Made by a program: the position numbers and the translations under genes
In this document: positions 1 through 64,000 of the stretch, piece by piece
How the letters are laid out: every line of letters begins with the position of its first letter
Numbering within the stretch: position 1 is the first letter of the stretch
The notes under the pieces: generated by a model
Seen by the model: the letters and a program-made list of their open reading frames with translations, nothing else
Told to the model about the DNA's origin: nothing
The model's database searches: none
From: Verrucomicrobiia bacterium
GTDB taxonomy: Bacteria > Verrucomicrobiota > Verrucomicrobiia > Limisphaerales > UBA11358
DNA length: 64,000 nucleotides
Assembly (NCBI GenBank): GCA_031290985.1
Contig: JARLJW010000086.1
Location: 845 to 64,844, forward strand
Reading direction: 5' to 3'

Positions 1-345
1 TAAAACCCACTCTGTGAACGGTTCGAGCCAATCGGCTCGCCCGGTCGTCAGACCGTCAATTTGACCCTCCAAAGACTTCTTTTGGCTCATCAATCGCGTT
101 TTCTCGGCAGTGTAGTCCTCCCGTTCAATCACTGCGTCGAGAAACGAATCAAAGAGCCTTTGAAGGCGAAGATTGATGGCCTGAATCTCAGCGCGCTTCT
201 CGGCGACCACTTTTGCGGCGGATTGGGCCGACTGCTTCTTTTCCTCTTTAACCCGTGTAAGCATGTCGTCCGCCCAATCCGGCCGCAACTCAAACGGTTT
301 AATGAGCGCGGAGATTTGGGCATCGAGGGCTTCTTCGCGGATGTG
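1..345 (-). pseudogene. C-terminal remnant of a large serine recombinase (zinc-ribbon tail plus coiled coil); runs off the window edge
   Basis: Manual translation: HIREEALDAQISALIKPFELRPDWADDMLTRVKEEKKQSAQ...LQRLFDSFLDAVIEREDYTAEKTRLMSQKKSLEGQ...WLEPFTEWVL. In-frame TAA stops lie just upstream at 346-348 and 367-369 (*KRETNC*HIREE). No catalytic domain is visible. Confidence 0.65.
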
Positions 346-544
346 TTAGCAATTGGTTTCGCGCTTTTAGGCGCTGTGCGCTGTCCCCGACTTCGGTCGG
401 TTTTATGGCTCGCGCGGCCCCTTCAATGTGGATGCCGCGCTCGCCAAAAACCTCCCTCATCGCTCACGCGAGAAACGGGTTCACCCACGGACAAGTCAAA
501 TTTTTCTCTGAAAAATCAACGCCGCTGTTAAGCGGCGAAATTTA

Positions 545-1555
545 TTATTTAATATCCAAGACTAAATTGCGTTTCTTGATGTCATTGTATCGCCCTTGCG
601 ATTGCACGCCGAAAAACACCTCAACCTGCAACCGATACGGACGGTAGTCGCCGGGCTTGCCGTTCCAAGATACTTTTGAATTTCCCGTGATCACGATCGA
701 GGAGGAGGGCAAAACTTCGGTTAATTTTCCCATCACGCCTCCACCTGACATTTCCGTCACGCATTCAATTCCAGGCATATGACCGGTCTGAAATTCATCG
801 CCGCGACTATTCCGTAAGCTCAAGTCGGGCCACGGCATACCGGCATATTGGGCTTTCATAGCGACGCCATAGGTATCGGTCGCGCTGGTGTTCGTGATTA
901 CGAGAGAAAAATTGACCGCCCCGGAATAGTCATCGCCAGTGTCTAGTTGGAATGAATCAATCTTTATGTTTAGGTCGCCGAACGGTTTGGGTTTTGGGGC
1001 CGTTGGCTGGGCTGCTTCGCCTGTGTTCGCCGCATCATCTACCTTGGCCGCCTGGGACAACATCTGCTGAACCGTATCGTCAGTGTCGAATTTGGCTTTT
1101 GCGCCGCCTACTACCTCGGCGGTTTCAACGGAAATCACTTTGACTGTCACATTGATATTTTTCCCGACGGGGGTAATCGTGCCGAAAAGCATGGCATCCA
1201 CGCCTGAGAACATGCCGAGCTTCTTGGCGTTCTCCGGGTTAACAAGTCCGGACGCATCCAATTTATGCTCGCCTAATATTCGCTTGAGATTGGCGCGATC
1301 CAAAACGGAGAAGTCGCGCTTGGACATCGTAAAATCCACAGTCAATTGTTCGGCGACGTATCTGCCAAGTTCGCTTGTGCCTCCTTGCAAGTCGGTGAAA
1401 TCCAGCACGGTCACTTTTTTGTTCCCGTTCTCCTTGATCTTCGCGGCGACATCTTCGGTCAATTTTGTTATCGCAGAGTCCATGTCATCTGCACGGACAA
1501 CATGGCAGCAAAAAGCGATGCACAAGATGGTTGCCAAAAGACGATGTGATTTCAT
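545..1555 (-). CDS. Secreted CsgG/HfaB/FlgO-like protein with an unknown C-terminal domain
   Basis: Signal peptide; KVTVLDF...LGRYVAEQL...VLDRANLKRILGEHKL...AKKLG...GVDAMLFGTI pattern. Confidence 0.7.
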   Translation of the reverse strand: MKSHRLLATILCIAFCCHVVRADDMDSAITKLTEDVAAKIKENGNKKVTVLDFTDLQGGTSELGRYVAEQLTVDFTMSKRDFSVLDRANLKRILGEHKLDASGLVNPENAKKLGMFSGVDAMLFGTITPVGKNINVTVKVISVETAEVVGGAKAKFDTDDTVQQMLSQAAKVDDAANTGEAAQPTAPKPKPFGDLNIKIDSFQLDTGDDYSGAVNFSLVITNTSATDTYGVAMKAQYAGMPWPDLSLRNSRGDEFQTGHMPGIECVTEMSGGGVMGKLTEVLPSSSIVITGNSKVSWNGKPGDYRPYRLQVEVFFGVQSQGRYNDIKKRNLVLDIK

Positions 1556-1568
1556 GTTTGGAAAGTTT

Positions 1569-1865
1569 CTAAAGCCCCAGGGACATTTTGGTGTCGGTTT
1601 CGATTTGTTTAAGGATGCGCTCCTCGGCCATCACTCGCGCGTCTCCGCGTCGGAACCCGGTGCCGTTGGCAGAGAGCGTCCAGGATTGGCTCTGGTTTTG
1701 ACCGGTCACCGGCAGTGTCGCGATCTCAAGAGTCATGTTCGCAGTGATGACGTTGTTCAAATCGGCGTTGGTTTCATAGGAGACGGTTTCCCGCCAGCGA
1801 GTAATGAGGCACACGATAATGGCGGGTGTTTTGGGCTTGTGTAGAACAGGGAGCTTTTCCACCAT
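1569..1865 (-). CDS. Hypothetical protein
   Basis: ORF lies between the repressor and the CsgG-like gene in the same orientation. Start uncertain: the frame is open to 2027 but overlaps the repressor there. Confidence 0.4.
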   Translation of the reverse strand: MVEKLPVLHKPKTPAIIVCLITRWRETVSYETNADLNNVITANMTLEIATLPVTGQNQSQSWTLSANGTGFRRGDARVMAEERILKQIETDTKMSLGL

Positions 1866-1953
1866 TATGGCGGACTCGAATTGTGTTTGGCATAGCTGTC
1901 TTTCATGGTTCGGGTCTTCGGCTCTGGCGGTGGTATAAACACTGCCAGGGCTT

Positions 1954-2769
1954 TTATTTTTGCCCGCGTTGCTCGACCCATTGAAGCAAACGTAGGGTGA
2001 GATCAGCACTTGGGGCACCGGAACCATTCAGCCATTTATTTACAGCCTGGCGAGAGGTGTCTAAGTCCCGCGCCAGTTGAGCCTTTGCACCTTTTTCTGA
2101 GGTCGCAATGGCAAGCTGTTTTTGCAGAGCCTTCCAAGTTCTGATTTTGGCACTCACAAAATTGATACTATCAGCCGCACCCGTATTGTCAACCTCTGGT
2201 TTACATCCCTTCAAACCCCTATATTCCGGCTCTTCCAAGACTTTTAATAAAACATTTTTTGCGATGCTTCCCACACGAGCAGTTTCCATCAAAACATGGT
2301 TAAGCCTTTTAACCGGCCCAGCCATCACTCTCAGTGCTTCTTCCCGTTCCTTTTTTGGAACCGTTTCATCGGTAAAGACATGAAGCAGTTCTAAGATCAA
2401 TTTGGTGCCATGCTTCACGCTTGCCGTTCGCTGTTCGCGATGGGCTTTAATTTGGGCGGCAAGATGTTTATCAAATACCTCTGTGAATATGAAGTGACGC
2501 GGTATTTTATCAATGAAATCAGAGTCATTGAATGAATCTTTTATCTGCGGCAACCCAATGCCGTCATTAAGCCAGCCAGGGTAAAGATCGTAGCGTTTGG
2601 ATATGCTTCTAAAAACCCAATAGGGCAACCGGGCACGGCCCGATTCATAGGCGGCAATTCGCTCGCCACCACAACCGATTGAGACGGCAAACTTGGTGCG
2701 CGGAATCTGTAGAATTTCCCGAAACGCCCGCAGTCGCGCACCGATCATTTTTTCACGTTCGGATATCAA
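1954..2769 (-). CDS. XRE/cI-like repressor with two HTH domains
   Basis: N-terminal IGARLRAFREILQIPRTKFAVSIGCGGERIAAYESGR and C-terminal KAQLARDLDTSRQAVNKWLNGSGAPS. Confidence 0.75.
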   Translation of the reverse strand: MISEREKMIGARLRAFREILQIPRTKFAVSIGCGGERIAAYESGRARLPYWVFRSISKRYDLYPGWLNDGIGLPQIKDSFNDSDFIDKIPRHFIFTEVFDKHLAAQIKAHREQRTASVKHGTKLILELLHVFTDETVPKKEREEALRVMAGPVKRLNHVLMETARVGSIAKNVLLKVLEEPEYRGLKGCKPEVDNTGAADSINFVSAKIRTWKALQKQLAIATSEKGAKAQLARDLDTSRQAVNKWLNGSGAPSADLTLRLLQWVEQRGQK

Positions 2770-2819
2770 GCGTGCTGATTATCTCAAGTTTAAGCAGCAT
2801 CGGCGATAACGTTTTGGCT

Positions 2820-2835
2820 TTACAACATATTGTAA
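2820..2835. promoter_or_regulatory. Palindromic operator candidate TTACAA-CATA-TTGTAA
   Basis: Perfect 6-bp inverted repeat between the divergent repressor and cro-like genes. Confidence 0.55.
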
Positions 2836-2855
2836 TATGGTAATTGTTGCCAAAG

Positions 2856-3044
2856 ATGTTGTATGCCCGCAAGTCATATCAAAAACCAAAGCCGCTGGAT
2901 TTAGACCGGCGGGCCGCCTTGCTTGGCTGCACGCCTAGCCATCTCTCACGCGTTCTGGCCGGTAAGCGGCAAAGCGCCAGTCTTCAAATCCGGCTGGCAA
3001 AATTGATCGAAATCGAAACCACCCCAACCAAGGCTAAAATATGA
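2856..3044 (+). CDS. Cro-like small HTH protein
   Basis: RRAALLGCTPSHLSRVLAGKRQS HTH; divergent from the repressor; ATGA overlap with the next gene. Confidence 0.65.
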   Translation: MLYARKSYQKPKPLDLDRRAALLGCTPSHLSRVLAGKRQSASLQIRLAKLIEIETTPTKAKI

Positions 3045-3721
3045 ATCCCTCACTTCACTGGGCTCAACTCGTCAAACGCGTCATGTCCGAAAAACGTTGC
3101 AACTATTCCGGCGCTTGGCGGCTTGCCGCCGCTGCTCACCCGGATGCAGCCACCCTGATGAGCGCCTTTGGCCGTACGCGGCAGCAGGCCAGTTTTTTCA
3201 ACTCTCGCGGAAATCACCAAACCACTCCGCAAAAGGCCGAAGCCGGCAAGAAGCTGGCCAAGTTTGCGAACGAAAAAGTAAAGCCCGGTATGCCCTACGG
3301 TCAGGCGTGGAATGCGGCCTGCCGTGATAACCCCGAATGGGCCGCCGCGTTTGACGGTGGAACGCCCCAAGCCCGCCCTGGTTGGGATCAAACCGCCCGT
3401 GGCCATATCGCCCAGGTTGGCCGCGCTGGCGCTCGCTCTCAATTCGCGAATGCAACGGCCGGCACCGCGCCGGCCGCCACGTCGGAAATCAAAAAATTGT
3501 TCTGGTTGCCGGACCATGCCACCCAGGATCAATTCGAGGCCGCCTTTAAGGGCAATAACTCGGCGTTGTCTCCGTTGAGTCCCGGTAAGATATTTGCTGC
3601 CCTGGTGGAACTCACGCAAACCCAGCGTGGCATTGATTACGATGCCGCCATTGCGCAAACCAAGGCCGCCTTCCCTGATCTGTGGAAAGCCGTGCAACTG
3701 CTCGCACAGGAACCGATCTAA
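3041..3721 (+). CDS. Hypothetical phage-like protein with three repeated helical motifs (scaffold-like)
   Basis: WAQLVKRVMSEKRCNYSGAW..HPD / FANEKVKPGMPYGQAW..NPEW / FAALVELTQTQRGIDYDAAI..FPDLW. Confidence 0.7.
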   Translation: MNPSLHWAQLVKRVMSEKRCNYSGAWRLAAAAHPDAATLMSAFGRTRQQASFFNSRGNHQTTPQKAEAGKKLAKFANEKVKPGMPYGQAWNAACRDNPEWAAAFDGGTPQARPGWDQTARGHIAQVGRAGARSQFANATAGTAPAATSEIKKLFWLPDHATQDQFEAAFKGNNSALSPLSPGKIFAALVELTQTQRGIDYDAAIAQTKAAFPDLWKAVQLLAQEPI

Positions 3722-3748
3722 CCCACCGCAACCCCCAACAACATCACC

Positions 3749-4324
3749 ATGAAAATCACCATAAGCGAAAACCACCTGGCCGAAATCAAAAAGTTGCGCA
3801 AGCAACTCACGGCCGTTTTGGGCACTCAAACCACGGCCACGGCCGAATATGAGCGGCTGCTGAAAAAGCAGGCAACCTTGCAGGGCGAAATTGCCGAACT
3901 GGAAGATTCTGAAAGCGACTCTGCCGCCGCGTCGCTCTCTACCAAGCGCGAGCAACTCAAAGCCGTGGAACGGAAAATCACCGCGATTGAAGGAACTCCC
4001 GCGTCTGATTCCGTCCGCGAGCAGGCCGAAATTGGCAACCTGCTGAAACAGTTTGCCCGCTCGGCCGCCGCCGCCACGGGAGCGGACTGTGAGGCATACG
4101 CCCGCAACGTCGCGGCCCTGATCCGGGAACATTGCAAGGATGAGCTTACCGCTTATGGCCTGGCCCTTCAGACATCGGCGGTGATTTCGCTTTTCCAGAA
4201 ATGCACCTGGCCTTACGGAACCTACTCGGCTGGCGTGAAGGAAATTAAAAAGGCCATTGCCCATGCTGACGAAATATTGGCCGGTGAACTGGTTTGGAGC
4301 TTTGATCCGAAAATCAAAGCCTAA
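3749..4324 (+). CDS. Hypothetical coiled-coil protein (191 aa)
   Basis: Heptad-rich N-terminal half; co-oriented in the cro operon. Confidence 0.7.
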   Translation: MKITISENHLAEIKKLRKQLTAVLGTQTTATAEYERLLKKQATLQGEIAELEDSESDSAAASLSTKREQLKAVERKITAIEGTPASDSVREQAEIGNLLKQFARSAAAATGADCEAYARNVAALIREHCKDELTAYGLALQTSAVISLFQKCTWPYGTYSAGVKEIKKAIAHADEILAGELVWSFDPKIKA

Positions 4325-4345
4325 TCGCCCGGCCACGCCACCGCC

Positions 4346-4594
4346 ATGAAAGACCAACTGATTCAGATTCTCGGCCTTAAACCCGCCGCTGGCGCTGCCG
4401 AATGCACGGACGCGGAGATAGTGGCCGCCGTCGCGGAATTGAAGCGCCGGGACGATGCCAGCGCGGCCACGGCGGCAAAGGAAAGGGCCATCACCGATCT
4501 GGTTAATCAATCCCTTGGCGCTCTCTCCCGCGATTCAGCGCGGGAGATTGTTGAAGAGCGGACCCGCACCGAAGCTTGGAAGCGTGGAAAATAA
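4346..4594 (+). CDS. Small hypothetical protein resembling the scaffold region of Mu-like protease I
   Basis: LIQILGL...TDAEIVAAVAELK pattern. Confidence 0.6.
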   Translation: MKDQLIQILGLKPAAGAAECTDAEIVAAVAELKRRDDASAATAAKERAITDLVNQSLGALSRDSAREIVEERTRTEAWKRGK

Positions 4595-4672
4595 AATGCT
4601 AGCTGAATTAAATTTCGCCGCCGTTGTTGGTTCAGCCATGGCAGTGGCTGGTGTTTGCGGCGTGCGCACGGA

Positions 4673-4710
4673 TGGCGGCTCCCTGGCCCTTTTTCACCGG
4701 GGAGCCGCCA
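4673..4710 (+). terminator. Strong hairpin (14-bp stem) after the phage-like operon
   Basis: tggcggctccctgg...ccggggagccgcca; weak U-tract. Confidence 0.4.
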
Positions 4711-4762
4711 AGAATTTTAGCCCCGCGACGAATTTAACCGCCAGAGGATTGCGGTTTCCCAA

Positions 4763-4798
4763 GGCGGGGGAACGGGATGCAAATTCCGTTTCCCCGCC
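4763..4798 (+). terminator. Second GC-rich hairpin
   Basis: ggcgggggaacggga-tgcaaa-ttccgtttccccgcc followed by ccttt. Confidence 0.4.
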
Positions 4799-4821
4799 CC
4801 TTTAATCTCCAAATTAAAGCC

Positions 4822-5115
4822 ATGAAAAATCCTCAATCAAATCCAAGCCAGGTGCGCAACGAAGCTCGCAAATCCAAAATAGGTGCGCTGACCGCCGCAC
4901 AACGCGCAACCCTGGTGCGTTGGTTGATGCAACAACAACGCGCCGAAATCACCATCGCCAAGGATCAAAAAAACCGCCGCACCGCCGCGAACAAAAGCAA
5001 GGCCCGCCGCATGTCCGGCTCGGACCTCCGCGCGCGCCGCCTCTTGCCAACCAACGCGTTCGATTTCACAAGGACGCCGGCTATTGCCATCAACCTCGCC
5101 CAAAATCCGGGCTGA
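4822..5115 (+). CDS. Hypothetical protein; N-terminus resembles DUF3486/Mu gp27; possibly truncated
   Basis: ARKSKIGALTAAQRATLVRWL. Confidence 0.4.
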   Translation: MKNPQSNPSQVRNEARKSKIGALTAAQRATLVRWLMQQQRAEITIAKDQKNRRTAANKSKARRMSGSDLRARRLLPTNAFDFTRTPAIAINLAQNPG

Positions 5116-5175
5116 AAGCCCGCAATGTAACAGCCCAAGCTGAAAGCCTGGAAACACATCCCCAAAAACACATCC

Positions 5176-5315
5176 AGCCCTGTCAGGGCAAAACAAAACC
5201 CACCGCCCGGAGTGCCGGCCTCCGGCACGGCACCTCCAGCTCCGTCAGGAGCGAAATCTTTGTAGTTTCATTGCCCACAATAAATAGAAATCCCCAGTCC
5301 CGTCAGGGGCGACAT
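5176..5315. repeat. Three spaced REP-like hairpins with a GTCAG core
   Basis: agccctgtcagggc (5176), agctccgtcaggagcg (5238), agtcccgtcaggggcg (5296); about 60-bp spacing. Confidence 0.6.
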
Positions 5316-5393
5316 ATGCCCCGTCCCGCAAAAAAAATTCCCGTGAATTTTCCATCACAAACCTCAATGCGCTGAAGACGCTATAGATATTAA

Positions 5394-5425
5394 CCGGGGG
5401 TTGCCGTTCCAACGGCTACCCCCGG
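5394..5425. terminator. 15-bp near-perfect inverted repeat between convergent transcription units
   Basis: ccgggggttgccgtt-cc-aacggctacccccgg. Confidence 0.55.
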
Positions 5426-5523
5426 GAATGATTCCCGCTACATGCCAAAGGGATGAGCTTCCGCTGTGGTGCCTAAGAATTGAGTCTAGGGTTGAACCGG
5501 CGCTGCGAACCATCCTTTATGCC

Positions 5524-6816
5524 TCAATAAACGAGTACGATCACAACACATTGCTGCACTTTATCCACTGCCGATCCCTTGCTCACCCCGCCCGCCGCCA
5601 GTTTGATTTCCGGCGACCGGCTGATGAAATCACGCAACAATCTCCCCTTGATCGCATAGTTCACATTTTGAGGAATGCTCCCGACCGAACGCAACGCCGC
5701 GATGTCGTCTAATTTGGCCACTATCACGCCCTGCAAATCGCCAGCTAAATCCACCAGCGGCCCGCCGGAATTGCCCGGTTGCACCGGCACGCTGATTTGA
5801 AATTCATCCGGATCATCCTTCAAACCCATCAAGCTGCTGATTTTTCCATCGGTATATTTCGGCTGTGTCCCCTGAAGTTTGATGTCGGGAAAACCGATGG
5901 TGAAAACTGCGTCGCCAAGGCTCACCGCGTTCGTCGCGAAAACCAGGGACTTGAATTGCCCCTCAACTTTCAACAATGCCAAGTCTGCCAGAGCATCCGT
6001 GCGCACCACCGTTGCCGGGAAAACACCCGAACCTGTTTTCACCTTTACCCGCCTTGCGTTTTTTACGACATGATTATTTGTGATCAGATACCCATCTTCG
6101 GAAATAAAAAAACCCGAACCCGACGCGTTCAAATCATCACTGTCTGGTAGCGATGCCACCACATCAACTTGTGAAACACCCCCCACTAACGCATCGGCAA
6201 ATGGTTTGGCACCCGACAAAACCGCTTCCGGGATTTCTGACCGGCTGCAAATCTTGCCAAAGTCAACCGCTCGGATAGTCCGGTCATCATCCTTCTTGTT
6301 TATGTAGCTGTAAGTGCCGCTGGGCAAGGCGGAGAATGTCACATAATCCGTATCGCTAACCGCCTTCAATTTTTTAACAAAAATCGCTACATGGTTCTCA
6401 TACGAATTGGGCGTGGTGTCAATGATGGCACCATCCTCAAGCACTTGGACAACTTTCGCGTTAATGATTTTCACCCATCCGGACTGTGGCTTACGGATAT
6501 CATACACCACGCCCTCGACTTCTCGAAAACAACCTGTTTTAACCGCCCGATCAAGGTTGCTTTCCGCAGTCGTGGCCTCTGCGACCTTCGCTTCGGCCTG
6601 GTTAATGTTCCACGATTTAAGAAAATCCGCAGGCAACTTGTCGAGGTTGGCTGAAGTTCCACCACCATCATACAAGATGATAATTCTGCCGCCTGATCCA
6701 ACGTAAACCCTGTTGATATTGGTATAGGTATTGCCGTTTAGCTGAAGGCTAGTCACCCCTTCACCCGCCGCACTCAAGCAGGCCAAGACCAGAAATAGCG
6801 AAAGCAAAGCTTTCAT
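5524..6816 (-). CDS. Secreted trypsin-like (S1C) serine protease with N-terminal accessory domains
   Basis: Signal peptide; GSGFFIS, TNNHVV, DLALL and GNSGGP triad motifs; no PDZ domain. Confidence 0.9.
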   Translation of the reverse strand: MKALLSLFLVLACLSAAGEGVTSLQLNGNTYTNINRVYVGSGGRIIILYDGGGTSANLDKLPADFLKSWNINQAEAKVAEATTAESNLDRAVKTGCFREVEGVVYDIRKPQSGWVKIINAKVVQVLEDGAIIDTTPNSYENHVAIFVKKLKAVSDTDYVTFSALPSGTYSYINKKDDDRTIRAVDFGKICSRSEIPEAVLSGAKPFADALVGGVSQVDVVASLPDSDDLNASGSGFFISEDGYLITNNHVVKNARRVKVKTGSGVFPATVVRTDALADLALLKVEGQFKSLVFATNAVSLGDAVFTIGFPDIKLQGTQPKYTDGKISSLMGLKDDPDEFQISVPVQPGNSGGPLVDLAGDLQGVIVAKLDDIAALRSVGSIPQNVNYAIKGRLLRDFISRSPEIKLAAGGVSKGSAVDKVQQCVVIVLVY

Positions 6817-6887
6817 GAAAAGAACGGTAAAAACGAAAGCCGACTCCGTCAATAAATTTGTCGCATTTGTCGCAATCCCAGATTCCC

Positions 6888-9431
6888 CTACGTCAAACTC
6901 CCCACCCTCCTCAGTTTCAACCCCGGCTCTCCCGCCTTCCTCGCCTCCGCCAAATCCACCTCAAACTCCGCCACCCAGTCATTGTTCTCCTCCGGATCCA
7001 CCAGCATCTGCTGCACCTTCCACGTCTTCTTGTCCTCTGACGGCACCACGTACGTATGCCGCACATTGCGCGCGTTCGGATCCAGGCAGATGTATTTATG
7101 CTCCGCGTGATACGCCTCCAGCACCGCCTCCAACCGCGCGACCGTCCACGGCTGGCCGTCGGCATCCAAGGGCGACGCCAGATGCGTTAGCGCCGTTTCC
7201 AGATCCCCGATCACCAGCCCGCGCAAAAAGGCAAAAATCTTGTTCCTGATCGCCGCCGTGAAACCCTTTGTATCGCGCGTGATGTCGTTTTCCTCCGCTC
7301 CGGCCGGCCGGACTTCCTTGGTCTCGACGCGTTGATAATTCGGGTCGCGCATCTTCTCCCATTCATCCAGCAGACTGGAATCGATCTGCCGGATCATCGC
7401 GCCGAGGTAGATTTCCATCTCGCGCACGGTGTCGTTCTTCGCCGCATCCGGCACGCCTTGGGACAGCACCTTGAACACGCGGTTCAGATACCGCAGCAAC
7501 ACGCCTTCCGCCCGTTGCAATTCATAATCCCGGATGTAATCCGCAAACGACCGGAATGACTCGAACATCTCGCGCGCGATGGATTTGGGCCGGATGTTTT
7601 CCTCGCCCACCCACGGGTGAGTCGCGGCAAAGTTATTGAACGTGGAATACACAAACTCCCGGTTCGGCTTCGGGTACTCGCACTTCTCCAGTTCCTCCAT
7701 CCGCTCGTCGTATTCTTTTCCGGCCATCTTCATCTCCGCCATCTTCTGGTCCTTCACGCGGTCGAGCTGCTTGCGCAAGATGATGTCCGGGTCTTCCACG
7801 ATGGATTCCACCAGCGTCAGCAGCACCAGCGCATAATCCGGCGCCTGCGGATCCATCAACGGCAGCGTGTCATGCAGGTACAGCGACAGCGCCTGGTCCA
7901 TCGAAAAATCATCCTGCAACGCCACATTCACCCGCAGATACGACCCGTCCGCCGCCTTGGGGATGAATTCAATGATCTTCCGGTCGATCAACGAACGGAA
8001 CAACTGCCACGCGCGCTTCACATGCGCCACCTTCTGGCGCGGCGTCTCGTGACAATCATGGATCAACGTCTGCATCGCCTTGCAGCCGTCGCCATGCCGG
8101 CTCAGCACATTCAGCAACATCCCGTGCGAAACTTGAAACCGCGACACCAGCCGTTCCGGCGACGCCGCGATGAGCCGCAGGTAGGTGTTCTTGTCCCAGT
8201 TCACGAAATTCTTTTCCGGCGGCTGGCGCTTCACCGTCTTCTTGCCATCGCGCGCCGTCTTTTCCGCGAGCTTGAGATTTTCGATCACATGCTCCGGTGC
8301 CTGCGCCACCACCCAGCCTTGATCGTCAAAACCTTTCCGCCCCGCCCGCCCGCTGATCTGGTGAAAATCCCGCGCCGACAAAATGACCGTCTTCTGCCCG
8401 TCAAATTTGCACAGGCGTGTGAACAGCACCGTGCGGATGGGCACATTCACGCCCACGCCGAGCGTATCCGTGCCGCAGATGACTTTTAACAATCCCTTCT
8501 GCGCGAGCTGTTCCACCAGCACCCGGTACTTCGGCAGCAATCCCGCGTGATGCAGGCCGATGCCGTGCCGCAGCCACTTCTTGATCTCCGGTCCGTACGG
8601 GCTGCTGAACTTGAAATTTTCAATGGCATTGCCGATGGCCGCCTTCTCCTCACGCGTGCAGACGTTGATGCTGGTAAAATCCTGCGCGCTCTGCGCCGCC
8701 TCCAGTTGCGTGAAGTGGACCACATACACCGGCGCGCGTTTGTCCGCCACCAGGCTCTCCAATGTCTTCGCCAGCGGCAGCTCGGAATACTCATGCTTTA
8801 GCGGCACCGGCCGGTCGGTGGAAGCCACCGTCACCGTCGGCCGCCCCGTCAACCGCGTAAGCTCCGTTTCAAAAAACGCCGTGTCCCCCATCGTGGCGGA
8901 CATCAACAGAAACCGCGTCTGCGGCAAGGTGAGCAACGGGGTCTGCCACGCCACCCCGCGCTCGCGGTCCGCGTAATAATGAAATTCGTCCATCACCACA
9001 TCGCGTACGTTGGCCGACGCCCCCTCGCGCAACGCGATGTTCGCCAAAATTTCCGCCGTGCAGCACAAGATCGGCGCGCTCTGGTTCACCGAAGCGTCCC
9101 CGGTGCTCAGCCCCACGTTGTCCGGGCCGAATTCCCGGCACAGCGCCATGAACTTCTCATTCACCAGCGCCTTGATCGGGCAGGTGTAAATCGACCGCCG
9201 TCCCTGTGCGATGGCCTGGAAATGCAGCGCCGTCGCCACCAGCGATTTCCCGGAACCGGTCGGCGTGTTCAGGATGACATTCTTGTCATCGAACACCTCC
9301 AAGATCGCCGCTTCCTGCGCCGGATACAGCGTCAGCCGCCGCGCCTCGACATATTGCAGAAAGCGCCCGAGCAAAACATCGCTGGTGGGACGTTCCTCGC
9401 GCGGAAGCAGATCATAAAGATTCGTGGCCAC
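6888..9431 (-). CDS. Ski2-like DEAD/DEAH-box helicase (DUF3516 type)
   Basis: [29 protein letters not shown]. Confidence 0.93.
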
Positions 9432-9618
9432 AATAAATTAAAAACCCGCGGCTAAAAAATTGAATTCAAATTCACACCGCAGATTGGAAACGCCCCGCCC
9501 CCTTTGAGCAACCAAATTCCTGCAATAATCCCCCCATTTATTCGTGAAAACTTCGCTGGATAACCAAAACGATTGCCCAACCGCCCGAAATCGCCCCGCC
9601 CTTTCCCTTCTCTTGGGG

Positions 9619-9929
9619 CTTATCCTTACCCACATCTTTCCGGCGGCCATATCAAGTTGCGGCTCTGGGGCTTCCCCCGCATCCGCGAGGAAGCGTGCCT
9701 TAAAATAGAATAACGCGCCCGGGCGGGTGGAAGCTGAAGCGGCGTAAACGCCGCGCCCCAGCCAAAGGAGCGCGACCTTGAGGTCGCTTCAATGCCCAAA
9801 CCGACGCGGGCAGGATCATGGTTGAGCGCGCACATCTTGGCGGGCAGCATTTGCAAGTAATTCCCATATAAAAATTTAGGCGATGGGCTTGGCTTAAAAA
9901 TCTCGGTGGAAAATGTGGGTAAGGATAAG
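9619..9929. mobile_element. 311-bp miniature inverted-repeat element, IS4/IS50-like
   Basis: 19-bp ends CTTATCCTTACCCACAT(C/T)T (18/19 identical); flanking 9-bp direct repeat CTCTTGGGG at 9610-9618 and 9930-9938. Confidence 0.85.
9736..9790. repeat. Inverted doublet of GGAG-type REP-like hairpins inside the miniature element
   Basis: gaagcggcgtaaacgccgcgcccc and ggagcgcgaccttgaggtcgcttc, with compensatory stem changes. Confidence 0.7.
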
Positions 9930-10011
9930 CTCTTGGGGGGAGCAGTAAATCCATCTATGACTATTGATATTACTGCGAAGCTCGGCCGCGGACTTCATCC
10001 AGACCAGCCCG

Positions 10012-10569
10012 TTATTGGCCCGGTCCGGCGCCGATCATCTCCGTGCGATATTTTGGGAGAAGCCCCAAGATTTTTGCCATTAAAGCGGCCTGAGTTGCCT
10101 CATCCGTTGCGGGCGCGGGTGCCGTCCGCGTGGCCACTGGAACCCCGACCGCGAGAAAAAGTTCTTCCTGTCCTGCGGGCGCGCAGATGCAAAGCAACCG
10201 TGCCGGTTGCTGGGAAGCGTTGGTAAAGCAATGTGGCGCGTTCGCCGGGATGCTGATCGTCTGCCCGGCACGCACGGTCGATTTTTTGCCGCGAAAAGTG
10301 GCTTCGATCTCGCCTTCGAGGACGGTAAACGATTCCTCGAAGTCGTGGCGATGCGGCGGCGGGCCGCCGCCCGGCGGAACGTGCATGTCAATGAGGCAAT
10401 AACGACCGTTGGTATCCCCGCCGCTGAGCAAAATGGTATAGGTATCTCCCGCGATGCCAAGGTGGCAAAGGCCGGGGCCGTGGTCGGGGTCCGCGACGGT
10501 GAGATTGCGGAGGAGGTTGTCTGCCGGAACCGGCGTAATGGACTGCGCAGTGATGGAATTGGGATTCAT
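10012..10569 (-). CDS. Cupin domain protein
   Basis: GPPPHRHDFEESFTVLEG...IPANAPHCF. Confidence 0.9.
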   Translation of the reverse strand: MNPNSITAQSITPVPADNLLRNLTVADPDHGPGLCHLGIAGDTYTILLSGGDTNGRYCLIDMHVPPGGGPPPHRHDFEESFTVLEGEIEATFRGKKSTVRAGQTISIPANAPHCFTNASQQPARLLCICAPAGQEELFLAVGVPVATRTAPAPATDEATQAALMAKILGLLPKYRTEMIGAGPGQ

Positions 10570-10606
10570 GACATTGATTTTATGGGACTGTTCCCGGATG
10601 GATGGT

Positions 10607-11245
10607 TTAACCGGCAATGACCGGAGCCTGTCGCTGATAATGTTTGTCCGCCAGTTCCCGGAGGCAAAAGGCGGCGACGTCCGGGCGGCTGATGGTGCCG
10701 ACGTGTATCCCGGCCAGCTCTGTGAAGGCTTTGACGGCTGGTACCCCTTTGGCGGAGCCGTTGGTCAGGATCGCCGGACGCACCAGTGTCCAGTCAAGCC
10801 CGCTGGCACGCACGATCTCTTCCTGGCGGGTTTTGTCATGGTAAACTACCCGCAGCATCAATGGCTGGAACAGCCAGTTATAATACCAGGGCCCATGGCC
10901 CTTGCTCTCGCCCGCGCCGATGCCGGTGAGGCAAATTAAACGGCTGACCCCCTGGGCCTTCATGGCGGCAACCAGATTGCGCGTGCCTTCCGAGAGCAGG
11001 GTTATCTCCTTGAAGGGACCCGAGGCCGCCGAACCCAGGGAGCAAATCACGGCTGCCTGACCCGACAACGCTTTTTCCAGGGAACTGGCGTCAAGGACGT
11101 TGCCCGGCGCTAATTTAACGGCGGCCGGAAAAGCGGCCTTGGACGCATTCCGCACCAGGGCGGTGACGACATGCCCCTGGGCCAACGCCTGGCTGACGAT
11201 TTCCCTGCCGGTGGGTCCGGTGGCACCGATGACGAGCAGATTCAT
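10607..11245 (-). CDS. NAD(P)-binding oxidoreductase (atypical SDR, flavin-reductase-like)
   Basis: IGATGPTG, DWTLVRP, ISRPDVA; start trimmed to MNLLVIG. Confidence 0.9.
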   Translation of the reverse strand: MNLLVIGATGPTGREIVSQALAQGHVVTALVRNASKAAFPAAVKLAPGNVLDASSLEKALSGQAAVICSLGSAASGPFKEITLLSEGTRNLVAAMKAQGVSRLICLTGIGAGESKGHGPWYYNWLFQPLMLRVVYHDKTRQEEIVRASGLDWTLVRPAILTNGSAKGVPAVKAFTELAGIHVGTISRPDVAAFCLRELADKHYQRQAPVIAG

Positions 11246-11335
11246 AATAAAGAACCGATACCCTATTTTTTCGCCCATGCAAGGGCTACCTGCTTCGCGA
11301 TGGAGAAGGCCAGGATGAGGGCGGACAACAAAACG

Positions 11336-11373
11336 TTCCATCCTCCATCTTCGATTCTCCATCCTCGTTAAAA
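11336..11373 (+). repeat. 38-bp direct repeat, copy 1
   Basis: 35/38 identical to 12740-12777. Confidence 0.75.
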
Positions 11374-11427
11374 ACCGCAAAATAATCTGTTCGCTTTTGG
11401 CGTCGCCGGTCATATACCCATGAGATC

Positions 11428-12675
11428 ATGAATGACGACCAGACGTTGCTGCGGGAATTCGCGGCGTCCCATTCCGAAGCCGCCTTTGCCGCGCTGGTGT
11501 CGCGGCACGTCAATCTGGTCTATTCCGTGGCCCTGCGGCAGGTGCGCGACCCGCATCTGGCCGAGGAGATCACCCAAGCCGTGTTCATCATTCTCGCGAG
11601 GAAGGCGGATAAATTGTCACCGCCCACGGTGCTGGCCGGCTGGCTGTGCCGCACAGCGCGTTATGTCGGCGCCGGGGCGTTGCGGACCCAACACCGCCGT
11701 CAGCAGCGCGAACAGGAGGCCCACATGCAATCCCTTTTGAACGAACCGGAATCACCCGCCTGGACGCACATCGCCCCGCTGCTCGATGGGGCGATGGAAA
11801 CGCTGGACCGGAAGGATCACGACGCGCTGGTGCTGCGTTTTTTTGAGAATAAAAACTTTGCGGAAGTCGGCGTCGCGCTGGGCACGGGCGAAGACACCGC
11901 CCGGATGCGCGTGAATCGCGCGCTGGAAAAGCTGCACCGCTTTTTCAACCGGCACGGGATTTCTTCCACCACGGCCATCATTGCCGGGGAAATTTCCGCC
12001 CACTCCATTCAAGCCGCGCCGGTGGCGCTGGCAAAATCTGTGACCGCCGTGGCGATTGCCAAAGGCGCGACCGCGTCCCTCTCAACTTTAACCCTCATCA
12101 AAGGAGCCTTGAAAATTATGGCGTGGACAAAAGTAAAAACGGCAACTGTCGTCGGCGTGAGTTTGCTGCTTGCGGGCGGGACCGCAACGGTGGTCATGAA
12201 AGCCATCGCCGGGCACCAGCCTTATCCCGCCCCGCGCACAACCCCGGCCACGGCCAGCATCAAGGGCCAGGTGGTGAGTCCGGCACAACTGGTTGACGCG
12301 GGCAACACCACGCCCGAAGCCGCTTTGGAAACACGTTTTTGGGCGCGGGCCAATGGCGATTATGACGGCGTCCTCGCCGCGACCGATCCGCACGTCCAGC
12401 ATGTGACCAAGAATTGGATGGGCGACCGGGCGACCTTCCGCGGCCGATCCCAAGACGATTTCACCTCGATCAAGGGCGTGCAAATTGCCGCCCGCAAAGA
12501 CCTGGCCGCTGACCGGGTGGAGTTGGAATACCAATTGACCTACTTGGATCCCAAAACTCCGCCGTTCGCCAAGATCGTTGAAATGGTCAAGTTTAACGGC
12601 GCATGGTTTAGCAACCAAACCCGCTCCAATGATGCGGGTTGGGATGTCGTGAGCCAGCCGGAGCCGCAGCCTTGA
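11428..12675 (+). CDS. ECF sigma factor with C-terminal TM and extracytoplasmic extension
   Basis: [26 protein letters not shown], region-4 HTH, then a hydrophobic segment. Confidence 0.9.
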
Positions 12676-12739
12676 GCCCGGTGAACCGGTTTATCCGGAA
12701 CCATCCCGTTGCCCCTGTCGCGCCGCCATCGCCCCACTA

Positions 12740-12777
12740 TTCCATCCTCCATCATCTATTCTCCATCCTCATTAAAA
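12740..12777 (+). repeat. 38-bp direct repeat, copy 2
   Basis: ttccatcctccatcatctattctccatcctcattaaaa. Confidence 0.75.
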
Positions 12778-12797
12778 TCCGCCCCGCCACTCCCCGC

Positions 12798-12826
12798 TTG
12801 CACCGCACCGTCCGTTCCGCTTGAAT
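12798..12826 (+). promoter_or_regulatory. Possible sigma70 promoter for gdh
   Basis: TTGCAC-17 bp-TTGAAT, ending 9 nt before the ATG. Confidence 0.3.
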
Positions 12827-12835
12827 GCCTTCCTT

Positions 12836-14092
12836 ATGGAAATCTACGCCCACCCAACTTTCCAGATGGCGTGCCGGCAATTCGACCTGGTCGCCGACCA
12901 CCTGCAGATCCCCGAAAGCCACCGCGACCGCCTGAAATATCCCAAACGTTCCCTCATCGTTTCGCTGCCCATTCACATGGACGATGGTGCCACCCGCGTT
13001 TTCACCGGCTACCGCGTGCAACATCATCTCACGCTCGGCCCCACCAAGGGCGGGCTCCGCTATCACCCGGATGTGGCCCTCGGCGAAGTCGCCGCGCTCG
13101 CCATGTGGATGAGCTGGAAATGCGCCCTCACCGGCCTGCCCTATGGCGGCGCCAAGGGCGGCATCACCTGCGACCCCTCCAAAATGTCGCGCACCGAGAT
13201 CGAGCGGCTCACACGCCGGTTCACCCAGGAAATGATCCCGTTCATCGGCCCGCAGGTGGACGTCATGGCTCCGGATGTCGGCACCAACGATCAGACCATG
13301 GCGTGGATCATGGACACCTATTCCGTGCATGAAGGCAATTCCGTGCCCGGCGTCGTCACCGGCAAACCCATCGGCCTGGGTGGTTCCTTGGGACGCCGCG
13401 AAGCCACCGGCCGCGGCGTCGCCTATCTCATCCGGCGCGCCGCCGAAGCCCTCAGCCTGGACCCCGGCAAATGCACCGCCGTCATCCAGGGTTTTGGCAA
13501 CGTCGGTTCCGTGGCCGCCGCTTCGCTGGCGCAATACGGAACCAGGGTGATTGCCATCAGCGATGTTCACGGCGGCCTGTACAATGCCCGGGGCCTCGAC
13601 CTGCCGGCGCTGGAAAAATATGCCGCGCAAAACCGCGGCCTCGCCGGCTTCCCCGGCGCGGAGCCGGTCACCAACGAACAGTTGTTGCTGCTCCCCTGCG
13701 ATGTCCTGGTTCCCGCGGCGATGGAACGGCAGATCACCGCCGCCAACGCCGGCAAAATCCAATGCCGCATTCTCGCCGAGGCCGCCAACGGCCCCACCAC
13801 GCCCGACGCGGATGAAATCCTGCGCCAACGGCCCGAGATCTTTGTCATCCCCGATGTCCTCTGCAACGCCGGCGGCGTGGTCGTGAGCTATTTCGAGTGG
13901 GTGCAGGATTTGCAGAGCTTTTTCTGGAGCGAGGACGAGATCACCGCCAAGCTGTTCCACATCCTCGACAATTCTTGGACGCAGATTTTCAAGCTGAGCC
14001 GCCAGCACAATATCTCCATGCGCATGGCCGCCCTGAGCGTCGGCATCAGCCGCGTCTTGGAAGCGAAAAACCAGCGCGGCCTATTCCCGTAA
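12836..14092 (+). CDS. gdhA: Glu/Leu/Phe/Val dehydrogenase (glutamate dehydrogenase)
   Basis: GPTKGGLRYHP, GGAKGG, APDVGT, GGSLGRREATGRG, QGFGNVG, EAANGP. Confidence 0.92.
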   Translation: MEIYAHPTFQMACRQFDLVADHLQIPESHRDRLKYPKRSLIVSLPIHMDDGATRVFTGYRVQHHLTLGPTKGGLRYHPDVALGEVAALAMWMSWKCALTGLPYGGAKGGITCDPSKMSRTEIERLTRRFTQEMIPFIGPQVDVMAPDVGTNDQTMAWIMDTYSVHEGNSVPGVVTGKPIGLGGSLGRREATGRGVAYLIRRAAEALSLDPGKCTAVIQGFGNVGSVAAASLAQYGTRVIAISDVHGGLYNARGLDLPALEKYAAQNRGLAGFPGAEPVTNEQLLLLPCDVLVPAAMERQITAANAGKIQCRILAEAANGPTTPDADEILRQRPEIFVIPDVLCNAGGVVVSYFEWVQDLQSFFWSEDEITAKLFHILDNSWTQIFKLSRQHNISMRMAALSVGISRVLEAKNQRGLFP

Positions 14093-14127
14093 ACCCCTGG
14101 CCGTTGGATTCGGATGCAAGAAAGCCA

Positions 14128-14265
14128 GAGCCTCGGCGTGGTTCGTGGTGCATTCAATATCCCGCCGCCTCTGATCCCCTCGCCCTGCGGCTGAGCGAGG
14201 AGAGGGGGCAAGAGCCGCCGGGTGGTTCGTGGCGCGTCCCACAACCCACCGCCGCTGATTCTCCC
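14128..14265 (+). repeat. Imperfect 83-bp-period tandem duplication around a GGAGAGGG-type hairpin
   Basis: agagcctcggcgtggttcgtggtgcattc versus agagccgccgggtggttcgtggcgcgtcc. Confidence 0.5.
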
Positions 14266-14291
14266 ATCATTTTCACTCCGCCATAAAACAA

Positions 14292-14321
14292 AAAGGCACC
14301 CGGAACAAACCGGGTGCCTTT
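14292..14321 (-). terminator. Rho-independent terminator of the HU gene
   Basis: aaaggcacccgg-6 nt-ccgggtgccttt with a T-run on the minus strand. Confidence 0.85.
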
Positions 14322-14336
14322 GAAATTAGAAGGAGA

Positions 14337-14627
14337 TTACTTCTTCACGCCGAGGATCGCGTCCTTCGCGGCCTTGGCCACGCGGAACTTCACGACCTTC
14401 TTCGCCTTGATCTGGATGGTTTCGCCGGTCGCCGGATTACGGCCGACGCGCGCCTTGCGGTTGACCAAAACCAATTTGCCGAGACCGGGGATGGTGAAAG
14501 AATCCTTGGCGTGCTTGTACGCCAGCGCCGCGATCTGCTCGAGAATTTCAGCGGCCTGTTTCTTGGTGAGGTTGCTCTTGATCGCGACTTCGCCGATGAT
14601 CTGTGATTTCGTCAGTGCTTTTGCCAT
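14337..14627 (-). CDS. hup: HU family DNA-binding protein
   Basis: TKSQII, FTIPGLGKL, ARVGRNPATGETIQI, VKFR. Confidence 0.95.
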   Translation of the reverse strand: MAKALTKSQIIGEVAIKSNLTKKQAAEILEQIAALAYKHAKDSFTIPGLGKLVLVNRKARVGRNPATGETIQIKAKKVVKFRVAKAAKDAILGVKK

Positions 14628-14780
14628 GATATAATTTGTATGTTTTGTGTTTGGACTAATGTTTACCGGCCCAGTAAAGCGGTTCAGCGCGCGCAATCCA
14701 AGACAAAACCGTGTTTTTATTGATGTTTTTCCGCTTGACCGCCGGTTCGGTGGCAGCCGTGGAACCGCGTCCCTGCCACC

Positions 14781-17681
14781 TCACAGCTTCACGTGGACGC
14801 TGTCGAACAGCGTGGAATTCAACATCGAGCTGTTGTGGCCCGAAAGGCCGAGGCCGACGGAGATGGTCTTGTTCATGGGGACCGTCACGTTGCCCACCTG
14901 ACGCCAGACGTTGCCATCGTGGGAGGCGTAACCGGTCAAGGTATTGCCCGCGCGGACAAGCTTCACCCAGCGGGGCTGATTCGGCAGCAGGCCATCGGTG
15001 TTGCCCGCGGGCTGGTCGGCGGCGGAACGCCATTGAAAGGTCGAGCCGCCGCTGCCGGTGACGGCCATGAGCGCATACTTTGCGCCCGGGGATAAATCTT
15101 CCCGGATCATCACCCCGGCCTTGGCCCATGGATCGGTGTATTGCAACGCGGCCACATGGGCGACGATCTCGCCATCGCCGCTCAATGACCACCAGGCGTA
15201 CAGGATTGAATCGGCGCTTTCCCAAATGTCGTCGTTGGCGGCGATGAGATTATAGCTGCCGTTCAAATAACCCGCCTGGCCGGGCGAGCTGGCGGTGCCG
15301 ATGTCCGCCTGCGACCAGCCCTTCGGCAACGTGGGCGCGCGCTCCGGCAGGGAGTTGATCCACTGGGCGAGCACCGATACCGCCGGGTCATCCACCAGGT
15401 TCCGGGCGAGCGGCGGCATCTGGTTTTCACCCGTGATGCTGACACGGTGGAACAAAATGGACCGGTACGTGTCGCCGGGGACGATCACCTTCGCCCCCGT
15501 GATGCCCAGTTGGTTGGCCACCGGGCCGTTGATGAGATTCTGCAGCTTCAACGGCGTGTCAAAGCGCGCATCAAAGAACGCGCCCGCGCCGCCGGGCCGG
15601 TGACAGGCCGCGCAATTGGCATCGAGATACGAGCGGGCGCGCAGCGCCAGCGGGGCGCCGGTGTTCGTGAGGTTGACCAGCCGGGCGTAGAGCGGGAGGG
15701 CGGCTTCATTCAGCTTGGTGTCGAACAGGCCCAGGTGGTTCCACGCGCGCAGTTGGTTGTCTGTGACGCCGTTGGGATACTTGAAATCGCCGTCAAGCTG
15801 CCGCGTCTTGACGCCGAGCACGCCGCCGGATTGCGCCGTGTGGCAGGTCAGGCAATCCTGCCGGCCGGGATAAAACCAGCGCTGCGTGCGCGCACCGGTC
15901 GCGGTGGTGATGGTGATGTCCTCGTTCGTGCCGGCATTCACGAGGTCCGCGTCGGAATTATCCGCGCGCCATTTGTAGCTCGCGCCGTAAACGCCGCCGT
16001 TCGTGTCGCAGACCAGCAGGCGCGTTTCGAGGCGGCGCAAGATTTGGGGATTCGTCTCATCGACCGGCATTTCAAAATCCTTCACGAAGACGGTGCCGGC
16101 GGGGAAGGTCCATTCGCCTTTCGCGGCAAAATGAATTTTGGCATCCGCCGGCAACACCAGCCAGCGCGCTTTCACCGCGCCATCCGACCACAACGGCGAA
16201 TTGACGGCGTACGGGATCAGCGCGGCCGCCGGCTGCAAGGTTGCCAGGTCCGCGAACGCGCCCGTCTGTGAGAGCAGCGCCGGCAACGGCCGCGCCACCG
16301 GCGGCGGACCACCCCGCTGCAGCTTGTAGATGCGCCCGCCGATGCTGCTCATCTGGCACAGATAGATTTCCCCATCCGCATCCAGCCCGAACGAGGACAG
16401 CCCCGTGTAGTCAGAACCGGAGTTCGGCCCCGAGCCCTTGGGCATCACGCATAAGATCGTTTTCTTCGCCGGCGTGGTCGTTTCGTCCAGCGCCCAGACC
16501 GTCCGCAGGACGTTGTCACCGAAAATGTATTTGCCGCCGAGGTCGCGGTTGAAATTCCGGCCGCGGTAGACATAACCGCCGATGACGGCGCGGCCGTCCG
16601 TATGCGGATAATCCAACACGGGCCCGCGGCTGGTGCCGATGAACGGGGCCCGCATTTTCCCAAGATTGCCTTCACAGCGGTTCCACTGGAAATTGAGCCC
16701 GGATTCGCCGGGCTCGATCACATCAATCTCCTCGCGCGAGCTTTCCCCGACGTCGCCGATGAAAATTCTCCCGCTGGGCCCGTCATAGGTCATGCGATGC
16801 GGACTGCGCAGGCCCAGGCAGAAAAACTCCTCCAGCACGTTGGACTGGCCGACAAATGGATTATCGTTCGGGATGAAATAATTGGCCGTATAACCATCCT
16901 TCGGCTGGCGCGGCGGCGCATGACTCACATCCGGACGGCAGTCCACATCCACGCGAAAGACGCCGGAATAAAGGCGCGCGTCGATGACCTGGTTGTTGTC
17001 GCCCACGGCGTTGTCGCCGTCCGTCCAATACAGAAACCCGTTCGTGGGGTGAAAAAACATGCCACCGCCGTGGTGCCACACGGTCTGGTTGGTGAGGTCC
17101 ACGAAAATTTTCACCGAATCCGGAATTGCCACGCCATTCGTATCGAGGGTGTAACGCTCCAGCCGGTCGTGATAGGTGTCCGGCAGGTTCGGCACCGGCC
17201 GGGTCGTCGGCGAACCGGTCACCGTGCCGGGCCGGACCCAGGTGTAATAGACGAACAGGAAATGATTCGTCGCAAAACCCGGATGAAACGCAATGCCCAG
17301 CAGCCCGGAATCGTCCCAGCCCTGGCATTGGCCGCTGACATCAAGGACGAGCTTTTTTTCATTGGCCCCGGGGGAATTCGGAAACGTCCAGACACGGCCT
17401 TCGCGTTCCCAGACACAGAGTTGATCCGTGCCGGGAACGGGCGTCAAACCGACGCTGTTGGTGAAAACGAGGTTCGTGAACGCGACGACCGCCGACCAGT
17501 TGCCGGAGATGCTCGGCGCGGTTTCGGGCATCACGCCATTCAGGAACGCGCCCGCAGCCGGGCGGTTGGTGAGCCCATAGGGTTTGGCGTGGGCGCTAAA
17601 CAGCAGACCGCCCACCACGGCAAGCAACAGCAGCCATTGGCGGTGGTTGAAAAGCGTTCTGGTCACAACCGGAAAGCGCAC
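14781..17681 (-). CDS. Secreted PQQ-type glucose/sorbosone dehydrogenase fused to a diheme cytochrome c module and a C-terminal lectin-like domain
   Basis: HHGGG, GDN, GLRSPHR, GDVG (GSDH); VNSPLWSDGA, CLTCH, CAACH; AKAGVMIRE tail. Confidence 0.8.
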   Translation of the reverse strand: MRFPVVTRTLFNHRQWLLLLAVVGGLLFSAHAKPYGLTNRPAAGAFLNGVMPETAPSISGNWSAVVAFTNLVFTNSVGLTPVPGTDQLCVWEREGRVWTFPNSPGANEKKLVLDVSGQCQGWDDSGLLGIAFHPGFATNHFLFVYYTWVRPGTVTGSPTTRPVPNLPDTYHDRLERYTLDTNGVAIPDSVKIFVDLTNQTVWHHGGGMFFHPTNGFLYWTDGDNAVGDNNQVIDARLYSGVFRVDVDCRPDVSHAPPRQPKDGYTANYFIPNDNPFVGQSNVLEEFFCLGLRSPHRMTYDGPSGRIFIGDVGESSREEIDVIEPGESGLNFQWNRCEGNLGKMRAPFIGTSRGPVLDYPHTDGRAVIGGYVYRGRNFNRDLGGKYIFGDNVLRTVWALDETTTPAKKTILCVMPKGSGPNSGSDYTGLSSFGLDADGEIYLCQMSSIGGRIYKLQRGGPPPVARPLPALLSQTGAFADLATLQPAAALIPYAVNSPLWSDGAVKARWLVLPADAKIHFAAKGEWTFPAGTVFVKDFEMPVDETNPQILRRLETRLLVCDTNGGVYGASYKWRADNSDADLVNAGTNEDITITTATGARTQRWFYPGRQDCLTCHTAQSGGVLGVKTRQLDGDFKYPNGVTDNQLRAWNHLGLFDTKLNEAALPLYARLVNLTNTGAPLALRARSYLDANCAACHRPGGAGAFFDARFDTPLKLQNLINGPVANQLGITGAKVIVPGDTYRSILFHRVSITGENQMPPLARNLVDDPAVSVLAQWINSLPERAPTLPKGWSQADIGTASSPGQAGYLNGSYNLIAANDDIWESADSILYAWWSLSGDGEIVAHVAALQYTDPWAKAGVMIREDLSPGAKYALMAVTGSGGSTFQWRSAADQPAGNTDGLLPNQPRWVKLVRAGNTLTGYASHDGNVWRQVGNVTVPMNKTISVGLGLSGHNSSMLNSTLFDSVHVKL

Positions 17682-17728
17682 AAGATTCCCCGCCTTGTGC
17701 CTGGCGTCAAATTTTTAAACCGCCGGGT

Positions 17729-19816
17729 TTATCTTCCCCCATAAATCTGCTTCACCCGTTCCCGGATTTCCGCCTGCGTCTTCAGCGGATTCAGCGTCGC
17801 CCGCACTTCGACCGCCGCACGTTGGCCCATCCGTTCCGCTTCGGCCCGGTGATCATACGCCCAGCGCATTTTCGCCGCCGCGTCGTCCACGTCCGCCTCG
17901 GCCCAGACGTTCCCCTGCTCGTACGGGCCGGACGTATCGGCGATGGCCACCAGCTTGTACTTCACCAGCAGGCTGTTGTCCGGCGTCATGTAATCCAGGT
18001 TCCCCGAGTAGCCCGTGCCGATGACCGGTTTGCCCAGCGACATCGCCTGCACCAGCCCCAGCCCCAGGCCTTCCGAACGATGCAGCGACACATAGCAGTC
18101 GCAGCTCGCGAACAGCGAGCTCATCTGTTCATGGCTCAGATGCGGCTCGATCCACACGACGTTCAGATCCTTCAACGCCTCCGCGAGCACTTTCCGCCCG
18201 GCCGGGTCCGCGTGCGAATTAATCGATTTCAACACCAGCGTCGCCTGGTCCGCCGGCGAAAACGCCTGGCGAAAGGCGTTGATCACCGCCAGCGGATTTT
18301 TCCGGGCGAGCGTGCTGCAAAAATCGAAATTAAACAGAAACAGGTACGCAGCCGCCGGCAGCCCGAGCCCCGCGCGGTCCGGGCGCGGCGGGGTCGCCTC
18401 CGGATGATACGGATACGTCAGCTTGTACACCGGCACGGGCGAGACCGCCGCCAGCGAACGCCGGACAAATTCCGTCGGCACCCAGATCTCGTCGTAATAG
18501 TCAAAGTTGCTGTGCCATCGCGCCGGAAAACGTTCCAGCTCCCAGTACCACAGCGCGATGTTGTGGCGTCCCTCGAAAAACCGCCTCCCTTGGTCCAGGA
18601 AATATCGCCGTGAATAATCAAACGAGAACGTCATCAGGTTGATGCCGTAGGGATTTCCCCGGGCGGACGCCGCCACCTTGATGTCCCGGTTGCTGTGGAC
18701 CTTGCTCTGGATGTTCACGAACGCGGACGGGATCCCCGAGTCCGCCACCGCCCGGCTGAAGGCCCGGGACGATTCCCCGATCCCGAATTGTCCCTTCAAA
18801 AAGCCCGCCACATTGATCCCCGGCGGCAGCGCCGGCGGACCGGCGAGCGATGAATGGAAGCTGTAATACGGCAGCGTGCGCCGGTATAAACCGCCGGCCA
18901 GCGGCTTGACCTTCCGCCATGCCAGAAAGCCGGGATAATTGAGCCAGTACCGCCGACGGCCGCCATATTCCCGCAACACCGCCGCCGCCACCGCGGGTTC
19001 CCCGAGTTTCCGGCAGCGGCGCAGCGTCTGGCGCACCGCCTCGTGCTCCAGGTATTTTTTCATCCACGCGCGCAGCCGGAGATACGGCTGGTGCAGATAG
19101 GTGTGGAGGAGCGCCCGCTGGTCATTGGCCTGCGTCAAGGTGCCGCGGTCTTTTTCCGTCTGCTGCCGGCCATGCCAGCGGTACGCCACCAGCGGCTCGT
19201 CCACATAGCCGAAACAACCCTGCTCCAGCAGGTGAAACCACATCTCCAAATCGGCCGCATGAAAATATTTTTCATCGAAACCCCGCGCGGCCAGGCGGCG
19301 GCGGAACAAGGTTGCGCTCGGGCCGCCGATCAAATTTTTCTGCTCCAGCAGGCAGCGCGCGATGACCGTCGTGCCCGCCAGCAACCGCGTTTCCGGAAAA
19401 TGCCGCGGCGAACGTTCCGTCGCTCCGCCGTCTTCCCGCACATATTGCATCGCGCAGGCCACCAGGGCGGTGGCCGGGCTGGCCTCCATCCGCGCGACCA
19501 TTTTGCCCAGCGCCGCCGGCGCGCACAGGTAATCGTCCGCATGGACGAACTTCACAAACTCCCCCTGCGCCAGCTTCAGGCACGCGTTCCGGTTTTTGAC
19601 CATCCCGAGGTTCGCGGGATTCCGGTGCACGCGCACCCGGGCGTCCTGCCGCGCATAACGGCACGCGACCGCGTGGGAATCATCCGTGGAACAATCATCG
19701 ACCACGATCACTTCGAGATCGCGCAGGGTCTGGGCGAGGGCGGACTCGATTGCCTGGGGCAGAAAATCCGCGTAATTGTATACGTCAATGCAGACGCTGA
19801 CCTTGGGGGGCGGCAT
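17729..19816 (-). CDS. Bimodular glycosyltransferase (GT2 plus GT4)
   Basis: VVDDCSTD and FVHADD (GT2); SLHRSEGLGL..AMSLGKPVI (GT4). Confidence 0.9.
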   Translation of the reverse strand: MPPPKVSVCIDVYNYADFLPQAIESALAQTLRDLEVIVVDDCSTDDSHAVACRYARQDARVRVHRNPANLGMVKNRNACLKLAQGEFVKFVHADDYLCAPAALGKMVARMEASPATALVACAMQYVREDGGATERSPRHFPETRLLAGTTVIARCLLEQKNLIGGPSATLFRRRLAARGFDEKYFHAADLEMWFHLLEQGCFGYVDEPLVAYRWHGRQQTEKDRGTLTQANDQRALLHTYLHQPYLRLRAWMKKYLEHEAVRQTLRRCRKLGEPAVAAAVLREYGGRRRYWLNYPGFLAWRKVKPLAGGLYRRTLPYYSFHSSLAGPPALPPGINVAGFLKGQFGIGESSRAFSRAVADSGIPSAFVNIQSKVHSNRDIKVAASARGNPYGINLMTFSFDYSRRYFLDQGRRFFEGRHNIALWYWELERFPARWHSNFDYYDEIWVPTEFVRRSLAAVSPVPVYKLTYPYHPEATPPRPDRAGLGLPAAAYLFLFNFDFCSTLARKNPLAVINAFRQAFSPADQATLVLKSINSHADPAGRKVLAEALKDLNVVWIEPHLSHEQMSSLFASCDCYVSLHRSEGLGLGLVQAMSLGKPVIGTGYSGNLDYMTPDNSLLVKYKLVAIADTSGPYEQGNVWAEADVDDAAAKMRWAYDHRAEAERMGQRAAVEVRATLNPLKTQAEIRERVKQIYGGR

Positions 19817-20054
19817 ATTTACTGATGGGAGTCCATTGTTTGATCCTGCTCCCGGATTTGCCGTCGCGCGGTTAAAAGAAGGGTTTTGTTCAGCCTCATT
19901 CGGAAACTTCTGAATTCAGTATTGACCAGCGCCGCCGGGGAAGTCAAGAAGCCGCGGCGGCCGGCGCGGCAAAAATTAAACGGGTTTGTATTTATTCCCG
20001 CCCGGAGATTTTTTAGCCTGTCGCGGCCTGTAGACCGGCCATCCAGACCAGTTG

Positions 20055-20972
20055 ATGAACCACCCCGCCGCCAAAACTTCCCGTGTCCGCCTCCGGCTCG
20101 GCCTCCGCGCCATCGTGGGCGCCTGGAAGCAGCGGCAGGAGCCGCGCCTGCTCGAACGGCTGAAGCATCCGCTCGCCGTCTGCGCCATTTTTCGCGAGGA
20201 AGCCCCGTTTCTGGACGAGTGGCTCACGTTCCACGCCGGCATCGGGGTCACCCACTTCTACTTGTACAATAATTTTTCGACCGACAATTATCGCGAAGTG
20301 CTCCGCCCCTGGCAGGCCGCCGGGTACGTCACGCTCACGGAATGGCCCGTGCCGGTGGGACAGGTCACCGCCTATCAGGACTGCGTGCGGCGTTTCAAAA
20401 ATGAGGCCCGCTGGATCGCCTTCTTTGACGTCGATGAATTTCTATTTTCGACCCAAAGCCAGAGCATCATTCCGCTGCTGGACGCCCAGGCCGGCCGGCC
20501 GGGCATCGAGGTCTGGCAGGTTATTTTTGGCGCGAACGGCCATGCGCAAAGGCCGCCGGCAGTCCTCGAGGCCTACACCCGGTCGTCGCCCACAAAGTTT
20601 TTGACGGTAAAAACCATCGCCAATCCGCGCCAGATCTACAAGCTCCAGGTTCATCAATTCAAATACTGGCGCGGCCGGGGGCTCGACACGGCCGGACAGG
20701 TCGTGGACCGTTCCGCCACGCCGGTTTATGACCAGTTGCGCATGAACCATTACTGGTCGCGTTCGATCGAGGACTTGAACCTGAAAGTCCGGCGGGGCGA
20801 TGCCTCGACGGCGGCAAAGCGCGACCTGGCGGCGCACCTCAAGTACGAGGCGGGCATGAATGATGAACCGGATTTCACCATCCTGCCCATCGCCCGCGCC
20901 ATCCGCAAACCGCCGGCCGTGGCAAAGGCCGCCGGTGAAATCATCGCCCCCGCAGCCGGGCAGGTCGCATGA
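20055..20972 (+). CDS. Glycosyltransferase family 92-like protein
   Basis: EWLTFHAGIGVTHFYLYNNFSTD, Q..AYQDC, WIAFFDVDEF, MNHYW. Confidence 0.8.
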   Translation: MNHPAAKTSRVRLRLGLRAIVGAWKQRQEPRLLERLKHPLAVCAIFREEAPFLDEWLTFHAGIGVTHFYLYNNFSTDNYREVLRPWQAAGYVTLTEWPVPVGQVTAYQDCVRRFKNEARWIAFFDVDEFLFSTQSQSIIPLLDAQAGRPGIEVWQVIFGANGHAQRPPAVLEAYTRSSPTKFLTVKTIANPRQIYKLQVHQFKYWRGRGLDTAGQVVDRSATPVYDQLRMNHYWSRSIEDLNLKVRRGDASTAAKRDLAAHLKYEAGMNDEPDFTILPIARAIRKPPAVAKAAGEIIAPAAGQVA

Positions 20973-21835
20973 AACCCTTGACCGCCTACACCGCCGCCGA
21001 CTGGTGCCGCCTCCGGCCGCTCACCCATTTCCTGAAGTCCACGCGGTACCGGATGGTCGACCGCCGGTACCTGCAGCTCCCGGCGCGCGCGGGCGACGTC
21101 GCCGCGTTGCAACAACTCATCCGCGGCAAAAAAATCCTGATCACCGTCGCCTTCTCCGATCCGCAGGCGATTGACTGGCAGGCCCGGCTGATACGCCGCC
21201 ACGTTCCTGGTGCCAGCTACCTGATCGCGGACAACTCCCCGGATGAAGCTTCCGCCACGGCCATCGCCGCTCTGGCCGCGCAGCACAGCGTCCCCTATCT
21301 CCGCCTGCCGGCGAATCCGTGGCACAAGGGCAGCCGCTCGCACGGCATCGTGCTGAACTGGCTTTGGGAAAATCTCATCCGGCCCGGCGAACCGGAGATG
21401 TTCGGCTTTTTGGACCACGATATTTTCCCGACCGCCCCGGACGATCCGTTCGCCGCCCTCGCGACCCAGGATTTTTATGGCGTGGTGCGGACCGCCGGTG
21501 CCGGCTGGTTCCTGTGGGCGGGGTTTTGTTTTTACCGGTTCGCGGGCGTCCGGCGCAAAAAACTGGATTTCGGCCAGGATTGGTTCAACGGGCTGGACAC
21601 CGGCGGCGGCAACTGGCGCCGCCTGTATCGTTTCACCGACCGCGCCGCGCTGCGCGAAGCCGCCACCACCTTCGCCCCCTTCAAGCCGGGCATCAGCGTC
21701 GAGGACGGCCCGATCCAATGGGTCGGCCCCTGGCTGCATGAAATTGGCATGATGGGCCGGGCGGATTTGACGCCCGAGAAACGGCAGTTCGTCGCCAATC
21801 TCCTCAAGGAACATCTGGAACACGCGCAGGGCTGA
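20969..21835 (+). CDS. Putative GT-A fold glycosyltransferase
   Basis: IADNS, SHG..LNW, GFLDHDIFP (DxD), LDTGG; ATGA-coupled to GT92. Confidence 0.65.
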   Translation: MKPLTAYTAADWCRLRPLTHFLKSTRYRMVDRRYLQLPARAGDVAALQQLIRGKKILITVAFSDPQAIDWQARLIRRHVPGASYLIADNSPDEASATAIAALAAQHSVPYLRLPANPWHKGSRSHGIVLNWLWENLIRPGEPEMFGFLDHDIFPTAPDDPFAALATQDFYGVVRTAGAGWFLWAGFCFYRFAGVRRKKLDFGQDWFNGLDTGGGNWRRLYRFTDRAALREAATTFAPFKPGISVEDGPIQWVGPWLHEIGMMGRADLTPEKRQFVANLLKEHLEHAQG

Positions 21836-22002
21836 TTCCTGCTCCGCCCTTCGGATAAGCAAATATACGCGTGCTTTATTTTAAATTGATTTTAAGAATC
21901 GATTGAGGGCAGTTTACCTCTGGTGATCGCAATTGTATAAATTTTGACGCAATGCAAATGAAATGGACGCAACCCCTCACGGGATGAAAAGTTTGGAACT
22001 GT

Positions 22003-22689
22003 ATGAATATTGAAACAGAACCGTTGATCAGTAGTTTTCGCAGCAAAGTGGAATTTTGGGCAACAGTTTTGCTATTTGCCGTGATAGGAATGATTGCAAT
22101 AATGTCGCTGGTGCTTTGTTTGCTGTTTCATTTAGCAGGCCCGGATTATCGATTGCCGAAGTTTCTGATTCTTCCGATTTTGCTAACAGCGGCAACCCCG
22201 GGTTTTCTGCTCGGCCTCTGGCTTGCCAGAAAGCAATTGAAGAAACAATTCTGGCGGTTAACGGATTCAGAATTGTCCTGCGGCATTTCCCGCCCGCAAA
22301 CTTTCCAACTCGCGGATATCGAAAAAATCATTGTAGGTTTGCCGGTGGGTCGCTTGGGGAAGATGTATCAAAGAGCCAAACCTGGCACGGCGGCGGGCGC
22401 ATCGGTGGCGGCGCTTTCGGTCGTCGATCCACGATGGAACACTGTGAAAGCCATGTATCTTGCCAGTGCCCAAAAGGAAAATTCCCTGCTGATTTGTTTT
22501 AGGGACGGTGCATGGCTGCCGCTGCGCCTAGTGCTGCTGCCCAATGGCACGGCGATCATCGATGCGTTAAAGGCACGGTTTAAAGACCGCCTGATTCAGT
22601 CCTACAATTATTCTGCCGAAGAAGTCCGGAGATTGCGGCGAAGTGATGTCAATGAGTTGATTCCGGCACCTAAATCTTCAAAGAATTAA
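22003..22689 (+). CDS. Hypothetical membrane protein (AT-rich orphan)
   Basis: Two N-terminal hydrophobic helices; codon usage differs from neighbouring genes. Confidence 0.65.
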   Translation: MNIETEPLISSFRSKVEFWATVLLFAVIGMIAIMSLVLCLLFHLAGPDYRLPKFLILPILLTAATPGFLLGLWLARKQLKKQFWRLTDSELSCGISRPQTFQLADIEKIIVGLPVGRLGKMYQRAKPGTAAGASVAALSVVDPRWNTVKAMYLASAQKENSLLICFRDGAWLPLRLVLLPNGTAIIDALKARFKDRLIQSYNYSAEEVRRLRRSDVNELIPAPKSSKN

Positions 22690-22707
22690 CCTGAAAAGAA
22701 TCGTGAT

Positions 22708-23856
22708 TTACCTCTCCCAGCCCGAGGGAATTTTAGGATGAGAGGTAACACCACCCTTCGCACCAGTTCTCCCGGCCATCTGCAACGTGGTCTCCACAAT
22801 GTACCGCGCGAGCGCCTGCGGTGTGTGCCACGCCAGCACATGTTCGCGCGCCGCCGCGGCCATCGTCATGAGCCGGTCGCGGTCCGCCAGCGCCGTGCGC
22901 ACCGCGCGCGCCAGCCCGCCCGGCTCGACGTCGTAATAAAACGCGTGTTCGCCGGCGATCAACGGACGGTGCTGCTCGATGGTTGGCTGGTTGACCAGCG
23001 GCACGCTGCCGCACAGCGCCGCCTCGCATGTGCGAAAACATTGCCAGCCGTATCCCGCCGGCGACCACACCAGCCACGCCCGGGCGCAACGCGCCAGATA
23101 TTCATCCATGGCCAGCGGCGATTCCGGCACATCGACCACCAGACCTTCCGCGCGCAACGCCAGCAGTTCTTTCAGGCCGCGTTCGCGCACCGTGGACGAA
23201 CCTTGCACGCGCCCGGCAAAAAATACATCCACCGTTTTCCCCGCCGCCGGCAGCGGCGCCGGCAAAGCAGCTTTCGTCACGGGAAACGGAATCCCCAGGC
23301 TGATCGGGCGCAGTTTCCCGATGCGCTCCCGATGCCGGGCGTCAGAACGGAAACGCGGCGTCGGCACGCGCCAGTGCAGCGTGCCGTTGAACACCTGCCA
23401 GTGGTCCGCCGGCAGTTCGCGCTTGAAATACACCGCCGCCTGGTCCAGGAGGAAAATGTTCGACCGGTCAATGACCGCCGGGTCATCCAGATCCAGCACG
23501 GCCACCGGCGCAGCGACGTGCCCGCGCAGGAGTTGCGGCCCCACTGCCCGAATCAACGGCAGCGAACCGCGCAAGACCTCGCGGCGGAGCAGCAGACGGC
23601 TGAGTCCCCGCAAACTCCAAGGTGAATACGCCGCCGCCTGCACGGCCACCAGGTCGTAGCCTGGGTCGGCCAGCCGGCGCGCCAGGACGGCCAGGTTGGC
23701 GGCGGATACGATGTTGCGGCCGCGCGCCGGGTCAGACAGGGTTTCGTCCGGCCACGTTGAATAAAAATCCGTGGTCTGCGGGAAGGCCTCGTGCAGGTAC
23801 GGAATGCTGCCGATCTCGAGGATCTTCGGCGCCCGGTCTGTGGCTGGTTCCGGCAT
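22708..23856 (-). CDS. GT-B glycosyltransferase (Glyco_trans_1_2/exostosin-like C-terminus)
   Basis: DVFFAG, WSPAGYGWQCFRTCEAALCGSVP; start trimmed to MPEPAT. Confidence 0.7.
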   Translation of the reverse strand: MPEPATDRAPKILEIGSIPYLHEAFPQTTDFYSTWPDETLSDPARGRNIVSAANLAVLARRLADPGYDLVAVQAAAYSPWSLRGLSRLLLRREVLRGSLPLIRAVGPQLLRGHVAAPVAVLDLDDPAVIDRSNIFLLDQAAVYFKRELPADHWQVFNGTLHWRVPTPRFRSDARHRERIGKLRPISLGIPFPVTKAALPAPLPAAGKTVDVFFAGRVQGSSTVRERGLKELLALRAEGLVVDVPESPLAMDEYLARCARAWLVWSPAGYGWQCFRTCEAALCGSVPLVNQPTIEQHRPLIAGEHAFYYDVEPGGLARAVRTALADRDRLMTMAAAAREHVLAWHTPQALARYIVETTLQMAGRTGAKGGVTSHPKIPSGWER

Positions 23857-23866
23857 GATTTCCTGC

Positions 23867-24829
23867 TTACGCTGCGTTGGCCGCGAGTTCCGCCGCCACC
23901 ATTTCCGCGATGGTCGCTTCAAAGGTGATTTCCGGCTGCCAGCCCAGCAGCCGTTTGGCTTTCGCCGGGTTGCCCACGACCTGGCGCGGGTCCGCCGGCC
24001 GGAACAGCGTCTGGTCCTGCCGCACATGCGCCCGCCAGTCCAGCTCCGCCGCGCGAAAGGCGAGTTCCACGATGTCCTGCACGCGATGAATCCGGCCCGT
24101 GGCAAAAACAAAATCCTCCGGCGCGTCGTGCTGCAGGGACAGCCACATGCCGCGCACATAATCCCGCGCGTTGCCCCAGTCCCGCTGCGCGCTGGTGTCG
24201 CCCAGGACCAGCTCCTTTTGCCGCCCCTGTTTGATGGCGGCGACCGCGCGGCAGATCTTGCGCGTGACAAAATTTTCGCCCCGGCGCGGTGATTCGTGGT
24301 TGAACAGAATGCCGTTGACCGCGAACAGCCCGAAGTTGTGGCGGTAGATGCGCGTCATCTGCGTGCCGAACGCCTTGGCGCAGCCGTAGGGCGTGATGGG
24401 GTTCACCGGGGTGGCTTCATCCTGCGGCGATTGTTCCGGGCTGCCGAAAATTTCGCTGGAGCTGGCATGAAAAAAACGCGCCGGCCGGCGCAGGTTCCGC
24501 GTCAGCTCCAGCAGCCGCAGCGCGCCCAGGCCGGTCACGCGGCAGGTCTCCTCCACTTTTTCAAAGCTCTGCCCCACGTGGCTCTGGCTCGCGAGATGAT
24601 AGATTTCATCCGGCGCACATTTTTCCAGCGGCACCCGCACGGAATCCACCTCGTCCAGCTCGGCGGGGAAGATAAACAAATTGGCGGCCGGCAGATGCTT
24701 CAGATTGGCCGCGCCGCCGTTGCTGGAACGCCGGTAGATGCCGTGGACCTCGTAGCCCTTGGTCAGCAGCAGTTCGGCCAGGTAGGAGCCGTCCTGCCCC
24801 TCGATGCCGGTGATGAAGGCGCGTTTCAT
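23867..24829 (-). CDS. gmd: GDP-mannose 4,6-dehydratase paralogue
   Basis: [40 protein letters not shown]. Confidence 0.85.
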   Translation of the reverse strand: MKRAFITGIEGQDGSYLAELLLTKGYEVHGIYRRSSNGGAANLKHLPAANLFIFPAELDEVDSVRVPLEKCAPDEIYHLASQSHVGQSFEKVEETCRVTGLGALRLLELTRNLRRPARFFHASSSEIFGSPEQSPQDEATPVNPITPYGCAKAFGTQMTRIYRHNFGLFAVNGILFNHESPRRGENFVTRKICRAVAAIKQGRQKELVLGDTSAQRDWGNARDYVRGMWLSLQHDAPEDFVFATGRIHRVQDIVELAFRAAELDWRAHVRQDQTLFRPADPRQVVGNPAKAKRLLGWQPEITFEATIAEMVAAELAANAA

Positions 24830-24843
24830 GGGCGGCGGGGTGC

Positions 24844-25830
24844 TTATTTTCCGGCTGCCGCGAGCGCCTCGATGTCCGCCTGCACCATCAGCTTGACGAG
24901 GTCGGCGAACTTGGTCTTGGGCGACCAGTGCAACTGCTTTTGGGCCTTGGCCGCATTGCCAATCAGCCGCTCAACCTCCGCCGGACGGTAAAATTGCGGG
25001 TCGATCTCCACATGATCCTGCCAGTTCAGGCCGGCATGTTTGAACGCCACCTCCAAAAATTCCCGGACGCTGTGCGTCTCGCCGGTGGCGATGACATAAT
25101 CATCCCCGTGCGGCTGCTGGAGCATGAGCCACATCGCCTCGACATATTCCTTCGCATAACCCCAGTCGCGCTGGGCGTCGATGTTGCCCATGTACAATTT
25201 CTTTTGTCGCCCGGCCTGGATGCGGGCGACGGCGGTGGTGATCTTGCGCGTCACGAAATTTTCACCGCGCCGCGGTGATTCGTGGTTGAATAAAATTCCG
25301 TTGCTGGAGTGCAGGCCGTAGGACTCACGATAATTCACCGCGATCCAGTACGCATAGACCTTGGCCACCGCGTACGGGCTGCGCGGATGGAACGGGGTCA
25401 GCTCCGTCTGCGGCGTTTCGCGCACCTGGCCAAACATCTCACTGGAGGAGGCCTGATAAAACCGCGCCGGCAGGCCGAGCTGATGGATCGCCTCCAGCAT
25501 CCGCGCCACGCCCGTCGCGGTCACATCCGCCGTGTAACCCGGGATGTCGAAGCTGATGCGGACATCGCTTTGCGCGCCCAGATTGTAGACTTCATCCGGC
25601 CGGATCTTTTCCAGCAGGCGGGTCAGCGAACCCGCATCGGCCAGATCGCCGTGATGCAGGCTGAACTGGCCGGGGCTGGTCGTCGCCAGGGTTTGCGGCA
25701 GATGACCGCGGTACGGCGCGGCCGTGCGGCGCACAATGCCATGAACTTCATAGCCTTTGGCCAGCAAAAATTCTGTCAGGTACGATCCGTCCTGCCCGGT
25801 GATACCGGTGATCAGTGCTTTTTTCCCCAT
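24844..25830 (-). CDS. gmd: GDP-mannose 4,6-dehydratase
   Basis: [44 protein letters not shown]. Confidence 0.93.
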
Positions 25831-26017
25831 AGTTGTAGTCGGAATTGTTTCGCAATTCACGTCCCCCCGCAAGCCGGGAAGCGGTCCGGGGCGGCCCGAA
25901 ATTGGCGGAGTCGGTGCCGGAACCCGTGTCCCGCCCGGTTTTGGCCGGCGCGACGCCAAAGTTTTTGTTTTGGATTGGGCGTGGACGGGTTAATTTACCG
26001 GCCGAAATGAAACCAAC

Positions 26018-26731
26018 GTGGTAAAGCCTGTGCCCAAATATCAATTCATCCTTTTGCTTTTGCTCGGCCCGCTGATCGCCAGCCGGGCCGACCTGACTCT
26101 GGAACAAAAGGCCGATGACGGCCGGCACATCCGCACGCTCGTCACGCGAATACACGGCGACAAGATGCGCCTGGATGTGGCGCGGGACACCAATACGCTG
26201 AGCATCATCGTGGACCTGGCCACCCGCGATTCCATGACGCTGGTGCCCGAAACCAAGACGTATGTGACCCGCACGGGCGCGCAACTACGGGCGCAGGCCG
26301 AGGCCAGAAAAAAAGCGGCGGGCACGAATGACCTGAACCAGGACGCCCCGGCGGCCCCGCCGATGGCCACCGGCCAGACGGAGAAAATCGGCGGGCTCGA
26401 CACGGAAATCTACCAGTGGACCGGCGGACGCCACCTGGACGAAACGTTGTGGGTGGCCCGGGATTTTCCCAACTACCCGGTGATCCAGGCGGAGCTGGCC
26501 AAAGTTGACCGGTATAACCGCGCCGGGGCGCACCGGAACGGCCAGCCGGAATTGAGCCTGCTCCCGGGCATGGTGCTGCGGACAGTGATTGCCAACGGCG
26601 GTGAAAAGGGAACCAACACCCTGGTTTCCGCGAAGGTGGAGCCGGTGGCGGCCTCGCTGTTTGAATTGCCGCCGGATTATACGCTGGAAAAGCCGGTGCG
26701 AAAACCGGCGGCCTCGATCTCCGCACCCTGA
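26018..26731 (+). CDS. Secreted DUF4412-like protein
   Basis: KMRLD, TGQTEKIGG..TEIY, LWVA, FELPPDY pattern. Confidence 0.65.
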   Translation: MVKPVPKYQFILLLLLGPLIASRADLTLEQKADDGRHIRTLVTRIHGDKMRLDVARDTNTLSIIVDLATRDSMTLVPETKTYVTRTGAQLRAQAEARKKAAGTNDLNQDAPAAPPMATGQTEKIGGLDTEIYQWTGGRHLDETLWVARDFPNYPVIQAELAKVDRYNRAGAHRNGQPELSLLPGMVLRTVIANGGEKGTNTLVSAKVEPVAASLFELPPDYTLEKPVRKPAASISAP

Positions 26732-26896
26732 ATCAGCCGCGCCGCGAGTTTGTCCGCACGCCATTATTGAGGCTCGCGCAATCCGGTGACGGCGTCACAG
26801 CCCTCATAATTTTGCCTCTGCGAGCCTCTGCGTCCTCCGCCGCTCGGCGTTTATCGGAAATTTCGGGATTGGGGGATGTGAAAATCTGTGTGCTAA

Positions 26897-27077
26897 CTAG
26901 AGCGGTTTAAGAAAAACTGTGGCCCTTCGGCTGAGAAATAGTGAGGGCGGTCTTTTTGGGTTTTGGCTTCGTTTCGGCTCAGTCACGGGGCTATTTAAAC
27001 CCGCTCCTTCGCCAAAACCTCGCCAAAACCCAAAATCCTCGCTCCGAATGGCCACAGTTTTTCTTAAACCGCTCTAG
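26897..27077. mobile_element. 181-bp miniature inverted-repeat element with CTAG-bounded ends
   Basis: Perfect 28-bp inverted repeat CTAGAGCGGTTTAAGAAAAACTGTGGCC at 26897-26924 and 27050-27077; interior also self-complementary. Confidence 0.8.
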
Positions 27078-27121
27078 AATCAAAAACCCGGCGGGAGCCT
27101 CCTCACGCCGGCGGCCACGGA

Positions 27122-27880
27122 TCACGAAGCCGCTTTAACATCGACCGACACACGGGGGCGGCGGAAATGATCTTGGGCGACCTGCGCGAGCAACCGGCCC
27201 AGGGCGGCGGCCAGTTCTTCATGGGCGCGGGGGGAGAGATGGAAGCCATCGCGCAAAAGCATTTCCCGGCGCGGGAAGCCGGACAGGAGCGCGTGGGCAT
27301 CCAGAAAATAAACATCCGTGAGCCGGTCCGCCTGCAGCGCGAGCGCGAGGGTGTAATAACGGGCAAAACGGTTGGAGCGGGTGCCCCCCATGACGAAGGG
27401 GGAGAGCATCACGACAGAACAACCGGCGAGGCGGGCTTCATCCGCCATGCCGCAGACCGCGTTCAGGTATTCCTCCAGGGGCGAGGTCGGGGTGACGCAG
27501 AGGAGATCGCTGGCAAGGCTGCGGAGCCGCCATTTGAGGAGGTCCGTGGACGACGGCGACGCGGTGGAAACCTGTTCGCGGACATGGGGATCTTTGCGGA
27601 GCAGACGGCGCAGGAGAAAGGCGCGGCGCAACGGCGCGCTGGCATCGGTGGAGCCGAACTGGAGCAGGACGATGTCCGGCCGGCGGGCGAGGACTTTTTT
27701 GGCGAAATGTTTCCGGGCACGCGCGGCCGGGAAGCCACCCATGGGAACAATGTCCAGGGCGACTTTGTACTGGCCGGATTGTTCCAAGGTAGGAACAGCC
27801 CGTTGCAAAAACCCGGCATCCCCGGCCAGGGGATAACCGGCAATCATGCAGGCGCCGTAACCGACAATGCTCAAATTCAT
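27122..27880 (-). CDS. SGNH/GDSL-fold protein with altered catalytic motifs
   Basis: Block I YGACMIAGY, block II MGG, block III QFGSTD, block V DGFH. Confidence 0.75.
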   Translation of the reverse strand: MNLSIVGYGACMIAGYPLAGDAGFLQRAVPTLEQSGQYKVALDIVPMGGFPAARARKHFAKKVLARRPDIVLLQFGSTDASAPLRRAFLLRRLLRKDPHVREQVSTASPSSTDLLKWRLRSLASDLLCVTPTSPLEEYLNAVCGMADEARLAGCSVVMLSPFVMGGTRSNRFARYYTLALALQADRLTDVYFLDAHALLSGFPRREMLLRDGFHLSPRAHEELAAALGRLLAQVAQDHFRRPRVSVDVKAAS

Positions 27881-28079
27881 AGCTGGCTGATGCGACTGGC
27901 CAACCCATAATCCCGCCCCCGACAGACGAAACGACTGTAACAAAGGTTTCGCGCAAGAGAAGACAAAGATATTTTTCAGGTGTCGGAATACTGCGCCGCG
28001 GGAACGCACCGCGCCGGGTCGGAGACCGGCGCTGCGGCGTTGAATTTTGGCACGGGGCCGGTATGCTCGAACGACTGCC

Positions 28080-29084
28080 ATGAAACAATTTCTCCTCTTA
28101 CCCGTCTGGTTGCTGATTGCTTTGGCCGGCGGCGTTTGCGCGCAGACGAATTTCTCCCTGCCAGCGGAGGCACCGGGATCCGTGAAGCTGGCGGATGTGC
28201 GCCTGCGCGATTGCTGCGTGTGGGCGGATACGAATGCCCAGATGTATTACCTCGTGAGTTCCACCGGCCGGCGTGGGCCAAACGGACGGTCGGCGGTCGT
28301 GGAATATACGAGCAAGGATCTGGAGACGTGGGCCGGGCCACGCGTGGTCTTTGAGGTGCCGGAAAATTTCTGGGCACACCGCGGCATCTGGGCGCCGGAG
28401 TTGCACGCGTATAATGGAAAGTTTTACCTGTTCCTCACCTTCAACACGGATGAGTTGCTGCCGGAACAGTGGCGCAATTGGGAACCGCGCGTGAAACGGG
28501 GTTCGCAGATTCTGGTGAGCGATTCGCCGGCGGGGCCGTTCCAGCCGTTCGCGAATCATTCCACGCTGCCCACGGACATGATGACGCTGGACGGGACGTT
28601 CTGGGTGGAGGATGGCGTGCCGTACATGGTGTTCTCGCATGAATGGGTGCAGATCACGGACGGACGGATGGAATTCATCCAATTGAAAGACGATTTGTCA
28701 GACACGGTGGGCGAGCCGAAGTGGATGTTCCAAGCGAGCGACGCGCCGTGGAGCGAGAAATCTAAAACCTCCGGTTGTCACGTGACGGACGGGCCGTACC
28801 TGTACCGCTCCAAAACCGGCAAGCTATTGATGGTGTGGTCGAGCTTTGGCGCGGGCGGATATGAAGTGGGCGTGGCGCGTTCACAATCCGGCAAACTGGC
28901 CGGGCCATGGGTGCAGGAGGCGGAACCGCTCTACGCGAAGGATGGCGGACATCCGATGCTGTTCCGCCGGCTCGATGGCCAACTGATGATGATCTTGCAT
29001 TCGCCAAACCATGCGCCGAATGAGCGGGCACGGCTGTTTGAGATCGAGGATTTGGGAGAGACGTTGCGGGTGAAGAATCACTGA
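28080..29084 (+). CDS. Secreted glycoside hydrolase family 43
   Basis: Signal peptide; LRD, IWAPE, TLDG, TDGP, GGH. Confidence 0.88.
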   Translation: MKQFLLLPVWLLIALAGGVCAQTNFSLPAEAPGSVKLADVRLRDCCVWADTNAQMYYLVSSTGRRGPNGRSAVVEYTSKDLETWAGPRVVFEVPENFWAHRGIWAPELHAYNGKFYLFLTFNTDELLPEQWRNWEPRVKRGSQILVSDSPAGPFQPFANHSTLPTDMMTLDGTFWVEDGVPYMVFSHEWVQITDGRMEFIQLKDDLSDTVGEPKWMFQASDAPWSEKSKTSGCHVTDGPYLYRSKTGKLLMVWSSFGAGGYEVGVARSQSGKLAGPWVQEAEPLYAKDGGHPMLFRRLDGQLMMILHSPNHAPNERARLFEIEDLGETLRVKNH

Positions 29085-29120
29085 AATATTTTAGCCTCGA
29101 CGAGTTAAGCATGGGGCAGT

Positions 29121-29290
29121 GTAGGGGCAGGCATCCTGCCTGCCGTAGAGCCCGGGCTTCCAGCCCGGCGGATAAAACCTCGCGAAAGGCCAGGCACTTT
29201 GGAACGTTCGCAAGTCGCAGGCAAGGCCACGGTTCTTTCCGGGCGGCAAGGATGCCGCCGTCTACGTCAGGCCAGAAGACCTGACGTTAC
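29121..29290. repeat. Composite GTAG-type REP element with paired hairpins at each end
   Basis: GTAGgggcaggcatcctgcctgccGTAGag... and an inverted counterpart; related copy at 41909-41960. Confidence 0.75.
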
Positions 29291-29304
29291 AGCCGTTTCC
29301 CAAC

Positions 29305-29414
29305 GGCGCGCGGGTCTGTGACCCGCAGGAGCTTTGCCTGGCGGATGGCTTTCGGATTGACCGATGGCGACTTGAAAAATTCGGACGTTCCTGCGGGTCA
29401 CAGACCCGCGCGCC
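29305..29414. repeat. REPIN-like element with perfect 26-bp inverted repeats
   Basis: ggcgcgcgggtctgtgacccgcagga at 29305-29330; its reverse complement at 29389-29414. Confidence 0.8.
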
Positions 29415-29461
29415 GGCAGAATCCCTTTGCCGCGTCCGGCGCCACTCCCTAGACTCTGCGC

Positions 29462-30907
29462 GTGTCATCCTGGTTCGACAAACTCGCCGCCAAGCCGCAG
29501 CGCGCCATTCTGCTGCTCGGCTTCGTGCTGCTGCTCGCCGGCAACGCCATCCTGCCGATGACCGACCGCGATGAGGCGCGCTTCTCCGAGGCCTCCCGCG
29601 AGATGATCCAGCGCGGCGATTACATCGTGCCCTGGTTCAACGGCGCGTGGCGCTTCGACAAACCCGTGCTGATCTACTGGTGCCAGATCGCCAGTTACAA
29701 AATTTTTGGCGTGAACGAATTTGCCGCGCGCCTGCCTTCCGCGTTGTTCTGCATCGGCACCGCGCTGCTGCTGGCGCGCTGGGGTCAAAAAGCCGGCGGC
29801 AACAAAACCGCCCTGCTCGCCGGCGCGATGTTCCTCACCGCCCTGCACGTCGCGGTGGTCATTGGCCGCATCGCCACGGCGGACATGGCGATGATCTTTT
29901 TCTGCACCCTCGCCGCCTGGAGCGGCTGGGAGCTGACGCGCCCGGAAAATCCCGCGCGCAAAACCTGGTGGTGGATCTTTTACCTCGCGCTCGCCTTGGG
30001 CTTCCTCGCCAAGGGCCCCGTCGCCTGGCTGCCTTTCGGCGGCATGATCCTGGGCCGCGCCCTGCGCCCCCAGGCCTTCCGCCTGCCGCTGAATGAAACC
30101 ATTGTCGGCCTGTGCGTCGCCGTCGCCTTGGTGGCGCTGTGGGGCGGACCGGCGCTCGCGCAAACCGGCGGACAATTCTGGTCGGTGGGCATGGGCGAAC
30201 ACGTCTTCAACCGCAGCGTTGGCGTCATCAACGGTCACGGGCCCAAAGACACGCTGCAATACCTGGCGCTGCTGCCGCTCTATTTCCTGATCTTCTTCGC
30301 CAGCTTTTTCCCCTGGTCAATCCGGGTGCCAACCGCTTTGCATCGTTGGTGGCCGGACCGCCGCCGCGACGACCTTGGCTGGTTTCTGCTCGTGAATGCG
30401 CTCATCGTCTTCATCGTTTTCTCCCTCGTGAAGACCAAGCTGCCGCACTATACGATGCCCGCGTTCCCACTCATCGCCCTGTGGCTCGCCCGGCAGATTT
30501 CCGGCGAGGCCCAAATCTCCGCGTGGTTCACCCGCTGGCTGGCCCTGATGGTGGCCATCATCCTGGCCGTGACCGTCGGCGGTTTCACGTTCGCACGGAG
30601 CCATGTGCTCACGCAGAATCTTTGGAACGCCACCAAGACCCAAGTCCGCCCGGAAACCAAGGTGGGCTGCTTCGGCTTCATCGAGCCCAGCCTGGTCTGG
30701 AAATTCCGCGCGGTGACCACCAACTACGTCACGCTCGGCACCGTGAATCAGGCCAAAGATTTCCTGACCAACACGCCGCCCTTCATCCTAGTGATCCCCA
30801 CGGAATCGCTGACCAACCTGCCGGATACCAATGGAACGCTCATTTCCGTGAGCGGACTGGATGTGGTGAAATTTAAGAATCGCAATCTTACAGTCATTGT
30901 GCGGTGA
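29462..30907 (+). CDS. GT39/ArnT-like membrane glycosyltransferase
   Basis: DRDEARF.EASREM, FDKP, AARLPS, LAKGP, KLPHY; multiple TM helices. Confidence 0.88.
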   Translation: MSSWFDKLAAKPQRAILLLGFVLLLAGNAILPMTDRDEARFSEASREMIQRGDYIVPWFNGAWRFDKPVLIYWCQIASYKIFGVNEFAARLPSALFCIGTALLLARWGQKAGGNKTALLAGAMFLTALHVAVVIGRIATADMAMIFFCTLAAWSGWELTRPENPARKTWWWIFYLALALGFLAKGPVAWLPFGGMILGRALRPQAFRLPLNETIVGLCVAVALVALWGGPALAQTGGQFWSVGMGEHVFNRSVGVINGHGPKDTLQYLALLPLYFLIFFASFFPWSIRVPTALHRWWPDRRRDDLGWFLLVNALIVFIVFSLVKTKLPHYTMPAFPLIALWLARQISGEAQISAWFTRWLALMVAIILAVTVGGFTFARSHVLTQNLWNATKTQVRPETKVGCFGFIEPSLVWKFRAVTTNYVTLGTVNQAKDFLTNTPPFILVIPTESLTNLPDTNGTLISVSGLDVVKFKNRNLTVIVR

Positions 30908-31014
30908 GTTAACGATGAAATACCTGGGGCTGGTGTCTCACGCCAAGGACGCAAAGGTCGCCAAGGTGGGGCAAAAACAAGCGGGAGCGAAGAAAACTAA
31001 GCGGGGAACAGCCG

Positions 31015-31058
31015 TTGGTCGCGTGTGGGCTTCAAAATTGAGTGCAGTCTGTCGTTTT
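31015..31058. repeat. 44-bp direct repeat, copy 1 (downstream of the Clp-N gene)
   Basis: 36/44 identical to 31581-31624; core AATTGAGTGCAG. Confidence 0.65.
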
Positions 31059-31075
31059 ATCGGGCTACATTGCGC

Positions 31076-31552
31076 TCATTCTTCTCCACACAGTCCGTCA
31101 AGGGTTGAAAAGTCGTAGGAAGGTGGGGCGCTGAGCCTTTTAATCAGCAACTCACGCATCTTCGCTCGATCAATCTTGTGCGCATCGAACATATCCACAG
31201 CAGCACCATTCGTCTCACCGCAGATTGCGAGCAAGACGTGGTCTGTGCCCAAGGATCTGCAAGCAGTCTTGCTGGCCTCCTGCTCGGCGCGCATGAACGC
31301 CGTCATCGCAGATTGCCCGCACAACAGGCCGCGATGCTGGACCATATCTTCAACTCGAAAAGGGTGCGACTGCAAGTGATGCTCGGCAAGTTCAAGTGTG
31401 AGTCCCACGTTCCTCAATACTTCTGCAACGCCCCGATTCACTGCCAACAGTCCATATATCAAGTGCCCACTCGAAAGGCATGCATGACCGAAGCGACTTT
31501 GCGCCGCACTCGCATATTCAATCGCTTGCCGGCACTGTGGGGTGGCTTCCAT
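31076..31552 (-). CDS. Stand-alone Clp N-terminal (double Clp-N) domain protein
   Basis: A..FGH..LSSGHLIYGLL and A.QEA....LGTDHVLLAI repeats. Confidence 0.7.
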   Translation of the reverse strand: MEATPQCRQAIEYASAAQSRFGHACLSSGHLIYGLLAVNRGVAEVLRNVGLTLELAEHHLQSHPFRVEDMVQHRGLLCGQSAMTAFMRAEQEASKTACRSLGTDHVLLAICGETNGAAVDMFDAHKIDRAKMRELLIKRLSAPPSYDFSTLDGLCGEE

Positions 31553-31580
31553 TTTAGGAGATTGCGAAATTAATCAAGGC

Positions 31581-31624
31581 TTGGCCGCGTGTGAGGTTCA
31601 GAATTGAGTGCAGCCCATCCTTTT
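31581..31624. repeat. 44-bp direct repeat, copy 2 (downstream of the FlbD-like gene)
   Basis: ttggccgcgtgtgaggttcagaattgagtgcagcccatcctttt. Confidence 0.65.
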
Positions 31625-31634
31625 GCCAGGCCAC

Positions 31635-31877
31635 TTAGCCATCACCTTTTTTTGGATAAAAATATCGCTCATGGGTGAGCAGATCTTCGGGCGTCCCGGC
31701 CACTTCCAACTTCTCGCCCGAAGTCAGCGTAATGATCGAAGACACCTCCGCCGCATCGCAGGAACCGAACTCGATCTTGAGAATGTGGTCCACGTTTATG
31801 AAAATGGCGTTCTCGTGTTTGCCTTGCAAATCACGGCCAAACACCTTCATGAACTGGATTGTCGAATTGTTTTGCAT
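31635..31877 (-). CDS. Small FlbD-like hypothetical protein
   Basis: FINVDHILKIE...SIITLTSGEKLEVAGTPEDL. Confidence 0.55.
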   Translation of the reverse strand: MQNNSTIQFMKVFGRDLQGKHENAIFINVDHILKIEFGSCDAAEVSSIITLTSGEKLEVAGTPEDLLTHERYFYPKKGDG

Positions 31878-31902
31878 ATCCAAGTCTAACAGATCATGGG
31901 TA

Positions 31903-32154
31903 TCAGGCCGGAGACCAAAATCCTGATCTGACAAGAACATCAACCCGGTGGGCGGCCCAAAAGAAATATCGCAGCTCCGTGTTTGGCGGCGCCTGGCAGT
32001 GGGTCACCGGATTGATGTAGGTCTCGAAGCGAACATGACCGCCGGGCGGGCCTGCGAGTACGGGATGCACCAGCATAAAATATGCGACGAAATAAACAGC
32101 AACGCACGCTGCGGCAATGAGTGCTTTCTTTTTGGCCGATGTTTTCATTTTCAT
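31903..32154 (-). CDS. Small membrane-anchored hypothetical protein
   Basis: Basic N-terminus, one TM helix, FFWAAHRVD..VR..FW tail. Confidence 0.6.
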   Translation of the reverse strand: MKMKTSAKKKALIAAACVAVYFVAYFMLVHPVLAGPPGGHVRFETYINPVTHCQAPPNTELRYFFWAAHRVDVLVRSGFWSPA

Positions 32155-32315
32155 AAGCGTATGAATGAGTTCTAATCGATCATGCCCAGCGGGGTTTGCA
32201 GCCTAGCCTTTGCCCAGTGCAGTTTATCCAGTGCCATGGGAAAGGTGTATTCGGGAGAAAACTGGTTGTCGAGCGGGAAATGGGTGGAGGAGGTTCTCTT
32301 TCTTGAGGTCGGTTA

Positions 32316-32448
32316 CCCACGGTTAAAACCGTGGGCTGCTATCGGTCGTCCTCCGGAGTTCGTCAAAGCCAGCGGCGCGATGGAGGTGAAGGTTTTTCGA
32401 GTGCGGTCAGACGGGCGACGCGCTGCGGCTGGTCTGCGACACAGCCGC
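32316..32448. repeat. Two REP-like hairpins of different families
   Basis: cccacggtt-aa-aaccgtggg (32316-32335) and gcggctg-gtctgcgaca-cagccgc (32425-32448). Confidence 0.55.
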
Positions 32449-32511
32449 CGCCCGTTAAAAGGCGGAGCGGGCCCGTAAGGCAGAGGACGGTCGCTCTTGC
32501 CCAGTTTTCCG

Positions 32512-32536
32512 GTAACAACGGCCTCGTTTCGGGTAA
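32512..32536 (+). promoter_or_regulatory. Putative ECF promoter GTAACAA-N13-GGTAA (sigma gene)
   Basis: Same motif and spacing at 33457-33481. Confidence 0.6.
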
Positions 32537-32547
32537 TTCATGGGGAT

Positions 32548-33300
32548 ATGATAACGCGCATGAGCAGCCAGACGTCCGCCAGCGAGGCGACCCGGGTCTT
32601 TCCGCCGACGCGGTGGTCGCTGGTGCTGGCGGCGACGCGGAAGGAGGCGCCGGAATCGGCGGCGGCGCTGGAGGCCATCTGCCGGGCCTACTGGCATCCG
32701 CTGCACGCGTATGTCCGCCGGTGCGGCCAGTCACCGCATGATGCGCAGGATCTGACGCAGGAATTTTTCCGCCGGCTGCTGGAGAAACGCTGGCTGGCGG
32801 CCGCCGATCCGGTCAAGGGAAAGCTGCGGACGTTCCTGATCGTGGCGCTGAAGAACTTCATGAGCAACGAATGGCGGCGGGCGGGGGCGCAACGCCGCGG
32901 CGGCGGCCAGGCGCATCTGCCGTGTGACACGACCTTCGCCGAAACGCAATCGGCGGCGGCGGGCAGCGCGCTCGCGCCGGATGAGCTCTTTGACCGGCAA
33001 TGGGCGTTGACGATGCTGAACCTGACGGTGGATCGGCTGCGCCTGGAATATGTGGAGGCCGGCAAGCCCGGCGAATTTGACGCGCTCAAGAGCTGCCTGA
33101 TGGCGGCGCGCGGGACAATTGATTATGCGGCGCTGGCGCTCCAGCTCGGGGTGAAGGAAGCCACGGCGCGGGTGGCGGCGCACCGGCTGCGGAAACGGTT
33201 CCGCGAAATCTACCGCGAGGAGATCAGCCGGACGCTGGCGGATGGGGCGGACCTGGAGGAGGAACTGCGGCACCTGGCGGCGGCGCTGGCGAAAGAATAA
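32548..33300 (+). CDS. ECF sigma factor (Ser/Thr-kinase-associated type)
   Basis: FPPTRWSLV, YWHPL.AYVRR, AQDLTQEFF, KLRTFL, HRLRKRFRE; start 32548 or 32560. Confidence 0.92.
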   Translation: MITRMSSQTSASEATRVFPPTRWSLVLAATRKEAPESAAALEAICRAYWHPLHAYVRRCGQSPHDAQDLTQEFFRRLLEKRWLAAADPVKGKLRTFLIVALKNFMSNEWRRAGAQRRGGGQAHLPCDTTFAETQSAAAGSALAPDELFDRQWALTMLNLTVDRLRLEYVEAGKPGEFDALKSCLMAARGTIDYAALALQLGVKEATARVAAHRLRKRFREIYREEISRTLADGADLEEELRHLAAALAKE

Positions 33301-33378
33301 AAAACAGGGGCGTGTTTTGATGAACCATTGCAACATGCCCGGCAGGTCCAACTTGACACGCAGGTTGACAAGCCACGA

Positions 33379-33406
33379 CGGCGCGCGCGGAGCGACGCGC
33401 CCCACC
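33379..33406 (-). repeat. GTAG-family-like REP hairpin (GTGG variant)
   Basis: Reverse strand reads ggtggggcgcgtcgctccgcgcgcgccg. Confidence 0.5.
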
Positions 33407-33456
33407 CGCCAAGCTGTTTGCGAACCATATTATTCCAATAGAAATGCATTCGTCAT

Positions 33457-33481
33457 GTAACAAGCTGGAACTGACCGGTAA
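33457..33481 (+). promoter_or_regulatory. Putative ECF promoter GTAACAA-N13-GGTAA (kinase gene)
   Basis: Ends 9 nt before the kinase ATG. Confidence 0.6.
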
Positions 33482-33490
33482 GTAACGGGT

Positions 33491-36355
33491 ATGAGCAACC
33501 TGATAAAATGTCCGCAGTGCGGCGCGACCCTGCCGGAGAACGCGCCTGCCGGGCTCTGCCCGAACTGCCTCATGGCGTTGAACCTGAAGACGGAGACACT
33601 GTTCACCGACGACGCGCCCGTCACCCAGCAACCGCCGTTGCCGGTGGAACAGATCGCCCCGCATTTTCCGCAACTGGAGATCCTGGAATGCCTCGGGCGC
33701 GGCGGCATGGGCGTGGTGTACAAGGCGCGGCAGAAGACGCTGAACCGTTTCGTGGCGCTGAAGCTGCTCGCGCCGGAACGGGTGGGCGATGCGAAATTCG
33801 CGGAGCGGTTCGCGCGCGAGGCGCAGGCGCTGGCGGCGTTGAACCATCCGAACATCGTCACGATCCACGATTTTGGGCAGGCGGGCGGGTTTTATTTCCT
33901 GCTGATGGAATTTGTGGACGGGTTGAACCTGCGCCAGATTTTGCGCGCGCGGAAGTTCTCGCCGGAGGAGGCGCTGGCCATCGTGCCGCCGCTGTGCGAC
34001 GCGCTGCAGTTCGCCCATGACCGGGGCATCGTGCACCGGGACATCAAGCCGGAGAATCTGCTGCTGGACAAGGCCGGCCGGGTGAAGGTGGCGGACTTTG
34101 GCATCGCCAAAATGCTGGGCACCGATGGCGGCACGGCCACGGGCGCGCCGGAAGCGGCGGGCACGGCGGCGGTGCCCGGATCTACGGCGCTCACGGGCGA
34201 GCAGATCATCGGCACGCCGAACTACAGCGCGCCAGAGCAGAAGACGGATCCGCAGCGGGTGGACAGCCGGGCGGACATTTATTCGCTCGGGGTGGTCTTT
34301 TACGAAATGTTGACGGGCGAACTGCCCGGCAAAAAAATTGCGCCGCCGTCCACCAAGGTGCTGATCGATGTGCGGCTGGATGAGATCGTGTTGCGGGCAC
34401 TGGAGAAAAGGCCCGAACTGCGCTTTCAGCAGGTCAGCGAGGTGAAAACCTGCCTGGAGACGGTGGCGGCGAGTGCGCCCGGGGTTGCGCCCGCTGGTGA
34501 CGAACCCCGCGCCCGCCACGAGCAGGCGGCGACGGTGAACCGGGACGGCGTGGCGGATTCATCCCGGGCGGCAGGTACGCTGGCCTTGTTGTTTGCGGGC
34601 ATGAGCGCTGTTTTGGCAGTGGTGGCCTTCTGTTTCTGGCCGGCCCCACCGGGGGTTTTAGTCATGTCCATTCCCATCACGGCATTGCTGGGAATCATTC
34701 CCGGCATTTACGCGCGTAAACACCACGCCGGCCAACAGGCCATGGCAATCGGCGGAATCACGCTGGGGATCGGGTTGGCGATCTTGACGATGGGCCATCT
34801 TGCTTCCGGAAAATCCAACTACGTCAGCCAGGGAAGTTTTCCGCGGGGTGATGCGATTGAAATCACGTCGGTGGTCCGCACCGCCGAGGCGTTGACGGTC
34901 CGGGGCCATTACCATCTGGTCAGCGCGGACAGCGCGTTGCTGGCGCTGTATATCACTTCAACCAATGTCACCGGCGCACCGGACGGTCCGCGGCAGACCC
35001 GGCGAATCTCCAAAGGACACGGCGATTTTGAACTGATCCACCCGAATCCCGTTCCCGGGATGCCGCACGTGAGCATGTATGACGCGGACGGCCAGCCGTT
35101 CGCCGAACTCTATTTTGGGACCAAGGCGCAGGCCAACGGCGTCACCGGATTTGCGGAAAAGAATTTCGCCGCGAATTATTTTGGCAGCGACCGGCCCGCC
35201 GTCAGCCAGACCCGCAACGCGACGCAACTTGTCCAGGAAGGCTGGCAGCTTTGGCAGCAGCGACAACTGGCCGGGGCGGAAGAGAAATTTAAACAAGCGG
35301 TTGAGATCTCGCCCACCAATGCGGATGCCTGGAGCGGGCTGGGCTGGGCACAGTTCAACGCCGGCAAGAATGACGACGCGAAAAAGGCGTTTCAACAAGC
35401 CGTGGCGATCAGCATGAACCAGCCGGCGGCCTTGAACGGGCTGGGACAAATTTACCTGACGGAGGGGAAATACGAGGACGCGGAAAATTTTCTGCTCCGG
35501 GCCGCGCCGCAGGCACCGGCGGCATGGTTCGGGCTGGCGCGGCTTTATCTGCTCGAGGGGAAATTTGAGCCGGCGGAACGCTGGGCGCAACAAGTCGTGG
35601 ATTCCGGCCAGGGCGACGCCATCGCCCAAAAAATGCTGGAGGCGGCCAAGGCAAAACAGTTGAGCGAGGGCTTGCGGATGATGATCGCGCCGCCACCGGC
35701 AAAGGCGTCCAGCCCGGCACCGGTGCCGGGTGGAACGGTGATCCATTTGCCGGAGGCGGGCACGTCGGGAGCAACCCCGGTCGTAATCAAGGCCGAGAGC
35801 ATGACCTATGATCCGGTACACCAGACCATGACGCTGAGAGGCAATCCGGTGGAAATCACCTCATCGAACCTCACCCTTGACGAGCAGACGTCTCCATTCC
35901 GAGCGGATCTCACCCTTGACGCGCGAACGTCTCCATTCGGGGACAAGGCGAAGGCGCTTTCGCCATTTACCGCGGTGCATTTCGATACCAACGACATCAA
36001 CAAGGTCGTGGTGGTTTACAACGGCTACGAATACCGACTGGCGGACATTGATGATTTGCCGGTGGCGGACATCCTTGATTTTTGCCGCCGGCAATACGGA
36101 AAACCGCCATTGGAAGAAGGTTGGGCGCAAAAACGGTTTGCCGAAGATCTGGTAATTGTCCTGTCCGACATGAAGCATCCGGTCAATCCCGACAACACCG
36201 TGAAGTTGACGCTGATTGACCAGCAAACCGGCCATGGAAAAATCTTCTACCATGCGCAGATGACCAAAGAAAATCGTGACGCAATTCTGCAAGACCGCAC
36301 TTTGGATAATTCCAATCTCCTGCGATCGCTGCCACAGGCGGGAGGGGAAAAGTAG
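33491..36355 (+). CDS. Membrane Ser/Thr protein kinase with extracytoplasmic TPR and other modules
   Basis: CPQC..CPNC zinc finger, GRGGMG, VALK, HRDIKPEN, DFG, ADIYSLG; two TM helices; TPRs. Confidence 0.93.
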   Translation: MSNLIKCPQCGATLPENAPAGLCPNCLMALNLKTETLFTDDAPVTQQPPLPVEQIAPHFPQLEILECLGRGGMGVVYKARQKTLNRFVALKLLAPERVGDAKFAERFAREAQALAALNHPNIVTIHDFGQAGGFYFLLMEFVDGLNLRQILRARKFSPEEALAIVPPLCDALQFAHDRGIVHRDIKPENLLLDKAGRVKVADFGIAKMLGTDGGTATGAPEAAGTAAVPGSTALTGEQIIGTPNYSAPEQKTDPQRVDSRADIYSLGVVFYEMLTGELPGKKIAPPSTKVLIDVRLDEIVLRALEKRPELRFQQVSEVKTCLETVAASAPGVAPAGDEPRARHEQAATVNRDGVADSSRAAGTLALLFAGMSAVLAVVAFCFWPAPPGVLVMSIPITALLGIIPGIYARKHHAGQQAMAIGGITLGIGLAILTMGHLASGKSNYVSQGSFPRGDAIEITSVVRTAEALTVRGHYHLVSADSALLALYITSTNVTGAPDGPRQTRRISKGHGDFELIHPNPVPGMPHVSMYDADGQPFAELYFGTKAQANGVTGFAEKNFAANYFGSDRPAVSQTRNATQLVQEGWQLWQQRQLAGAEEKFKQAVEISPTNADAWSGLGWAQFNAGKNDDAKKAFQQAVAISMNQPAALNGLGQIYLTEGKYEDAENFLLRAAPQAPAAWFGLARLYLLEGKFEPAERWAQQVVDSGQGDAIAQKMLEAAKAKQLSEGLRMMIAPPPAKASSPAPVPGGTVIHLPEAGTSGATPVVIKAESMTYDPVHQTMTLRGNPVEITSSNLTLDEQTSPFRADLTLDARTSPFGDKAKALSPFTAVHFDTNDINKVVVVYNGYEYRLADIDDLPVADILDFCRRQYGKPPLEEGWAQKRFAEDLVIVLSDMKHPVNPDNTVKLTLIDQQTGHGKIFYHAQMTKENRDAILQDRTLDNSNLLRSLPQAGGEK

Positions 36356-36456
36356 TTTGAGTTTTTAGTGTTAAATTTTTAGTTGGAGGTCTCGCTGAGG
36401 CAATAACGAGCCTCAACGCGGGTGAAAGCTCCTTGAATAATTGGTTTTACGCTCGC

Positions 36457-36555
36457 CCTCACCCCGGCCCTCTCCCCCAGGGAGAGGGAGAAATGGTTGC
36501 CGCGTCCTGGCGAAAAGGTGGCGTCTTGGTTCATGGGTTCCATGGGTTCCATGGG
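36457..36555. repeat. CCCTCTCCC/GGGAGAGGG hairpin plus a 9-bp GGTTCCATG tandem
   Basis: ccctcaccccggccctctccccagggagaggga; ggttcatgggttccatgggttccatggg. Confidence 0.65.
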
Positions 36556-36644
36556 CGATTGTTTCGGGGAAATCATGCGAACGGGCACCATGGCCGAAGA
36601 CAGCACCATGACTTAAGACTTTCGGCAAGCTCGTGGTGCCCCGA

Positions 36645-38618
36645 CTACCGCATCGCCAAAAAGCCCACCAGCGTGCACGCAATCGCGATGAACGCCGCCA
36701 CCAGCGATTCCCCGGCGACCAACCCCGACGCAATCGGGATCGCGTAGGTGTCCGCATTCTTCGTGTACATGCCACGCCAGACCCTCACAATCAACGCACC
36801 GATGAGGAACGACAGCGCGTTTTGAAACGGAATCACCCAGGCGAGGCCCAGCCCCATCGCCGATGGCAGATACGGTTTCGCCTTTGGAAAGAGAAATTCC
36901 AGCAGGGGCAAAATCATCCCCACCAGCGCGCCGATGACGATGGCGATGAGCGCGGTGTGCGGCAGATGGCTGATGCCCTGCGTGAGCAGGTCGGCGGTGG
37001 CTTTCCACATGTTCGTTGCCGGCGGGTTGAAGGCTTCCAGCGCCGCTTTGGTCGGCACCATCAGATACCATGCCGGCACGATGGCGAGCACGCCGAAGAA
37101 CACGCCGAAAAATTGCGCGAGGAATTGCCGCCGTGGATTCGCGCCCAGCAGGTAGCCGCTTTTCAAATCGGTGAGCAGATCCGCCGAGGCGGCGGCAGCG
37201 GCCGCCGTGGTCCCGGCCGCCATGAGATTCGTGGTGATGACGCCGGACGCGCCCGGCAAAACCGCATAAAGGAGCTGCGTGACCTTGCCCATCGCGCCGA
37301 CGGGGCCCTGGTCGGTGTCACCCGTGACGCGGCAACACACGAGGCACAGCACAAAGGACAACGCCACGGAAACCAGCCCCAGCCAGATGGCGATGTGAAA
37401 GGCGAAGAACTGCACGATGATCAACCCGATGGTGATCGGGATGAGGCCGATGATCAGCCATGAATTCGGCACCTCGACCGCTTCGGCGGGAGTCCGGGCG
37501 ACGTTGCGCTCCTCTTTTTTGAAGATCATGAACGAGCGGGCGACCGTGCGCCAGTTGAACGCCACCTGCGTGAGGCTGGCGAAAACCATCAACGATGTGC
37601 CGCCCCACAACGCCCAGCGCGCGGGATTGAAATTGCCTTCGGGACTCATTTTGAACGAAGGCATCCAGCCCGCGACCCCGGCGTTCGCCGCATCCAGCGC
37701 GACCAGGTGCGGCGCGACGACGTAGTACAGCAGCGCCGAGCCGGCGAACATCGAGAGCGACACGCGCAGGCCCGTGATCATCCCCGCACCGACGAGCATC
37801 ACGCTTGGCTCGAACGCCAGGCCGGCCATTTGCCCGCGCGCCAGCGGATTGAGCCAGCCGGTGAAGTCCCAGGTGTCCGGCAGGTACACCTTGCTGGAAA
37901 ACCATTCCAGCCAGTGCGGCAGGCGGTTTTTCAATTTCAATTGCTCGATCAAGGTGGCGTAGGTATGCAGCAGGCCAATGAGCGCGCCCGCGCCGAGCGC
38001 GATGATCAGCGAGCGGGCTTGCTTCAATGATTCGCCGCTTTTCGAGTAAAGGCTCCGGAGCGTTTCCGCCGTGGCGATGCCGGAGGGAAAACGCAGTTGC
38101 TCGTGGTTGATCATCTGCCGTTTCATCGGGATCGCGAGAAACACCCCCAGCAGCGCGGTAAAAAAAACAAAGGCCGCCGCCACCGGCCACGGTTGATGGA
38201 CGCCGGTGATCAGCAGCAGCGCGCCAATCGCCGTGCCCATCGTCATGCCGGTCGAGGAGCCGGCGGCGGTGGCGGTGGACTGCATGCAGTTGTTTTCCAG
38301 GATGCTCATCCGCGAAAGCTTTCCGCCGAGCAATTTGCAGACGGTGTTCCAGACGACCACCGAGATGACGCAGGCGGTGATGGACACGCCGAAGCTCCAG
38401 CCGATCTTCAGCGTGGTGTAGAGGTTGGAAACGGCCATGAACATGCCGAGGATGCCGCCCATCACCACGGCGCGCACGGTGAGCTGCCGCTGCGAATCGC
38501 CCCGGTAACATTGCTCGTACCACTGCCGGTCCATCTCCTCCGGCGTGCCGGTGAAACCGGCGAGGGGCAGTTCGTATTCCTTTTCCACCGCGGGCTGGGT
38601 TGGCTGGCCTTCGTTCAC
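36645..38618 (-). CDS. OPT family oligopeptide transporter
   Basis: LTVRAVVMG, SNLY..LKIG, ENN..QS, LRFPSG.ATAE, DLKSGYLLG; start uncertain (GTG at 38618). Confidence 0.9.
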   Translation of the reverse strand: MNEGQPTQPAVEKEYELPLAGFTGTPEEMDRQWYEQCYRGDSQRQLTVRAVVMGGILGMFMAVSNLYTTLKIGWSFGVSITACVISVVVWNTVCKLLGGKLSRMSILENNCMQSTATAAGSSTGMTMGTAIGALLLITGVHQPWPVAAAFVFFTALLGVFLAIPMKRQMINHEQLRFPSGIATAETLRSLYSKSGESLKQARSLIIALGAGALIGLLHTYATLIEQLKLKNRLPHWLEWFSSKVYLPDTWDFTGWLNPLARGQMAGLAFEPSVMLVGAGMITGLRVSLSMFAGSALLYYVVAPHLVALDAANAGVAGWMPSFKMSPEGNFNPARWALWGGTSLMVFASLTQVAFNWRTVARSFMIFKKEERNVARTPAEAVEVPNSWLIIGLIPITIGLIIVQFFAFHIAIWLGLVSVALSFVLCLVCCRVTGDTDQGPVGAMGKVTQLLYAVLPGASGVITTNLMAAGTTAAAAAASADLLTDLKSGYLLGANPRRQFLAQFFGVFFGVLAIVPAWYLMVPTKAALEAFNPPATNMWKATADLLTQGISHLPHTALIAIVIGALVGMILPLLEFLFPKAKPYLPSAMGLGLAWVIPFQNALSFLIGALIVRVWRGMYTKNADTYAIPIASGLVAGESLVAAFIAIACTLVGFLAMR

Positions 38619-38676
38619 GCGCCGCAATGTCGGAAATCTCCCGCCCCCATGCGAGCATTTTTTGCGGGGAATCCGG

Positions 38677-39321
38677 CTACCCGACCCCAAAGATCCGGCA
38701 GAACAGTTCCAGCGTGCCGTAAGTCACCGACCACAGGGTCTCGCGAACCTGCGGAATTTGCAGCACCAGAATCACCCCGATGAAACCAAATTGGGCAAAA
38801 CTCGCGTAGGCCTCCCAGGTCATCCCGGTCACCACCCGCATCACATGCGAGCCGTCCAATGGCGGGATGGGGATCAGGTTGAAAAAGCACAGCAGCAAGC
38901 TGATGGTCGCCGCCTTCAAACAAAGTTCCACCAGGGGCATGCAGTTGCTGATCACCCCGACCTTGGCCAGCGCCACCAACCCGACCGCGAGGATCAAATT
39001 CATGCCCGGACCGGCCATCGTCACGAGGATGTCATCAAATTTTTTGTGCCGCAGGTTGTCCGGGTTGACCGGCACCGGCTTCGCCCAGCCGATCATGTAA
39101 CGGTTGATGCTGCCGGGCAGAAACAGCATCAGCAACGGCAGCAACACCGTGCCGATCGGGTCAATATGTACAATGGGATTCAGCGACACCCGGCCCAGCG
39201 ATTTGGCCGTGTCATCACCGCACTTCATGGCCGTCCACGCGTGCCCGAACTCGTGGAACGTCAACAGCCCCACCAGTATCAGATACTGGATCAGGCCGTC
39301 AGCGAGTTGATTAGGATCCAT
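38677..39321 (-). CDS. Site-2 protease family (M50) peptidase
   Basis: HEFGH, AGP, FNLIPIPPLDG. Confidence 0.93.
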   Translation of the reverse strand: MDPNQLADGLIQYLILVGLLTFHEFGHAWTAMKCGDDTAKSLGRVSLNPIVHIDPIGTVLLPLLMLFLPGSINRYMIGWAKPVPVNPDNLRHKKFDDILVTMAGPGMNLILAVGLVALAKVGVISNCMPLVELCLKAATISLLLCFFNLIPIPPLDGSHVMRVVTGMTWEAYASFAQFGFIGVILVLQIPQVRETLWSVTYGTLELFCRIFGVG

Positions 39322-39474
39322 CCGCGAAGGTTAATTCCTCCGCCCCCGCGAGTCGAGACCGGACGCGGTGGAACATTGTTTGAATCAATCCCTCAGCTTG
39401 CCGGAATCGGGAGCCGATGATACGGGCATGTGCCACGGGGGTGATATTGCCAGGCGGACGCCTTGCCGCGTTCG

Positions 39475-39595
39475 AAAGCGCCGTCGCCGCTGCGCTCTGC
39501 CGGCGCAGTCCATGACGGTGTCTGTCATGACGAATGCCACGGTAAACCCGAAAGCGTCATGGACTGCGGCGGGAAGCGCAGCGCCACGCCGCTTT
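39475..39595. repeat. Inverted doublet of TGGACTGC-type REP units
   Basis: Perfect 13-bp inverted repeat gcagtccatgacg / cgtcatggactgc; related single unit at 46877-46916. Confidence 0.7.
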
Positions 39596-39783
39596 TTCGC
39601 CGCCAGCCACCGCCCGCAAATTGCCATTCGTTTGACGACACCTACAAGCACCTTAGCTTAAACCACTTGACGGCATCATAACGCAGGAAGGAGCAAAGGC
39701 AGGGGCTTCGCCCCACCCGTGAATTTTCTTTGCACCATGGCCCCAAAAAGTTTTAACCTTTCGCCCGTTAAACTTATTAATCT

Positions 39784-40554
39784 ATGTCATTGCTCACTGG
39801 AAAAACCGGTATCGTCTTCGGCGTCGCCAACAAACGCTCCATCGCCTGGGCCATCGCCCAGGCCTGGGCCCGCGAGGGCGCCAAACTCGCCTTCACCTAC
39901 CAGGGCGAACGCGTCCGGGAAAATGTGGAGGACCTCGCCGGCACGTTCGGCAGTGACACTTTGATCCTGCCGTGCGACGTCACCAAGGATGAGGACATCG
40001 CCCGCGTGTTCAGCGAGGTCGGCGCCAAGTTCGGCAAACTGAACCTGCTGCTGCACTCCGTCGCCTACGCGCCGAAAGACGCCTTGGAAGGCAGGTTTGT
40101 GGACACCAGCCGCGAAGCGTACCGCGTCGCGCACGATGTCAGCGCCTACTCGCTCGTCGCGCTCTCCCGCGCCGCCGCCCCGTTGATGACCGATGGCGGC
40201 AGCATCGTGGCCATGAGCTATTACGGCGCGGAAAAGGTCGTGCCGCACTACAATGTCATGGGCGTCGCCAAGGCGTCGCTCGAAGCCACCACGCGCTACC
40301 TCGCCTACGATTTGGGTCCGCAGAAGATCCGCGTGAACTGCATCAGCGCCGGCCCGGTCAACACGCTCGCGGCGCGCGGCATCGCCGGCTTCATGGACAT
40401 GCTCAAGCATTACGAGGCCCATGCCCCGCTGAAGCGCAATGTCACCCCCGAGGAACTCGGCGCCTCCGGCGTCTTCCTGGCCAGCGACGGCGCGGCGGCG
40501 ATCACCGGGCAGGTCATCTACGTGGACGGCGGTTATCAGATCATGGGGATGTGA
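39784..40554 (+). CDS. fabI: Enoyl-ACP reductase
   Basis: GVANKRSIAW, HSVAYAP, SAYSL, YNVMGVAKASLE, ISAGP..TLAA. Confidence 0.96.
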   Translation: MSLLTGKTGIVFGVANKRSIAWAIAQAWAREGAKLAFTYQGERVRENVEDLAGTFGSDTLILPCDVTKDEDIARVFSEVGAKFGKLNLLLHSVAYAPKDALEGRFVDTSREAYRVAHDVSAYSLVALSRAAAPLMTDGGSIVAMSYYGAEKVVPHYNVMGVAKASLEATTRYLAYDLGPQKIRVNCISAGPVNTLAARGIAGFMDMLKHYEAHAPLKRNVTPEELGASGVFLASDGAAAITGQVIYVDGGYQIMGM

Positions 40555-41843
40555 GCAAGGCGCCGAAACAACCGGCTCCGCTGGCTTTCGGTCATCCGCC
40601 CGAAACGATTGAATTCTGGAAGCGCCTTGCTCGCGAGGCGCTTTCGCTTTCCACCCCCACGCCGTTTTACATTTGCTCCGCCCTGCCCATCGCGGAACGG
40701 ATTGCGGAACTGGATGCGGCGCTGGTCGCCGCCGGGTTCGCGCAGAAGGCCAAAAATCCGAAGCAAAAAATTTCCTTCCAGCACTGGCTTTCGTGCAAAA
40801 CCCAGCCGGTCGCCCCCCTGCTCCGCTGGTGGCGCAGCCAGGATCGGCCCATCGAGGTCGTCAGCGAATTCGAGCTGCGCGCCGCGCTGGCCGAAGGCTT
40901 TGCGCCTGAGAACATCCTCATCAACGGCCCGGCCAAACATCGCTGGCTGCCGCGTTTTGAGCAGCGCGGGCTCTCCGTGAATTTCGATTCACCCGCCGAA
41001 CTTGCCGCCCTGCTGCCGCTGGCCAAGGCACTGGACTGGCGCTGTGGCGTCCGCATTTTGACCCCGGAGGAATTCGACCCGGAAAATCCGCAGTTCCCCA
41101 CCCAATTTGGGTTCACACCGGATGAGGCCGTCATCGCGCTCAAGAAACTGCTGCGCGCCAAGGTTCGCATCGAAACGGTGCACTTTCACCTGCGCACGAA
41201 CATCCCTTCCGTCGCCATCTACGAGCGGACCATCGGCGAGGTGGCGGCGATTTGCCGCGCGGCCAAATTCAGCCCGCGCCATCTCGACATCGGCGGCGGC
41301 CTGCCGGTGCGGCATGTATTGTCACGCAGCAGCAAAGTTTACGACGGTGAATTTGGCCTGCGTTCCTTCGCCCGGATGCTGCGGCAATCGGCCAAGCTGT
41401 TCCCCGACCTGCGCGAAGTGTGGCTGGAAAACGGCCGTTTCATCAGCGCCAGCAGCGGCGTGCTCGTGGTGAAAATCCTCGATGTGAAGGAACGGGGCGG
41501 CCTGCGTCAGCTCATCTGCGACAGCGGTCGGACCATGAACGCCATGACTTCGCTCTGGGAGCAGCACGAACTGCTGCCGCTGGCCGCCCAGTCCGGCAAG
41601 CCGGCCCTGACCACGGTCTACGGCCCCACGTGCATGGCCTTTGATCAACTCGCACGGATTCCCCTGCCCCGTTCGCTGCGCGCGGGGGACCATCTCCTCT
41701 GGTTGGAAGCCGGCGCGTACCATATTCCCTGGGAAATGCGCTTCTCCCATGGCCACGCCGCCGTGGTGTGGCACGATGGAAACGGTTTACGTCACGCCCG
41801 CGAACAACAGAGTTTTGAAAATTGGTGGGGGCAGTGGGGGTGA
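40551..41843 (+). CDS. PLP-dependent Orn/DAP/Arg decarboxylase-family protein (divergent LysA-like)
   Basis: SCKTQ, EVVS..E, INGP.K, HFH, DIGGG, ENGR, GPTC, GAY; GTGA overlap with fabI. Confidence 0.8.
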   Translation: MSKAPKQPAPLAFGHPPETIEFWKRLAREALSLSTPTPFYICSALPIAERIAELDAALVAAGFAQKAKNPKQKISFQHWLSCKTQPVAPLLRWWRSQDRPIEVVSEFELRAALAEGFAPENILINGPAKHRWLPRFEQRGLSVNFDSPAELAALLPLAKALDWRCGVRILTPEEFDPENPQFPTQFGFTPDEAVIALKKLLRAKVRIETVHFHLRTNIPSVAIYERTIGEVAAICRAAKFSPRHLDIGGGLPVRHVLSRSSKVYDGEFGLRSFARMLRQSAKLFPDLREVWLENGRFISASSGVLVVKILDVKERGGLRQLICDSGRTMNAMTSLWEQHELLPLAAQSGKPALTTVYGPTCMAFDQLARIPLPRSLRAGDHLLWLEAGAYHIPWEMRFSHGHAAVVWHDGNGLRHAREQQSFENWWGQWG

Positions 41844-41908
41844 GTGTAATCTTTCGCGCGTTTCAGGTGCAGGGAATTTTCATCGGTGACGGCATTGCCA
41901 AGGTTTTT

Positions 41909-41960
41909 TCCGGGCGGCAGGGATGCCGCCCTCTACGGCAGGCAGGATGCCTGCCTCTAC
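41909..41960 (-). repeat. GTAG-type REP hairpin pair
   Basis: Reverse strand GTAGaggcaggcatcctgcctgccGTAGagggcggcatccctgccgccc; matches 29121. Confidence 0.75.
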
Positions 41961-41963
41961 AGC

Positions 41964-42566
41964 CTATTTCGGCCGGATCATCTCGAACCGCTCGGTGGTC
42001 TTGCAATACCAGTGCGGCGAGGCCATGCGGCCGATGGTCTTCAACTTATCCGTGTTGATGCGCTTCTTCTCCGCGTCAAACAATTCATCGCGCACATGCA
42101 GCCGCTTGATGAGGCCGATGACCACGCGGTTGCCGCCGATCTGCAGCGTCCCCCACTCCACACATTCCAAACTCGCCGGGGACTCCGTGATGCGCGGCGG
42201 TTTCACCACGGACGACGGGGACGCGCGGAGGCCGGCACGGGTCAGTTCGCTTTCCCCGTAAGGCAGCGTTGCCGCGCACTGGTTCATCGCCTCGGCAATG
42301 GACTCATCCACCAGGTTCACCACGAATTCATGCAGGGACCGGATGTTGCGCGCGGTGTCCTTGGGCGTGCCGTCGTCGCGGTCGCCCGGCGCAAACGCGC
42401 AAATGGGCGGATTGGCCCCCAGCAGGTTGAAGAAGCTGAACGGCGCGGCGTTCACCGAACCGTCGGCGCTGAGGGTCGTCACGAGCGCGATGGGCCGCGG
42501 CGTGACGAGGCTGGCAAGGATCGGATAAGCGCGGTCGGCGTATTCTTTTTCGAGATCAAGTTCCAT
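41964..42566 (-). CDS. Flavin reductase family (DIM6/NTAB) protein
   Basis: VTPRPIALVTT, NAAPFSFF, KDTARNI, EFVVN. Confidence 0.9.
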   Translation of the reverse strand: MELDLEKEYADRAYPILASLVTPRPIALVTTLSADGSVNAAPFSFFNLLGANPPICAFAPGDRDDGTPKDTARNIRSLHEFVVNLVDESIAEAMNQCAATLPYGESELTRAGLRASPSSVVKPPRITESPASLECVEWGTLQIGGNRVVIGLIKRLHVRDELFDAEKKRINTDKLKTIGRMASPHWYCKTTERFEMIRPK

Positions 42567-42584
42567 AAATCAAAGCAGTTAAAA

Positions 42585-43880
42585 TCAATCCAGTTTGAGT
42601 TTCGCCACGTAAGCGCCGTCCACGCCATCGTCAAACGGCAGCAACTGGCGTTCGGATTCCAGTTTGAAGTTTTGGTTCGCGACGAGAAATTGCTTCACCA
42701 CCTCCGAATTTTCCTCCGCTTCGAGGCTGCACGTGCTGTAAACCAGCACGCCGCCGGGCTGCAAGGCGGGCGCGGCCTGATTGAGCAGGTTTAGCTGCGT
42801 CGCCCGCAGGCGTTCGATCTCGGTGGACTGGATGCGCCAGCGCAGGTCCACGCGCCGGCGCATCACGCCGGTGTTCGAGCATGGCGCATCGATCAAGATG
42901 CGGTTGAAGGAGGCAGGCTGGAGGCTGAAGTTTTCCTTCACCGCGGTTTCCACATTCGTCACGCCCAGGCGCGCGCAATTGTCCTTCACCAGCTTCAGCC
43001 GGAGCGTGTCGAGATCGCACGCGACAATCCTGCCCTCGTTGTTCATCTGCTGGGCAAGGAAGGTGGTTTTGCCGCCGGGGGCGGCGCACAGGTCCAAAAT
43101 CATTTCCCCGGGTTGCGCGCCGAGCACAGCCGGCGCCAGCAGCGTGCTGGGATCCTGCAAATAAAACCAGCCATCACGAAAACTGCCGAGGGAATGCAGC
43201 GACGGATGCGACTTCAATTCAAACACCAGGTTCTCGCCGGTCCAGTCGCGCGTGGCCAAATCAGATTCCACTTTTTCCTCGCGCCAGCGTTCGATCAACC
43301 GGGCGGCGTCCGCCTTGAGGGTGTTGAGGCGGGCAAAGGTTTTCGGCGGGGTATTGTTCCACTCGAGCAGTTTCAAGGTTTTCTCGAGGCCAAAACGTTG
43401 CCGCCACTTCTCGACGAGCCATTCGGGATGCGACCAGCCGAGCGCCGGCTGGGAAACCTTCATGTCCGCGAGGATCTTCCGAATCTCGTCCGTCTCGCGG
43501 AGGTAGCCGCGCAGCACCGCGTTGATGAAGCCGGCCTGCGTGTGGTAACCGGCGCGCTTGGCTAGTTCGACGGTCTCATGGACGGCGGCGTGCGGCGGGA
43601 TGCGGTCGAGCCAGAAAATCTGGTAAAGGCCCAGCCGCAGGAGGTTTTGCATGGCGGGACGCTGTTCCCGGCCGGGCGTGGTTTTGCGGGCGATCAGGCA
43701 GTCGAGCGTCGCCTGCCAGCGGACGACGCCGCAAACGAGCTCATGGCAGAGGCCGCGGTCGGCCGGCGAAAAGCGGGCCATGGCCAGCGCCGTTTCGAGC
43801 AAATGCTCAGTGAATTCAGAGCTGTTCAGCCGTTGCGATAAAACTCGGGCCGCAATTTGTCTTGGATTTTGGACGTTCAA
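42585..43880 (-). CDS. rsmB: 16S rRNA m5C967 methyltransferase
   Basis: NusB-like N-terminus; LDLCAAPGGKT, DAPCS, YSTCS. Confidence 0.92.
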   Translation of the reverse strand: MNVQNPRQIAARVLSQRLNSSEFTEHLLETALAMARFSPADRGLCHELVCGVVRWQATLDCLIARKTTPGREQRPAMQNLLRLGLYQIFWLDRIPPHAAVHETVELAKRAGYHTQAGFINAVLRGYLRETDEIRKILADMKVSQPALGWSHPEWLVEKWRQRFGLEKTLKLLEWNNTPPKTFARLNTLKADAARLIERWREEKVESDLATRDWTGENLVFELKSHPSLHSLGSFRDGWFYLQDPSTLLAPAVLGAQPGEMILDLCAAPGGKTTFLAQQMNNEGRIVACDLDTLRLKLVKDNCARLGVTNVETAVKENFSLQPASFNRILIDAPCSNTGVMRRRVDLRWRIQSTEIERLRATQLNLLNQAAPALQPGGVLVYSTCSLEAEENSEVVKQFLVANQNFKLESERQLLPFDDGVDGAYVAKLKLD

Positions 43881-43931
43881 TTCGTTTAATGTGAGAAACC
43901 TGATTTCGGGACGCGAGACAAAAAACTAATT

Positions 43932-45773
43932 ATGAGAGAAGAATTCGAAAAACTGGCGGCGGCAGGGAAGATCGAGGGCAAGCACGTCGAACCCCTCACC
44001 CATCTTGTGGAAGGTGGTTGCTGTTCCCACCGTAGCTGGGGTTTTGGCAAGATCAAGGCGGTGGACACCGTCTTTGCACGTTTCACCATCGATTTCCCCG
44101 GCAAGTCCGGCCACACGATGGATCTGTCATTCGCCGCGGAGCAACTCAAGGCGATTCCAAAGGACCATATCCTTGCCCGGAAGGCCGCGGACATCGAAGC
44201 CGTGCGCCATCTGGCCGCGCATCATCTGGACCTCATCAAGCTCGTGCTCAACAGCTTTGGTGGCAAGGCGACCGCCGACCAGATCCAGGCCTCGCTGGTG
44301 CCGGATGTCATCCGCGACGATTGGAAAAAATGGTGGGAAACCGCCAAGCGCGAGATGAAAAAGGACGGCCATTTCATCGTGCCGACGAAAAAGACCGAGC
44401 CGGTCGTTTATCAGGCGCAGGAAACCTCCCTGCAAGACCGCGTCCTCACCGATTTCCGCGCGGCGAAAGGTTTGAAGGCCCGCATCCTCGTCGTGGCGGA
44501 GATCATCAAGGCCGCGCCGGACCTGAAGGACAAGTATGCGGCGGCAAACGAAGTTGTCTCGGCCTTGAACGCCGACATCGCCTCGTATCAACGCACGCAG
44601 CCCGCGGTGGCCCTGGAGGCGATTTTTGCCCGCGATGAATTGCGCCACGAGACGGGCGCCCAGCCGGTGGCCGGTGAAGTCACCGCCGCCCAGATCTGGT
44701 CGCAGGACGGCATCAAGTTTGGCCCGCTGCTGGAGGCCATCCCCGCCGCCAAACACCATCGCGCCCTGGAATCCTTCAAGACCGCCAACCCGGAGAAATG
44801 GCCGGAAGTGCTGCGCGCCGCCATGAACCTGGTTTCCGCCAAGCTTGCGAAGGAGATCGCCAATTTGCTCATCAGCAACGGCATGCTGGACCAGCTCAAA
44901 GAGACCATGGCCCGGCTGATCAACCAGCACGGCGCCAGCAGCGAACTGCTGTTGTGGTTCGGCAAGGAACAGGTGCGCAATGAAGATTTCGTGGAGATCC
45001 TCGGGCCCGAAGTTTTCCGCGCCATGTTGTCCGCGATGGAGCGCGACCAGTTCAATGAGAAGCGCTCGAACCGCCTGCGCGATTTCATCCTGGAAGACCA
45101 GGCGTTGATCGCGGCACTGACGGCGACCGCCGACATCGAGATCGTGAAGGATCTGACCCGCGCCCTGAAGCTCTCGCCCGTGTTTGACGACATGGACAAG
45201 CGCTCGCTGCTCGCCCGGCTCGTGAAGGCCCACCCGGCGGTGCAGTCGCTCGTCAGCGGCGAACAGACCAAGCAGGAGGCCACGCTCATCGTCTCGTGGG
45301 AAAGCCTCGAACGCCGGCGCGTGGAATATCAGGACATCGTCGAGAAGAAGATTCCGGCGAACTCCAAGGAGATCGCCATCGCGCGCAGCTACGGCGACTT
45401 GCGCGAGAACCACGAATACAAGGCCGCCAAGGAAATGCAGAAGATCCTCATGCGCCAGAAGGAAGACCTGGAAGCCGCGCTCAACCGCGCGCGCGGCGCC
45501 GATTTCACCAACGTGAGCACCGAGATCGTCGCCCCGGGCACCATCGTCCAGGTCACGGACCTGCAATCGAACCACGTCGAGACCTTCACCATTCTCGGCG
45601 CCTGGGATTCCGATCCCGACAAGGGCATCATCAGCTATCTCACCCCGGTGGCGATGGCCCTCGCGAACCACAAGGCCGGCGACGAGGTGGACATCGAGAT
45701 GCACGGCCAGAAACGCCGCCAGCGCATCGACAAGATCACCGCCTGGAAAACGGTGGCCGAACCGGCCGCCTGA
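43932..45773 (+). CDS. greA: Transcription elongation factor GreA with a long N-terminal extension
   Basis: IAIARSYGDLRENHEYKAAK, LGAWDSDP..IISY.TP.A. Confidence 0.9.
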   Translation: MREEFEKLAAAGKIEGKHVEPLTHLVEGGCCSHRSWGFGKIKAVDTVFARFTIDFPGKSGHTMDLSFAAEQLKAIPKDHILARKAADIEAVRHLAAHHLDLIKLVLNSFGGKATADQIQASLVPDVIRDDWKKWWETAKREMKKDGHFIVPTKKTEPVVYQAQETSLQDRVLTDFRAAKGLKARILVVAEIIKAAPDLKDKYAAANEVVSALNADIASYQRTQPAVALEAIFARDELRHETGAQPVAGEVTAAQIWSQDGIKFGPLLEAIPAAKHHRALESFKTANPEKWPEVLRAAMNLVSAKLAKEIANLLISNGMLDQLKETMARLINQHGASSELLLWFGKEQVRNEDFVEILGPEVFRAMLSAMERDQFNEKRSNRLRDFILEDQALIAALTATADIEIVKDLTRALKLSPVFDDMDKRSLLARLVKAHPAVQSLVSGEQTKQEATLIVSWESLERRRVEYQDIVEKKIPANSKEIAIARSYGDLRENHEYKAAKEMQKILMRQKEDLEAALNRARGADFTNVSTEIVAPGTIVQVTDLQSNHVETFTILGAWDSDPDKGIISYLTPVAMALANHKAGDEVDIEMHGQKRRQRIDKITAWKTVAEPAA

Positions 45774-45787
45774 TTGATCTCAAAAGC

Positions 45788-45828
45788 AAAACCGGAAGCG
45801 GGATTTTAATCCTGCTTCCGGTTTTTTT
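45788..45828 (+). terminator. Rho-independent terminator after greA
   Basis: aaaccggaagcgggatt-tt-aatcctgcttccggttttttt. Confidence 0.88.
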
Positions 45829-45923
45829 ATTTGCCAAGGCGGGTTCTCAAAATCCCGCAAACCCCGGCTTCCGTCCAAAAGGATGAGTGCGTTCGCGAAT
45901 TTCCCGCGGCCGGGCTCGCGAAA

Positions 45924-45952
45924 GTTGCTGCGCCCGGGGACGGGCGCACTCC
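45924..45952 (-). repeat. GGAG-type REP hairpin
   Basis: Reverse strand GGAGtgcgcccgtccccgggcgcagcaac. Confidence 0.6.
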
Positions 45953-46047
45953 GTGTTTGAAAACAGGCCCGGTTACGATATCAGACTTGCGGGCGCGCCG
46001 GCTTGAGCCGATGCGCCCGTAAATGGTAAATCAAAAATCGTAAAGGT

Positions 46048-46491
46048 TCAGGCCTTGCCGCCGAAGGTCACATAGTCGTCCATGTCCAGGACATCGAACC
46101 AAGAGGTGATGTCCTCGCGGTCGGGCGCGCCGGCCTTGTGGATGCCGTTGAGATATTCGCGGCCATCCGGATTGTTCGGCGCACGGTTTTCCTGCCAGTT
46201 GGTCCAGGCGATGATTTCCGGCGTTGTGCGTTTATGCTTGGCGTGCTTGTTGATCCAGGCCAGGACTTCCGTGTCGCTCTTGCCAAGTTCTTTTTTCAAC
46301 GCCTCGGGATCGATGCCCGCGAAGTCCAGGAACGCCTGGTCGAGCGGACAGGCATAGTGATATTCGCCATTTTTGCCGGCGAGCGTCGCGCGGCCCTTGT
46401 CGAGCATCCGCGGCAGGATGACATAGCCGCCGAGCCGCACCCGCGGACTGCGGGGCGGATATTTGGTCAGATCAGGTGTGTTCAATGACAT
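46048..46491 (-). CDS. DUF5069-like protein
   Basis: DLTK.PPRSPR.RLGGY.ILPRMLDKGRA, YHYACPLD. Confidence 0.8.
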   Translation of the reverse strand: MSLNTPDLTKYPPRSPRVRLGGYVILPRMLDKGRATLAGKNGEYHYACPLDQAFLDFAGIDPEALKKELGKSDTEVLAWINKHAKHKRTTPEIIAWTNWQENRAPNNPDGREYLNGIHKAGAPDREDITSWFDVLDMDDYVTFGGKA

Positions 46492-46552
46492 AATTTTATT
46501 CGGTTTAACGTTTAACTGTCGCCTTTCTGATGCGACAAAACCCAAAATGCAC

Positions 46553-46582
46553 TGAAAATGGTGAATTGCAAGGGGCGCGTAA
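46553..46582 (+). repeat. 30-bp direct repeat, copy 1
   Basis: 29/30 identical to 47407-47436. Confidence 0.85.
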
Positions 46583-47076
46583 CAATGATTTGTCCGTTTT
46601 TTATTTTGGGGGTTGGACAGCCTTTGTCCAACCGGGTGTGACAGGATGGAGGCGTGAACATGAAATTTGAAACCGGACCTTGCGGACGGCCACCATGACG
46701 GAGGGCGGACGACAGCCTGTCTTTAGCCTGGGATAGGGATGCCCTCGTCACACTATTGATGGCGGGCCAAGCCCAGTCAACAAACCCGGTCAAACCAGTT
46801 TTTGGACCGGGAGTGCAGGTTGAACATTAAAGGCAACAGTGAATCTGGCTGCATCTGAATGCGCAGGTTGCAGACAAAAGCGGCGTTGCCGCTATCGCTC
46901 TGCCGCCGCAGTCCATGATGATTATGGGCATGGCGTTGCCGGTGATTATTTGATGAGCCGGGAATGGCCACGCCATAAAATGCCCGCCGTGCGGGGTCCG
47001 TGCCGGACGGGCACCACGTCGCAGTGCGGCCTTGTCCACCTTTGTGAGCAACCTCAAACAGGCCGAAAACATTGGG

Positions 47077-47117
47077 AATCCAACCAAATCCAACCAAATC
47101 CAAGTAAATCCAACCAA
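47077..47117 (+). repeat. 10-bp tandem repeat (AATCCAACCA), about 4 copies
   Basis: aatccaacca aatccaacca aatccaagta aatccaacca. Confidence 0.85.
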
Positions 47118-47406
47118 AAAAGTTTACGATATGCGATTGACCCAAGCGCCCCCTCTCCCCCGTTTCACGGCGGAGAGGGGGCCGGAACGCTTCAGGTTAT
47201 GCGGGTGAATCAGGCCTTGTTTTCGCGCGAGGGACATTTGCAAAAGGGCCAAGGAAGTGCGGGCCGCACGGGGTCCGTGCCGGACGGGCCACTAAATTAA
47301 GGCAAATAAACCGATACGATGTCCAAATTAAACCTGGATATGAAAAAAACGGAACAACATCCTGACGAGGAACACGCGGGCGGGCCGCCCGGGCTCCGAA
47401 CCGGCT

Positions 47407-47436
47407 TGAAAATGGTGAATTGCAAGTGGCGCGTAA
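47407..47436 (+). repeat. 30-bp direct repeat, copy 2 (overlaps the putative psd promoter)
   Basis: tgaaaatggtgaattgcaagtggcgcgtaa. Confidence 0.85.
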
Positions 47437-47448
47437 AAAATTTATTTT
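47420..47448 (+). promoter_or_regulatory. Possible sigma70 promoter for psd-pssA (leaderless-type)
   Basis: TTGCAA-17 bp-TATTTT, ending 6 nt before the GTG. Confidence 0.45.
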
Positions 47449-47454
47449 AGGCGG

Positions 47455-48141
47455 GTGAAACACTCTGGAAAAGCGGCGCAGTCCGCGCTGACACTCATCG
47501 GCCTGTCCGGCATGGCGGTCTTGCTGCTGCTGGGCTCGGCGGCGCTGGGCAAGATCGTGGCTTCGTTCGTGCTCGGGCTGGCCGGCGTGCTCGGGGCCTT
47601 GTGGGTGTTGTTCATCCTCTTCACGTTTTACTTTTTCCGCGACCCGGACCCGGCGGTGCCCACCGGCAAAAACCTCGTCCTCGCCCCCGGCCATGGCAAG
47701 GTGGACACGATCGACACCACGACGGAACCGGAGTTCATGGGCGGCGAATGCCGGCGCATCTCCATTTTTCTTTCCGTGTTCGACGTGCACGTCCAGAACT
47801 CGCCGGTCATGGGCCGCATCGCCTTTTTCCGCCACAAGCCGGGCCAGTATCTCAACGCCATGCGCACGGACTGCTCGCAGTTCAATGAGAACGTCCTGAT
47901 CGGCATCGAGGCGGGCGAACCGATGGGCCGCAAGGTCGGCGTGCGGCTGATCGCCGGCCTGATCGCCCGCCGCATCGTCCCGTGGGTCGCGCAAAACGAG
48001 GTCGTCCAGCGCGGCGAACGCATCAGCCTGATCCAGTTCGGCTCGCGCGTGGATGTGTATCTGCCGCTGGACTCCAAAGTAACCGTCAAGCTTGGCGACC
48101 GCGTGGTGGGCGGTGAAAGCATCCTGGCAGAACTCGTCTAA
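47455..48141 (+). CDS. psd: Phosphatidylserine decarboxylase proenzyme
   Basis: FFRDP, SIFLSVFDVH, AG.IARRI, FGSRVD. Confidence 0.93.
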   Translation: MKHSGKAAQSALTLIGLSGMAVLLLLGSAALGKIVASFVLGLAGVLGALWVLFILFTFYFFRDPDPAVPTGKNLVLAPGHGKVDTIDTTTEPEFMGGECRRISIFLSVFDVHVQNSPVMGRIAFFRHKPGQYLNAMRTDCSQFNENVLIGIEAGEPMGRKVGVRLIAGLIARRIVPWVAQNEVVQRGERISLIQFGSRVDVYLPLDSKVTVKLGDRVVGGESILAELV

Positions 48142-48145
48142 GCTC

Positions 48146-49012
48146 ATGGCCACCGAACCGCAAACCAAACCTTCGGGCGCTGAACCCGAAAAATTGAAGA
48201 TTTATTTTCTGCCGAACCTGTTCACGGCGGGCAATCTCTTCTGCGGCTTCGTGGCGCTGACCCAGATTGTGGAGGCCAAGCTGACACCGGACGCCCTTGG
48301 ACACGTCAACTGGATGCCCATCAAGGTGGCGCTCGCCTTCATTTTGCTCGCGTGCATCTTCGATCTGTTCGACGGCCGGGTCGCGCGCATGGGCGGCCAT
48401 GAAAGCCCGTTCGGGCGGGAGTTCGACTCGCTGGCGGACCTGGTTTCCTTCGGCGTTGCGCCGGCTTTTCTGGTGCATCGCGTCGTGCTGCACAATGCCC
48501 TGCCGGAGGAGTATGTGGAACTCGGCTGGTTTATCGCGTCGATTTATCTGATCTGCGGCGCGTTCCGACTGGCGCGGTTCAACTGCCTGTCGGCCATGAA
48601 CCTCCCGGGTGCGGGCAAGGATTTCCTTGGGTTCCCGATCCCGTCCGCCGCCGGTCTCGTCGCGTCCCTGACGCTGTTCATCATCAAGCTGAATGAAAAG
48701 GAAAAGGACCTCGGCCACTGGGGCTGGCTGCTGCCGTCCGTTTTGATCTTCCTGTCCGCGATGATGGTGAGCGAGGTGAAGTATCCCAGTTTCAAGGCCT
48801 TTGGACTCCGTTCGTCCACCACCTTTTTGAAGCTGGTCGTCGTGGCCCTGTTCGCCGGCAGCCTGCTGATCCTGCGCGAGAAGATTTTGTACTACGTCCT
48901 GCCGCTGTTCTTCACCGGCTACCTGCTTTACGGATTTGTCCGCCCGCACATCTCGCGCGCGTGGCGGCGGGAAATTGAAGAGGACGAGGATGACGCGGAC
49001 GGAGCGACTTGA
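48146..49012 (+). CDS. pssA: CDP-diacylglycerol--serine O-phosphatidyltransferase
   Basis: LPNLFTAGNLFCG, DLFDGRVAR, FDSLADLVSFG, RLARFN. Confidence 0.92.
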   Translation: MATEPQTKPSGAEPEKLKIYFLPNLFTAGNLFCGFVALTQIVEAKLTPDALGHVNWMPIKVALAFILLACIFDLFDGRVARMGGHESPFGREFDSLADLVSFGVAPAFLVHRVVLHNALPEEYVELGWFIASIYLICGAFRLARFNCLSAMNLPGAGKDFLGFPIPSAAGLVASLTLFIIKLNEKEKDLGHWGWLLPSVLIFLSAMMVSEVKYPSFKAFGLRSSTTFLKLVVVALFAGSLLILREKILYYVLPLFFTGYLLYGFVRPHISRAWRREIEEDEDDADGAT

Positions 49013-49702
49013 ATGGAACAATACCCCATCCTCCTGGCCGGGCTCACGGGCTATGTCATCGCGGCGATGTTCTCCTCCATCCCGGTGGGCCCGATCAACC
49101 TGACCATCCTCAACGAAGGCGCGCAGCGCGGCTTTCGGTGGGCGATGCTGATCGGGCTGGGCGCCTCCACCATGGAGGTCATCTATTGCGCGCTCTCGTT
49201 CACCGGGTTCTCGACGCTCTTCAACGACCATCTGGTCAAGGCGGCCATGCAGTTGTTCAGCTTCCTGTTCCTGCTGTTCATCGGCTATAAATTTCTGACC
49301 GCCCAGACCGTGCATGTGCCGACGAAGCTCGATTCCGCCTCGCGCAAGTTTGAAGCGAAGCTCGGCAAAAAGCTGCACCCCCGCTCCGCCTTCACGACCG
49401 GCTTCGTGCGCGTGATGGGCAACCTCGGCGTGCTGCTCACCTGGATCGTGCTCGCGGCGAACTTCATGGCGCACGACTGGGTGGCGGACACCTTCGCGGC
49501 CAAGTCGGCCTGCGTGGCCGGCGTCGCCCTGGGCACGAACACCTGGTTTTTCATTTTCAGCTACAGCATTTCGCGCGGGCACGGCAAATTCAGCGAGGCC
49601 ACGCTGTTGCGGTTCCAACACCTCTCGGGCATCAGCCTGATCGCGGTCGGCCTGTTCGACGGCGCGCACATCATCTGGCAGCTCGCCCGGCACAAAATTT
49701 AA
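49013..49702 (+). CDS. LysE family translocator
   Basis: SSIPVGPIN...G...G..IGLGA; six hydrophobic segments. Confidence 0.8.
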   Translation: MEQYPILLAGLTGYVIAAMFSSIPVGPINLTILNEGAQRGFRWAMLIGLGASTMEVIYCALSFTGFSTLFNDHLVKAAMQLFSFLFLLFIGYKFLTAQTVHVPTKLDSASRKFEAKLGKKLHPRSAFTTGFVRVMGNLGVLLTWIVLAANFMAHDWVADTFAAKSACVAGVALGTNTWFFIFSYSISRGHGKFSEATLLRFQHLSGISLIAVGLFDGAHIIWQLARHKI

Positions 49703-49712
49703 TCCGGAATTG

Positions 49713-49727
49713 ACTTCAGCCTGAAGT
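49713..49727. promoter_or_regulatory. Operator-like palindrome upstream of the toxin-antitoxin pair
   Basis: ACTTCAG-C-CTGAAGT overlapping TTGACT (49710-49715). Confidence 0.55.
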
Positions 49728-49743
49728 AAGATAATCCTACCGT

Positions 49744-49971
49744 GTGACAACGACCATTTCCAGCAAGGGCCAGGTGGTGATCCCCCAGCCCGTCCGCGAG
49801 CGGCACCAACTGCGCGCCGGGGATGATCTGCTGCTGTTTGAACTTTCCAACGGCGACATCGTGCTGCGCCGCGCGCGCGCGCCCAAAAAATCGCTGGCCT
49901 GGCATCTGCGCCGGCTGCAGGGGCTGAAGCTGGACCGCCAGCCCGAACCCGTCCGCGAGGTGGCGTGGTGA
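49744..49971 (+). CDS. AbrB/MazE/SpoVT-family antitoxin
   Basis: TISSKGQVVIP..VRE..L..GD.L. Confidence 0.88.
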   Translation: MTTTISSKGQVVIPQPVRERHQLRAGDDLLLFELSNGDIVLRRARAPKKSLAWHLRRLQGLKLDRQPEPVREVAW

Positions 49972-50372
49972 ACTGGCTGCTGGACACCAACACGCTTTCC
50001 GAACTGACCAAGCCCGCGCCGTTCGCCGGCCTGGTGGACTGGCTGGAGACGCACGAGGCGGAATCCGCCCTGAGCGCCATCAGCCTGGGGGAAATGATTG
50101 CGGGCATTGAACGGATGCCGGAAAGCAAACGCCGCCGCGAACTGGAGCGGGCGCTGAAATTTTTGCGCGAGGATTACGCCGGGAAAATCCTGGATTTCAA
50201 CGAGGGTGTCGCCGCGGAATGGGGGCGGCTCGTGGCCACCGCCAAAAAGCGGGGGCGCAACCTGTCCGTGCTCGACAGCCAGATCGAGGCGACGGCCATC
50301 CATTTTGGCTTGCTGGTCGTGACGCGGAATGAAAAAGATTTTTTCCATCCCGTGTTCAACCCGTGGAAATAG
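49965..50372 (+). CDS. vapC: PIN-domain toxin
   Basis: LLDTN.LSE, S..E, D..I.ATA, VTRN.KDF. Confidence 0.9.
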   Translation: MVNWLLDTNTLSELTKPAPFAGLVDWLETHEAESALSAISLGEMIAGIERMPESKRRRELERALKFLREDYAGKILDFNEGVAAEWGRLVATAKKRGRNLSVLDSQIEATAIHFGLLVVTRNEKDFFHPVFNPWK

Positions 50373-50387
50373 AAACCTTTTAAAATT

Positions 50388-51491
50388 ATGCTTAAAGCTG
50401 GAATCGTCGGATTGCCCAACGTCGGCAAATCAACCCTGTTCAACGCGGTCACCCGCACCCGGAAGGCCGAGGCGGCGAACTACCCCTTCTGCACCATCGA
50501 CCCCAACGTCGGCATGGTCACCGTCCCGGACGCGCGGCTGGAGGTGTTGAAAGGCATCGCCAAGACCCAGGTCATCATCCCGGCGGCCATTGAGTTCGTG
50601 GACATCGCCGGCCTGGTCAAGGGCGCGAGCCAGGGGGAAGGCCTCGGCAACAAATTCCTCACCCACATCCGCGAAGTGGATGCCATCGTGCAAGTGGTCC
50701 GCTGCTTTGAAGACGCGGACATCCACCACGTCGCCGGTTCCGTGGACCCGGTGCGCGACATCGAGGTCATCACCACCGAGCTCGTGTTGTCCGACCTGGA
50801 AGCGGTCCAGAAGCGCCTTGCCAGCATCGCCAAGGACGCCAAACGCGGCGACAAGGAAGCCATTGCACAGGAAACGATCCTGAAGAAGATCGAGCCGCAC
50901 CTCAACGCCGGCAAGCCCGCGCTCACCCTCCAACTCACGCCGGAAGAAAAGGCCGTCTCCCGCCTGTTCTGGCTGATGACCGACAAGCCCACGATCTTTG
51001 CCTGCAACGTCAAGGAATCAGACCTGGCCACCGCCGATAAAAATTCGTTTGTGGAAAAAGTGCGGGAATACACCCAGCACCATTTCGCCTGCGAAGCCGT
51101 GGTCATCAGCGCCCAGATCGAGAGCGATTTGATCGATCTGTCCGACGCGGAAGCGAAGGAATTTTTGAAGGAGCTCGGCGTGAACGAATCCGGTGTCGGT
51201 GCCCTCATCCGCGCGACCTATCATCTGCTCGGCCTGCGGACCTACTTTACGGCCGGCGAAAAGGAAGTCCGCGCCTGGACCATCCACAACGGCGACACCG
51301 CCCCGAAGGCGGCCGGCGTGATCCACTCGGATTTCGAACGCGGCTTCATCAAGGCCGAAACCGTGGCCTACGAAGACCTCGTGAAATGCGGCAGCGTTGC
51401 CGCCGCGCGCGAAAAAGGGCTCTACCGCATGGAAGGCAAGGAATACGTCGTGAAAGACGGCGACGTCCTGCTGTTCAAGTTCAATGTGTGA
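50388..51491 (+). CDS. ychF: Ribosome-binding ATPase YchF
   Basis: GIVGLPNVGKSTLFNA, NYPFCTIDPN, DIAGLVKGAS.GEGLGNKFL, EGKEYVVKDGD. Confidence 0.97.
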   Translation: MLKAGIVGLPNVGKSTLFNAVTRTRKAEAANYPFCTIDPNVGMVTVPDARLEVLKGIAKTQVIIPAAIEFVDIAGLVKGASQGEGLGNKFLTHIREVDAIVQVVRCFEDADIHHVAGSVDPVRDIEVITTELVLSDLEAVQKRLASIAKDAKRGDKEAIAQETILKKIEPHLNAGKPALTLQLTPEEKAVSRLFWLMTDKPTIFACNVKESDLATADKNSFVEKVREYTQHHFACEAVVISAQIESDLIDLSDAEAKEFLKELGVNESGVGALIRATYHLLGLRTYFTAGEKEVRAWTIHNGDTAPKAAGVIHSDFERGFIKAETVAYEDLVKCGSVAAAREKGLYRMEGKEYVVKDGDVLLFKFNV

Positions 51492-51494
51492 TTT

Positions 51495-52349
51495 TCAGAA
51501 CCACTCATAACGGTCACCGGTTGACGCATTGTCATCGGTGATCCAGTTCATATCCATGAATTTCCGCCATTCAACATGGTTGTCCTGAAAAAGAATATTG
51601 CCGCCGATAGGCAGCACCTTGCCCATGTGGCTGCTGCTGAAACCATTCGGCAGGATGGAGGCAGGGGCTGAACTGGGAACACCTCTGAACGCTGATGCCG
51701 TGGTTGGCCCCGTGGAAACAGTCACATCCGTCACCAATTCCGTGGATGACACATTAAGGTTTGGCGACAACGAGGTCGTCTTGATCAGCAAAACCCTGGG
51801 CCGCGCGGGATTGACATTCAAGTGGGGATAGGTCGCGTGCTTGTTGTCATTGCGTTTGATCATCCAATAATACCCCACGGACTTGAAAGTGCCGTCCGTC
51901 GTGTCGGGCGTGGCGGAGCCATGGTTCCAAAAATAATTGAGGATGGTGGTGTTGCCGATATCTTTTGAGGCGTAACTGCTCGGACAGAACATCAGTTCCT
52001 TTTTCTTGCCCGTATTTGCAATGATGGAGTAGGCCATGGAATTGGGTAAATCCCAGAGATCCACCCCCGCCTCGGCTGAATTGGGATCACCGCTGGTGTT
52101 ATTATTCGGGTCAGGCGACTCGGGATAAAAGTCCCGGTTCTCACCGGCATAAACGGCCAACGAAACACCCAGTTGCTTGAGGGCAGCAGTACAATTGATG
52201 CGCTTGGCCTTCTCTTTGGCGGCGGCCAAAGCCGGCAACAGCATCGCCGCCAGGATCGCGATGATGGCGATGACGACGAGCAGTTCGATTAGGGTGAAGC
52301 CACGGGCGCGTTGCCGGGCGGACATTTCTGAGTACAAAGGTTGCTTCAT
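51495..52349 (-). CDS. Prepilin-type N-terminal cleavage/methylation protein (DUF1559-like, H-X9-DG-type tail)
   Basis: [26 protein letters not shown]; SH...[13 protein letters not shown]. Confidence 0.9.
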
Positions 52350-52608
52350 AAGAATATATATCGGCTGAATTGATCTAGGGTTATAGCTCGACATTAGAAC
52401 GAAAGGACTAGACCCGCAATTGTATTAACGTTCTAGGGATGTCCCTATTTCGGGGGATGTGCGGCGGAACACCCACCTCCCGCCCGGTATTCATTTTAAC
52501 GCTGAGGCATGGCGCAAAAAGGCGCAAAAAACGGAGAAGCACGGAGTGGCAAAATTCATCGTCCTTCTCTCGGCGGAGCTCCGCGCCTCCGCAGGAAGGT
52601 CATCCGGC

Positions 52609-53154
52609 TCAACCCAGCCGGTAACGTCGCAGCTTTGGGTCCACTTCCTGCGCCCAGGCGTCGAGGCCGCCGCGCAGGCAGCGCACGTTCTGCAGCCCGT
52701 GCCCCATGAAATACGCCGCCGCATCCAGCCCGTTCTTGCCCGCATGATCAATCACCACGACGGGCTGGTTGTTGGAGCCGCTGCTCATCAATTCCTGCAT
52801 CACGGCCTGCGAAAGCAGCACCGAACCGGCGATATTGACCGCCTCAAACTCCTCCCGCGAGCGGACATCCACGAGTTTCACCGCCGGGTCTTGCTTCAAA
52901 AGCTCCGCCAGTTCCTGCGGCGAAATCAAAACCTTCGCATCCTGCTCATGGCTCGAGCGGATGTGCGTCAACACTTCCGCCACGTCGAGGTTGCCATTCC
53001 GGGCGCAGACTTCCGCCAGCGTCTCGGTCGGCTGAAAACCGCAACTGCTGCACCCGCCAATATGGTAGCGGCGGAACAAGGCCCGTTGCGCGCCGGGAAA
53101 ATTCTCCAGCACCGCGCTCATGGGCGACTGCGGATTGACATTTGATTCGTTCAT
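52609..53154 (-). CDS. DUF1858-like CxxC domain fused to a rhodanese domain
   Basis: VLENFPGAQRALFRRYHIGGCSSCGF..ETLAEV; LVDVR...I.G, VIDHAG, LRGGLDAW..EVDP. Confidence 0.8.
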   Translation of the reverse strand: MNESNVNPQSPMSAVLENFPGAQRALFRRYHIGGCSSCGFQPTETLAEVCARNGNLDVAEVLTHIRSSHEQDAKVLISPQELAELLKQDPAVKLVDVRSREEFEAVNIAGSVLLSQAVMQELMSSGSNNQPVVVIDHAGKNGLDAAAYFMGHGLQNVRCLRGGLDAWAQEVDPKLRRYRLG

Positions 53155-53234
53155 CAGATTCGCCTCCAGTCTGCCACAGAACCGGCGGCTGTCCATTCTC
53201 GCAAATCTGATTTCGGGCTGGCACCATGGTGGCA

Positions 53235-55343
53235 ATGGAACTGCGCGAGTTCGCCGAATCGGTTTTGTTCACCACGTCGCTGGAGGAAAAGCTCCGGACG
53301 CCGGCGGTCATCACCGACGACCATCCCGGGGCGCCGCTCATCACCCCGGCGGCGCCGGGCCGTCCTGCGCAAATGCAGTTCAAGCCCCATGCCGCCGGCA
53401 AAAGCGAGTTCCCCGGCCTCCATCGCCTCGAAGACAAAGCCGAACGCGGCAAGCTGCTCCACTTCTTCGGCAACCACGAACTGCTCGCCACCGAGCTCAT
53501 GGCGCTGGTGCTGCTCAAGTTTCCCGACGCCCCCGCCGCCTTCCGCAAGGGCGTCCTCCAAACCCTCAAGGACGAGCAGGAACACACGCGCCTCTACATC
53601 GAGCGCATGAAATCCTGCGGGATCGAATTCGGCGAACTGCCCGTGAGCGGCTATTTCTGGCGGTGCGTCTCGCCGATGGAAAACCCCATCGACTACGTTG
53701 CCAGTCTCTGCCTCACGTTTGAGCAGGCCAACCTTGACTTCGCCCGCCACTTCGCGAAAAGCTTCACCGCCATTGGCGATCAGGATACGGGCAACCTGCT
53801 GGAGAAAATCTATCGCGACGAAATCGGCCACGTCGCCTACGGGCTGAAATGGTTTCGCCGCTGGAAAAATCCAAACGAATCCGACTGGGAGGCGTTCTGC
53901 CGCACCTTGAAATTTCCGCTTTCACCCCAGCGGGCCAAGGGTTTGACCCTTAATTTCGCCGGCCGGAAAGCCGCCGGGCTGGACGAACATTTCATCGCCG
54001 AGTTGAACGTCTACTCCCAGTCGAAAGGCCGCACGCCCAGCGTGTTTCTGTTCAATCCCTTCGCCGAGGGCCGCATCGCCGAAGGCAAGACCTTCAACCC
54101 CACCAAGCCCCAGGCGCAACTGGCCCGCGACCTGGAAAACCTCCCGCAATTCCTCTGCCGCCAGGACGATGTCGTGCTGACCGGCGAAAAACCGTCCGTG
54201 GAATTTCTCAGCGGCATCAAGCAGGCCGGTTTTCCGTTGCCGGAATTCGTGCCGCTGGATTCCGTCGCCACCCTCGCGGAACGCAAACTGGGCAGCCTGC
54301 GCCCCTGGGCGTGGGGACCGGACAGTTTTGAAAAACTGAAACCCGTCATGGCCAGCGTGACCGGTGAAAAACGCGATGATGCCAGACGCTTCAACGCCGG
54401 CATCGCGGAACTTTATGCAAAATCCTGGAGCGCCGGACTGCTCCGGAAAATCATTTCGTCGAAGTCCACCCTGCCCGCCTGGCTCTGCACGACAGACGAG
54501 GTCGGTGTGGCGGTGCGCTCACTCGACGACGCGCTTGCCGCCATCGCTGACATCCGCGCGCGCGGTCAGCACAAGATCATCATCAAGGCAGCGCTCGGCG
54601 TCGCGGGCAGCAATGCCATGCGCCTTTTCGAGCCAGCCATCCTCGAGACGCAAAAACGCTGGCTGCAGAACGCTTTTGCGCACAAGCGCGAACTCGTGGT
54701 CGAACCGTGGCTGGAGCGGCTCATGGATTTCTCCGTGCAACTGGAGATGAGCGAACGCGGGCTCAAGCTCTGCGGTTATACCGGCCTGCTGAATGACGCG
54801 CGCGGCCAGTTCATCGCCAACTTTGCGGAGGCTCACCACCACAAGCGCATTCCCGCCAAGGTCATCTCCCAGTTCAACGCCCCGGTGGATGTCTCCGGCC
54901 AGTTGCTGGAATTGTATGGCGACATTTTTGCGGTCCTCGAAACGGAGTTGAAAGCCCGGGATTTCACCGGCCCCATCGGCATCGACGCCTTCGTGTATCG
55001 CGCCAGCGACGGCACGGTAAAACTAAAACCAGTCGTGGAAATTAACCCGCGCTATACCATGGGCCGCGTGTTGGTGGAGCTGATGCGTCAGGCGTGCCAG
55101 AACAGTTTTGGACGATTCCAATTGGTAAACCCGGTCCAGTTGCGCGCCGCCGGCACCGAAAACTTTCCCGCGTATGCACGGATGTTGGAGCAAAAATTCC
55201 CGCTACAACTCGAAGGCGAGCCGCTGCCCAAGATCCGTTCCGGCGCCCTGTGCCTGAATGACCCCGCCAAGGCGCAGGTCTGCGTTGCTGTCTTCCAAGT
55301 CTGGCGGACTCCGCAGGATTTTTCACCGGCACCGGCCAGCTAG
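53235..55343 (+). CDS. DUF455 ferritin-like diiron domain fused to an ATP-grasp-like domain
   Basis: NHELLATE, DEQEH, FEQANLD, DEIGH; then IIKAALGVAGS, VVEPWLE, GPIGIDA, EINPRYTMG; start 53226 or 53235. Confidence 0.8.
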   Translation: MELREFAESVLFTTSLEEKLRTPAVITDDHPGAPLITPAAPGRPAQMQFKPHAAGKSEFPGLHRLEDKAERGKLLHFFGNHELLATELMALVLLKFPDAPAAFRKGVLQTLKDEQEHTRLYIERMKSCGIEFGELPVSGYFWRCVSPMENPIDYVASLCLTFEQANLDFARHFAKSFTAIGDQDTGNLLEKIYRDEIGHVAYGLKWFRRWKNPNESDWEAFCRTLKFPLSPQRAKGLTLNFAGRKAAGLDEHFIAELNVYSQSKGRTPSVFLFNPFAEGRIAEGKTFNPTKPQAQLARDLENLPQFLCRQDDVVLTGEKPSVEFLSGIKQAGFPLPEFVPLDSVATLAERKLGSLRPWAWGPDSFEKLKPVMASVTGEKRDDARRFNAGIAELYAKSWSAGLLRKIISSKSTLPAWLCTTDEVGVAVRSLDDALAAIADIRARGQHKIIIKAALGVAGSNAMRLFEPAILETQKRWLQNAFAHKRELVVEPWLERLMDFSVQLEMSERGLKLCGYTGLLNDARGQFIANFAEAHHHKRIPAKVISQFNAPVDVSGQLLELYGDIFAVLETELKARDFTGPIGIDAFVYRASDGTVKLKPVVEINPRYTMGRVLVELMRQACQNSFGRFQLVNPVQLRAAGTENFPAYARMLEQKFPLQLEGEPLPKIRSGALCLNDPAKAQVCVAVFQVWRTPQDFSPAPAS

Positions 55344-55387
55344 CATAGGTAGTTGTACGTGAGTCAAGACGTGGCGACGCCTCAAGG

Positions 55388-55427
55388 TGACTGCTGCGCA
55401 GTCATAGTCTGTCGCAGCGCGACAAAC
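55388..55427. repeat. Two adjacent short hairpins between convergent genes
   Basis: tgactgc-tgc-gcagtca and tgtcgc-agc-gcgaca. Confidence 0.4.
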
Positions 55428-55482
55428 TCCACCGCCAGCTTTGCCGGTTCGCCGCTATTGTGCATGATGTGATGCATTTGCT

Positions 55483-57642
55483 TTACCGTCCTGTCTTTGC
55501 CGGGGTATTGGAAAAAGTTTCCAGCCATGCCTGATTCGCCTCATACAGTCGAAGCTGTTCCTGCAACGCGGTCAAATCCTGCCCGGCCGCCGCCGCGTGT
55601 TGCAGCGCGGTTTTGGCGGTTTGTTGCGCGTCGGCGAATCGTCCCGCCCCCGCATACGCCATGGCCAGCGTGCCGAGGACGAACGGCTGTTCGCCATGAG
55701 TCAGGGCATTGGCTTTCTCCGCCAACGCGACCGCCTGGGTCCCATTGCGCACCTGCGGGTCTTCGGCGGTCGCCAGAACGCGCGCCAAATATGTCAGGGT
55801 CTGGTAATCATCCGGCTCGCGCTGCAACGCCTCCTGAAATTTTGCGACGGCCTCCGCGGATTGGCCGTAACGAAGATACGCCCGGCCCATGAGGTAATAG
55901 GGATGCGCCGCCCCCGGTTCCAGGCGCGCCGCCTCCGCGTACTCCGCCATGGCCTCGGGCAACCGTCCCAGCTCGGCCAGTTGCGTTCCGAGATTTGCGT
56001 GGCCGTGCGACTGGCCGGGTTGCAATTGTACCGCCGCCTGATAATGCGCCAGCGCCGCTTCCGGCTGGCCCGCCGCTGCCAGCAGATTGCCCAGGTTGTT
56101 ATGCGCCTCGATGAGGTTGGGATCCTGCCGCAGCGCCTCGTTATAGCGGGCGATGGCGTCCGCCGCGTTACCGGCTTTTTCCGCCGCCTGCCCGCGCAAT
56201 AATTCGACCTGCACGGCGAGCGACCTTTTCCCACCGCCCTCGATCTGGACGGTGGACGCAGGGGCGTACCGCAGAGCGACATCGTATTGTTTTAACGCCT
56301 CGTCCAACCGTCCGCTGCGTTCATAGGCGACGCCCAGCATCATGTGCGCCGGGCCGTTGTTTCCGGTCACCGCGATCGTGTGCGTGAAAAGCGCCTCCGT
56401 ATCGCGCCAGAACGTTAATTGATATTCCGTGACCATCACACAACCCGCCAGCACCAACCCCGCAACAACACCCAGGCCGGTTTTTGACACGTTCAACCGC
56501 ACCTGCAACTCGGCCAGTCCGAAGACAACCACCACAAACAATCCGACCGCCGGCAGATAAGTATAGCGATCCGCCATCGCTTGATCGCCCACCTGGACCA
56601 GCCCGATCACCGGCACCAACATGCCTAAAAACCAGAGCCAGCCGGTCAAAAAATAACCGCTGTGTTTTCGCATCCGCCAGGCCAGCACGGAAATGGCCAC
56701 CAACACCACGATGGATATCCCGATTTGTGCCGCAGAATAATGATCCGGCAACGGATAGAAAGCCCCCAACCCGGTTGGCCAGACGGTTTTGCCCAGATAA
56801 CCGGCGCAGGCCACCAACGCATTCTCCAGCCGCAGGCCCAATGGCACTTCCTGCAACGAGATCACCGCCTGCCCGCGCTGCGCCAAAAAGGTGACCACAC
56901 AAGAGGCCGCAGTCAAAAGGAAGAACGGCCACTTTTCCAAAAGCCGGCGCGTAAAACCAGCCGGCCGGTTCAACGGCCATTGATCCAGCAACAGCAGGAG
57001 AAACGGCAGGGTCACCAGCATCGGCTTGGCCATCAACGACAGGGCAAAGAAAACCACCGCCAGCCAAAAATCTTTTTGCCGCCCGCTGGAATCCTGCCCG
57101 GACGGCCGCCGGCTTTTCACAAACCGAACATATGCCAGCAGCGCCAGCAGCCCAAAAAACGTGCTCAACACATCTTTGCGCTCGGCGATCCACGCGACCG
57201 ATTCCACATGCAACGGATGCCATGCAAACAGCGCCGCCACGCACAACGCCGGCCAGAATGCGTTCGTCAACCGCTGCCAGAGCCGGAACAGCAGCACGAC
57301 GTTCATCGTGTGAAACAACACATTGATGAAATGATGCGCACCCGCATTCAGGCCGAACAACTGGCAGTCAAGCTGGTGCGAAAGCCATGTCAGCGAATGC
57401 CAGTTGCTCGCGTGCCAGCCGCTGAAGGCCCAGATGAAGCCATGCCAGGTCAGGCCGCCCTGAACGGTCGCATTGTCAGTGACATAACTGGGATCATCAA
57501 AATCGATGAAGGCATGGAAGCACACCGGCAGATAGACCAGCACCGTGACGAGCGCGAGGAGCAGCCCGGCCAGGCGCGTTCGTGGGTCGGCGATGAATTC
57601 CGGGCCGGACTGGGCCGGCCGGTTCTTTTTCGATGGCTTCAA
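55483..57642 (-). CDS. Membrane TPR protein (TMTC/GT-C-like protein O-glycosyltransferase family)
   Basis: DDPSYV, WHSLTWLSH, HPLHVESVAWIAERKDVL, ADRYTYLP, C-terminal TPRs. Confidence 0.85.
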   Translation of the reverse strand: MKPSKKNRPAQSGPEFIADPRTRLAGLLLALVTVLVYLPVCFHAFIDFDDPSYVTDNATVQGGLTWHGFIWAFSGWHASNWHSLTWLSHQLDCQLFGLNAGAHHFINVLFHTMNVVLLFRLWQRLTNAFWPALCVAALFAWHPLHVESVAWIAERKDVLSTFFGLLALLAYVRFVKSRRPSGQDSSGRQKDFWLAVVFFALSLMAKPMLVTLPFLLLLLDQWPLNRPAGFTRRLLEKWPFFLLTAASCVVTFLAQRGQAVISLQEVPLGLRLENALVACAGYLGKTVWPTGLGAFYPLPDHYSAAQIGISIVVLVAISVLAWRMRKHSGYFLTGWLWFLGMLVPVIGLVQVGDQAMADRYTYLPAVGLFVVVVFGLAELQVRLNVSKTGLGVVAGLVLAGCVMVTEYQLTFWRDTEALFTHTIAVTGNNGPAHMMLGVAYERSGRLDEALKQYDVALRYAPASTVQIEGGGKRSLAVQVELLRGQAAEKAGNAADAIARYNEALRQDPNLIEAHNNLGNLLAAAGQPEAALAHYQAAVQLQPGQSHGHANLGTQLAELGRLPEAMAEYAEAARLEPGAAHPYYLMGRAYLRYGQSAEAVAKFQEALQREPDDYQTLTYLARVLATAEDPQVRNGTQAVALAEKANALTHGEQPFVLGTLAMAYAGAGRFADAQQTAKTALQHAAAAGQDLTALQEQLRLYEANQAWLETFSNTPAKTGR

Positions 57643-57772
57643 GTTCGCCTTATTGCAGCCGGTCTGGCGGGTAAAATCAACGCAACTTTTTACGCGGCAA
57701 TCCGGGTGCCCTAGATTTAGCTCTGCTTAGGCGGGCTTTTGAGTTATACTTCCGGACGTAGAGACTAATTGC

Positions 57773-59815
57773 ATGACGCCAAAACTATTTTCCGAACTGG
57801 GCATTTCACCCGAACTCCTTAAAGCCGTCCAAAAGATGGGCTTCGAACAGGCCTCGCCGATCCAGGCCGCCGCGATTCCCGTGCTGCTCACCGGCAAGGA
57901 CATCGTCGGCCAGTCCATGACCGGTTCCGGCAAGACCGCCGCCTTCGGCATCCCCGCCGTTGAGAAGGTGGAGGCCGCCAAGCGCGAGGTTCAGGTGCTG
58001 ATCCTCTGCCCCACCCGCGAACTCGCCGTGCAGGTTTCCGAGGAGATCCACAAGCTGGCATTTTTCAAACGCGGTGTCATGGCGCTGCCGATCTACGGCG
58101 GACAATCTTACGATCGCCAGCTTTACGGCCTCAAGCAGGGCGCGCAGATCGTCATCGGCACGCCCGGACGCGTGATGGACCACATGCGCCGCGGCACCTT
58201 GCGGCTCAAGTCGATCAAAATGGTCATTCTCGATGAGGCCGATGTCATGTTGAACATGGGGTTCCGCGAGGACATCGAGCTGATCCTGGCCGACACGCCC
58301 AAGGAGCGGCAGACCGTTTTCTTTTCCGCCACGATGCCCCGGCCGATCCGCGAACTCATCGAAAAAAGTTCCCACGAGCCGCAGACGGTAAGAATCGAGC
58401 AGAAGGCCATGACCGTGCCCACGGTGGACCAGGTCTATTACGAAGTCGACCGCCGTTACAAAATGGAGCTGCTCACGCGGCTCATTGATATTTTCGACCT
58501 GAAGCTCGGCATCATTTTCTGCAACACCAAGCGCATGGTGGATGAACTTGTGGATCACCTCGAGGCCGCCGGTTATCAGGCTGACCGCCTGCACGGTGAC
58601 ATGACCCAGGCGCAACGCGACCGCGTGATGAACAAGTTCCGCAAGTCCGGCCTCGAATTCCTCGTCGCCACGGACATCGCCGCCCGCGGCATTGACGTGG
58701 ACGATGTGCAGGTGGTCTTCAACTACGACCTGCCTTATGACCCGGAAGATTATTTGCACCGTATCGGCCGCACGGGCCGCGCCGGCAAGAGCGGTCGCGC
58801 CATCTCCCTCGTGCCGGGCCGGGAAATGTTCCAGATCCGCAATATCGAACGCTTCACCAATGTGCGGATTCAACGCGGAAAAATCCCCTCCGCCGACGAA
58901 GTGTCCGAGGCGCGCGAAAATGTTTTTATCGAGAAACTCCGCGCCCTGCTCACCGCCGGCGAATTTCAGAAGCACGACCAGGTGGTCGAACGTCTCCTTG
59001 AGGAAGGCTTCAGTTCCACCGACATCGCTTCCGCATTGATTCACTTGCTGCATACCGGTGAAGCCGCCAAGCCCGCACCGAAGACGGAAAACTACGACCG
59101 CCCGGAACGGGACGAGCGCCCCCCGGCCCGCTTCGACGACCGCCGCGACCGGCCGTCGTATCGCGATGACCGTGGCGACCGCGGCAATTCCCGCGATGAT
59201 CGCCGCCCAAGCTACGACCAGCCGCGCCGTTTTGAAGACCGTCCGCCGCGCGCCGCCGCACCCACTCCCGCTTCGGCCCGCCCCAAAACCGTGACACCCC
59301 GTTCCGAAGTGGCGTTCGCTGATCCAAAGAAGAGCAAAGTCACGCCGTGGAAGGCTGAAGCCGCTCCCGTTGCCAAAACCGTCGTTCCACCTGCGGAAAT
59401 CAAACCACCAGTCGTAAAACCGCCGGTTGAAGCCAAGGTTGAACCTGTAAAGACATTCACCGACGAGGAAATCCTCGCCTCCGTAAAAACTCCGGAAGCC
59501 AAACCGGCCTCCAAGCTGTTCATCAAACCCAAGCCCGCACCCGCGGCCGCCCAGAAGCCCAAGGTGAGCCGTGCCACGCCGGCCGACCAGACGCGCCTTT
59601 GGATGAGCCTCGGTGAGGCTCAGGGCATCACGCCCATCGACATCGTGAACACCGTCGCCGGCGAAACCGGCCTGCCGGGCAAGGTCGTCGGCACCGTGGA
59701 CGTGCGGGAAAAGCACCTCTTTGTGGACGTCGCCAGCGAACATGCCAACAGCATCATCGCCAAGCTGAACCGCGCGGAAATCAAAGGCCACAAGGTCAAA
59801 GTGAAAGTGGCGTAA
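57773..59815 (+). CDS. deaD: DEAD-box RNA helicase with DbpA RNA-binding domain
   Basis: Q motif, TGSGKT, PTRELA, DEAD, SAT, HRIGRTGRAG; low-complexity linker; C-terminal RRM-like domain. Confidence 0.93.
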   Translation: MTPKLFSELGISPELLKAVQKMGFEQASPIQAAAIPVLLTGKDIVGQSMTGSGKTAAFGIPAVEKVEAAKREVQVLILCPTRELAVQVSEEIHKLAFFKRGVMALPIYGGQSYDRQLYGLKQGAQIVIGTPGRVMDHMRRGTLRLKSIKMVILDEADVMLNMGFREDIELILADTPKERQTVFFSATMPRPIRELIEKSSHEPQTVRIEQKAMTVPTVDQVYYEVDRRYKMELLTRLIDIFDLKLGIIFCNTKRMVDELVDHLEAAGYQADRLHGDMTQAQRDRVMNKFRKSGLEFLVATDIAARGIDVDDVQVVFNYDLPYDPEDYLHRIGRTGRAGKSGRAISLVPGREMFQIRNIERFTNVRIQRGKIPSADEVSEARENVFIEKLRALLTAGEFQKHDQVVERLLEEGFSSTDIASALIHLLHTGEAAKPAPKTENYDRPERDERPPARFDDRRDRPSYRDDRGDRGNSRDDRRPSYDQPRRFEDRPPRAAAPTPASARPKTVTPRSEVAFADPKKSKVTPWKAEAAPVAKTVVPPAEIKPPVVKPPVEAKVEPVKTFTDEEILASVKTPEAKPASKLFIKPKPAPAAAQKPKVSRATPADQTRLWMSLGEAQGITPIDIVNTVAGETGLPGKVVGTVDVREKHLFVDVASEHANSIIAKLNRAEIKGHKVKVKVA

Positions 59816-59852
59816 ATTTGAATTTGGAGGCTCTAACTGGTGATTGAAGTTT

Positions 59853-59876
59853 GAGCCTCCTTACGTCGGCTGCTAC
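59853..59876 (-). repeat. GTAG-type REP hairpin
   Basis: Reverse strand GTAGcagccgacgtaaggaggctc. Confidence 0.55.
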
Positions 59877-59884
59877 GAAATAAA

Positions 59885-60241
59885 ATGACTGATCCGACCC
59901 CACCTCATCCCGTCGAACGCCTCTTCCCGTTCGTGATAAAGACGCGCGCCCTGCTCGTTGGTCGCGACACCCTGCGCGCCAACAAGGGCAAGCTTCATTT
60001 CGTCCTCATCACCGAAGACATCGCCGAAGCCAGCCGCGAGGAAGTGCTCAGGGATTTCACTCACTACCCGGTGGTGCAACATTTCACGGCGGCGGATTTT
60101 GAGAGATTTTTCGCCGTCAAGGGTGCCAAGGCCATCGGCTTCACCAAATCCGGCCTTGCACAATCGATCTACGCCGAGCTGAAGCAATTCCGCATCAATC
60201 AACCTTTGCATCCGGCGAAGCCGAAGCAACCGGAAGAATAA
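59885..60241 (+). CDS. L7Ae/L30e-like small RNA-binding protein
   Basis: LLVGRDTL.....LHFVLITEDIAEAS. Confidence 0.55.
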   Translation: MTDPTPPHPVERLFPFVIKTRALLVGRDTLRANKGKLHFVLITEDIAEASREEVLRDFTHYPVVQHFTAADFERFFAVKGAKAIGFTKSGLAQSIYAELKQFRINQPLHPAKPKQPEE

Positions 60242-60568
60242 CTGAAATTAAACTCGCTGCCGTTTCCTAGTTGTCACACGAAAAGAAGAAATGCTTCTTG
60301 ACGCCCGCATTTTATTCATAAAAATTCATTCAACAAGCCATGAGGGTATTCAAAACATGGAATGACGCCAATGCTGGCAAAGCCCCACGCAGACCATTAG
60401 CGACGCCGAATCCGCCAGCAATCAGGGCATTGTCGTCACCGATTGCCGGAACGGCATCAAATCGAGACAAGCCCGACTCTCCGGCTCGCATGTTGAACTT
60501 TCAGAACTTGTCAACGATCAGGTGAAAATCCCGAGCCGTGAAACCCGGACCGGCAGAACAGCAAACTT

Positions 60569-63500
60569 ATGAATCCAACTAAAACCATTATTTTTGCTGT
60601 GATTCTGTTATCCGCACGGTTCGCTGGAAATGCCTTTGCTGGTTCAGGGGCGATTGATCCCACCTACGCGCCTGTCGTCACCGGTTTTGTGAATGCCCTG
60701 GCCGTCCAACCGAACGGACAATTGCTGATTGCCGGCAACTTTACCAGCATCAACAGCCAGAGCCGGTACCGGCTGGCGCGCCTTTATGCGGACGGCACCC
60801 TGGACCCCGTATTTTTGAACGGGCAGAGCGGTCCCAGCGGCACGGTCAACGCCCTGGTGCTGCAGAGCGACGGGCACATCCTCATCGCGGGCAACTTCAG
60901 TGCGGTCAATGGCACCACGCGCCCCGGGGTGGCGCGTTTGAATCCGAACGGAACGCTCGACGGCAGCTTTGTTCCGACCAATTACCCGCAAACCACCTAT
61001 GCAACGGCCGTGCAAAGCGACAACAAGGTGATCGTCGGCGGAGCGGGATTTATCTTCCGGCTGAATGCCGACGGGACCATGGACAGCACGTTTGTGCAAG
61101 CGGTATCGCAGCCCACCGTCTATGCGATCGCCGTGCAACCCGACGGCAAAATATTGATCGGCGGGGCCTTCTCAACTTTCATCGGCACGACGCGGAACAA
61201 CCTTGCGCGGCTGAACACCGACGGCACTGTGGACGGCACTTTTCTCAACAATCTCACCGGGGCGTCCAGCAACGTCCGATGCATTCAAGTCCAGTCCGAT
61301 GGCAAGGTTCTGATTGGCGGCGACTTTACCACGGTCAACGGCACGGGCCGTTACCATGTTGCCCGGCTCACCAGCGCGGGCATTCTGGACACCGGGTTTG
61401 CCCCCGGGAATATTTCCGGCAATTCGGTCTATGCGATGGCCCTCCAGCCGGACAACAGCATCGTGATTGGAGGCAGCTTTAGCGACTACTATTACAACAA
61501 CGGGCTTACCAGTTACTCCTATAACATTGCCCGGCTCTATCCGGACGGGTCGATGGACAACACTTTTTATTGTCCCAACAATTATTTCTCCACGACGTAT
61601 GCCCTCGGCCTGCAAAGCGACGGCGGGATTCTGGCCGGCGGCAATTTCACCTATTCTTCGACGAACCGCTATCTCGCGCGCGTCTACGGCAATCTTTACC
61701 CGCCGGAGTTCACGCTGCAGCCGACGAACCGCGCGGTCGCGGTTGGCACCAATGTCACTTTCACCGCCCACGTCAACAATCCCACGACCACTTACTTTCA
61801 GTGGCGCAAGAACGGCACGGACATTGCCGGGGCGACGGAAATGGCTTACACGCTCTACAATGTCCAACTCAGCGATGCGGGCGTTTATGCGGTCTTCGCC
61901 AACAATTCCATCGCCGGGGTCACCAGCAGCAACGCGCTCCTCCAGGTGGGCATGCCGCCGGCGATCACGCAGCCGCCGGCCAGCCTGACGGTGACGCAGG
62001 GGCAGCCGGCGACGTTCACCCTCGGCGCGAGCGGCACGCCGCTGAATTATTATTGGAAGAAGAACGGGGTGTTTATTCCGGGGGCGACGAACGCGGCGCT
62101 CACCTTCGCCAACGCGGTGTACACCAACGCCGGCAGCTATATGTGCCAGGTCAGCAATTTTCTGGGGAACTTGACCAGTGTTGCGGCCACGCTCACCGTT
62201 TACGCACCGCCCGCGATTCTCGCGCAACCCGCCGGCCAAACCGTGGGGGTCAGTTCCAATTTCACGGTGGCGGTTTCGGCCAATGGAACAGCCCCGCTGG
62301 CGTATCAATGGCTTAAAGACGGCAATCTACTGGCCAATCCCGCCGGCGCAAGCATCACTATCACCAATGCGCAGGTCACGGATGGCGGCGGCTATTCGGT
62401 GATCATCGCCAATTCTTTCGGCAGCGTGACGAGCGCCGTAGCGGTCATCAGCGTCACGAATTTCCCACCCTTCATCGTGACGCAGCCGGCGGGTGGAAAT
62501 TATCCGGTCGGGAGCAATTTCAGCCTGTCGGTCGTGGCCGGCGGCACCGCGCCGTTTGCGTATCAGTGGAGCACCAATGGCGCGCCCATTCCCGGGGCGG
62601 TGGCCGCCAGCTATGCGGTGACGAATGCGCAGACCAATGATTCCTGGGCTTATACCGTGACGGTCACGAACATCAGCGGCGGCATCACCAGCGCGGCGGC
62701 GGTGGTAAATGTCGGGTACGCGCCGGTCGTCGTGCAACAGCCGTTGTCCGTCACCAACAACGCCGGCGGCACGAATGGTTTCGCGGTGACGCTGTTTGGC
62801 AGCAGCCCGCTGCTCTACCAGTGGTTCAAGGACGGCATGCCCATTCCCAACGCGACAAATATTTCACTGATGCTGCCCAATTTGCAATCCAACCAAGTCG
62901 GTTATTATTTTGTGAGCGTAACCAACATTTATGGCGGCACGGTGAGTTCCAATGCGGCGCTGGTGCTTGCCGGCGTTCCATTCAGCCTCTGGCAGGGGTT
63001 GGTGGCTTATTATCCGTTCAACGGGAATGCCAATGATGCGAGCGGGAATGGCTACAATTTAATCAACAACGGGGCAACCTACGGAACGGATATGTTCGGG
63101 AATACAAACGCCGCCGCAGTGTTCAGCGCGGGCACGGCAATTCCCCCCGCCGGGAATTTTGACGATAGTTTTGGGGGGCAATGGATGAGTTTCGGAACGG
63201 CGGCACCGCTTGATAATTTGTCAGCGGTCACCGTTTCAATGTGGCTGAATCCGGGGAACTTTTTGCCGCCGGCGGCCGGCAACGCCGCCAGCGGGCGGGT
63301 TTTGTATCAGGAATCGGTGGTGGACATCGACACGCAAGGCAACAGTCCGCAAGGTTTCGGTTTTACTTACGGAGATGGAAACAACTGGTTTAATCAAACC
63401 GGCCTTGACGTGACCAATGGAACCGCCGGATTTTCAACCAATGGCAGCTGGGTGCATTGTGTTTTGACGGCGGATGCGACCGGTCAAAAACTGTTTGCCA

Positions 63501-64000
63501 ACGGGGCATTGTTAGAATCCGATTCCACCCTGTTTACCGGGACAGGAACAAACGGTTACATCCTGGGTTTAGGCGCATACTACAACGGTTCAATTGATGA
63601 TCTGCGGATCTACAACCGTGCCCTGTCCTCCAATGAAGTGGCTTCGTTATATGCGCTGGAAGCCGACCTGCCGGTCATTTCCCAGCAGCCCCAATCACAA
63701 ACAAACATGTTCGGCGGCTCCGCGCAGTTTGCCGTGACAGCCACTGCGCAAAATCCATTGCTGTATCAATGGCAGTTCAACAGCGCGAACATTGCCGGGG
63801 CAACGAACGCCGCGCTGGTTCTGACGAATCTCCAATATACCAATGCCGGCAGCTACGGCGTGACCATCAGCAACGCCTTGGCCGGCGTCACGAGTTCCAA
63901 CGCCACGCTCACCGTATGGCAACCCGTCCCGCAATTCGCCACCTCCGGTCATACCATGACCAACGGCGCATTCGGCATCTCCTTGGGTGGTTTGACCGGA
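60569..64000 (+). CDS. Large secreted or surface protein: 7 delta-60 propeller repeats, 6 Ig domains, LamG-like domain (3-prime end beyond the window)
   Basis: Manual translation open for 1144 codons to the window end; Q(P/S)DG repeats, YQW.K.G Ig motifs, LVAYYPFNGNAND...IDDLRIYNRAL. Confidence 0.92.
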   Translation, partial: MNPTKTIIFAVILLSARFAGNAFAGSGAIDPTYAPVVTGFVNALAVQPNGQLLIAGNFTSINSQSRYRLARLYADGTLDPVFLNGQSGPSGTVNALVLQSDGHILIAGNFSAVNGTTRPGVARLNPNGTLDGSFVPTNYPQTTYATAVQSDNKVIVGGAGFIFRLNADGTMDSTFVQAVSQPTVYAIAVQPDGKILIGGAFSTFIGTTRNNLARLNTDGTVDGTFLNNLTGASSNVRCIQVQSDGKVLIGGDFTTVNGTGRYHVARLTSAGILDTGFAPGNISGNSVYAMALQPDNSIVIGGSFSDYYYNNGLTSYSYNIARLYPDGSMDNTFYCPNNYFSTTYALGLQSDGGILAGGNFTYSSTNRYLARVYGNLYPPEFTLQPTNRAVAVGTNVTFTAHVNNPTTTYFQWRKNGTDIAGATEMAYTLYNVQLSDAGVYAVFANNSIAGVTSSNALLQVGMPPAITQPPASLTVTQGQPATFTLGASGTPLNYYWKKNGVFIPGATNAALTFANAVYTNAGSYMCQVSNFLGNLTSVAATLTVYAPPAILAQPAGQTVGVSSNFTVAVSANGTAPLAYQWLKDGNLLANPAGASITITNAQVTDGGGYSVIIANSFGSVTSAVAVISVTNFPPFIVTQPAGGNYPVGSNFSLSVVAGGTAPFAYQWSTNGAPIPGAVAASYAVTNAQTNDSWAYTVTVTNISGGITSAAAVVNVGYAPVVVQQPLSVTNNAGGTNGFAVTLFGSSPLLYQWFKDGMPIPNATNISLMLPNLQSNQVGYYFVSVTNIYGGTVSSNAALVLAGVPFSLWQGLVAYYPFNGNANDASGNGYNLINNGATYGTDMFGNTNAAAVFSAGTAIPPAGNFDDSFGGQWMSFGTAAPLDNLSAVTVSMWLNPGNFLPPAAGNAASGRVLYQESVVDIDTQGNSPQGFGFTYGDGNNWFNQTGLDVTNGTAGFSTNGSWVHCVLTADATGQKLFANGALLESDSTLFTGTGTNGYILGLGAYYNGSIDDLRIYNRALSSNEVASLYALEADLPVISQQPQSQTNMFGGSAQFAVTATAQNPLLYQWQFNSANIAGATNAALVLTNLQYTNAGSYGVTISNALAGVTSSNATLTVWQPVPQFATSGHTMTNGAFGISLGGLTG

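What the first reader, a model, noticed from the sequence alone, without database searches (positions are those of the whole stretch)
1..5430. Satellite-like element with packaging-mimic ORFs but no capsid or replication genes
Seen: a serine-recombinase tail with stop codons, a divergent cI/cro-like pair around a palindrome, and a short rightward operon of four small ORFs ending in hairpins and REP-like repeats. Known: PICIs and P4-like satellites have an integrase, a switch, and proteins that hijack helper capsid assembly and packaging. Inference: the ORFs resemble only scaffold and small-terminase parts of a Mu-like head module, so this may be a decayed satellite of transposable-phage-like helpers in Verrucomicrobia. 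I know of no description of such a satellite.
Basis: partly seen in the sequence, partly recalled or inferred. Interest (0 to 1): 0.7.

Follow-up and report, generated by a model that had tools for sequence, protein, structure and literature searches.

The report
Gutted tRNA-homing mini-Mu element remnant
This stretch is the broken remainder of a small mobile element that normally moves with phage-Mu-type transposition proteins and lands just behind tRNA genes. Here the transposition genes are lost, and the surviving genes show no detectable likeness to phage head or packaging proteins.

Summary

- **Surviving genes.** Three of the four rightward ORFs (orf226, orf191, orf82) are genuine conserved proteins. 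They have no hit in Pfam, PHROGs or NCBIfam, no match in 50,697 phage genomes, and no significant Foldseek match to any head, scaffold or terminase structure.
- **Intact relatives.** In Verrucomicrobiota metagenomes these three genes open a rightward operon in 10-13 kb elements. The layout is: tRNA, left end, cargo, XRE repressor, small HTH, orf226-191-82, further unannotated ORFs, a MuA-like transposase, a MuB-like ATPase, right end.
- **Transposition module.** The transposase profile matches MuA (hhalign E 4e-6) and the ATPase profile matches MuB (E 4e-10).
- **Target site.** Thirteen of 14 elements sit 12-16 nt behind a tRNA or tmRNA gene, with TG..CA ends and 4-5 bp duplications.
- **This copy.** It keeps only the switch and three genes. 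Homology to a second, also gutted, copy on contig C71 stops at 4722. No transposase, ATPase or element ends were found. orf112 is an orphan whose start codon lies inside a hairpin.
- **Recombinase tail.** It is a real remnant of a separate element that integrates into tRNA genes.

Whether the family is a phage satellite remains open. One distant member carries Mu portal-protease and tape-measure genes.

The parts
1..345 (-). C-terminal ~159 aa remnant of a large serine recombinase. It continues 132 nt left of the window and abuts tRNA-Val(gac) at C48:604-678. The catalytic, recombinase and zinc-ribbon domains are deleted.
   Evidence: 66-70% identity to congeners, among them a full-length 535-aa serine recombinase (L022) whose 3' end overlaps a tRNA gene. 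PHROG 95 integrase, E 2.8e-5. Stops upstream.
545..1555 (-). 336-aa secreted or lipoprotein-like protein with a CsgG/FlgO-like domain. It is probably cargo of one of the two element remnants.
   Evidence: Pfam CsgG 6e-9 and FlgO 1e-7. Low G+C, 0.48-0.52. Not syntenic with relatives.
1569..2027 (-). orf152, the gene downstream of the repressor. Its N-terminal third is shared with the same position in C71 and L011; the rest is unique.
   Evidence: Window 1830-1989 is 82% identical in nucleotides to C71. The protein shows 81% identity over 42 aa to C71 and 48% over 58 aa to L011.
1954..2769 (-). xre271, the element's repressor, with an N-terminal XRE HTH and a second C-terminal HTH. It is the positional equivalent of Mu c.
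   Evidence: Pfam HTH_31 3.8e-10 and HTH_3 3.7e-7. PHROG 2328 transcriptional repressor 3.8e-11. 36% identical to the repressor of intact element L005 and 24% to the one in C71.
2770..2843 (.). Divergent promoter and operator region with nested inverted repeats.
   Evidence: Inverted repeats at 2821-2831/2853-2863 (11 nt, 91%), 2826-2831/2834-2839 and 2820-2825/2830-2835. Promoter-like site on the minus strand at 2853-2824.
2844..3044 (+). hth66, a small Ner/Cro-position HTH protein and first gene of the rightward operon.
   Evidence: Weak Pfam HTH_31 hit, E 0.0027. 59% identical to the 68-aa gene at the same position in L011 and L012.
3041..3721 (+). orf226, a conserved all-helical protein of unknown function found only in this element subfamily.
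   Evidence: 16 homologues, all in Verrucomicrobiota metagenomes. AlphaFold pLDDT 75. No Foldseek match with E below 0.49. No family or phage hit.
3749..4324 (+). orf191, a conserved protein with a three-long-helix bundle and a small C-terminal domain, function unknown.
   Evidence: Nine homologues. AlphaFold pLDDT 89. Only generic coiled-coil matches, E at least 0.28, in PDB and BFVD. 95% identical to the C71 copy.
4346..4594 (+). orf82, a small conserved protein and third member of the module.
   Evidence: 91% identical to C71 and 44-48% to L008 and L011 at the same position.
4722..4723 (.). Deletion or rearrangement breakpoint, where homology to the paralogous and intact elements ends.
   Evidence: blastn: window 3038-4722 matches C71 at 90.5% and stops there. 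Unitigs of four runs span 4689-5777.
4763..4798 (+). Strong terminator-like hairpin (16-bp stem) just past the breakpoint.
4777..5115 (+). orf112, an orphan ORF and doubtful gene. It might be a much-diverged scrap of a transposase C-terminal tail.
   Evidence: No relative among 1.84 billion representative proteins. Start codon inside the hairpin. Only 7.4 bits against the transposase profile tail and BLAST 34 bits.
5165..5425 (.). Three short GTCAGG-centred hairpin repeats, one REP-like GC hairpin and a 15-bp-stem hairpin. These are not element ends.
   Evidence: Unitig depth spike at 5001-5250. No right-end motif of the family.
5524..6852 (-). Trypsin-like serine protease. It is still inside the non-syntenic, lower-G+C island and is not part of the Mu-like remnant proper.
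   Evidence: Pfam Trypsin_2 1e-25. Absent downstream of the helicase orthologue in five congeners. Its closest homologue, in genome G021 (same genus), also lies beside a tRNA.

Best explanation
Window 1-~5400, with the 170 nt to its left, is a composite graveyard of two mobile elements that used tRNA-Val(gac).

**The main part (about 1830-4722).** It is an internally deleted, immobile remnant of a 10-13 kb 'mini-Mu' element family of Verrucomicrobiota.

**How intact members are built.**
- An XRE-type repressor faces a small Ner/Cro-position HTH protein across an operator with inverted repeats.
- The rightward operon runs through orf226-orf191-orf82 and several further unannotated ORFs.
- It ends in a MuA-like transposase, whose catalytic triad reads D-E-E, and a MuB-like AAA+ ATPase.
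- Both ends carry TG..CA inverted repeats with subterminal repeats.
- The element inserts 12-16 nt behind a tRNA or tmRNA gene in a fixed orientation and makes a 4-5 bp duplication.

**What the window copy lacks.** Everything right of orf82 is gone, including the transposase, the ATPase and the right end. The left end is gone as well. It therefore cannot move, and no intact transposase/ATPase pair exists elsewhere in this 94%-complete genome.

**What it keeps (inferred, not shown).** The repressor, the small HTH protein and the three conserved ORFs remain, ending at a hairpin. This cassette is probably still expressed. It could still repress or interfere with incoming relatives.

**The leftmost 345 nt.** They are the C-terminal scrap of a large serine recombinase from a second element. 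That element integrated into the tRNA gene later and was then mostly deleted.

**Shown:** homology, gene order, the MuA and MuB relationships, ends and duplications in relatives, and the absence of these parts here.
**Inferred:** the order of events, and any residual function of the cassette.
For: **Paralogue and homologues**
- A paralogous copy lies on C71: orf226 84%, orf191 95%, orf82 91% identical.
- blastn homology is limited to window 3038-4722 and 1830-1989.
- The orf226 family has 16 members, all Verrucomicrobiota.

**Gene order in intact relatives**
- Contexts L005, L008, L010, L011, L038, L039 and L040 share the same gene order. It ends in an 810-930 aa protein plus an AAA_22 protein, followed by host genes.

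**Transposition module**
- Transposase: 12 of 16 members hit Pfam Mu-transpos_C (best E 2e-7) and 2 hit DDE_2.
- The transposase profile against phage Mu MuA gives hhalign probability 87%, E 4e-6, over 436 columns. MuA D269/D336/E392 align with invariant D396/E466/E511.
- The ATPase profile against MuB gives probability 96.7%, E 4e-10.

**Target site and ends**
- A tRNA or tmRNA gene lies beside 13 of 14 elements, always in the same orientation.
- Inverted terminal repeats and 4-5 bp direct repeats were found in C71, L011, L008, L015 and L017.

**State of the two copies in this genome**
- C71 keeps both ends but only about 60 aa of the transposase (HMM E 2.8e-17).
- No transposase or ATPase was found in the window or elsewhere in the genome.
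- No family end motif occurs in the window.
- dN/dS is 0.20-0.22 for the three ORFs.
- Unitigs span the junctions.

**Recombinase remnant:**

Earlier notes of this scan describe the same family independently. I treat them as leads only.
Against: - The left end of the Mu-like element could not be located in the window. Which remnant the lipoprotein gene and orf152 belong to is therefore a guess.
- The reading of orf112 as a transposase tail is not statistically supported. The right-hand deletion could instead be a replacement by unrelated DNA.
- The contig begins 844 nt left of the window, at a group II intron fragment, and synteny with relatives is poor. No empty site could be shown.
- The genome is a 94%-complete metagenome bin, so an intact helper copy could lie in unassembled sequence.
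- The transposase match to MuA is distant (87% probability). PDB sequence searches found nothing.
- The D-E-E triad is unusual and untested.
Confidence: 0.75

Rival explanations
1. One reading: a phage satellite, now decayed, whose four ORFs mimic scaffold and small-terminase functions to hijack the capsid assembly and packaging of a Mu-like helper.
For: - The family has a phage-type switch and Mu-type transposition genes but no full virion module.
- One distant member (L018) carries a Mu portal fused to Mu protease I and a tape-measure homologue. Two others have weak tape-measure-like proteins.
- orf191 is a long helical bundle, which is the general shape of many scaffolding proteins.
- Earlier scan notes report capsid genes in other members (not checked here).
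Against: - No sequence or fold similarity of orf226 or orf191 to any scaffold, terminase or capsid protein: best Foldseek E 0.28-0.49, and no PHROG or Pfam hits.
- No match in 50,697 phage genomes.
- No relative of the module or of the transposase in 2.9 million IMG/VR viral contigs.
- No Mu portal homologue in this genome by tblastn.
- The portal and tape-measure genes occur only in members that lack orf226-191-82.
Confidence: 0.07
2. The remnant is not mere debris. The repressor, small HTH protein and orf226-191-82 cassette is retained because it benefits the host, for instance as an immunity or exclusion module against incoming elements or phages of the same family.
For: - Two independently gutted copies in one genome (C48 and C71) both keep exactly this cassette intact.
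- dN/dS is about 0.2 between them.
- The repressors differ strongly (24% identity) while the flanks are 82-90% identical. This is as expected for distinct immunity types.
- The cassette ends at a strong hairpin.
Against: - The purifying signal may date from before the deletions.
- There is no expression data; only DNA runs were found.
- No defence-family search was made, and none of the proteins has a known function.
- 60 relatives, 36 of them congeners, lack the genes, so there is no sign of fixation.
Confidence: 0.15
3. A non-autonomous 'mini' element, still mobile in trans with transposase supplied by an intact relative, as laboratory mini-Mu is.
For: The sister copy on C71 retains both inverted terminal repeats and a CAGTT duplication while lacking the transposase and ATPase genes. 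It fits this description.
Against: - The window copy has no recognisable left or right family end.
- No intact transposase is present in the genome.
Confidence: 0.03

Closest known systems
Bacteriophage Mu early region and laboratory mini-Mu (ends + c + ner + A + B)
   Same: In intact relatives:
- A leftward repressor faces a small HTH protein.
- The rightward operon contains a MuA-like transposase (hhalign E 4e-6) and a MuB-like AAA+ ATPase (E 4e-10).
- The ends are TG..CA inverted repeats with subterminal repeats and short target duplications.
   Different: - There are no virion or lysis genes, and the elements are only 10-13 kb.
- The transposase and ATPase genes lie at the far right end, behind 5-10 unannotated ORFs, rather than directly after ner.
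- The catalytic triad reads D-E-E.
- Insertion is site- and orientation-specific behind tRNA genes, whereas Mu inserts almost at random.
- The window copy has lost the transposase, the ATPase and both ends.
Tn7-like transposons (TnsB/TnsC/TniQ-TnsD), including those that home to tRNA genes (for example CAST I-B2, I-D and V-K; PMC10293859)
   Same: A Mu-superfamily transposase plus an AAA+ adaptor. Insertion occurs at a fixed distance and in a fixed orientation downstream of a conserved gene, here tRNA or tmRNA genes.
   Different: - No TniQ/TnsD domain was detected among 60 accessory ORFs, and no TnsA or CRISPR components were seen.
- Insertion is 12-16 nt from the tRNA end, against about 30 nt reported for the CAST I-D element of Cyanothece (CyCAST).
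- Control is by a phage-type repressor switch.
- I did not test relatedness to TnsB directly.
Phage satellites (P4-like, PICI, cfPICI, PLE)
   Same: Small size, a lysogeny-type switch, location at tRNA genes, and the absence of most virion genes. A few distant family members carry single virion genes.
   Different: - Mobility is by MuA/MuB-type transposition rather than by an integrase.
- No primase-helicase replication module is present.
- The window ORFs show no capsid-redirecting or terminase-like protein.
- No helper is known.
Large serine recombinase integrative elements
   Same: The leftmost 345 nt encode the conserved C-terminal coiled-coil and tail of such a recombinase. As in congeners, the gene runs into the tRNA gene.
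   Different: Only the last ~159 of ~535 residues remain, so there is no catalytic domain. This is a different element from the Mu-like remnant.

Membership tests
Mu-type transposable element (MuA/MuB) | DDE transposase of the MuA family | tested here: not met
   It is absent from the window and from the rest of the genome. It is present in intact relatives: Mu-transpos_C in 12 of 16 members, and hhalign against MuA gives 87% probability, E 4e-6, with the catalytic positions aligned as D-E-E.
Mu-type transposable element (MuA/MuB) | MuB-like AAA+ target-capture ATPase next to the transposase | tested here: not met
   It is absent from the window. It is present in relatives: Pfam AAA_22, and hhalign against MuB gives 96.7% probability, E 4e-10.
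Mu-type transposable element (MuA/MuB) | Repressor and small-HTH divergent switch at the left side | tested here: met
   xre271 (-) and hth66 (+) flank inverted repeats. Both are homologous to the genes at the same positions in intact elements.
Mu-type transposable element (MuA/MuB) | Terminal inverted repeats (TG..CA) with a short target duplication | tested here: not met
   None was found in the window. They are found in C71 (CAGTT), L011, L008, L015 and L017.
Mu-type transposable element (MuA/MuB) | Virion (head, tail, lysis) genes, as in a transposable phage | tested here: not met
   No such Pfam or PHROG hit occurs in the window or in L005, L008, L011, L038-L040. Only L018 has portal-protease and tape-measure genes.
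Phage satellite (PICI / P4-like) | Own functional integrase | tested here: not met
   Only a 159-aa C-terminal scrap of a serine recombinase remains, and it belongs to another element type.
Phage satellite (PICI / P4-like) | Proteins that redirect the helper's capsid assembly or packaging (scaffold-like, TerS-like) | tested here: not met
   The AlphaFold models of orf226 and orf191 gave no significant Foldseek match in PDB or BFVD. There are no family hits. orf82 and orf112 were not modelled.
Phage satellite (PICI / P4-like) | Helper-dependent packaging and transfer | not testable with these tools
   It needs induction and virion sequencing. There are no relatives in IMG/VR.
Tn7-like transposon | TniQ/TnsD target selector | tested here: not met
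   No TniQ family appears among the Pfam hits of 60 accessory ORFs from ten elements at E up to 1e-4. Remote homologues are not excluded.
Tn7-like transposon | Site- and orientation-specific insertion downstream of a conserved gene | tested here: met
   This holds at family level. 13 of 14 elements lie 3' of a tRNA or tmRNA gene, with the tRNA on the same strand as the transposase and ATPase genes.
Large serine recombinase | N-terminal resolvase catalytic domain with the active-site serine | tested here: not met
   It is present in the 535-aa homologue L022 (YARKST...). It is missing here: the frame upstream of residue ~376 is broken.

The most novel reading that the evidence does not exclude
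The element family is a new kind of phage satellite that replicates and moves by Mu-type transposition and homes to tRNA genes without a TniQ-type selector. On this reading, orf226-orf191-orf82 is an early module that manipulates a helper transposable phage or selects the tRNA target. The two gutted copies in this genome would be retained as immunity cassettes against that helper or against sister elements.
Probability: 0.15. Interest if true: 0.8.

Novelty: new variant of a known kind. Interest (0 to 1): 0.4.

Why it matters
The stretch itself is wreckage. It does, however, lead to a large family that I could not find described in the papers searched:
- The transposase forms more than 420 clusters at 90% identity, many 75-95% identical to each other.
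- The elements are compact and Mu-like.
- They combine a phage-style repressor switch with Tn7-style homing behind tRNA genes, apparently without a known target selector.

If the homing mechanism and the function of the conserved unannotated ORFs were worked out, that could give a protein-only, site-specific large-cargo insertion system. It could also show whether transposable phages have satellites. For annotating this genome, the practical result is simpler: the ORFs are not packaging genes, and the island is immobile.

Tried and rejected
- **Family searches on all window ORFs** (Pfam, PHROGs, NCBIfam): nothing for orf226, orf191, orf82 or orf112.
- **PDB sequence searches** with the transposase, as a single sequence and as a profile, and with the ATPase: no useful hit. 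The link to Mu came only from profile-against-MuA and profile-against-MuB comparisons.
- **orf112 as a remnant of the transposase C-terminus:** BLAST 34 bits and profile 7.4 bits in a tiny database, and no relative among 1.84 billion proteins. I left it as unproven.
- **An apparent left-end similarity just after tRNA-Val in C48**: rejected, because that DNA encodes the conserved recombinase tail.
- **Direct repeat of the tRNA 3' end,** to bound the recombinase island: none found.
- **Empty site:** the protease and helicase neighbours in congeners are not syntenic with the island, so no empty site was obtained.
- **Large protein upstream of the transposase as a tape-measure protein:** this holds for L018 and weakly for L015 and L016. 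It does not hold for the subfamily that contains the window's genes (hhalign probability 0.2%).
- **C25 locus as a third element copy:** it has no transposase or ATPase and no family hits.
- **The Portal_Mu search of the window's own genome** by the genome search was uninformative, because the control failed. tblastn with the L018 portal found nothing.
- **RNA evidence:** only DNA runs exist.

Full report
**Anatomy.** The window is C48:845-64844 of a 113-contig, 94%-complete bin assembled from bioreactor metagenomes. Left of the window the contig holds a group II intron reverse-transcriptase fragment at its very start and tRNA-Val(gac) at C48:604-678. The genes in and beside the finding are listed below.

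| Window coordinates | Strand | Feature |
|---|---|---|
| 1-345 | - | recombinase tail |
| 545-1555 | - | CsgG/FlgO-like lipoprotein |
| 1569-2027 | - | orf152 |
| 1954-2769 | - | two-HTH XRE protein (xre271) |
| 2844-3044 | + | 66-aa HTH protein (hth66) |
| 3041-3721 | + | orf226 |
| 3749-4324 | + | orf191 |
| 4346-4594 | + | orf82 |
| 4763-4798 | + | 16-bp-stem hairpin |
| 4777-5115 | + | orf112 |
| 5165-5425 | . | short hairpin repeats |
| 5524-6852 | - | trypsin-like protease |
| 6888-9431 | - | helicase |

G+C is 0.47-0.55 up to 3000 and again at 5500-7000, against about 0.6 from the helicase onward.

**The observation.** The recombinase tail is real. The 159 residues are 66-70% identical to genes in congeners that reach 501-538 aa. 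The one I read (L022, 535 aa) has the resolvase active-site motif, the recombinase domain and the zinc ribbon. In five of the six loci fetched, the window's own included, a tRNA gene (Val, Lys, Arg, Gly) lies at the recombinase 3' end, and the full-length L022 gene overlaps it. This is therefore an integrative element type of its own, and in the window only its last third survives.

The divergent HTH pair and the inverted repeats between them are confirmed. Three of the four rightward ORFs are conserved proteins. orf112 is an orphan whose start codon is inside the hairpin. Hairpins and a few dispersed short repeats follow. Unitigs from four sequencing runs span the critical junctions.

**What the three ORFs belong to.** The genome has a second copy on contig C71, with orf226 84%, orf191 95% and orf82 91% identical. 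At the nucleotide level the two copies match only over window 3038-4722 (90.5%) and 1830-1989 (82%). The repressors between these blocks are just 24% identical.

orf226 has 16 homologues in 5.8 billion protein clusters, all from Verrucomicrobiota metagenomes. Every long contig that carries one shows the same architecture:
- a tRNA gene, then a few variable genes;
- a leftward XRE repressor and a small rightward HTH gene;
- orf226-like, orf191-like and orf82-like genes;
- a ~200-aa, a ~150-aa and a 312-567-aa protein;
- an 810-930-aa protein and a 480-530-aa AAA_22 protein;
- then host genes.

Three further contexts were reached through the 810-aa protein. They have the same plan with other unannotated ORFs in the middle. 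No capsid, portal or terminase family hits any called gene in these contexts.

**The transposition module.** The 810-aa protein family is large: at least 421 clusters, and the best 120 are 75-95% identical to the query.
- 12 of 16 sampled members hit Pfam Mu-transpos_C (best 2e-7) and 2 hit DDE_2.
- Its profile aligns colinearly with phage Mu MuA over 436 columns (hhalign probability 87%, E 4e-6).
- MuA D269, D336 and E392 fall on the invariant D396, E466 and E511, giving a D-E-E triad.
- The neighbouring ATPase profile matches MuB across the Walker motifs (probability 96.7%, E 4e-10).

**Ends and target.** The elements have TG..CA inverted ends with element-specific subterminal repeats. In C71 the left end TGAATCTCCGCGCCAATTACTTCCGG pairs with the right end, whose reverse complement reads TGTATAGCCGCGCCGATTTTGTCCGG, and both are flanked by CAGTT. 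L011, L008, L015 and L017 show 4-bp direct repeats in the same register.

Thirteen of 14 independent elements begin 12-16 nt after a tRNA or tmRNA gene: Val-gac, Val-cac, Arg-ccg, Arg-cct, Leu-tag, Leu-gag, Met or tmRNA. The tRNA is always on the strand of the transposase gene. No TniQ/TnsD domain was found among 60 accessory ORFs.

**The window copy is gutted.**
- tblastn and a profile search find no transposase or ATPase in the window or anywhere else in the genome.
- The only trace is a ~60-aa N-terminal transposase stub on C71 (E 2.8e-17). That stub runs directly into an intact right end.
- C71 is thus an internally deleted copy that still has its ends.
- The window copy lacks even the ends: no family left-end or right-end motif was found.
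- Homology stops at 4722. What follows (hairpin, orf112, short repeats, protease) has no relative in the family.

The three ORFs show dN/dS of 0.20-0.22 between the two copies. They were under purifying selection for at least part of their divergence. Whether they still function cannot be told, because only DNA runs were available.

**Test of the packaging idea.** AlphaFold models built on the family alignments are good: orf226 has pLDDT 75 and is all-helical; orf191 has pLDDT 89, with three long helices and a small C-terminal domain. Foldseek against PDB and the viral BFVD library gives no match better than E 0.28. The top hits are generic helical bundles such as terpene synthases, STAT and Smac coiled coils, and tape-measure segments. 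tblastn against 50,697 phage genomes finds nothing. Neither the module nor the transposase has relatives in IMG/VR viral contigs. The claimed resemblance to scaffold and small terminase is therefore unsupported.

**What keeps the satellite question open.** Among six distant transposase/ATPase pairs found in a 401-genome sample of the phylum, one (L018) carries two virion genes upstream of the pair. One is a 728-aa tape-measure homologue (PHROG 24, 2e-19). The other is a 675-aa fusion of Mu portal and Mu protease I (Portal_Mu 2e-35, Mu-like_Pro 1e-14). Two others have weakly tape-measure-like proteins.

These members lack orf226-191-82. The large protein of the window's subfamily is not related to them. 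Earlier notes of this scan describe the same family in other genomes, some with a capsid gene. I did not verify those claims.

**Verdict.** The finding is a decayed, immobile fragment of a tRNA-homing mini-Mu element, next to a scrap of a serine-recombinase element. The family is, as far as the literature searches show, undescribed. It is a new variant within the Mu/Tn7 superfamily. The window itself adds only a degenerate member.

Noticed in passing
G000 contig C71:39,900-49,220 (locus L001:6,800-16,220): A second copy of the element lies beside tRNA-Arg(ccg). It has both inverted ends and a CAGTT duplication, but the transposase is cut to about 60 aa and the ATPase is gone. It is a natural 'mini' derivative that could be mobilised in trans.
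   Followed up: yes
Loci L005, L008, L011, L013-L017, L038-L040: Family-wide homing: 13 of 14 elements start 12-16 nt after the 3' end of a tRNA or tmRNA gene of varied identity, always in the same orientation. No TniQ/TnsD-like protein was detected.
   Followed up: partly
Alignment A1 (transposase family), positions D396/E466/E511 of L008:13306-15738: The residue aligned with MuA D336 is an invariant glutamate, so the predicted catalytic triad is D-E-E instead of D-D-E.
   Followed up: partly
L018 (G291:C87) 5,914-10,127: A ~12 kb member carries a tape-measure homologue followed by a single ORF fusing a Mu-type portal with Mu protease I. Both lie upstream of the transposase and ATPase genes, and no tRNA lies within 20 kb.
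   Followed up: partly
L011:15,470-15,530: The right end of this element is followed, after 4 nt (CCCG), by a second, inverted copy of the same end sequence. It may be a solo end or the footprint of an earlier insertion.
   Followed up: no
L020-L024 (congeners) and window 1-345: Large serine recombinase genes of this genus lie with their 3' ends at tRNA genes (Lys, Arg, Gly, Val), and the full-length one I read (L022) overlaps the tRNA. Many genomes keep only C-terminal tails of 94-300 aa, which suggests repeated decay at tRNA sites.
   Followed up: partly
G000 contig C25:40,500-48,700 (L037:6,512-14,687): An operon of large unannotated ORFs (803, 170, 569, 710 and 455 aa) has no family hits. 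The 569-aa protein is a homologue of the large protein found upstream of the transposase in the element family.
   Followed up: partly
C48:1-200 (left of the window): The contig starts inside a group II intron reverse-transcriptase gene (motif ...SYGFRPGRG, minus strand). This probably explains the assembly break.
   Followed up: no
window 5001-5250: Summed unitig depth is about 100, against about 13 on either side, in all four metagenome runs. A short sequence here is repeated many times in the community or genome (REP-like hairpin GTGCCGGCCTCCGGCAC and neighbours).
   Followed up: no
window 1954-2769 vs L001:13296-14282: The repressor genes of the two copies are only 24% identical, while the DNA on both sides is 82-90% identical. 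This is the mosaic pattern expected for swapped immunity regions.
   Followed up: partly
L030 (G021:C143) 8,580-11,635: The closest homologue of the window's trypsin-like protease (62%) also lies directly beside a tRNA, here tRNA-Arg(ccg). A fragment resembling the C-terminus of xre271 is nearby, so the protease may itself be mobile-element cargo.
   Followed up: no

What the first reader, a model, noticed from the sequence alone, without database searches (positions are those of the whole stretch)
9610..9938. Miniature element with Tn5-like 19-bp ends, perfect 9-bp target duplication and REP cargo
Seen: ends CTTATCCTTACCCACATCT and CTTATCCTTACCCACATTT (inverted), flanked by CTCTTGGGG on both sides, and enclosing an inverted REP-like doublet. 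Known: IS50/Tn5 uses 19-bp ends and 9-bp duplications. The left end matches the Tn5 mosaic end CTGTCTCTTATACACATCT at 13/19 positions. Inference: a non-autonomous IS4/IS50-group element that carries REP hairpins, giving REPs a DDE-transposase route of spread, and pointing to a natural Tn5-like transposase with a different end specificity.
Basis: partly seen in the sequence, partly recalled or inferred. Interest (0 to 1): 0.65.

Follow-up and report, generated by a model that had tools for sequence, protein, structure and literature searches.

The report
Tn5-type miniature transposon carrying REP pair
This 311-base stretch is a small, gene-less jumping element that uses the ends of a Tn5-like insertion sequence found intact in related bacteria. 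It is a real but fairly ordinary example of a known kind of selfish DNA, and it does not explain how the genome's REP repeats spread.

Summary
Window 9619-9929 is a 311-bp element with 19-bp terminal inverted repeats (18/19) and a perfect 9-bp direct repeat, CTCTTGGGG, on both sides. It encloses an inverted REP doublet.

It is a non-autonomous MITE of a Tn5-like insertion sequence (IS4 family, IS50 type).
- The same end sequence bounds 1.5-kb elements in a same-order genome and in many metagenome contigs.
- Their 475-aa transposase has the three Tn5 domains and aligns end to end with Tn5 transposase (E 2.7e-42).
- Its stop codon lies inside the repeat.
- The ends meet all 7 conserved positions of the published IS50-subgroup consensus.

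The draft genome (about 94% complete) holds two full copies that are 95% identical, one decayed half copy, and no matching transposase. Two same-genus genomes hold decayed remnants.

This IS group inserts mostly at the tips of short hairpins, REP hairpins included, and makes 8-10-bp duplications.

The claim that the element gives REPs a transposase route of spread is not supported. About 47 REP units lie outside it, REPs occur across the order without these ends, and the genome has Y1 (RAYT-like) genes.

Verdict: a new member of a known kind, of modest interest.

The parts
9610..9618 (.). Left copy of the 9-bp target-site duplication, CTCTTGGGG
   Evidence: D13. It is identical to 9930-9938 and abuts the left end.
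9619..9637 (+). Left terminal inverted repeat, CTTATCCTTACCCACATCT. Pairing with the right end continues, with one mismatch, to about 9641.
   Evidence: It meets 7/7 conserved positions of the IS50-subgroup end consensus (PMC2266710) and matches the Tn5 mosaic end at 13/19.
9619..9929 (.). The whole MITE: 311 bp, non-coding, non-autonomous.
   Evidence: A second full copy lies at G000:C78:2022-2334 (95% identical: 13 substitutions and 2 indels). A half copy lies at C35:59356-59565. The 84-aa ORF at 9700-9954 has no Pfam hit. The only trace of transposase coding is the terminal K-C-G-stop. There is no Rfam hit.
9736..9759 (+). REP unit, plus orientation: GAAGCG-GCGTAAACGC-CGCGCCCC
   Evidence: The core GCGTAAACGC is the commonest of about 47 REP units in the genome. 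The same hairpin is the insertion target of a full-length IS in metagenome locus L090.
9767..9790 (-). REP unit, inverted orientation: GGAGCGCG-ACCTTGAGGT-CGCTTC. With 9736-9759 it forms a REPIN-like doublet.
   Evidence: I2: 25-nt arms, 76% complementary, 7-nt spacer. BLAST of this part hits the same genomic REP loci in reverse orientation.
9911..9929 (-). Right terminal inverted repeat (reverse complement CTTATCCTTACCCACATTT). On the + strand it holds TGT GGG TAA, the last codons and stop of the parent transposase.
   Evidence: In full-length relatives the transposase ends ...CG* inside this repeat (L035; L047 and L046).
9930..9938 (.). Right copy of the 9-bp target-site duplication, CTCTTGGGG
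   Evidence: D13.
6888..9431 (-). Flanking gene: DEAD-box/DUF3516 helicase. The element lies 187 bp upstream of its start codon.
10012..10617 (-). Flanking gene: cupin-domain protein. The element lies 82 bp (73 bp counting the right-hand target duplication) downstream of its stop codon.

Best explanation
Window 9619-9929 is a miniature inverted-repeat transposable element (MITE) derived from, or borrowing the ends of, a Tn5-like insertion sequence of the IS4 family, IS50 type.

Inferred mechanism, taken from the established Tn5/IS50 pathway:
- A dimeric transposase supplied in trans binds the two roughly 19-23-bp ends.
- It excises the element by cut-and-paste through hairpin intermediates.
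- It joins the two 3' ends to target strands 9 bp apart.
- Gap repair then produces the CTCTTGGGG duplication.

The element has no coding capacity. Its interior carries one inverted pair of the host's own REP repeats as a passenger.

No cognate transposase is present in the assembled genome. The copies are therefore probably stranded relics, 5% diverged from each other, of a past invasion. Same-genus genomes still hold decayed remnants of such ISs, and a same-order genome holds an intact one.

This IS group as a whole inserts preferentially at the apex of short hairpin-forming palindromes, REP hairpins included. It duplicates the loop plus 2-3 closing base pairs.
For: Shown directly:
- TIRs and the perfect 9-bp duplication.
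- A second full copy at another locus, with different flanks (CCCCCGGGG / CCCCCAAGG, 7/9). Removing it plus one duplication restores exactly the 21-nt hairpin TCCTCTCCCCCGGGGAGAGGA, which has about 67 intact relatives in the genome.
- The same 17-mer end bounds elements in Nitrospirae, anammox Planctomycetes, Chloroflexota and Pirellula MAGs. Several are short, with perfect and different 9-bp duplications: L039 ttagaaaag, L040 gctagagag.
- In L035 the end adjoins an ORF fragment that matches Dimer_Tnp_Tn5 (E 2e-23) and NF033590.
- A same-order genome has a 1489-bp element (L047) with these ends. Its 475-aa ORF holds Tnp_DNA_bind, DDE_Tnp_1 and Dimer_Tnp_Tn5, scores 302 bits on NF033590, and aligns over residues 11-471 to Tn5 transposase 1MUH (E 2.7e-42) with the DDE and YREK residues conserved.
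- At least 120 metagenome contigs carry the end. They include many 1.5-kb pairs and many pairs of 116-435 bp.
- The end meets the published IS50-subgroup consensus, and the 9-bp duplication fits the 8-9-bp range (PMC2266710).

Target preference: 14 of 24 elements that carry a duplication have at least 7/8 complementary pairs centred on the duplication, against 0.6% of control positions.

Inferred: the chemistry of transposition and the supply of the transposase in trans.
Against: - No transposase of this type is in the assembly. PF02281 gives 0 matches, and tblastn with four relatives' transposases gives nothing at E <= 0.01. Mobilisation in this genome is therefore not demonstrated.
- Only 2 full copies and 1 partial copy exist, which is low for a MITE.
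- No empty site could be shown at the orthologous locus.
- The window copy's own target is only a weak palindrome (4/8 pairs), so hairpin targeting is not evident at this particular site.
- The closest full-length ISs found differ from the MITE ends at 1-2 of 17 positions (CTTGTCC / CTTGTCA against CTTATCC).
Confidence: 0.92

Rival explanations
1. One reading: the element is a vehicle that spreads REP hairpins by DDE transposition, so REP abundance in this genome owes something to it.
For: All three copies, including the 75%-identical old half copy, carry the same REP doublet. The doublet has therefore travelled with the element at least twice.
Against: - About 47 strict REP units exist, and only 3 loci lie within this element.
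- Among 60 relatives, 22 have the REP part and none has the ends.
- The genome has 10 Y1_Tnp matches, 4 of them full length, which is the canonical class of REP mobiliser.
- MITEs with these ends in other genomes carry unrelated interiors.
Confidence: 0.05
2. The 311-bp unit is not itself mobile. The mobile or duplicated unit would be a larger palindromic repeat whose arms are the CCTCTCC...GGAGAGG hairpin halves, and the 'duplication' would be just the palindromic centre of that repeat.
For: The flanks of the C78 and C35 copies share more than 40 bp (GCCCTCACC.GTTTCCTCTCCCC.GGGG). The window's left flank looks faintly similar.
Against: - In the window the 9-mer is a direct repeat and not an inverted one. 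CTCTTGGGG is not self-complementary.
- Intact 21-nt hairpins without the insert are common, and excising the C78 copy restores that length exactly.
- Copies in other phyla have unrelated flanks, with perfect 9-bp duplications that start exactly at CTTATCC/CTCATCC.
- The window's reconstructed empty site has no BLAST relatives in the genome.
Confidence: 0.03
3. It is a structured non-coding RNA gene, or a regulatory hairpin, whose terminal stem only mimics transposon ends.
For: The strand folds better than shuffles (z = -4.4). It sits in a 5' intergenic region.
Against: - No Rfam family matches at E <= 1.
- No promoter-like or terminator-like site was found.
- The fold is explained by the TIRs and the REP doublet.
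- The ends are identical to those of transposase-encoding elements.
Confidence: 0.01

Closest known systems
IS50 / Tn5 (IS4 family, IS50 subgroup)
   Same: - 19-bp ends starting CT, matching the Tn5 mosaic end at 13/19 positions and meeting 7/7 positions of the subgroup consensus.
- A 9-bp duplication.
- A partner transposase of about 475 aa with the same three domains and the DDE/YREK residues. It aligns full length to Tn5 transposase.
- The transposase stop codon lies inside the end repeat, as at the IS50 inside end (the last point is from my own knowledge).
   Different: - The window element has no transposase.
- The end sequence differs at 6 of 19 positions.
- The clade prefers hairpin tips as targets, and many members make 10-bp duplications.
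- It was found in Verrucomicrobiota, Planctomycetota, Nitrospirota and Chloroflexota rather than Proteobacteria.
ISRm22 of Sinorhizobium meliloti (IS4 family, IS4Sa subgroup) and other REP-targeting ISs (IS1397, ISKpn1, IS621, ISPpu9/10; Tobes & Pareja 2006, PMC1525189)
   Same: Insertion sequences whose copies sit in REP elements. ISRm22 shows that an IS4-family member can do this.
   Different: ISRm22 belongs to a different subgroup, with CA ends. The others belong to the IS3 and IS110 families. Here the IS is IS50-type, and the window holds only its miniature derivative.
Prokaryotic MITEs that share ends with a Tn5-related or IS4-family IS, and MIC231 cassettes of IS231
   Same: Short transposase-less units with the parent's TIRs and duplication length, moved in trans. 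Haloquadratum (PMC3119063) has a Tn5-related IS (ISHwa2). Its MITEs share only the terminal bases with their transposons and are sometimes found without a functional transposase in the genome.
   Different: A different host phylum and different end sequence. The passenger here is a REP doublet, not a gene as in MICs.
REPINs (REP doublets forming hairpins) mobilised by RAYTs
   Same: The interior doublet has the REPIN layout: two inverted REPs with a short spacer. The genome encodes Y1-type proteins.
   Different: REPINs have no TIRs of the transposon type and make no target duplication. The unit studied here has both, so its movement is not RAYT-type.

Membership tests
MITE (non-autonomous derivative of an insertion sequence) | Terminal inverted repeats | tested here: met
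   19 bp, 18/19 matching. The chance expectation is 0.03.
MITE (non-autonomous derivative of an insertion sequence) | Target-site duplication of the parent's length | tested here: met
   A perfect 9-bp duplication in the window. The C78 copy has 7/9.
MITE (non-autonomous derivative of an insertion sequence) | Small size and no transposase coding capacity | tested here: met
   311 bp. The internal ORF has no Pfam hit. tblastn with the transposases finds only the terminal KCG*.
MITE (non-autonomous derivative of an insertion sequence) | Several copies at unrelated loci | tested here: met
   2 full copies and 1 partial copy on three contigs. The copy number is low.
MITE (non-autonomous derivative of an insertion sequence) | Ends shared with an autonomous IS that can supply the transposase | tested here: met
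   This is met in related genomes and metagenomes (L047, L161, L165 and others). It is not met within the genome itself.
IS4 family, IS50 subgroup (ends) | End consensus CW------Y---CA-A--W- and direct repeats of 8-9 bp (De Palmenaer et al. 2008, Table 1) | tested here: met
   CTTATCCTTACCCACATCTT fits at positions 1, 2, 9, 13, 14, 16 and 19. The duplication is 9 bp.
IS4 family, IS50 subgroup (partner transposase) | DDE catalytic triad with YREK motif; Tn5-type N-terminal DNA-binding domain and C-terminal dimerisation domain | tested here: met
   For L047: Pfam PF14706, PF01609 and PF02281, and NF033590 at 302 bits against a cut-off of 160. The alignment to 1MUH shows iEDstSl, aDREsDI and YacRWiiEEyHKalK. 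No such gene was found in the window's genome.
IS4 family, IS50 subgroup (activity) | Transposase-dependent movement of the element | not testable with these tools
   This needs an in vivo or in vitro transposition assay, or population reads that show empty and filled sites.
REP / REPIN (interior only) | Short imperfect palindrome that is abundant and extragenic in the genome, here as an inverted doublet | tested here: met
   About 47 strict units against 8 in the control. Doublet geometry is shown (I2). The REP part alone is found in 22 of 60 relatives.
REP / REPIN (interior only) | Cognate RAYT (a Y1 transposase flanked by REPs) | tested here: inconclusive
   The genome has 10 Y1_Tnp matches. 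Their flanks were not examined, so RAYT and IS200-type TnpA could not be told apart.
Mobile insertion cassette (MIC) | IS ends enclosing one or more passenger genes | tested here: not met
   There is no gene inside, only a REP doublet.

The most novel reading that the evidence does not exclude
This widespread clade of Tn5-like transposases may choose targets by DNA shape, meaning extruded or easily bent short hairpins, rather than by base sequence. Targets as unlike as CCTCTCC..GGAGAGG, CCCAGCCC..GGGCTGGG, GCGGCG-TAAA-CGCCGC and TTCCCAA..TTGGGAA are all hit at the apex. A MITE that carries a REP doublet would then carry a landing pad for its own family, which would couple two kinds of selfish DNA.
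Probability: 0.3. Interest if true: 0.55.

Novelty: new member of a known kind. Interest (0 to 1): 0.3.

Why it matters
For this genome it matters little. The element is a stranded piece of selfish DNA in the spacer upstream of a helicase gene.

Its wider value is as one more data point for a large, poorly described clade of natural Tn5 relatives.
- Their ends are nearly invariant (…TTACCCACAT…) across at least four phyla.
- They aim at hairpin tips.

Tn5 is a workhorse of genomics (tagmentation). Natural relatives with a different end sequence and a structural target preference could therefore be of practical as well as mechanistic interest. That interest belongs to the IS clade, not to this particular copy.

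Tried and rejected
- Rfam at E <= 1 over 9000-10700 found nothing relevant.
- A promoter/terminator scan found none.
- I looked for transposase coding remnants inside the MITE. Only the terminal K-C-G-stop is present.
- I looked for a cognate transposase in the genome itself.
  - PF02281 gave none.
  - tblastn gave none.
  - The two PF01609 hits, on C8 and C60, are not Tn5-type by the PF02281 and tblastn results. No TIR-like sequence was found on those contigs at up to 4 mismatches.
  - No further end cores lie near contig ends.
- I looked for an orthologous empty site in 40 same-genus genomes. Only the helicase coding part aligns (71-77%), and the spacer does not.
- I considered that inverted-repeat flanks around many full-length copies might be fold-back assembly artefacts. 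I rejected this because the inverted similarity stops after 20-60 nt and contains mismatches.
- I considered that the hairpin arms are part of the element. I rejected this; see the rival explanations.
- A literature search found no paper describing hairpin targeting by IS50-type elements. The absence of a hit in that library is not proof of novelty.

Full report
**1. The observation**

Reading window 9400-10150 shows the features exactly as described.
- CTCTTGGGG at 9610-9618.
- CTTATCCTTACCCACATCT at 9619-9637.
- AAATGTGGGTAAGGATAAG at 9911-9929, whose reverse complement is CTTATCCTTACCCACATTT.
- CTCTTGGGG again at 9930-9938.

The repeat finder gives the same inverted pair (21 nt, 95%) and the same 9-bp direct pair. 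The 17-nt core occurs twice in the window. The chance expectation is 0.03 even with three mismatches allowed.

The element lies in the 580-bp spacer between a cupin gene (10012-10617, minus strand) and a DEAD/DUF3516 helicase gene (6888-9431, minus strand). The chance of 13 or more matches out of 19 is 8e-5.

**2. Copies in the genome**

The window is C48:845-64844 of a 5.98-Mb, 59% G+C, 113-contig assembly that is about 94% complete.

A second full copy lies at C78:2022-2334. It differs by 13 substitutions and 2 single-base indels in 313 columns. Its flanks are CCCCCGGGG and CCCCCAAGG, which match at 7/9.

A third, older copy at C35:59356-59565 is 75% identical. It keeps only the REP doublet, the right half and the right end.

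The C78 and C35 copies sit in the centre of a hairpin repeat, TCCTCT[CCCCCGGGG]AGAGGA. About 67 intact relatives of this hairpin are scattered through the genome. Removing the C78 insert plus one 9-mer restores the 21-nt hairpin exactly.

The window copy's reconstructed target, CCCTTCT[CTCTTGGGG]GGAGCAG, resembles that hairpin only loosely. It has no BLAST relatives and scores 4 of 8 symmetric pairs. Its 9-mer is a direct repeat and is not self-complementary. This rules out the idea that the 'duplication' is just the centre of a larger palindromic element.

**3. What the ends belong to**

A scan of one genome per species for CTNATCCTTACCCACRTYTTYC found seven loci, in Nitrospirae, two anammox Planctomycetes, Chloroflexota, Pirellula and an unclassified MAG. 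Three of these are short paired-end elements:
- L039, 435 bp, with a perfect duplication ttagaaaag.
- L040, 116 bp, with a perfect duplication gctagagag.
- L038, about 349 bp, with flanking 9-mers that match at 7/9.

In L035 the end is preceded by an ORF fragment whose last codons...K-C-G-stop, lie inside the repeat. That fragment matches the Tn5 dimerisation domain (PF02281, E 2e-23) and NCBIfam transpos_IS4_3.

I then searched 60 relatives for PF02281.
- The genome itself has none.
- A same-order genome has an intact 1489-bp element (L047:154-1642). It has ends CTTGTCATTACCCACAA, a 10-bp duplication in a perfect hairpin (CCCAGCCC-AGTC-GGGCTGGG) and a 475-aa ORF.
- Two same-genus genomes hold decayed copies. 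L046 is a 1035-bp deletion derivative. L045 keeps the last 59 codons plus the end CTTGTCCTTACCCACAT.

The L047 protein has Tnp_DNA_bind, DDE_Tnp_1 and Dimer_Tnp_Tn5. It scores 302 bits on NF033590 against a cut-off of 160. It aligns over residues 11-471 with Tn5 transposase 1MUH (E 2.7e-42), with the two Asp, the Glu and the Y-R-E-K motif conserved. Its NCBI label is Verrucomicrobiales, so the window's organism is probably a member of the Verrucomicrobiota.

The published table of IS4 subgroups gives for IS50 the end consensus CW------Y---CA-A--W-, a size of 1350-1550 bp and repeats of 8-9 bp (PMC2266710). The window's end fits all seven specified positions.

**4. How common the group is, and where it lands**

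Pairing the ends gave 46 non-redundant elements with both flanks. Many are about 1.5 kb, and many are 116-435 bp.

Twenty-four of them have clear direct repeats: 13 of 10 bp, 8 of 9 bp and 3 of 8 bp. Nineteen of those 24 are short elements.

Their reconstructed targets are strongly palindromic around the centre of the duplication. Fourteen of 24 have at least 7 of 8 complementary pairs, against 0.6% of control positions from the same contigs. Ten of 24 have a perfect stem of at least 5 bp exactly centred, against 0.8%.

One full-length copy (L090) sits in AAGCG[GCGTAAACGC]CGCGC. That is the very REP hairpin carried inside the window's MITE.

REP-seeking is published for ISs of five families, including one IS4-family member, ISRm22 of the IS4Sa subgroup (PMC1525189; PMC2266710). 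I found no paper describing it for IS50-type elements. Earlier unchecked notes of this scan report the same kind of Tn5-like hairpin-seeking IS or MITE in at least eight other genomes, one of them with REP-doublet passengers.

**5. The REP cargo**

The interior holds GAAGCG-GCGTAAACGC-CGCGCCCC (9736-9759), a 7-nt spacer, and the inverted unit GGAGCGCG-ACCTTGAGGT-CGCTTC (9767-9790). This is a REPIN-like doublet.

A strict pattern finds 47 such units in the genome, against 8 in a reversed-sequence control. The commonest core is the one in the MITE.

In 60 relatives the REP part alone matches in 22 genomes, and the ends match in none. The genome has 10 Y1_Tnp matches. These could be RAYTs, but I did not check their flanks.

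The doublet is therefore a passenger that has been copied two or three times. The element is not a meaningful route of REP spread. I could not decide how the doublet got inside. Two possibilities are capture between two ends and a later REPIN insertion. It was already present in the ancestor of all three copies.

**6. Mechanism and status**

Shown:
- the anatomy of the element;
- the homology of its ends to those of Tn5-type ISs;
- the duplication;
- independent copies at different sites;
- restoration of the hairpin on excision of the C78 copy.

Inferred from established Tn5/IS50 biochemistry:
- binding of the ends by a transposase dimer supplied in trans;
- excision through hairpin intermediates;
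- 9-bp staggered strand transfer followed by gap repair.

No helper is present in the assembly. A multicopy IS can be lost from a binned draft, so its absence is not proven. The 5% divergence between copies, the mutated ends and duplication of the C78 copy, and the decayed ISs in sister species all point to an old, now inactive invasion.

**7. Limits**

No orthologous empty site could be shown.

Many full-length metagenomic copies have flanks that are inverted rather than direct repeats, over 20-60 nt. I attribute this to one of three causes:
- flanks from different REP copies joined across a collapsed multicopy IS;
- recombination between copies;
- double hits in REP doublets followed by deletion.

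At least one such case (L046/L122) appears in both a genome assembly and a metagenome contig. The point therefore stays open.

**8. Verdict**

The core interpretation, a Tn5-type non-autonomous element whose cognate natural transposases exist, is supported. The REP-spreading inference is not. The finding is a new member of a known kind and is of modest interest. The more interesting subject is the clade's apparent preference for hairpin tips.

Noticed in passing
L088, L161, L164, L165, L137, L046/L122, L152, L136 (metagenome and relatives' loci): About half of the full-length ISs with these ends have flanks that are inverted repeats of each other for 20-60 nt instead of direct duplications. 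The left flank looks like the left junction of a REP(+), and the right flank looks like the right junction of a REP(-). It could be chimeric assembly across a multicopy IS, IS-IS recombination, or double hits in a REP doublet followed by deletion. It remains unexplained.
   Followed up: partly
window 9911-9929; L035:3270-3300; L047:1620-1642; L046:1680-1702: The transposase stop codon and its last two codons (Cys-Gly-stop, TGTGGGTAA) lie inside the terminal repeat. The core ...TTACCCACAT... is nearly invariant in elements from Verrucomicrobiota, Planctomycetota, Nitrospirota and Chloroflexota. This suggests either strong constraint or recent horizontal spread.
   Followed up: partly
G000 genome-wide, e.g. 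C35:59730, C3:53620, C46:133144, and window 36468-36488 (C48:37312): About 67 copies of a second hairpin repeat family, (T/C)CCTCTCC-N3-9-GGAGAGG(A/G), often embedded in a longer unit GCCCTCACC.GTTTCCTCTCC.... This family is the landing site of two of the three MITE copies.
   Followed up: partly
G000:C35:59321-59770: The decayed half copy is followed, about 150 bp further on, by a second copy of the left hairpin arm and then the right arm. The layout suggests a deletion or recombination after insertion, but I did not resolve it.
   Followed up: no
G000:C70:25241-25576, C78:13375-13716, C46:8040-8384, C9:54150-54482 and six weaker sites: Ten Y1_Tnp (PF01797) matches, four of them full-length ORFs of about 150-175 aa. 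They are possible RAYTs for the REP family or IS200-type transposases. One lies on the same contig as the second MITE copy.
   Followed up: no
G000:C8:4773-6212 and C60:920-1447: These are the only two PF01609 DDE transposase genes in the assembly (open frames of 480 and 342 aa). Neither is Tn5-type, and neither contig carries the MITE's ends.
   Followed up: partly
Metagenome loci: Duplication length varies within the group. Elements with CTTGTCA-type ends mostly have 10 bp. Several with CTTATCC/CTCATCC-type ends, including the window copy, have 9 bp. A few have 8 bp.
   Followed up: no

What the first reader, a model, noticed from the sequence alone, without database searches (positions are those of the whole stretch)
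53235..55343. Diiron ferritin-like (DUF455) domain fused to an ATP-grasp ligase-like domain
Seen: a full E / ExxH / E / ExxH ligand set in the first ~265 aa, then ATP-grasp motifs (K..G.AG loop, VVEPW, GIDA, EINPR). Known: ferritin-like diiron enzymes hydroxylate, N-oxidise or desaturate, and ATP-grasp enzymes form amide bonds. DUF455 has no assigned function that I know of. Inference: a two-step oxidise-and-ligate enzyme for an unknown metabolite, peptide or tRNA/protein modification. It stands alone outside any obvious biosynthetic cluster.
Basis: partly seen in the sequence, partly recalled or inferred. Interest (0 to 1): 0.7.

Follow-up and report, generated by a model that had tools for sequence, protein, structure and literature searches.

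The report
Diiron oxidase fused to ATP-grasp ligase
This gene encodes a real, conserved but never-studied two-part enzyme (an iron-dependent oxygenase-type half joined to an ATP-driven ligase half), and comparison of genomes gives a first functional lead: the oxygenase half is lost only in genomes that carry a second copy of the tRNA-prenylating enzyme MiaA, often encoded right next to the ligase.

Summary
Window 53235-55343 (+) is one 702-codon ORF. Its residues 37-254 match DUF455 (Pfam E 1.8e-45), and the E82 / E114xxH117 / E163 / E196xxH199 ligand set is invariant in 67 homologues. Residues ~268-700 have no Pfam match. They fold (AlphaFold pLDDT 94.8) as a pre-ATP-grasp plus ATP-grasp ligase closest to PGM1, a Streptomyces peptide ligase, LdmS and BesA. 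K451, D584, E602, N604 and R606 are invariant. The fusion has thousands of members, mostly Verrucomicrobia, but is accessory: 48 of 121 genomes in its order. It has no conserved neighbours and no literature.

A new lead concerns MiaA. All 14 genomes whose ATP-grasp has lost the diiron core (two or three independent deletions) lack DUF455 entirely. All 14 carry a second MiaA paralogue ("MiaA2"), and in 11 it directly follows the ligase gene. MiaA2 occurs in only 17 of 401 genomes of the order.

My best reading (about 40%) is an oxidise-then-ligate enzyme acting on N6-prenyl-adenine, either tRNA i6A37 or a free nucleotide. An unrelated amino-acid or dipeptide pathway is nearly as likely. The substrate is unproven.

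The parts
53235..55343 (+). Whole gene: 702-aa DUF455::ATP-grasp fusion protein (stop included)
   Evidence: more than 3651 homologues, the top 120 all ~700 aa
53343..53996 (+). DUF455 ferritin-like four-helix-bundle domain (aa 37-254)
   Evidence: Pfam PF04305 E 1.8e-45; long helices H68-95, H101-127, H151-179 and H183-210 in the model
53478..53480 (+). E82, first carboxylate ligand (HELLATE helix)
   Evidence: Invariant in A1 and A3, including proteobacterial stand-alone DUF455
53574..53585 (+). E114-x-x-H117 ligand motif (EQEH)
   Evidence: Invariant
53721..53723 (+). E163, third-helix carboxylate ligand (FEQ)
   Evidence: Invariant
53820..53831 (+). E196-x-x-H199 ligand motif (DEIGH)
   Evidence: Invariant
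54036..54494 (+). Pre-ATP-grasp (N) domain, aa ~268-420, with the invariant RPW358(G/A)W motif; it begins directly after DUF455 with no linker
   Evidence: Alignments A1 and A2; PF18604 Pre-ATP-grasp is hit by 7 of 20 homologues of the C-terminal half; Foldseek alignments to PGM1 and 8ynd span ~470-495 columns
54495..55154 (+). ATP-grasp core (aa ~421-640)
   Evidence: Foldseek hits 8ynd, 3wvq, 7r8q and 8yi6 at E 1e-11 to 2e-13; profile hit to LdmS 7r8p
54585..54608 (+). K451 plus the glycine-rich flexible loop (KAALGVAG), for ATP phosphate binding
   Evidence: K451 invariant, G458 conserved in at least 90%; equivalent to LdmS Lys173 and its P-loop (PMC9486568)
54702..54704 (+). E490 (VVEPW), adenine/hinge contact
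   Evidence: Conserved in at least 90%; aligned to LdmS IIE215Q; role taken from PMC9486568
54984..54986 (+). D584 (GIDA), first Mg2+ ligand
   Evidence: Invariant; by motif position the counterpart of LdmS Asp288 (my inference)
55038..55052 (+). E602-I-N604-P-R606: second Mg2+ ligands and the catalytic Arg that positions the carboxylate / acyl-phosphate
   Evidence: All three invariant; acidic residue followed four positions later by Arg, as in LdmS Asp301 / Arg305

Best explanation
The gene encodes a soluble bifunctional enzyme. Shown: an N-terminal DUF455 domain carries a complete ferritin-like diiron-carboxylate site. It is fused without a linker to, and predicted to pack tightly against, a PGM1/LdmS-type ATP-grasp ligase with a complete ATP/Mg2+/acyl-phosphate site. 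The protein is an accessory, self-contained unit. The ligase half can exist and be maintained without the diiron half. Inferred mechanism: the diiron domain uses O2 and two electrons to hydroxylate a substrate. The ATP-grasp domain activates a carboxylate, probably an amino acid, as an acyl-phosphate and joins it to that substrate. Inferred pathway (my best guess, not demonstrated): the substrate is the N6-isopentenyl side chain of adenine, on tRNA (i6A37, made by MiaA) or on a free nucleotide. DUF455 would perform MiaE-like hydroxylation to give a hydroxy-isopentenyl group. The ATP-grasp would then acylate (esterify) or otherwise elaborate that group. In lineages that lost the diiron core, the MiaA2 paralogue encoded next to the ligase would supply an already hydroxylated side chain. 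One route is use of the MEP-pathway intermediate HMBDP instead of DMAPP, as I recall the Agrobacterium cytokinin isopentenyltransferases Tzs and Tmr doing. That would make the oxidase dispensable.
For: Architecture and catalytic competence:
- DUF455 scores 155.9 bits.
- All six metal ligands and K451, D584, E602, N604 and R606 are invariant in 67 homologues.
- The AlphaFold model has pLDDT 94.8 and pTM 0.93 for the whole chain.
- Foldseek top hits are the Streptomyces peptide ligase 8ynd, PGM1 3wvq/3wvr, LdmS 7r8q and BesA 8yi6.
- The motifs map onto LdmS residues with known roles.

The ligase is the core activity:
- The diiron core was deleted in different ways in different lineages. L062 keeps DUF455 aa 1-25 fused in frame to the ligase. 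L039 is a 5' truncation. At least one member of the MiaA2-adjacent clade (L189) keeps ~44 aa.
- All of these retain the ligase motifs and nest inside the fused clade in the tree.

Link to MiaA:
- The gene directly after the DUF455-less ligase is a MiaA by TIGR00174 (221 bits, cut-off 148.65) and PF01715. The gap is 2-9 nt or a 4-nt overlap.
- This copy is a second, distinct paralogue: 59-100% identical within its clade and ~37-44% identical to housekeeping MiaA.
- MiaA2 occurs in 17 of 401 genomes of the order. Of these, 13 have a DUF455-less ligase, 3 have the fusion (including the window's own genome) and 1 has neither.
- All 14 DUF455-less genomes have MiaA2 and no PF04305 hit anywhere.
- In the 121-genome sample the counts are 7/7 for DUF455-less, 2/41 for fused and 0/73 for genomes without the ligase. 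Fisher p is 5e-7 and 1.5e-4, uncorrected for phylogeny.
- Within the families that hold the DUF455-less form, the ligase and MiaA2 are mostly present together or absent together (f57, f60, f70, f85).
- In 59 evaluable metagenomic MiaA2 loci, the ligase is the only recurrent neighbour (10 loci).

Chemistry:
- The MiaE profile's only hit in a 3.7-Mb S. meliloti record falls on its DUF455 gene (E 0.004).
- hhalign puts three DUF455 metal-ligand motifs (E114xxH117, E163, E196xxH199) in register with a verrucomicrobial MiaE over 110 columns (E 0.015), while a rubrerythrin control gives nothing.
- IspG, which makes HMBDP, is present in all 10 genomes tested.
Against: - About 39 of 41 fused genomes in the sample have no MiaA2, so the fusion does not need it. 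It would have to act on the product of housekeeping MiaA.
- 49 of 59 evaluable metagenomic MiaA2 loci have no ligase upstream.
- The MiaA2-adjacent ligases form one clade, so the adjacency arose once. The Fisher tests overstate independence.
- No RNA-binding domain is recognisable. The pI is unremarkable (median 6.9).
- The closest solved relatives of the ligase all join amino acids or peptides, not nucleic acids.
- The similarity of DUF455 to MiaE is weak. By Pfam it is no better than the similarity to EncFtn or rubrerythrin (PDB profile search).
- One fusion-bearing genome (G314) also has a genuine MiaE.
- Stand-alone DUF455 genes in alpha-proteobacteria sit behind a peroxiredoxin, not behind tRNA genes.
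- HMBDP use by MiaA2, and ester formation by the ligase, are pure inference.
Confidence: 0.4

Rival explanations
1. A self-contained small-molecule pathway unrelated to MiaA. The diiron domain hydroxylates or N-oxygenates a common amino acid or amine. The ATP-grasp domain, working as an L-amino-acid ligase like LdmS, BesA or PGM1, joins it to a second amino acid. The product would be a modified dipeptide such as a signal, siderophore-like compound, osmolyte or antimetabolite.
For: The closest solved structures are all amino-acid or peptide ligases (LdmS profile hit; weak NCBIfam LdmS hit). There are no conserved neighbours, as expected if both steps are in one protein and the substrates are primary metabolites. 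The distribution is patchy and accessory: 48/121 in the order, 5/201 in the phylum-wide draw, and absent from a same-genus genome. Ferritin-like diiron enzymes that oxidise amine substrates are known (AurF, CmlI; from my own knowledge).
Against: It does not explain why the diiron core is lost only in MiaA2-bearing genomes. It does not explain why the ligase is translationally coupled to MiaA2 in 11 genomes and 10 metagenomic loci. No exporter, resistance gene or regulator is linked.
Confidence: 0.33
2. A protein- or peptide-modifying enzyme. The ATP-grasp would add an amino acid to a side chain or terminus of a protein or ribosomal peptide (as I recall RimK, LysX and graspetide ligases doing; PGM1 also acts on ribosomal peptides). 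The diiron domain would hydroxylate the same residue.
For: PGM1 and the 8ynd enzyme ligate onto peptides (Pfam PF18604 description as I recall it). A DeaD/DbpA helicase lies within 8 kb in 21 of 97 loci. A SUI1-family gene is nearby in two distant loci.
Against: No conserved small precursor gene or partner protein lies next to the fusion. The helicase sits at varying distance and orientation and only in related genomes, so it looks like inherited synteny. The distribution is accessory, which argues against a core translation role.
Confidence: 0.12
3. The DUF455 half is not an oxygenase. It could be an iron- or peroxide-handling or regulatory module, for example a ferroxidase-like or O2/iron sensor that gates the ligase.
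For: Weak Pfam similarity is highest to encapsulated-ferritin-like and rubrerythrin families. Stand-alone DUF455 genes follow a peroxiredoxin gene in Sinorhizobium and Sphingomonas. The ligase functions without it in some lineages.
Against: Additional invariant polar residues lie on the ligand-bearing helices (H76, N80, H81, N166, D168). Basic residues outside the site are also invariant (K19, R43; R71 is nearly so). Both suggest a specific substrate pocket. A tight, linker-less fusion to an enzyme is more typical of consecutive catalysis. This reading gives no explanation for the MiaA2 pattern.
Confidence: 0.08

Closest known systems
PGM1 (pheganomycin peptide ligase, PDB 3WVQ/3WVR) and the Streptomyces ATP-grasp peptide ligase 8YND/8YNQ
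   Same: Best structural matches of the C-terminal half (E 2e-13 to 1e-11, TM on target 0.56-0.66, ~450-495 aligned columns). The match includes the extra N-terminal pre-ATP-grasp domain. PF18604 is hit by 7 of 20 homologues of the C-terminal half.
   Different: Only 13-14% identity. No Pfam or HMMER match for the window protein itself. The window protein is fused to a diiron domain. It does not lie in a natural-product cluster. Its substrate is unknown.
LdmS (S. aureus L-aspartate--L-methionine ligase, PDB 7R8P/7R8Q)
   Same: The only PDB sequence reached by a profile of the C-terminal half (E 0.033). Foldseek E 8e-12. The residue roles map one to one: Lys173/K451, Glu215/E490, Asp288/D584, Asp301/E602, Arg305/R606 (PMC9486568).
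   Different: LdmS is a stand-alone enzyme in an hmrA/ldmS operon (PMC9486568). Identity is ~14-15%. Its Met-carboxylate-binding Arg47 and N-loop were not traceable here.
DUF455 (Pfam PF04305 / COG2833), stand-alone ~275-aa proteins of Proteobacteria
   Same: Same domain, with the same six ligands and further invariant residues (H76, D168, D195, R244). No function is assigned.
   Different: 25-29% identity to the window's domain. They are not fused to a ligase. In alpha-proteobacteria they follow a peroxiredoxin gene.
MiaE (tRNA ms2io6A37 hydroxylase, PF06175; PDB 8FHC)
   Same: Ferritin-like diiron monooxygenase. Weak reciprocal profile hits exist. hhalign puts three DUF455 ligand motifs and the connecting 'I-x-F-G' loop in register. 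The proposed chemistry (allylic hydroxylation of i6A) would explain the MiaA2 pattern.
   Different: Not the same family. The window protein gives no PF06175 hit. MiaE is ~190-220 aa (190-aa ORF in G314; 223-residue chain 8FHC) and lacks the DUF455 N- and C-terminal extensions. One fusion-bearing genome also has a true MiaE.
MiaA (tRNA dimethylallyltransferase, TIGR00174); this applies to the linked paralogue MiaA2, not to the window gene
   Same: MiaA2 passes the equivalog cut-off (214-221 bits against 148.65) over the full length. It keeps the P-loop, DSxQ.Y, HHL.D, VGGTGLY and C-terminal ..FAK.Q.TWF motifs.
   Different: A second copy alongside a higher-scoring housekeeping MiaA. The P-loop is altered (GTNASGKS rather than the GPTASGK(T/S) I recall for housekeeping MiaA). 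It is ~40% identical to the housekeeping copy and occurs in only ~4% of genomes of the order.

Membership tests
DUF455 (PF04305) | Whole-protein score above Pfam's gathering cut-off | tested here: met
   155.9 bits against 34.3; aa 37-254 match profile positions 33-246 of 247
Ferritin-like diiron-carboxylate superfamily | E / ExxH / E / ExxH ligands carried on the four long helices of a bundle | tested here: met
   E82, E114xxH117, E163 and E196xxH199 are invariant. They lie in model helices H68-95, H101-127, H151-179 and H183-210.
Ferritin-like diiron-carboxylate superfamily | Binds two Fe (or Mn/Fe) ions and activates O2 | not testable with these tools
   Needs metal analysis and spectroscopy of purified protein
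ATP-grasp superfamily | ATP-grasp fold | tested here: met
   Foldseek against the PDB gave 513 matches at E <= 0.001, and all 50 listed are ATP-grasp enzymes. The best is 8ynd at E 2e-13 with TM(target) 0.66. The model has pLDDT 94.8.
ATP-grasp superfamily | Conserved Lys for ATP phosphates, hinge Glu, two or three acidic/Asn Mg2+ ligands, and a catalytic Arg four residues after the second acidic ligand | tested here: met
   K451, D584, E602, N604 and R606 are invariant; K396 and E490 are conserved in at least 90%. Roles are assigned by correspondence with LdmS.
ATP-grasp superfamily | ATP-dependent carboxylate-nucleophile ligation through an acyl-phosphate | not testable with these tools
   Needs an enzyme assay
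PGM1 / LdmS-type ligases with a pre-ATP-grasp domain (PF18604) | Recognisable pre-ATP-grasp N-domain | tested here: inconclusive
   PF18604 is hit by 7 of 20 aligned homologues (best E 7.8e-5) but not by the window protein. Foldseek alignments to PGM1 and 8ynd are long enough (470-495 columns) to include the N-domain.
MiaE (PF06175) | Score above the Pfam cut-off (27 bits) | tested here: not met
   No hit for the window protein. Only 1 of 19 DUF455 sequences reaches E 0.0036. hhalign gives E 0.015 and probability 3%. It is not a member; at most it works like one.
MiaA (TIGR00174); applies to the linked MiaA2 gene | Equivalog score cut-off and full-length match | tested here: met
   221.4 and 213.8 bits against 148.65, covering positions 1-286 of 288; PF01715 covers 1-243 of 243
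Anti-phage defence systems (PADLOC) | Match to any PADLOC model | tested here: not met
   No hit for the fusion, for MiaA2 or for the DUF455-less ligase

The most novel reading that the evidence does not exclude
DUF455 would be a second, MiaE-unrelated family of prenyl-adenine hydroxylases. The DUF455::ATP-grasp fusion, or the MiaA2 + ATP-grasp operon that replaces it, would then build a so-far undescribed hypermodified adenosine at tRNA position 37: hydroxy-isopentenyl-adenosine carrying an ATP-dependently attached acyl or aminoacyl group. Alternatively it would build a free cytokinin-like conjugate. From memory, DUF455 proteins also exist in plants and Dictyostelium. Plants have no miaE homologue, and their tRNA cis-zeatin hydroxylase is an acknowledged open question (PMC12066119). 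The family would then be a candidate for that missing enzyme.
Probability: 0.12. Interest if true: 0.9.

Novelty: new variant of a known kind. Interest (0 to 1): 0.62.

Why it matters
Both halves belong to well-understood superfamilies, but neither DUF455 nor this ligase clade has an assigned reaction. The family is nevertheless large. There were more than 3,600 word-index hits and 2,425 cluster representatives at 50% identity for the ligase half alone. It is abundant in soil, peat and freshwater Verrucomicrobia. A fusion is a natural 'Rosetta stone' showing that the two activities act in one pathway.

The new comparative result gives the first concrete and cheap experiment for de-orphaning DUF455. 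The diiron core is deleted only where a second MiaA is present, and the ligase is operon-coupled to that MiaA. The experiment is nucleoside LC-MS of tRNA from E. coli expressing the fusion, or expressing MiaA2 plus the ligase.

If the link holds, it would add a new branch to A37 tRNA modification or to bacterial cytokinin-like chemistry. It would also nominate a candidate family for the unidentified cis-zeatin hydroxylase of plants. If it fails, the enzyme is still a compact two-step maker of an unknown modified dipeptide-type metabolite.

Tried and rejected
1. Single-sequence AlphaFold was useless (pLDDT 35). It was replaced by a run on a 67-sequence alignment.

2. Rhodanese as a partner. The divergent CxxC / Cys-less rhodanese gene (52609-53235, -) is next to the fusion in only 9 of 97 loci, all close relatives. 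I reject it as a functional partner.

3. DeaD/DbpA helicase as a partner. It lies within 8 kb in 21 of 97 loci, at varying distance, side and strand. I treat this as synteny.

4. 'Split' DUF455 + ligase gene pairs (L114, L115, L116, L125). They overlap by 4 nt or are separated by small gaps. They sit on long-read or low-coverage contigs, and L114 also has a split aspartate decarboxylase. They are probably frameshift errors, not true splits.

5. Distant stand-alone ligases (P0152, P0166) and distant fusions (P0220, P0254). Their neighbours share nothing (HD protein, thioesterase, YaeQ, SUI1).

6. Specific DUF455-MiaE homology. Pfam weak hits are generic ferritin-like. The PDB profile search lists MiaE only fifth, at E 0.36. 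It is not established.

7. Defence-system reading. There are no PADLOC hits.

8. MiaA2 in the window's own genome as bin contamination. This was suspected because G000 is 6.0 Mb, the 12 listed same-genus genomes are 2.3-4.3 Mb, and none of them has MiaA2. Contig C30 has typical GC and tetranucleotide composition. Contamination is not supported but not excluded.

9. Isoelectric point as a hint of RNA binding was uninformative.

10. Promoter and terminator scans around the gene were at chance level.
Full report
**1. The observation**

Window 53235-55343 (+) is a single uninterrupted ORF of 702 codons. The start at 53235 (MELREF...) coincides with the N-terminus of the family consensus.

Pfam places DUF455 (PF04305) on residues 37-254 at 155.9 bits against a cut-off of 34.3. 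The rest of the protein is invisible to sequence libraries:
- Pfam gives only DUF3182 at E 0.015.
- NCBIfam gives LdmS at E 0.11.
- A phmmer search of the PDB gives nothing.

**2. Conservation and fold**

The word-index search found more than 3,651 homologues. The top 120 are all ~700 aa and 71-100% identical. The only names they carry are 'DUF455 family protein' and 'uncharacterized ferritin-like protein (DUF455 family)'.

An exhaustive search with the C-terminal 427 aa found 2,425 cluster representatives. Most are ~700-aa fusions with the match starting near residue 280; some are ~430-470-aa stand-alone proteins.

I aligned 67 fusions down to ~32% identity (A1). Two groups of positions are invariant:
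- Around the metal site: H76, N80, H81, E82, E87, E114, H117, E163, N166, D168, E196 and H199.
- In the ligase half: W358, K451, D584, E602, N604 and R606.

E82, E114, H117, E163, E196 and H199 are also invariant in the three proteobacterial stand-alone DUF455 proteins aligned (25-29% identity).

A single-sequence AlphaFold run failed (pLDDT 35). With A1 the model reached pLDDT 94.8 and pTM 0.93 over the whole chain. That pTM implies a fixed, intimate arrangement of the two halves. DUF455 runs directly into the first strand of the ligase (...SKGRTPSVFLFNP...) with no linker.

Foldseek against the PDB returned only ATP-grasp enzymes among the 50 listed matches:
- the Streptomyces peptide ligase 8YND (E 2e-13, TM on target 0.66);
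- PGM1 3WVQ/3WVR;
- LdmS 7R8Q;
- BesA 8YI6;
- then biotin carboxylases and PurK at ~1e-10.

A profile of the stand-alone relatives reaches LdmS (E 0.033). Seven of the 20 aligned C-half sequences hit Pfam's Pre-ATP-grasp domain.

Using the LdmS paper (PMC9486568), the residues correspond as follows:

| This protein | LdmS | Role |
|---|---|---|
| K451 | Lys173 | ATP phosphates |
| E490 | Glu215 | adenine contact |
| D584 | Asp288 | Mg2+ |
| E602 | Asp301 | Mg2+ |
| R606 | Arg305 | catalytic Arg positioning the carboxylate |

**3. Distribution and context**

The gene is accessory:
- In a phylum-wide draw of 201 genomes (all listed as the same class), only 5 carry the fusion.
- In the window's own order, 48 of 121 carry the fusion or its ligase half.
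- One same-genus genome lacks it.
- The window's genome has a single DUF455 domain. No control genome has the family above its cut-off.

I ran tblastn with the window's neighbours against 97 related loci. Nothing is conserved beyond the nearest relatives. The rhodanese gene appears in 9 loci. The DeaD/DbpA helicase appears in 21, at changing positions. Distant fusions and distant stand-alone ligases have unrelated neighbours.

Apparent two-gene 'splits' sit on error-prone long-read contigs and are probably frameshifts.

Literature searches for DUF455, COG2833 and PF04305 gave no functional study.

**4. A new lead: loss of the diiron core goes with a second MiaA**

Seven genomes of the 121-genome order sample matched only residues ~263-690 of the query. 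In all seven, the gene immediately downstream on the same strand is a ~300-aa protein. The gap is 2-9 nt, or the genes overlap by 4 nt. This protein passes NCBI's MiaA equivalog model (221 bits against 148.65) and PF01715 over its full length.

These genomes also have a higher-scoring housekeeping MiaA elsewhere. The linked copy is therefore a paralogue, which I call MiaA2. Within the clade it is 59-100% identical; it is ~37-44% identical to housekeeping MiaA.

Among 401 genomes of the order, MiaA2 occurs in 17:
- 13 have a DUF455-less ligase. In 11 of them it is adjacent to MiaA2.
- 3 have the fusion: the window's own genome (contig C30, between an FKBP gene and dprA), G267 and G479.
- 1 incomplete genome has neither.

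A further DUF455-less locus (L039, genome G602) also has MiaA2. The Pfam DUF455 model finds nothing at E <= 0.01 anywhere in the 14 DUF455-less genomes.

In the 121-genome sample, MiaA2 is present in 7/7 DUF455-less genomes, 2/41 fused genomes and 0/73 genomes without the ligase. Fisher p is 5e-7 and 1.5e-4. These values are not corrected for relatedness.

Within the families that hold the DUF455-less form, the ligase and MiaA2 mostly appear or vanish together (f57, f60, f70, f85).

A maximum-likelihood tree of the ligase halves shows the MiaA2-adjacent proteins as one clade (support 100/99) nested deep inside the fusions of the same order. Their stand-alone state is therefore derived.

The deletions differ between lineages:
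- L062 keeps DUF455 residues 1-25 joined in frame to ...LVFNPFAEGY.
- At least one member of the adjacent clade (L189) keeps about 44 N-terminal residues.
- L039 is a 5' truncation that keeps the last residues of DUF455 (...SQAEGRPPAVFWFNP) and sits in a different part of the tree.

So the diiron core was removed two or three times, each time in a genome with MiaA2.

In 59 evaluable metagenomic MiaA2 loci, 10 have the ligase directly upstream. It is the only recurrent neighbour.

**5. Interpretation**

*Shown.* The protein is a catalytically complete diiron domain fused to a catalytically complete ATP-grasp ligase. The ligase is the indispensable part. The diiron part becomes dispensable where MiaA2 is present.

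*Inferred.* MiaA2 supplies what the diiron domain otherwise makes. MiaA enzymes put a dimethylallyl group on N6 of A37. MiaE, a ferritin-like diiron enzyme, hydroxylates that group (PMC12066119).

I recall that the Agrobacterium isopentenyltransferases Tzs and Tmr can use the hydroxylated donor HMBDP directly. IspG, which makes HMBDP, is present in all 10 genomes tested. The simplest scheme therefore has two steps:
1. DUF455 hydroxylates an isopentenyl-adenine. Alternatively, MiaA2 installs the hydroxylated chain directly.
2. The ATP-grasp attaches an activated carboxylate to the product.

*Weak chemical support.* The MiaE model's only hit in a 3.7-Mb S. meliloti record is its DUF455 gene (E 0.004). 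hhalign puts three DUF455 ligand motifs (E114xxH117, E163, E196xxH199) in register with a verrucomicrobial MiaE (E 0.015), while a rubrerythrin control gives nothing.

*Caveats.*
- DUF455 is not a member of the MiaE family.
- Its weak Pfam affinities are generic ferritin-like.
- One fusion-bearing genome has a real MiaE as well.
- Most fusion genomes lack MiaA2.
- Most MiaA2 loci lack the ligase.
- The adjacency arose once.
- No RNA-binding module is evident.
- All solved relatives of the ligase act on amino acids or peptides.

I put the MiaA / prenyl-adenine reading at about 0.4. An unrelated amino-acid or dipeptide pathway is at about 0.33, protein or peptide modification at about 0.12, and a non-oxygenase role of DUF455 at about 0.08.

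**6. Comparison with what is known, and novelty**

The N-half is a bona fide DUF455 member and therefore belongs to the ferritin-like diiron superfamily. The C-half is a bona fide ATP-grasp enzyme nearest to the PGM1/LdmS/BesA group. It is too divergent (13-15% identity) to be filed in any characterised family.

The combination is uncharacterised, so I rate it a new variant of a known kind. Earlier notes of this scan on sister genomes reached the same architectural conclusion and the same closest relatives. None mentions MiaA.

**7. Verdict**

The finding is a large orphan enzyme family that now has a specific, cheaply testable hypothesis. Interest is 0.62.

Noticed in passing
window 52609-53235 (-): This gene is divergently transcribed from the fusion. 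It encodes a ~200-aa protein with an N-terminal GCSSCG (CxxC) segment and a rhodanese domain (Pfam E 1.2e-14). The rhodanese active-site loop reads DHAGKNG, so the catalytic Cys is replaced. It lies next to the fusion in only 9 of 97 related loci.
   Followed up: partly
G000 contig C30 = L112 7867-8766 (+): The window's own genome carries the MiaA2 paralogue (GTNASGKS P-loop) between an FKBP-type isomerase gene and dprA, in addition to a housekeeping MiaA on contig C46. None of the 12 listed same-genus genomes has MiaA2. G000 is 6.0 Mb and they are 2.3-4.3 Mb. The composition of C30 is typical of the bin.
   Followed up: partly
L118 5366-6678 (S. meliloti) and L119 5426-6702 (Sphingomonas): Stand-alone DUF455 genes of two alpha-proteobacterial orders directly follow a ~155-aa peroxiredoxin gene, with an 18-nt gap or a 4-nt overlap. 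This looks like a conserved pair that could hint at peroxide-shunt or redox coupling of DUF455.
   Followed up: no
L062 4267-5697 (+): A natural in-frame deletion allele. The first 25 residues of the DUF455 domain are joined directly to the start of the ligase (MELRDLAEPVLFATTLDDKLQSPAV|LVFNPFAEGY). It would be useful as a ready-made domain-deletion construct.
   Followed up: yes
L081 4751-5991: A stand-alone ligase (P0127, ~45% identical to the window's C-half) is preceded by ~1.2 kb with no convincing ORF and no DUF455 remnant. The MiaA2 status of that organism could not be checked.
   Followed up: partly
G314 contig C21 35313-35870 = L139 302-874: A genuine MiaE (PF06175, E 2.5e-44) is present in one fusion-bearing Verrucomicrobia genome. 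It was absent from the other six genomes tested.
   Followed up: partly
L026, L030, L032, L039, L040, L042, L055, L057, L061, L066, L068: Public MAG records titled 'uncultured Bifidobacteriaceae/Bifidobacterium' carry this Verrucomicrobia-type gene at 55-65% identity, and some share neighbouring genes (DeaD helicase, rhodanese) with the window. The taxonomic labels of these records look wrong.
   Followed up: no
window 47455-49012 (+): Phosphatidylserine decarboxylase-like and CDP-alcohol phosphatidyltransferase (PssA-like) ORFs overlap by ~50 nt (named from reading the translations; Pfam not run on them). A LysE-family exporter gene (Pfam-confirmed) starts 1 nt after the second ORF. This looks like a compact lipid-synthesis operon.
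   Followed up: no
window 43932-45773 (+): A 613-aa protein has GreA/GreB N- and C-terminal domains only in its last ~160 residues. The ~450-aa N-terminal extension is unassigned.
   Followed up: no
window 60569-64000 (+, runs off the end): A secreted protein of more than 1,144 aa with beta-propeller-like 'delta-60' repeats followed by many Ig-like repeats. The ORF continues beyond the window.
   Followed up: no
L114 374-735: The aspartate decarboxylase gene is split into 50- and 70-aa pieces on the same contig that shows a 'split' DUF455/ligase pair. This points to frameshift errors in that long-read assembly.
   Followed up: partly
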